Origin: a virus
Taxonomy: Duplodnaviria; Heunggongvirae; Uroviricota; Caudoviricetes
Length of the DNA: 3,146 nt
Direction: 5' to 3' (one strand)
IMG/VR virus record: IMGVR_UViG_2547132271_000011
Under the pieces are notes generated by a model, which made no database searches, was not told the DNA's origin, and was given only the letters and a program-made list of their open reading frames with translations. Made by a program: the position numbers and the translations under genes. Below are positions 1 through 3,146 of this stretch, piece after piece. How positions within the stretch are numbered: the stretch's first letter is position 1; every line of letters starts with the position of its first letter.

Positions 1-1083
1 ATGAAAAAATTAACAGTGGCAATTTCTGCTGTAGCTGCATCAGTACTGATGGCGATGTCTGCTCAGGCAGCTGAAATTTATAATAAAGACAGTAACAAGC
101 TGGATCTGTACGGGAAAGTTAATGCTAAGCACTACTTCTCCTCTAATGATGCAGATGATGGTGATACTACTTATGCCCGTCTTGGCTTCAAAGGTGAAAC
201 CCAAATCAACGATCAACTGACTGGTTTCGGTCAGTGGGAATATGAATTCAAAGGCAACCGCGCTGAATCTCAAGGTTCCTCCAAAGATAAAACCCGTCTT
301 GCCTTCGCTGGCCTGAAATTCGGTGACTACGGCTCCATCGATTACGGCCGTAACTACGGTGTAGCATACGACATCGGTGCGTGGACTGACGTCCTGCCAG
401 AATTCGGTGGTGACACTTGGACTCAAACCGACGTGTTCATGACTAAACGTGCAACTGGTGTTGCAACCTATCGTAACAACGACTTCTTTGGTCTGGTCGA
501 TGGCCTGAACTTTGCTGCTCAGTATCAGGGTAAAAATGACCGCACTGACGTAACTGAAGCCAATGGTGATGGTTTCGGTTTCTCCACTACTTATGAGTAT
601 GAAGGATTCGGCGTGGGTGCAACCTATGCTAAATCAGATCGCACTGACGGTCAGGTCGCCTATGGTAAGAGCAAATTCAATGCCTCCGGCAAAAATGCGG
701 AAGTATGGGCTGCAGGCCTGAAATATGATGCGAACAATATCTATCTGGCTACCACATATTCTGAAACTCAGAATATGACCGTTTTTGGTAATAACCATAT
801 TGCAAACAAAGCACAAAACTTTGAAGCAGTAGCACAATATCAGTTTGACTTCGGTCTGCGACCATCTGTTGCTTACCTTCAGTCAAAAGGTAAAGACCTT
901 GGTGTTCATGGTGACCGAGACTTAGTCAAGTATGTCGATGTCGGTGCTACTTACTACTTTAATAAAAACATGTCCACTTTTGTTGATTACAAAATCAACT
1001 TAATTGACGATAGTAAGTTTACCAAAACAGCTGGTATTGATACCGACGACATCGTCGCTGTAGGTCTGGTGTATCAGTTCTAA
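1..1083 (+). CDS. nmpC: Outer-membrane general porin precursor, OmpC/OmpF/PhoE superfamily, prophage-borne NmpC/Lc type (360 aa)
   Basis: Complete ORF from ATG at 1 to TAA at 1081-1083. Predicted signal peptide [23 protein letters not shown], then mature N-terminus [16 protein letters not shown] typical of enterobacterial trimeric porins. C-terminus GLVYQF ends in Phe, the beta-barrel OMP signature. Recognised from memory as NmpC/Lc-like; symbol is a best guess. No RBS or promoter visible because the window begins at the ATG. Confidence 0.92.
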
Positions 1084-1090
1084 TCTGATT

Positions 1091-1133
1091 ACGAAAAAGA
1101 TATGTTGCGGGAGGCTTTGCCTCCCCAACATAT
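1091..1133 (-). terminator. Rho-independent terminator for minus-strand transcripts (candidate tR'-like terminator of the late leader / Q readthrough)
   Basis: Imperfect inverted repeat 1100-1114 / 1120-1133 (core GGGAGG / CCTCCC, about 14 bp with one bulge, 5-nt loop). On the minus-strand transcript it is followed immediately by CTTTTTCGT (complement of 1091-1099). On the plus strand the hairpin is followed by TAAGTGGC, so it is not a canonical plus-strand terminator. Confidence 0.5.
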
Positions 1134-1159
1134 AAGTGGCTCCCTCAAGCCACTTCCTT

Positions 1160-1272
1160 TAGGAGCACAACCTTGCTTCTAACTATATAAACCTTCTGTT
1201 ATATATTACCCTTTATTTTTGGGGGCGTTGCAACGCCCCATTTTTAATAATTTTTAGTAAACAACTGGCATA
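1160..1272 (-). promoter_or_regulatory. Expected location of Q-dependent late promoter pR' and qut site with short late leader
   Basis: Positional inference only: in lambdoid phages pR'/qut lies directly downstream of Q and the leader ends at tR'. The region is AT-rich with several -10-like hexamers on the minus strand (TAATAT at about 1208-1203, TATATA at about 1188-1183) and a TTGCAA at the palindrome centre, but I could not assemble a convincing -35/-10 pair with 16-18 bp spacing. Confidence 0.3.
1222..1256 (+). terminator. Rho-independent terminator for plus-strand transcripts (likely 3' end of the porin mRNA, shielding Q from antisense readthrough)
   Basis: Perfect 18-bp palindrome GGGGCGTTGCAACGCCCC (1222-1239), GC-rich stem, followed on the plus strand by ATTTTTAATAATTTTT. 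On the minus strand the same hairpin is followed by A-rich sequence, so the function is orientation-specific. Confidence 0.55.
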
Positions 1273-1656
1273 TTAATTAGAGTTATTAACAACGATATCC
1301 ATCTCTAACCGGATATCTAATGCCATTAACATCCCTTCAATTATGCCCTCAGCCTTCTGTAACCTTTTCCCGATATAACCATCAGAACAGCAATGCTTAC
1401 CTGCCAGTGACATGAATGTCATACCGACTACATAATAATCTACTAATAAATCGTGCAAATCGCTGTTGTTCTTTTTCAGACGGGCCATGCCCCCGCAAAT
1501 AATCATCGCGTCATCGTCACAACATTGCGGGCGAGATTTTACTTTTGAAGTAATTAATCCCTTAAAACCGGCGGCAATGGACGACCAGGTCACATCTTCA
1601 TGATTATTAGCCGCCCACGCTCCCCAACGCTCAAGAACCATCTGAATATCACGCAT
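1273..1656 (-). CDS. quuD: Late-gene antitermination protein Q, DLP12 QuuD type (127 aa)
   Basis: ORF-track frame 1273..1671 trimmed to the ATG at 1656-1654, giving [24 protein letters not shown]..., recognised from memory as DLP12-type Q. GGAG at 1667-1664 lies 7 nt upstream of this ATG. The ORF-track start at 1671 is a TTG that adds 5 residues and has no RBS. Stop TAA at 1275-1273. Confidence 0.9.
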
Positions 1657-1741
1657 CAACTTACTCCACAAAAATCAGACCAGAACGCCAATTACAAGCA
1701 AAAATCAACAAAACAGTATTAGTTGATTGTTATCTCTGACT

Positions 1742-1879
1742 TCATACTCCTGCTCCTGTCAGGGTTTTGGCGTAATTCTTCAGTATTCGGTAATCGGTCA
1801 AAACAGAACCGGGGAAACGATATAAGCGCAGATGCCCCCAGCGGTGGCGAAGAAGTTCTGCCATATAAAACTCAAACAT
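1742..1879 (-). CDS. ylcG: Small prophage protein YlcG-like (45 aa), not in the supplied ORF track
   Basis: Manual minus-strand translation from ATG 1879-1877 gives [45 protein letters not shown], stop TGA at 1744-1742. The ATG overlaps the rusA stop (TGATG). The position between rusA and Q matches DLP12 ylcG. Identity is from memory and position, not a search. Confidence 0.65.
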   Translation of the reverse strand: MFEFYMAELLRHRWGHLRLYRFPGSVLTDYRILKNYAKTLTGAGV

Positions 1880-2241
1880 CATTCATTCCCCATTTCGGTG
1901 ATGGTCAGTTCCAGCCTCCCACCTTTGGTAACAGGCATCTTCACAACGCGGTAATCAACGACCTGAGCATCATCCAGCCAGAAACCTGCTTTAGTGAGTG
2001 CGTCAAAAGCGGCTTTTTGCAGATTATCCAGGTCACGGCGACGGCGATCCGGCATGTGGCACTCAATGCGGATTTTCACAGGCATAGCCAGGCCGATATC
2101 CAGCATTGCGTTTTTAATGATTCGGGCGACGTTATCGCGGTATGCCTGCCCCTCTGCGCTGACGTGCGTGCGCCCGCGATTATGGCGGTAATAGCGATTA
2201 TTGCTCGGAGGCCAGGGTAATGTGATGCTGTAGGTATTCAC
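1879..2241 (-). CDS. rusA: Crossover junction endodeoxyribonuclease RusA (Holliday junction resolvase), 120 aa
   Basis: Protein [47 protein letters not shown]...TITEMGNE recognised as RusA. Initiates at GTG 2241-2239, overlapping the ybcO stop (GTGA). A GAGGGGG purine run lies about 13 nt upstream. Stop TGA at 1881-1879. Confidence 0.95.
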
Positions 2242-2528
2242 GCCTTAATAACCCCCTCTTTCAGCCAGATAACCTGTGTTCTCGCCATACCTTCCAGCGC
2301 GCATTCTTTTGCATATGCAGCATCGACAAAATGTGTGCGGCGGTCGATTTCGTCGTGACAGGCAGAACAGGCAATGGTGGCAATAAGGTCTGGCGGTTTA
2401 ATACCGGTGCCGCACAATCCAGCCAGCCGGATATGTGCCAGTACTGACGTTTCAGGATTGCCATTACATACGCCAGGGATTCTTACCTGGCATTCCCGAC
2501 TACGCGCTGCTTTTCTCAAATCAGCCAT
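2238..2528 (-). CDS. ybcO: YbcO-like Cys-rich protein (DUF1364 family, putative zinc-binding nuclease), 96 aa
   Basis: ORF-track frame 2238..2567 trimmed to the ATG at 2528-2526, which is preceded by a strong SD (AAGGAGG at 2539-2533). Product [35 protein letters not shown]...[11 protein letters not shown]... matches the known 96-aa DLP12 YbcO from memory. The ORF-track start at 2567 is a TTG without an SD and would overlap ninE by about 47 nt. Confidence 0.88.
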
Positions 2529-2691
2529 GATTCCTCCTTGCTGCCAGTCGCAACCATTTTTTATCAACCAGGCTGGCGGTATATCCGAGCAGTGTTGGTA
2601 TTTCGGAAGGCTTCAGCTCCGGTTTACGCTTACGACGATTTGGTACTCTGTAGATGTGTCCGTTCATGACACGAATAAGCGGTGTAGCCAT
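2521..2691 (-). CDS. ninE: NinE-family small protein (56 aa), not in the supplied ORF track
   Basis: Manual minus-strand translation from ATG 2691-2689 gives [56 protein letters not shown], stop TGA at 2523-2521. The start overlaps the ybcN stop (TAATG) and the 3' end overlaps the ybcO SD and start. Position between ybcN and ybcO matches DLP12 ninE. Confidence 0.8.
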   Translation of the reverse strand: MATPLIRVMNGHIYRVPNRRKRKPELKPSEIPTLLGYTASLVDKKWLRLAARRNHG

Positions 2692-3146
2692 TACGCCTCC
2701 TGCTTGTCACGGAGCTGCTGGAACTCGCAGCTCTGCGGAATAGTCAGATGGCAACCAATATTCATCGCCCAGGCTTCAACCTTACACAGGAAGACATACA
2801 TCTCTCCGGTATCAAGATCGGAGGTATGGCGTAACGACTGGATAGTGGTGATATCACCGGTTACGACATCAACCAGGTCTTTGGTTTCATAACCGAGATA
2901 TGTGTGTTTGAGAGCATCTTTTACCCAAGCTGGAGTGGCGAACGTTTTACCCTTGCTGATGAGGTATTCACTGATTTCGCTGTACCACATGTGGCTGAGT
3001 GCATTCTGGGAAAGACTGCGTCTCTCGCGCCACGGTTTAAGCACCATGCGAAAGCATTTGCCGTTCTCCAGATAAGGCTGGATCTGCCGACCGATAGCGG
3101 TGAAGTTACCGCGATGCAATTTGATACCATCTTGTGGGAGGTTCAC
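2691..3146 (-). CDS. ybcN: YbcN (DLP12 prophage protein, NinB/Orf-like; reported DNA base-flipping protein), 151 aa
   Basis: ORF runs from the window edge (GTG at 3146-3144) to TAA at 2693-2691. The translation (first codon read as Met) MNLPQDGIKLHRGNFTAIGRQIQPYLENGKCFRMVLKPWRERRSLSQNALSHMW... matches the 151-aa length I remember for YbcN. The start sits exactly at the window edge, so no RBS can be checked and an upstream extension cannot be excluded. Confidence 0.8.
   Translation of the reverse strand: MNLPQDGIKLHRGNFTAIGRQIQPYLENGKCFRMVLKPWRERRSLSQNALSHMWYSEISEYLISKGKTFATPAWVKDALKHTYLGYETKDLVDVVTGDITTIQSLRHTSDLDTGEMYVFLCKVEAWAMNIGCHLTIPQSCEFQQLRDKQEA

Follow-up and report, generated by a model that had tools for sequence, protein, structure and literature searches.

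An intact, mosaic NmpC/Lc-type porin gene, a probable cargo gene of a DLP12-type Escherichia coli prophage

The prototype lysogenic-conversion porin is Lc of phage PA-2 (protein 2, GenBank J02580), a phage for which OmpC serves as the receptor. Its counterpart NmpC is encoded in the DLP12 (qsr') prophage of E. coli K-12; the two proteins differ at four positions. The MG1655 annotation gives nmpC as a pseudogene interrupted by IS5B, which leaves a 3' fragment of 58 bp. A further relative, OmpD, is encoded by a chromosomal core gene of Salmonella and is not known to be phage-borne.

The K-12 nmpC transcription start has been mapped by 5' RACE and its promoter, PnmpC, is active; deletion of positions -199..-1 abolishes the promoter's effect (PMC11677980). 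The same work reports that PnmpC is activated by CRP, repressed by OmpR, IHF and MprA and subject to sRNA control, and that expression of NmpC leads to higher colicin and phage sensitivity (PMC11677980). The nmpC mRNA of MG1655 is abundant and high relative to that of B strains (PMC3446290), and both nmpC copies of strain CFT073 are expressed as RNA and as protein, more so at 37°C (PMC12890032). An RNA, ipeX, has been described at the position of the nmpC 3' UTR (reviews PMC12197685, PMC5069750), and IpeX lowers OmpC and OmpF (reviews PMC12197685, PMC3617542, PMC5069750, PMC8065619).

Here, we report the analysis of a stretch of viral DNA of 3,146 nucleotides (the window), for which an earlier note had proposed an intact, prophage-borne porin moron. 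The window extends exactly from the porin ATG to the GTG start codon of ybcN, so that the porin promoter lies outside it. It is 100% identical to positions 10001-13146 of a 638-kb E. coli draft contig (L006, GCA_026539735.1), from which the promoter and the remainder of the prophage were read. The porin gene is very probably an undisrupted allele of a gene that lambdoid phages are known to carry under the names nmpC (DLP12), lc (PA-2) or 'ompD-like', present here as autonomous cargo, or a moron, of a DLP12-type E. coli prophage.

The porin gene and its relatives

The coding sequence and the parts of it that bear on pore function and surface exposure are as follows; loops are given by residue where their extent was taken from the strand order of the structure model described below.

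1-1083, plus strand: porin coding sequence of the NmpC/Lc/OmpD general type, 360 codons and TAA (ORF list, Pfam, OmpC structures, AlphaFold2, Foldseek, nr)
1-69, plus strand: signal peptide of 23 residues, cleaved before AEIYNK (mature PDB chains begin at query residue 24)
349-459, plus strand: constriction loop L3, residues 117-153, with PEFGGD and the acidic residues D130 and E134 (model secondary structure, invariant alignment columns)
residues 48-55 and 86-96: predicted extracellular loops L1 and L2
529-570, plus strand: predicted extracellular loop L4, residues 177-190
640-693, plus strand: predicted extracellular loop L5, residues 214-231
787-795, plus strand: predicted extracellular loop L6, residues 263-265
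895-915, plus strand: predicted extracellular loop L7, residues 299-305
1000-1050, plus strand: predicted extracellular loop L8, residues 334-350

The complete and uninterrupted frame, the signal peptide and the C-terminal Phe that the earlier note had read from the sequence were all recovered. The frame runs from ATG to TAA on the plus strand without an internal stop codon, and the Porin_1 profile (PF00267) matched residues 29-360 over all of its positions (1-337/337) with an E value of 9.8e-152 and a score of 505.6 bits, against a curated threshold of 23.7. Solved chains of OmpC, OmpK36, PhoE and OmpF aligned from their first to their last residue on query residues 24-360 (E ~1e-137). Since they align end to end, including those of OmpC, OmpF and PhoE against which a frameshift or truncation relative to functional porins was sought, the gene carries neither. 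Cleavage of the precursor was placed after AQA at residue 23 because the mature chains begin at residue 24, and the PA-2 lc record carries a sig_peptide annotation over the same 23 codons. The protein ends in ...VYQF, the terminal Phe being F360.

In an alignment with OmpC, OmpF, OmpD and Lc, the PEFGGD motif (P133-D138), the pore residues K39, R60, R99, R150, D130 and E134, and F360 occupied invariant columns; the six pore residues are equivalent to K16, R42, R82, R132, D113 and E117 of OmpF, respectively. From an alignment of 43 sequences, AlphaFold2 gave a model with 16 strands at moderate confidence (pTM 0.70, pLDDT 69.9), with a pLDDT below 50 in L3, and Foldseek superposed it on OmpC, OmpK36 and OmpF with TM scores of 0.83-0.88 and rmsd values of 2.5-2.9 Å. 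The full-length profile match, the 16-strand barrel, the constriction residues with PEFGGD, the Sec signal peptide and the C-terminal Phe are those of a general porin, and positions 1-1083 thus encode a full-length precursor of a 16-strand porin of the OmpC/OmpF family with every conserved pore and assembly feature.

For comparison with its nearest relatives, K-12 NmpC was reconstructed by removing IS5 and one copy of CTAA, which yielded a 365-codon frame; the IS5 disruption of the K-12 gene to which the earlier note had referred is therefore evident both from the IS5B split in MG1655 and from the frame restored on its removal. The window protein was 91% identical to this reconstruction, 90% to PA-2 Lc, ~78-80% to Salmonella OmpD (80% in the alignment in which the pore residues were invariant), 66% to K-12 OmpC and 61% to OmpF. 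K-12 nmpC occupies the same locus in the same orientation, with ybcN-ninE-ybcO-rusA-ylcG-quuD followed by the convergent nmpC and by essD. The proteins share 332 of 365 aligned columns, 5 of the 33 differing columns being gaps. The window protein is five residues shorter than K-12 NmpC (three in L4, two in L5) and is substituted in L4-L8, and whereas IS5 after codon 346 removes the last strand of the K-12 protein, the window copy is intact. At window positions 1018-1030, the CTAA target of the K-12 IS5 (…TTCACTAA|AGC…) is missing from the equivalent site (…TTTACCAAAACAGC…).

PA-2 Lc resembles the window porin in gene arrangement (Rz, ORF2, lc), in its signal peptide and in a CRP box at -129..-109, but matches it in 329 of 365 columns, has the other class of 3' half and departs from it in a small cluster of positions within nt 288-460. 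Salmonella enterica OmpD falls into the same length class (360-362 aa) and obtains the same NCBIfam subfamily score, but differs in its signal peptide and in loops L4-L8. OmpC, OmpF and PhoE (2J1N, 2XE2, 2OMF, 1PHO) share the fold, the pore architecture, 61-66% identity, the TM scores given above and the terminal Phe, but differ in locus and regulation, and L4 of OmpC is longer than that of the window porin.

Variation from other alleles had been expected in the surface loops, and it is there that it was found: 28 of the 33 columns that differ from K-12 NmpC fall in predicted loops, which make up 115 of the 337 mature residues (Fisher p = 3.6e-10). The two peptides singled out beforehand as loop segments coincide with the predicted extracellular loops L4 and L5, in columns that are variable or rich in indels.

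Mosaic structure of the gene

The window allele differs from classical NmpC and Lc almost only in L4-L8 because the last 586 bp of the gene belong to a second, anciently diverged class.

498-1083, plus strand: diverged 3' cassette of the porin gene, encoding L4-L8, with 77% nucleotide identity to K-12 nmpC

Over nt 1-497, 495 of 497 positions are identical to K-12 nmpC, against 77% over nt 498-1083. By Nei-Gojobori counts, dS relative to K-12 nmpC was 0.009 in codons 1-160, while codons 161-360 gave a pS of 0.71 and a dN of 0.09. Within the 3' half, dN in strands and turns was 0.02 and pS in the barrel strands was 0.63, a disparity that indicates strong purifying selection on the barrel. Judged from these counts, the 3' half is a different and old allele lineage joined by recombination to the remainder of the gene in a sharp mosaic.

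The same 3' half, at 100% identity over nt 498-1083, is present in the E. coli B lineage, in BLR(DE3), C43(DE3), C2566 and C3029. The nmpC gene of this lineage (BL21/BLR/C43) is accordingly of the window's allele class, but it is only 96.4% identical over the 5' 579 nt and, in the sequenced genomes matched, is split by an IS1, which in BLR(DE3) (L017) lies at window nt 571-579 with a 9-bp overlap. The other four matched B-lineage records are annotated likewise, with an IS1A transposase between two porin fragments. As K-12 and B are split by different elements, IS5 and IS1, nmpC has been disrupted independently in both laboratory lineages.

Among complete E. coli genomes, 837 records were at least 99% identical to the 3' class of the window and 899 to the Lc/K-12 class (~15-17% each). 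The 5' coding sequence, the promoter and the ipeX 3' UTR around the two classes are near-identical, whereas the synonymous sites of the classes themselves are saturated (pS ~0.7). We tentatively suggest, as a possibility that is rather less probable than its opposite, that nmpC is kept as a two-allele 'surface cassette' polymorphism in which the exposed half is reassorted by recombination while phages, colicins or immunity impose balancing or diversifying selection. Should this be true, the repeated IS knock-outs (IS5 in K-12, IS1 in B) would reflect a cost of nmpC expression.

Intact copies are common, as indicated by the number of contiguous copies in complete genomes and by the deposited protein itself. 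Of 5426 complete E. coli genomes, 3157 matched nt 1-1272 and 2221 (~40%) carried a contiguous copy in which at least 80% of the gene and 3' UTR was covered. NCBI nr and UniRef both list the exact 360-aa protein, named 'MULTISPECIES: porin OmpC [Escherichia]' (UPI0002BB67D1), from at least 19 contigs, and its 90%-identity cluster has 2741 members from E. coli and Shigella. Two unusual proteins were seen among the records. One of 364 aa (P0036) has the N-terminal third of OmpF fused in frame to the exact NmpC allele and represents an ompF/nmpC recombinant or else a misassembly; the other (P0001) is the window allele with a 47-residue internal tandem duplication.

Prophage setting and control regions

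The genes that adjoin the porin gene in the window all lie on the minus strand.

1273-1656, minus strand: quuD, late-gene antiterminator Q, 127 aa (Phage_antitermQ E = 1.7e-51; quuD annotation in matching genomes)
1742-1882, minus strand: ylcG, nin region (ORF; RefSeq annotation of a 98%-identical locus, L001)
1879-2241, minus strand: rusA (ORF; Pfam RusA; RefSeq annotation of L001)
2238-2528, minus strand: ybcO (ORF; Pfam YbcO; RefSeq annotation of L001)
2521-2691, minus strand: ninE (ORF; Pfam NinE; RefSeq annotation of L001)
2691-3146, minus strand: ybcN (ORF; RefSeq annotation of L001; weak Pfam NinB match)

The gene order is that of DLP12. The quuD product distantly matches the Q21 structure 6p18 (E = 1.7e-6), and quuD and the porin gene converge. 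Among complete E. coli genomes, the best match was 98.1% identical across the whole window and is annotated with 'ompC: porin OmpC', quuD, ylcG, rusA, ybcO, ninE and ybcN. On the draft contig and in seven other loci that encode the exact protein, a holin gene of the essD type is followed by the porin gene and then by Q; these loci include DLP12-like prophages (emrE, ybcK, ybcL, ybcM) as well as complete-looking lambdoid prophages (cI, cII, O, P, N). The porin gene is also present in 36 records of sequenced temperate coliphages, at no more than 97.1% identity over the gene and 3' region; the names given to it there are OmpD, outer membrane porin and NmpC precursor. The convergence with Q in the window and the position between Q and the holin gene on the draft contig, in the seven loci and in the phage genomes agree with the prophage origin proposed for the gene, and PHROG 410 matches the porin over its full length. 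The porin gene is an ordinary, already known NmpC/Lc gene of lambda-like prophages, located in the interval between Q and the lysis genes, and is not new.

At positions 1-1710 of the draft contig, a phage integrase gene abuts a head-decoration gene with no major capsid or tail genes between them, and for this reason the DLP12-like prophage may be defective, though it has decayed less than its K-12 counterpart.

A slot for cargo in general appears to lie downstream of Q. In phage IdasGreatGrand, which has a closely related Q, a lipocalin gene (L013 positions 2303-2827; Lipocalin_2, E = 1e-43) stands in the place of the porin gene and is likewise convergent with Q, and beside it lies a 2-thiouracil desulfurase/DUF1722 gene. 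When the boundaries of the moron were sought by comparison with this porin-less phage, the cargo was unrelated and no homologous flank was found. Phage 434B, a laboratory 434 derivative (OL657227; L015 positions 704-3000), contains the IS5-split K-12 nmpC within a 'region of 434 nonhomology', which suggests that recombination brought the DLP12 Q-nmpC-S segment into this phage.

Upstream of the porin gene, the sequence was checked for a promoter and for disruption by an IS, as the earlier note had advised. On the draft contig, a 572-bp interval separates essD from the porin ATG. It is identical to K-12 at 568 positions, with -196..-1 entirely identical, and contains no IS; none lies in the coding region, where the frame is uninterrupted, and the gene is thus not an IS-silenced pseudogene. 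Both CRP boxes annotated in the PA-2 record, including the one at -129..-109, are identical on the draft contig. A simple consensus scan found no sigma-70 site near consensus upstream of the porin gene, so that identity to K-12 is the sole basis on which the promoter is assigned. The absence of a consensus promoter is consistent with an activator-dependent one.

Downstream, the porin gene is followed by a structured region and a terminator.

1084-1250, plus strand: structured 3' UTR of 167 nt, corresponding in position to the ipeX RNA, with four stem-loops and the terminator (identity to K-12 and PA-2; fold)
1104-1134, both strands: long hairpin of 15 bp with bulges, the first ipeX stem-loop (folds of both strands)
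1222-1246, plus strand: intrinsic terminator of the porin transcript, GGGGCGT-TGCA-ACGCCCC followed by ATTTTTAATA (terminator scan; last hairpin of the fold)

The fold of the 3' UTR had a minimum free energy of -62.4 kcal/mol (z = -7.9), and the terminator scan reported the hairpin at 1222-1239 with its T-run. The 189-bp spacer between nmpC and quuD is identical to K-12 at 185 positions and the 3' region to PA-2 at 222 of 227; of the four differences from K-12 in the 3' UTR, three lie in unpaired hairpin loops and one replaces an A-U pair with G-U. The conserved 3' UTR and intrinsic terminator of the NmpC/Lc porins are accordingly both present. No Rfam family matched any part of the window (E ≤ 1), there being no curated ipeX family. 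On the minus strand, the hairpin at 1104-1134 is followed by CTTTTT and could also stop the quuD (Q) transcript.

With its own terminator at 1222-1246 in the window and a promoter assigned through the 100% identity of -196..-1 to the mapped K-12 PnmpC, the porin gene has both elements by which a moron is recognised, and the designation made in the earlier note was upheld.

The porin gene would also lie outside the late transcript of the prophage. Some 370-450 nt upstream of the porin start codon, on the minus strand of the draft contig (9632-9550), an 83-bp stretch shares 77% identity with the pR'-qut-first terminator region annotated in phage 933W, and this stretch is kept in K-12 and PA-2. 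The location of the 933W homologue, upstream of the porin ATG and on the other strand, suggests a late promoter on the far side of the porin gene; judged by the position of the homologue, the cargo unit of promoter, porin, ipeX and terminator would lie between Q and the late promoter and in the opposite direction. We had considered antisense, Q-dependent late transcription through the porin gene from just downstream of quuD, with the hairpin at 1104-1134 as tR', and rejected it because the 933W pR' homologue lies elsewhere; a scan found no promoter-like site just downstream of quuD. On this reading, ~1.9 kb would lie between Q and its qut site, with the porin cargo gene in between. In the 1986 PA-2 record, a 'CRP site' is annotated at -425..-405, where it overlaps the qut-like stretch.

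Expected function and alternative readings

The function of the window allele in lysogenic conversion is proposed from its homologues PA-2 Lc and NmpC. By analogy with them, a lysogen would transcribe the porin gene from its own CRP-activated promoter, with OmpR, IHF and MprA acting as repressors. The precursor would be exported by Sec and cleaved after AQA, and BAM would insert it through its C-terminal Phe signature to form a trimeric general-diffusion pore. The 3' UTR may be processed to IpeX, with less synthesis of OmpC and OmpF as a result. The phage porin would then partly replace the host porins and alter both permeability and the surface offered to phages and colicins as receptor. The purifying selection on the barrel and the recurrence of the exact protein in at least 19 contigs, in DLP12-like and complete lambdoid backgrounds, support the reading as a functional porin.

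It is unlikely, yet the most serious of the alternatives, that the porin is intact but effectively silent through OmpR, IHF, MprA, H-NS-like silencing and sRNAs such as RybB, with little effect on the phenotype of the lysogen. The nmpC gene of E. coli B, which has the 3' half of the window, is reportedly 'quiescent', a term that comes from the title of Prilipov et al. 1998 and from citations of that paper; an intact gene may for this reason be silent under laboratory conditions. The repression and sRNA control reported for PnmpC (PMC11677980) and the failure of the scan to detect a consensus promoter point in the same direction. Against silence, PnmpC gives detectable transcripts in K-12 (PMC11677980), MG1655 nmpC mRNA is high in comparison with B strains (PMC3446290), the NmpC proteins of CFT073 were detected and are up-regulated at 37°C (PMC12890032), and purifying selection on the barrel, which is strong, speaks for a protein in use. 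The IS1 split in the matched B-lineage genomes would by itself explain silence in those strains.

The chance that the gene is a host chromosomal porin, an orthologue of ompC or ompD that merely adjoins phage genes, is very slight. RefSeq does call the matching loci 'ompC: porin OmpC', and the name given by PGAP follows from the cutoff of the NCBIfam 'porin OmpC' model, which the window porin passes (523 bits against 484). However, this is a subfamily model to which Lc and Salmonella OmpD score the same as the window porin, whereas true OmpC scores 752; the identity to K-12 OmpC is only 66%, and in the prophages examined the gene always lies between Q and the holin gene. It is also carried in the 36 temperate-phage records, and PHROG 410 matches it over its full length. 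Still less probable, to the point of being negligible, is a cryptic pseudogene whose frame is intact and whose product is disabled by a missense change such as K149 in L3. Residue 149 does vary, being K in the window, Q in K-12 and G in Lc and most alleles, but this variation is found among functional relatives, R150 next to it is invariant, as is every constriction residue, and the identical protein recurs in several prophage backgrounds.

An intact, phage-borne NmpC/Lc-type porin thus remains the preferred reading. It brings no new biology and confirms a textbook case of lysogenic conversion, to which the two-class mosaic of the surface-exposed half is a mildly interesting addition. The 'porin OmpC' label of automatic pipelines hides an NmpC/Lc-type cargo gene of prophages, to which a regulatory 3' UTR is linked that may reduce the OmpC and OmpF of the host. 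Since both of their copies are disrupted by IS elements, K-12 and B are poor models for the effects of the intact porin, and strains with intact copies may differ in antibiotic permeability and in recognition by phages, colicins and antibodies.

Follow-up and report, generated by a model that had tools for sequence, protein, structure and literature searches.

What does the short spacer hold in which a phage porin gene and an antiterminator gene meet stop codon to stop codon, and which of the two opposing transcripts does it serve? The spacer lies in a 3,146-nt stretch of tailed-phage DNA (the window, from IMG/VR record IMGVR_UViG_2547132271_000011), and an earlier reading made from its letters alone (the sequence-only reading) had taken the flanking genes for a porin and an antiterminator Q. 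Both gene calls were right, by Pfam (Table 1) and by database annotation: the records matching the porin in E. coli and its phages are annotated porin, OmpC or NmpC, and the Q gene is labelled quuD across thousands of E. coli genomes. The Q product is a distant match to the Q21 structures 6p18 and 6jnx and is 77–80% identical to the Q of the Stx phages H-19B and 933W. The window is 92–99% identical to DLP12, the cryptic prophage of E. coli K-12, to phage PA-2 (lc record J02580) and to many isolated lambdoid phages; judged by this similarity it is a lambdoid module of the DLP12/PA-2 type, with a plus-strand porin converging on a minus-strand quuD-type Q. The porin has its own CRP-regulated promoter, and its gene is intact in the window and split by IS5 in K-12 (nmpC).

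Table 1. Features of the window, in window coordinates
Feature	Position	Strand	Basis or remark
Porin gene, nmpC/lc type, 360 aa	1..1083	+	ORF list; Pfam Porin_1, E 1e-151
Porin 3′UTR/IpeX RNA region, 162 nt from stop codon to mapped 3′ end	1084..1245	+	K-12/PA-2 identity, Term-seq
Single-stranded linker rich in A, following the porin stop; includes the complement of the minus-strand T-run (1098-1094)	1084..1099	+	Sequence
Hairpin 1, first 3′UTR stem-loop, 15 bp and one bulge; stem of the candidate minus-strand terminator	1100..1133	either	
Hairpin 2, GTGGC-N8-GCCAC (1136-1153) plus two A-U pairs in the full fold	1134..1155	+	
Secondary porin-strand 3′ end	1136	+	3 nt past hairpin 1; Term-seq 574476(-), 23,469 reads (Adams et al. 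2021)
Hairpin 3, 9 bp	1159..1182	+	Full fold
Nearly invariant AU-rich block, largely single-stranded	1184..1221	+	
Hairpin 4, weak	1184..1205	+	Within the AU-rich block
15-nt stretch AACCUUCUGUUAUAU, complementary to ompC mRNA -24..-10	1190..1204	+	Contains the partner of Shine-Dalgarno GAGGG
Terminator: 7-bp stem (6 G-C), 4-nt loop, then A and U5 (1241-1245)	1222..1245	+	Consensus scan, energy, Term-seq
Antiterminator Q gene, quuD type, Q21 family, 127 aa	1273..1656	-	Pfam PF06530, E 2e-51
Mosaic joint, about 1297	1290..1300		IdasGreatGrand DNA match and limit of H-19B Q identity
Further genes: ylcG, rusA, ybcO, ninE, ybcN/ninB		-	ORF list and Pfam

The spacer (1084–1272, 189 bp in all) aligned without indels to K-12 574340–574528 and to PA-2 J02580 2590–2778, and together with its flank was 97% identical to both over a 241-nt region. 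The differences are point changes only: the terminator loop is UUGC in the window and UCUC in K-12 and PA-2, the hairpin-1 loop is UUU in place of GUU, and hairpin 3 of the window has a G-U pair where K-12 and PA-2 have A-U. In the accounts that cite Castillo-Keller et al. (2006), these relatives carry IpeX here, described as a 167-nt RNA of the cryptic prophage DLP12 and phage PA-2 that belongs to the porin transcript (as 3′UTR of nmpC in DLP12 and of lc in PA-2) and that represses OmpC and OmpF post-transcriptionally. The window agrees in arrangement, with the nmpC/lc-type porin stop of a lambdoid prophage followed directly, on the porin strand, by a spacer that converges on a quuD-type Q, and it agrees in end and length, with the same hairpin-U (Rho-independent) terminator lying 162–163 nt from the stop codon against the published 167 nt. 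We conclude with good confidence that the spacer is the described IpeX region, that is, the folded 3′ tail of a porin transcript. The sequence-only reading had raised the possibility of a 3′UTR-derived sRNA from the porin transcript; the literature and the 97% identity bear this out, and as first proposed the finding adds little, the ipeX region being known and its terminator already mapped.

The spacer was found in 2,510 of 5,426 complete E. coli genomes, and a scan of 185,579 species genomes with a 20-mer from it returned E. coli only, plus one chance match to a Desulfoscipio MAG with no further similarity. Rfam, run over the whole window at a permissive E-value, returned zero matches; it has no IpeX family, so that the identification with IpeX is by DNA identity. 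A search of IMG/VR for relatives of the porin gave 99%-identical copies only, so that no divergent 3′UTRs were gained for comparison.

The plus strand of the whole 189-nt spacer folded into five hairpins at −64.6 kcal/mol, against −36.8 ± 3.9 kcal/mol for shuffled sequences (z −7.15), and the minus strand gave z −4.8; the sequence-only reading had named folding energy on both strands as a check, and both strands were far more stable than chance. The three hairpins it had picked out (1100–1133, 1136–1153 and 1222–1239) were all found in those places. Hairpin 1 reached −22.2 kcal/mol on either strand (z −6.5 to −7.2, with 0 of 200 shuffles as stable), the terminator hairpin 1222–1239 reached −13.9 kcal/mol and runs on, on the plus strand, as A-TTTTT-AATAA-TTTTT, and hairpin 2 (1136–1153) came to −7.9 kcal/mol on the plus strand. 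The AU-rich block had a mean unpaired probability of 0.4–0.6, the highest in the RNA. Terminator prediction by consensus scan gave a divided answer on the proposed terminators: it called 1222–1239 on the plus strand and left hairpin 2 and the minus-strand site uncalled, the latter because the bulge of hairpin 1 breaks the contiguous stem.

Natural variation followed this fold. Across 21 distinct variants of the spacer, collected from E. coli genomes, phages and IMG/VR and 87–99% alike, variable columns numbered 8 of 92 among paired positions and 32 of 98 among unpaired ones (Fisher p = 6e-5). Fourteen of the 15 pairs of hairpin 1 were invariant, with changes in bulge and loop; the terminator stem and proximal T-run were invariant, with changes in the loop; and in hairpin 3 one-sided G-U/A-U changes retained pairing while the loop varied. 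Hairpin 2 had two inner pairs broken in 8–10 of the 21 variants, a major variant group. Variation was greatest in the linker 1084–1099, where 6 of 16 columns differed, and among 12 variants the AU-rich block varied in 1 of 22 columns over 1185–1206 and 2 of 15 over 1207–1221. A covariation test on the 21 variants found zero compensatory (double) changes, with 39 of the 46 pairs invariant, because the variants are too similar to one another. Support for the structure is thus thermodynamics together with purifying selection, and not covariation.

Where transcripts end in this spacer can be read from published K-12 Term-seq, performed with and without bicyclomycin (Adams et al. 2021, Supplementary file 1). 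K-12 is not the window's own strain or phage, its nmpC being interrupted by IS5 and its prophage cryptic; its coordinates nonetheless convert exactly (window x = 1084 + (574528 − K-12 coordinate)), because no indels separate the two spacers. On the porin strand a 3′ end at 574367(−) with 46,656 reads falls at window 1245, the end of CCCCAUUUUU, and in another condition one at 574366(−) with 66,408 reads falls at 1246 (Adams et al. 2021). A G+C-rich stem, an adjoining U-run and 3′ ends within that U-run together identify 1222–1245 as the intrinsic terminator of the porin/IpeX transcript on the plus strand, so that the plus-strand element by the Q stop, read earlier as the porin terminator, indeed ends that RNA in K-12. 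The same study reports a Rho-termination region at 574331(−), window ~1281, with a bicyclomycin read-through ratio of 9.7 (Adams et al. 2021). This is about 36 nt beyond the 1245 end, so that Rho halts, within the last codons of Q, those transcripts that pass the terminator hairpin, and termination on the plus strand is probably composite, hairpin plus Rho. Given the Rho region, the hairpin-U5 alone may be inefficient, and the 1245 end may in part reflect trimming back to the hairpin. Published SMRT-Cappable-seq supplements show nothing at the spacer locus.

The same map shows a second, earlier porin-strand end at 1136, just past hairpin 1. Hairpin 1 has no U-run after it on this strand, and we therefore judge that processing or an exonuclease stop, and not intrinsic termination, most likely produced the 1136 end. 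Either way hairpin 1 has a role on the porin strand, in that it marks a second RNA 3′ end, and this is what the stem-loop offers to annotation of the locus. The end bears as well on the suggestion that hairpin 2 is an early, leaky porin terminator: it precedes hairpin 2, whose inner pairs are broken in so many variants, and the suggestion is not supported. As a candidate, hairpin 2 has a weak stem, and two of the T's that had been counted as its tail are taken up by the extended stem of the full fold, where they pair with A1134–1135. The check by 3′-end mapping that had been proposed for the locus was thus answered in part by the published K-12 data, with the porin ends at 1245/1246 as expected, the additional early end at 1136, and no Q-strand end listed.

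The origin of the spacer is given by a mosaic joint within the Q gene. Similarity to the DNA of phage IdasGreatGrand begins at window position 1297 and extends rightward only, and protein identity to the Q of H-19B ends at about residue 120 of 127. A joint at ~1297 means that the last ~7 codons of Q, the spacer and the porin form one inserted cassette, and that the spacer came with the porin and not with Q. The comparison indicates that this cassette (a "moron") is inverted between Q and the late promoter PR′, inserted after about codon 120 of Q. Morons, known from the work of Hendrix and colleagues, are autonomous gene cassettes that sit between phage genes with their own promoter and terminator. 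The porin resembles them in having both, in its sharp mosaic joints and in its place between Q and PR′; it differs in that it is inverted relative to the flanking operons, that its right-hand joint falls within Q, whose last ~7 codons and stop it supplies, and that its 3′UTR is itself a regulator.

The explanation that we favor, and hold to be probable, is accordingly that the spacer is the 3′ end of an inverted porin moron cassette lying between Q and the late promoter. On the plus strand, the porin 3′UTR consists of the very stable stem-loop at 1100–1133, two medium hairpins, an invariant and accessible AU-rich block, and the terminator; porin transcripts end at 1245/1246, with those that escape caught by Rho within the last Q codons. 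By the literature the resulting IpeX lowers OmpC and OmpF, and for ompC at least it may do so by pairing of the invariant block with the ribosome-binding site.

The sequence-only reading had put a quite different RNA on the opposite strand, a late leader of a 6S-like kind with about 130 nt of potential overlap with the porin 3′UTR; spelled out, such a model has a promoter just past Q fire leftward and the RNA end at hairpin 1 and its T5, by the porin stop. There is precedent, in that a terminator-ended leader directly follows Q in lambda, in the Stx phages and in the related phage IdasGreatGrand, and the minus strand of the spacer offers a −10-like TAATAT (1208–1203), a −35-like TTGCAA (1233–1228) and a −10-like repeat TATAGT (1187–1182). 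In Stx phages dRNA-seq mapped the PR′ start to 258 nt before the 3′ end of tR′, and the 258-nt transcript from PR′ to tR′, StxS, is processed to a 74-nt sRNA (PMC7547250). In 933W this places the PR′ −10 (TATCAT) and start just past the Q stop. We used as query the 933W core, comprising the −35 TTTACG, the −10, AAGAGTGGTTAC and the first hairpin AACCCGCCG...CGGG-T7. In Perceval, K-12 DLP12 and PA-2, BLAST found a late-strand homolog of 83–85 nt (77% identical, E 6e-13 to 9e-11) that lies between S/essD and the start of the porin; in K-12 DLP12 it occupies 577,194–577,276, with the essD start at 577,398. A shorter match in S88 (71 nt, E 1e-9) was clipped by the end of the sequence compared. The homolog lies upstream of S/essD with its own hairpin-T terminator following, and was present at 77 of the 80 IMG/VR loci with this porin, where it stands 330–470 nt ahead of the porin ATG, on the strand opposite the porin. 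The 933W PR′ core had no match in the window, and a consensus promoter scan of the spacer called none. The literature likewise gives the DLP12 lysis operon its own Q-controlled regulatory region or promoter, at that operon.

By homology, then, the late promoter is upstream of S/essD, past the porin gene and outside the window, and not in the spacer. The promoter so located is the homolog of one mapped in phages of the same Q subfamily, and the spacer is part of the porin cassette rather than of the Q module, both of which speak against a leader in the spacer. Its promoter-like motifs also have other accounts. TTGCAA forms the loop of the porin terminator, a loop that varies (other variants read TTGAGA, TTGAAA or TGGAAA), and its spacing to TAATAT is 19, 18 or 17. 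The similarity at TAATAT ATAACAGAAGG is accounted for by its being complementary to the anti-ompC block described below, and what resembles IdasGreatGrand corresponds to the tR′/StxS end of the 933W leader and includes no promoter. We consider a spacer-borne late leader very improbable.

A specific PR′ candidate in the spacer, built from the −10 TAATAT at 1208–1203, a pause-like TATAGT at 1187–1182 and an ATAACAG shared with IdasGreatGrand, was ruled out by the BLAST finding of the PR′ homolog upstream of S. The lambda 6S RNA and StxS phages remain the nearest builds on the Q side, since the Q here is 77–80% identical to the Stx type and a short RNA by Q is their arrangement; the difference is that here the PR′ homolog and its hairpin-U terminator have been split from Q by the inverted porin cassette. 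One practical consequence is that "Q-adjacent" rules for finding PR′ fail in DLP12/PA-2-type prophages, which nearly half the complete E. coli genomes carry, because the late promoter lies beyond that cassette.

With no late promoter in the spacer, only early-right operon transcripts that run through Q can cross it on the minus strand, and hairpin 1 is what they would meet. On that strand it is followed by C-TTTTT-CGT, with the T-run at 1098–1094, so that the element combines a very stable stem with an A-U rich base and a C between stem and T-run. The sequence-only reading had called this a minus-strand terminator by the porin stop; the stable hairpin and T-tract are present, and the curated K-12 Term-seq lists have zero Q-strand 3′ ends in the spacer, a count from a cryptic prophage that may hardly transcribe the Q strand. 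The spacer does not hold a bidirectional terminator. Hairpin 1 has its T-run solely on the minus side (the plus side reads on AAGTGG), hairpin 1222–1239 has one solely on the plus side (the minus side reads on CAAAAATAAAGGG), and the two hairpins stand in "crossed" order. Convergent E. coli genes reportedly have overlapping 3′UTRs or bidirectional intrinsic terminators. The spacer resembles these in having terminator-like elements of both strands within one short tract, and differs in that no single hairpin is flanked by A's on one side and T's on the other and that the plus-strand element alone is experimentally supported.

Two readings of the minus-strand element can be set against each other. 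In the first, the locus has crossed convergent 3′UTRs with no late leader: hairpin 1 and C-U5 end the Q operon, leaving about 150 nt of overlap (1095–1245) with the porin transcript, and with regulatory consequences that might be RNase III cleavage, neutralisation of IpeX on induction, or insulation of the porin from antisense read-through. Such a terminator might, as an optional role, halt Q (early-right) operon transcripts that read through, so that they do not enter the porin gene as antisense. The strength of hairpin 1 and the five T's of the window, K-12 and S88 types are consistent with this, as is a d'Aubenton-Carafa-type score (home-made and crude, and meant for relative comparison only), by which the minus element at −11 was about as terminator-like as the verified plus-strand terminator at −5, with the mapped tR′ of 933W at +24. 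Fifteen variants have the tail CTTTTTCG after hairpin 1 on the minus strand, four have CTTTTA and two have CTTTGA. The last two are remnant loci between yedK and fliE that lack Q, where the T-run has decayed to TTTGA and the hairpin is intact; such decay is expected if the T-run serves the Q strand only, against which both remnants are a single lineage and hence one event. The four-T tail followed by A belongs to an isolated phage, ev243, and to the chromosomal ML35, MLI107 and F8704, and counts against this reading, as do the A-U rich stem base, the C that parts stem from T-run and the curated K-12 lists, which show no 3′ end on the Q strand. We regard a working minus-strand terminator at hairpin 1 as doubtful, the joint reading of crossed 3′UTRs likewise as unlikely, and regulatory use of the ~150-nt overlap as less likely still than the terminator itself.

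In the second reading the minus-strand "terminator" is incidental: hairpin 1 serves the porin RNA only, protecting a 3′ or 5′ end of the mRNA or of IpeX, and the linker 1084–1099, an RNase site or a plain unstructured stretch, has a T-rich complement by chance. In its favor, the one RNA end mapped at hairpin 1, that at 1136, belongs to a porin-strand transcript; the spacer varies most in the linker, next to a nearly invariant hairpin 1; and the spacer was inherited together with the porin cassette. A run of five T's after a −22 kcal/mol hairpin is, on the other side, the classical signature of a terminator, and K-12 may show no 3′ end on the Q strand simply because that strand is not transcribed. 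We hold this reading tentatively, at somewhat under even confidence.

On the plus strand, where the porin 3′UTR is the favored identity of the spacer, the nearly invariant AU-rich block suggests how IpeX might act. Three reviews state that IpeX has no complementarity to its targets, and a literature search that covered papers other than the primary 2006 report found none claiming that IpeX pairs. At odds with the reviews, the invariant block at 1190–1218 is complementary to the ribosome-binding region of ompC, an observation that we offer as a lead and not as a discovery. Global duplexes from unrestricted RNAduplex runs of the whole IpeX with the leaders of ompC and ompF were unrealistic, and we used windowed duplexes and a contiguous-run statistic. 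Positions 1190–1204 (AACCUUCUGUUAUAU) and K-12 ompC −24..−10 (AUAUAACAGAGGGUU) form 15 contiguous pairs, 14 of them Watson-Crick and one G-U, and 1210–1218 (CCUUUAUUU) is complementary to ompC −32..−24 over 9 bp, for a combined computed duplex of −26.7 kcal/mol. The 15-nt run was reached by 0 of 5000 natural 162-nt decoys and by 1 of 5000 shuffles, and in sets of 400 each, 5 decoys and no shuffles equalled the duplex energy. For ompF there was a 10-bp match over the Shine-Dalgarno sequence (1204–1213, P about 0.04), with an energy that was not significant; windowed duplexes of IpeX with the porin's own leader showed no notable pairing.

It is possible, if short of an even chance, that IpeX acts as a classical antisense RNA, in which 1190–1204 and 1210–1218 would pair with ompC −32 to −10, cover the Shine-Dalgarno sequence and block initiation of translation, with the shorter match serving at the ompF Shine-Dalgarno. 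MicC and MicF are antisense sRNAs that pair with the translation-initiation regions of ompC and ompF, and IpeX would be alike in being antisense to such a region, with its block complementary to ompC including the Shine-Dalgarno and its shorter ompF match; it differs from both in lying within the 3′UTR of a phage porin mRNA rather than in a free-standing gene of the core genome, and in that its pairing is predicted. IpeX has been quoted for some twenty years as a porin regulator without base pairing, and the 15 + 9 bp match makes an antisense mechanism testable. If the mechanism were true, pairing would explain why the AU-rich block is the best-conserved part of the spacer. Repression of ompC by IpeX is said to be Hfq-independent and that of ompF to need Hfq, a contrast that a 24-bp duplex with ompC against 10 bp with ompF would likewise explain. 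It would follow, too, that the ompC leader is copied within any Q-strand transcript that crosses the spacer, and such a transcript would be a perfect sponge for IpeX during prophage induction.

Sequence comparison with the PR' late promoter, whose start has been mapped in Stx phages, places a homolog of this promoter, together with a hairpin-T terminator, directly upstream of S/essD and outside the window (coordinates in the table). The inverted porin cassette lies between Q and the PR' homolog, an arrangement found identically, with the PR' homolog beyond the cassette, in 77 of 80 IMG/VR loci. The mosaic joint of the cassette falls at ~1297, within the final codons of Q (window ~1290-1317, minus strand). 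At the same place is a palindrome, GATATCC...GGATATC (1317-1294), marked by a consensus scan as a terminator-like element of the minus strand. The Q proteins of Stx phages are 17 residues longer than the window Q, and their C-terminal end lies inside their own PR' promoter.

In the spacer between porin and Q, the invariant, single-stranded part of the plus strand (window 1190-1204 and 1210-1218) is computed to be complementary to the ribosome-binding region of the K-12 ompC mRNA (-32 to -10), with 15 contiguous bp that include the Shine-Dalgarno (SD) sequence and a further 9 bp, for a predicted duplex energy of -26.7 kcal/mol. None of 5000 natural decoys attained a 15-nt complementary run. The ompF SD has a 10-bp complementarity with window 1204-1213. 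Reviews have described IpeX, the RNA of this strand, as being without complementarity to ompC. The block is also intact, as are the hairpins, in degraded prophage remnants sited between yedK and fliE in E. coli SCU-111 and DLL7555, which retain the porin gene, the complete 3'UTR (87-88% identical) and ybcM/ybcL/emrE; these remnants have no annotated Q, and their minus-strand T-run has shrunk to TTTGA.

The porin cassette is a recurrent target of IS5-family elements. In E. coli JB2, one such element lies within the spacer (junction at window ~1209), where it separates the conserved block from the terminator, and another interrupts porin codon 346 in K-12 (L001, the DLP12 locus, 4592-5786), the same site being used in phage 434B.

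Published bicyclomycin data mark a strong Rho-termination region at K-12 574331 (minus strand; ratio 9.7, P = 3e-36), which corresponds to window 1281, ~36 nt beyond the IpeX 3' end. Given this result, the IpeX hairpin-U5 terminator may be leaky, or the end at 1245 may be produced partly by trimming.

Coordinates of the PR' homologs and of features within or antisense to the porin gene
Feature	Locus	Position	Strand	Remark
PR' homolog	L001 (K-12 DLP12)	7195-7277		K-12 577,194-577,276
PR' homolog	L002 (Perceval)	3634-3550
PR' homolog	L004 (PA-2)	1122-1040
Terminator-like 10-bp hairpin, CATATTCTGAAACTCAGAATATG then ACCGTTTTTG	window	755-777	+	within porin CDS; scan listing
43-aa ORF	window	1000-1131	-	start within hairpin 1 (1100-1133); antisense to porin 3' end

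Perceval carries the same terminator-like site (L002 4755-4777). There is no evidence for gene status of the 43-aa antisense ORF, which appears as 'ORF1' in the 1986 PA-2 record and as 'hypothetical protein' in that of 434B.

Follow-up and report, generated by a model that had tools for sequence, protein, structure and literature searches.

What does a long, perfect palindrome do in the short gap between a prophage porin gene and a convergent Q antiterminator gene? The 18-bp palindrome GGGGCGTTGCAACGCCCC lies at positions 1222-1239 of the window, by which we mean the whole 3,146-nt stretch of DNA that was analysed, and is the longest perfect palindrome in it. A sequence-only reading of the window had drawn attention to this element, and had offered an RNA hairpin, a dyad-symmetric protein-binding site and a part of the qut/late promoter architecture as possible functions. 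The description behind that reading holds. On length alone, the palindrome is improbable by chance: a palindrome of at least 18 bp occurred in 45 of 3,000 dinucleotide-preserving shuffles (~1.5%). The spacer in which it lies is AT-rich, with 30–38% G+C around the palindrome, and the element is 33 nt away from the stop codon of the Q gene, quuD (1273-1275), so the label “Q-proximal” is right. Among the functions put forward, an RNA hairpin followed by a plus-strand U tract is the correct one. We are highly confident that the palindrome is the plus-strand, Rho-independent terminator hairpin of a transcription unit that consists of the nmpC/lc porin gene and its ipeX 3ʹ UTR. The observed and computed support for this assignment comes from the anatomy of the hairpin, the in vivo RNA 3ʹ ends of the K-12 allele, the linkage of the hairpin to a porin cassette, and the conservation of its stem. 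The element is already known: it is the ordinary nmpC/lc-ipeX terminator of DLP12/PA-2-type prophages.

The window is a segment of a DLP12/qsrʹ-type lambdoid prophage that begins at the porin ATG. The porin gene (1..1083, plus strand) is of the nmpC/lc type and encodes 360 amino acids (Pfam Porin_1, E = 1e-151). A porin of this kind is annotated beside quuD in E. coli genomes, and homologues are found in K-12 and PA-2; nmpC of K-12 is interrupted by IS5, whereas the porin gene in the window is intact. On the minus strand, quuD (1273..1656) encodes a 127-amino-acid Q antiterminator of the Q21/PF06530 family (Pfam PF06530, E = 1.5e-51), which also matches the Q21 structures 6p18 and 6jnx (E = 1.7e-6). 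The other minus-strand genes of the window are ylcG, rusA, ybcO, ninE and ybcN. The porin gene and quuD converge on a 189-nt spacer (1084-1272) that is 97–99% identical to the corresponding DNA of PA-2 (J02580) and DLP12 (434B, a derivative of phage 434 with an acquired DLP12 Q-lysis segment), with 97.4% identity over all 189 nt. Across 36 phage records, PA-2 and 434B among them, the identity of the spacer is 92–99%. The locus is common: 2191 of 5426 complete E. coli genomes (~40%) hold at least 80% of a 451-nt query made up of the porin 3ʹ end, the spacer and the Q 3ʹ end.

On the plus strand, both a terminator scan and RNA folding recover a hairpin in which positions 1222-1228 pair with 1233-1239 around a loop at 1229-1232 (UGCA). 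Its 7-bp stem (six G-C pairs and one U-A pair) and 4-nt loop have a predicted folding energy of -13.3 to -14 kcal/mol, and the hairpin ranks top among the terminator-like sites found in a consensus scan of the whole window. As had been pointed out from the sequence, a hairpin is possible on either strand (RNA folds of -13 to -14 kcal/mol on both), and the T/U run is confined to the plus strand (ATTTTTAATAATTTTT on the plus strand vs CAAAAATAAAG on the minus strand). The U-rich tract that follows the hairpin (1240..1255, plus strand) is short and interrupted, reading A U5 AA U AA U5. A G+C-rich stem-loop with a U-rich tract directly after it on the transcribed strand has the form of an intrinsic terminator. 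Its location is that of an intrinsic terminator too: the hairpin lies 3ʹ of a transcription unit on the same strand, 139 nt past the porin stop codon, and at the end of a cassette that is shared with plasmids.

RNA 3ʹ ends mapped in vivo fall within the U tract. Curated Term-seq 3ʹ ends have been published for MG1655 under three growth conditions (Adams et al. 2021, Supplementary file 1; PMC7815308). Among them are strong ends at 574367(-) (score 46,656) and 574366(-) (score 66,408), both listed in the tables for two of these conditions; they are flanked by ...GGGGCGTCTCAACGCCCCATTTTT|AATAATTTTT (longer, ...TTTATTTTTGGGGGCGTCTCAACGCCCCATTTTT|AATAATTTTT) (PMC7815308). When K-12 coordinates are converted to those of the window (K-12 = 575,612 minus window position), the two ends correspond to positions 1245 and 1246; on the porin strand, these positions lie within the U tract, 6–7 nt past the stem. 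RNA 3ʹ ends at such a place are the signature of an intrinsic terminator. The Term-seq data are for the K-12 allele, which has a CTCA loop and an nmpC gene disrupted by IS5. Trimming back to a stable hairpin could, in principle, also leave a mapped 3ʹ end; we infer that these ends are made by termination rather than by processing or trimming.

It is the porin cassette, and not Q, to which the hairpin belongs, because the hairpin accompanies porin genes on plasmids that lack Q and is absent from Q loci that lack a porin. The porin gene, 3ʹ UTR, hairpin and T tract recur on ~39 plasmids without a Q gene, where an HTH gene, on the opposite strand, takes the place of Q as the neighbour. The plasmid porin is diverged, and one match (H79) has 68% identity to the 451-nt query over the porin 3ʹ end and spacer. 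In an alignment of the phage and plasmid sequences, homology spans the porin, the 3ʹ UTR and the hairpin, and ends at the T tract; the plasmid hairpin reads AGGGCGT-TATC-ACGCCCT and is followed by TTTTT. No such palindrome follows Q in 1H12, PhiR40_1, Min27 or Morganella IME1369_01, which are porin-less relatives with Q proteins 66–87% identical to QuuD.

An alignment across relatives had been suggested as a way to tell RNA structure, which would be marked by compensatory changes, from protein binding, which would be marked by strict sequence conservation. We compared 89 loci: 79 IMG/VR loci with 98–99% identical Q, together with K-12, PA-2, 434B, a soil E. coli and six plasmids. Stem pairing is kept, with one double change, and strict sequence conservation fails at the loop. 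All seven pairs of the stem are retained, with no non-pairs, in 30 distinct sequences, and the 7-bp arms are kept while the loop differs. The four central bases are CTCA at 39 loci (K-12 and PA-2 included), TTCA at 22, TGCA at 22 and TATC at six; the perfect dyad, TGCA, is therefore one of four alleles and is found at 22 of the 89 loci. At the outer stem pair, the phage family has G-C where the plasmid family has A-T. At one locus (L013), a C-to-T change gives a G.U pair in plus-strand RNA and an A.C mismatch in minus-strand RNA. Covariation in the stem thus amounts to one double change, which is seen in six plasmid sequences and is probably a single event, and one G.U pair, among closely related sequences. 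Because the independent changes are few, we regard the covariation as supportive rather than conclusive.

The loop (1229-1232) is the most polymorphic spot of the spacer. Spacers that are ~99% identical elsewhere carry CTCA, TTCA or TGCA, at similar frequencies. This polymorphism is probably neutral.

How would the terminator act? RNA polymerase would start at the porin promoter and read through nmpC/lc and the ~160-nt structured 3ʹ UTR (ipeX). The GGGGCGU-UGCA-ACGCCCC hairpin would then form, and the RNA would be released in the AUUUUU run, at about position 1245. Both the porin mRNA and the IpeX RNA derived from it would thus end at this point, and the hairpin would close a self-contained promoter-gene-terminator cassette, or “moron”. 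We propose that, in the lysogen, where the porin is expressed, the terminator would prevent antisense read-through of the porin transcript into the convergent Q gene, and that the hairpin would contribute to the stability of IpeX. Beyond correct annotation the significance of the element is slight: it shows where the porin-IpeX transcript ends.

Morons, a concept of Hendrix, Juhala and colleagues, are promoter-gene-terminator units inserted in lambdoid prophages. The porin cassette resembles them in that a lysogen-expressed gene lies in the late region, oriented against the phage operons and equipped with its own intrinsic terminator, and in that the boundary of the cassette coincides with this terminator. 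It differs from them in that the 3ʹ UTR between gene and terminator is a regulatory RNA (IpeX) and in that the cassette is also found on plasmids. The closest known system is the nmpC/lc-ipeX terminator of DLP12 (qsrʹ) and PA-2 (J02580; Blasband et al. 1986), which is the same element, with the same position between the porin and quuD stop codons, 7-bp arms and a U tract. The loop is TGCA in the window and CTCA in K-12 and PA-2, and it is TGCA that makes the dyad perfect; the window also differs from K-12 in the intact state of its porin gene, described above.

The identity of the 3ʹ UTR as ipeX is supported by its position, length and homology. Castillo-Keller, Vuong and Misra reportedly placed ipeX between the nmpC stop codon and a predicted Rho-independent terminator. 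In the window, the 3ʹ UTR of the porin mRNA (ipeX region; 1084..1245, plus strand) contains three hairpins, a single-stranded block and the terminator, and folds much better than shuffled sequences (z = -7.8). The sequence immediately after the porin stop codon matches the DLP12/PA-2 region (97.4% over 189 nt). IpeX is described in secondary literature as a 167-nt RNA of DLP12 and PA-2 that is part of the porin transcript (PMC12197685). The distance from 1084 to the mapped 3ʹ ends (1245/1246) is 162–163 nt, compared with these 167 nt (PMC12197685). According to the literature, the IpeX copies of K-12 and PA-2 repress the synthesis of OmpC and OmpF. When the whole window was searched against Rfam, with E up to 5, the matches were at chance level only (TarB at 19.6 bits, for which the cut-off is 80 bits, and a fragment of an Mn riboswitch), and no described RNA family was found in the spacer.

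Within the 3ʹ UTR, an alignment of the phage and plasmid porin cassettes picks out the block AACCTTCTGTTATAT (1190..1204, plus strand). It is nearly invariant between the two kinds of cassette; a single plasmid sequence has a one-base change, at window position 1192. Judged from this conservation, AACCTTCTGTTATAT is possibly a functional, single-stranded part of IpeX. As a probe for a genome scan the 15-mer was rejected: it is too short for the 596 Gb searched, and the matches listed came from unrelated taxa and included no enterobacterial locus. In the plasmid cassettes (L005 2633-2782 and L211-L215, aligned with window 1084-1245), the 3ʹ UTR is IpeX-like. Hairpin 2, AACCTTCTGTTATAT and the terminator are kept, and hairpin 1 has a wholly different sequence with the same position and shape. 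The plasmid and phage 3ʹ UTRs could define one RNA family. Hosts of these plasmids include E. coli, E. albertii, E. marmotae, Salmonella and Citrobacter, and the replicon types include IncI1, IncK, IncFIA and IncFIB. A degraded chromosomal locus is found in the soil isolate E. coli SC455 (L006 2600-2920), where the porin, 3ʹ UTR and terminator (loop TTCA) are kept and ~100 nt of the quuD 3ʹ end is left, beside ybcM; here the cassette and its terminator have outlasted Q.

The ipeX region has two further features. One is another curated Term-seq 3ʹ end at window position 1136 (K-12 574476, minus strand; score 23,469), just past ipeX hairpin 1 and at the foot of hairpin 2, which may mark a weak upstream stop or an IpeX species produced by processing or trimming. 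The other is hairpin 1 as read on the Q strand (1131-1097, minus strand), where AUAUGUUGGGGAGGC-AAA-GCCUCCCGCAACAUAU is followed by CUUUUUCG, with CUUUUAG in many alleles. For transcription coming out of Q, this hairpin resembles a terminator, and it overlaps the last part of the porin gene; K-12 Term-seq has no Q-strand 3ʹ end at 1131-1097, in a prophage that is silent in that strain.

Does the terminator hairpin have a second function that involves Q? It might also set the amount of porin-strand antisense leak into Q, or stabilise the 3ʹ end of the Q mRNA as a minus-strand hairpin. We consider this very unlikely. If it were true, lysogenic expression of the porin and IpeX would be tied to the threshold at which the late genes are switched on, and the three loop alleles would be functional variants and not neutral ones. 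A related proposal, and a highly improbable one, is that the hairpin additionally acts in minus-strand RNA, where it would protect or mark the 3ʹ end of the Q transcript in a manner like retroregulation. Early transcription out of Q has to cross the spacer, and would produce, 33 nt past the Q stop codon, the same 7-bp hairpin (-13.3 kcal/mol). However, no U tract follows on the minus-strand side, and the K-12 Term-seq data list no Q-strand 3ʹ ends near the hairpin (PMC7815308), although this is weak evidence because the prophage is silent in K-12. The pattern of substitutions also argues against a role in the Q transcript: the sole one-sided stem variant, that at L013, pairs in plus-strand RNA only, as do several G.U pairs in the other hairpins of the 3ʹ UTR.

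Could the palindrome instead be part of the late promoter? The sequence-only reading had placed it exactly where Q-dependent late control is expected. TTGCAA (minus strand, 1233-1228) would then be the -35 hexamer of a Q-dependent pRʹ, and the palindrome would be part of the qut/Q-binding architecture. There is some likeness to pRʹ-qut-tRʹ regions (lambda 6S RNA; pRʹ of phage 21; StxS of Stx phages), in that the element lies near the Q gene and combines a G+C-rich hairpin with a U tract beside it. The annotated pRʹ of phage 21 begins 7 nt past the Q stop codon, and the minus-strand hairpin with CUUUUU at 1131-1097 could pass for tRʹ. Nonetheless, we find the proposal barely credible. The U tract of the window is on the strand opposite to Q, and no promoter of normal spacing accompanies it. 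The likeness of TTGCAA to a -35 hexamer stands, since it matches TTGACA at five of six positions and the TTGAGA and TTGAAA alleles retain TTG..A, but the centre is the variable part of the element. A -10-like TAATAT is present at 1208-1203, and TAATGT is found ~40 nt after Q in two relatives of QuuD; however, TTGCAA and TAATAT, the best manual candidate, are separated by an abnormal 19 nt, and a scan of the spacer found no sigma-70-like promoter (-35, 16–18 nt, -10) on the Q strand. Phage 21 is the annotated reference of this Q family, with SDPE and with QBE repeats ATTGAGCA/AATGAGCA between the -35 and -10 elements; the spacer has no homology to these repeats, nor to the pRʹ of Q933-type phages.

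Inheritance of the hairpin also argues against a late-promoter function. Up to the T tract, the DNA, hairpin included, is that of the porin cassette, which also occurs without any Q gene, and the porin-less relatives of QuuD lack this palindrome. Homologous spacers without the dyad retain Q and the late genes, an outcome that the sequence-only reading had itself named as telling against its proposal. The homologue of the Q933-type late promoter is found elsewhere, beyond the porin gene and upstream of essD, outside the window.

This homologue consists of TTTACG-16 nt-TATGCT, then AAACCCGCCG..CGGGTTTTT, with a hairpin and T run following; in K-12, where it lies past nmpC and upstream of essD, the homologous block reads GGTTTACGTACGTAAAAAATTGGTTATGCTGTTAAGAGTGGTTAC...AAACCCGCCGTCGAGCGGGTTTTT. 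At 74 of the 79 IMG/VR loci the block lies 1600–1650 nt downstream of the Q stop codon, on the Q strand. Its coordinates in K-12 are ~577,194-577,289 (L004 6195-6290), and phage PA-2 has it as well (L001 1131-1027). In Min27 and Sakai Sp5, whose sequences do not differ over the Q 3ʹ end and the 280 nt after it, TTTACG-16 nt-TATCAT is at the Q stop codon itself, and is followed by GAGTGGTTAC... and the hairpin AACCCGCCG..CGCGGGTTTTTTT. The start site of Sakai PRʹ has been mapped 258 nt upstream of the tRʹ 3ʹ end (Sy et al. 2020). Counted back from the tRʹ T run, in a genome version that differs from that of the paper, the start lies 7–8 nt after TATCAT. By homology, the block upstream of essD is probably the working late promoter of these phages. 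The porin cassette is thus inverted between a shortened Q gene and the block, and late transcription from the block would run away from the porin gene. Searches for the qut/pRʹ of QuuD hence belong upstream of essD and not beside Q. The block retains a remnant of an ancestral Q 3ʹ end (..GGTTTACGTACGTAA).

We likewise give next to no weight to a dyad-symmetric DNA site for a dimeric phage or host regulator, bound independently of termination. Conserved arms around a variable centre would fit two half-sites with a non-contacted spacer, and the change from G-C to A-T in the outer pair preserves the symmetry of the dyad. The arms are kept, yet no protein co-occurs with them in both the phage and the plasmid contexts, where the neighbours are Q and an HTH gene, respectively, and no candidate binding protein is linked to the palindrome. 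The L013 variant loses symmetry at the DNA level but retains a G.U pair in the RNA. Moreover, the conserved, one-sided T tract and the RNA 3ʹ ends within it are features of a terminator, and would be left unexplained by a protein-binding site. A bidirectional terminator is rejected on two grounds: the tail on the minus strand, CAAAAATAAAG, and the lack of a listed Q-strand 3ʹ end.

The boundary between the terminated porin cassette and quuD has a structure of its own. The DNA at 1246..1296 is common to neither the plasmid porin cassettes nor the Q933-type Q genes: homology to the plasmid cassette ends at the T tract, and homology to Q933-type Q ends at codon 120. This junction DNA carries the last seven codons of quuD and its stop codon (codons 121–127, about 1273-1297). 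QuuD is 77% identical to the 144-amino-acid Q of Min27/Sakai Sp5 over residues 1–126, with the similarity ending at about residue 120; after this residue, QuuD has seven unrelated residues and then ends. The tblastn matches of QuuD to the Q genes of 1H12 and PhiR40_1 likewise stop at residue 120. From these alignments, the break resembles a junction created within Q by recombination or insertion; if it is one, Q933-type proteins may be able to do without their last 24 residues. At the break in Q933-type homology, inside the quuD 3ʹ end, there is an inverted repeat, GATATCC..GGATATC (1294-1317), that is terminator-like on the minus strand by the scan.
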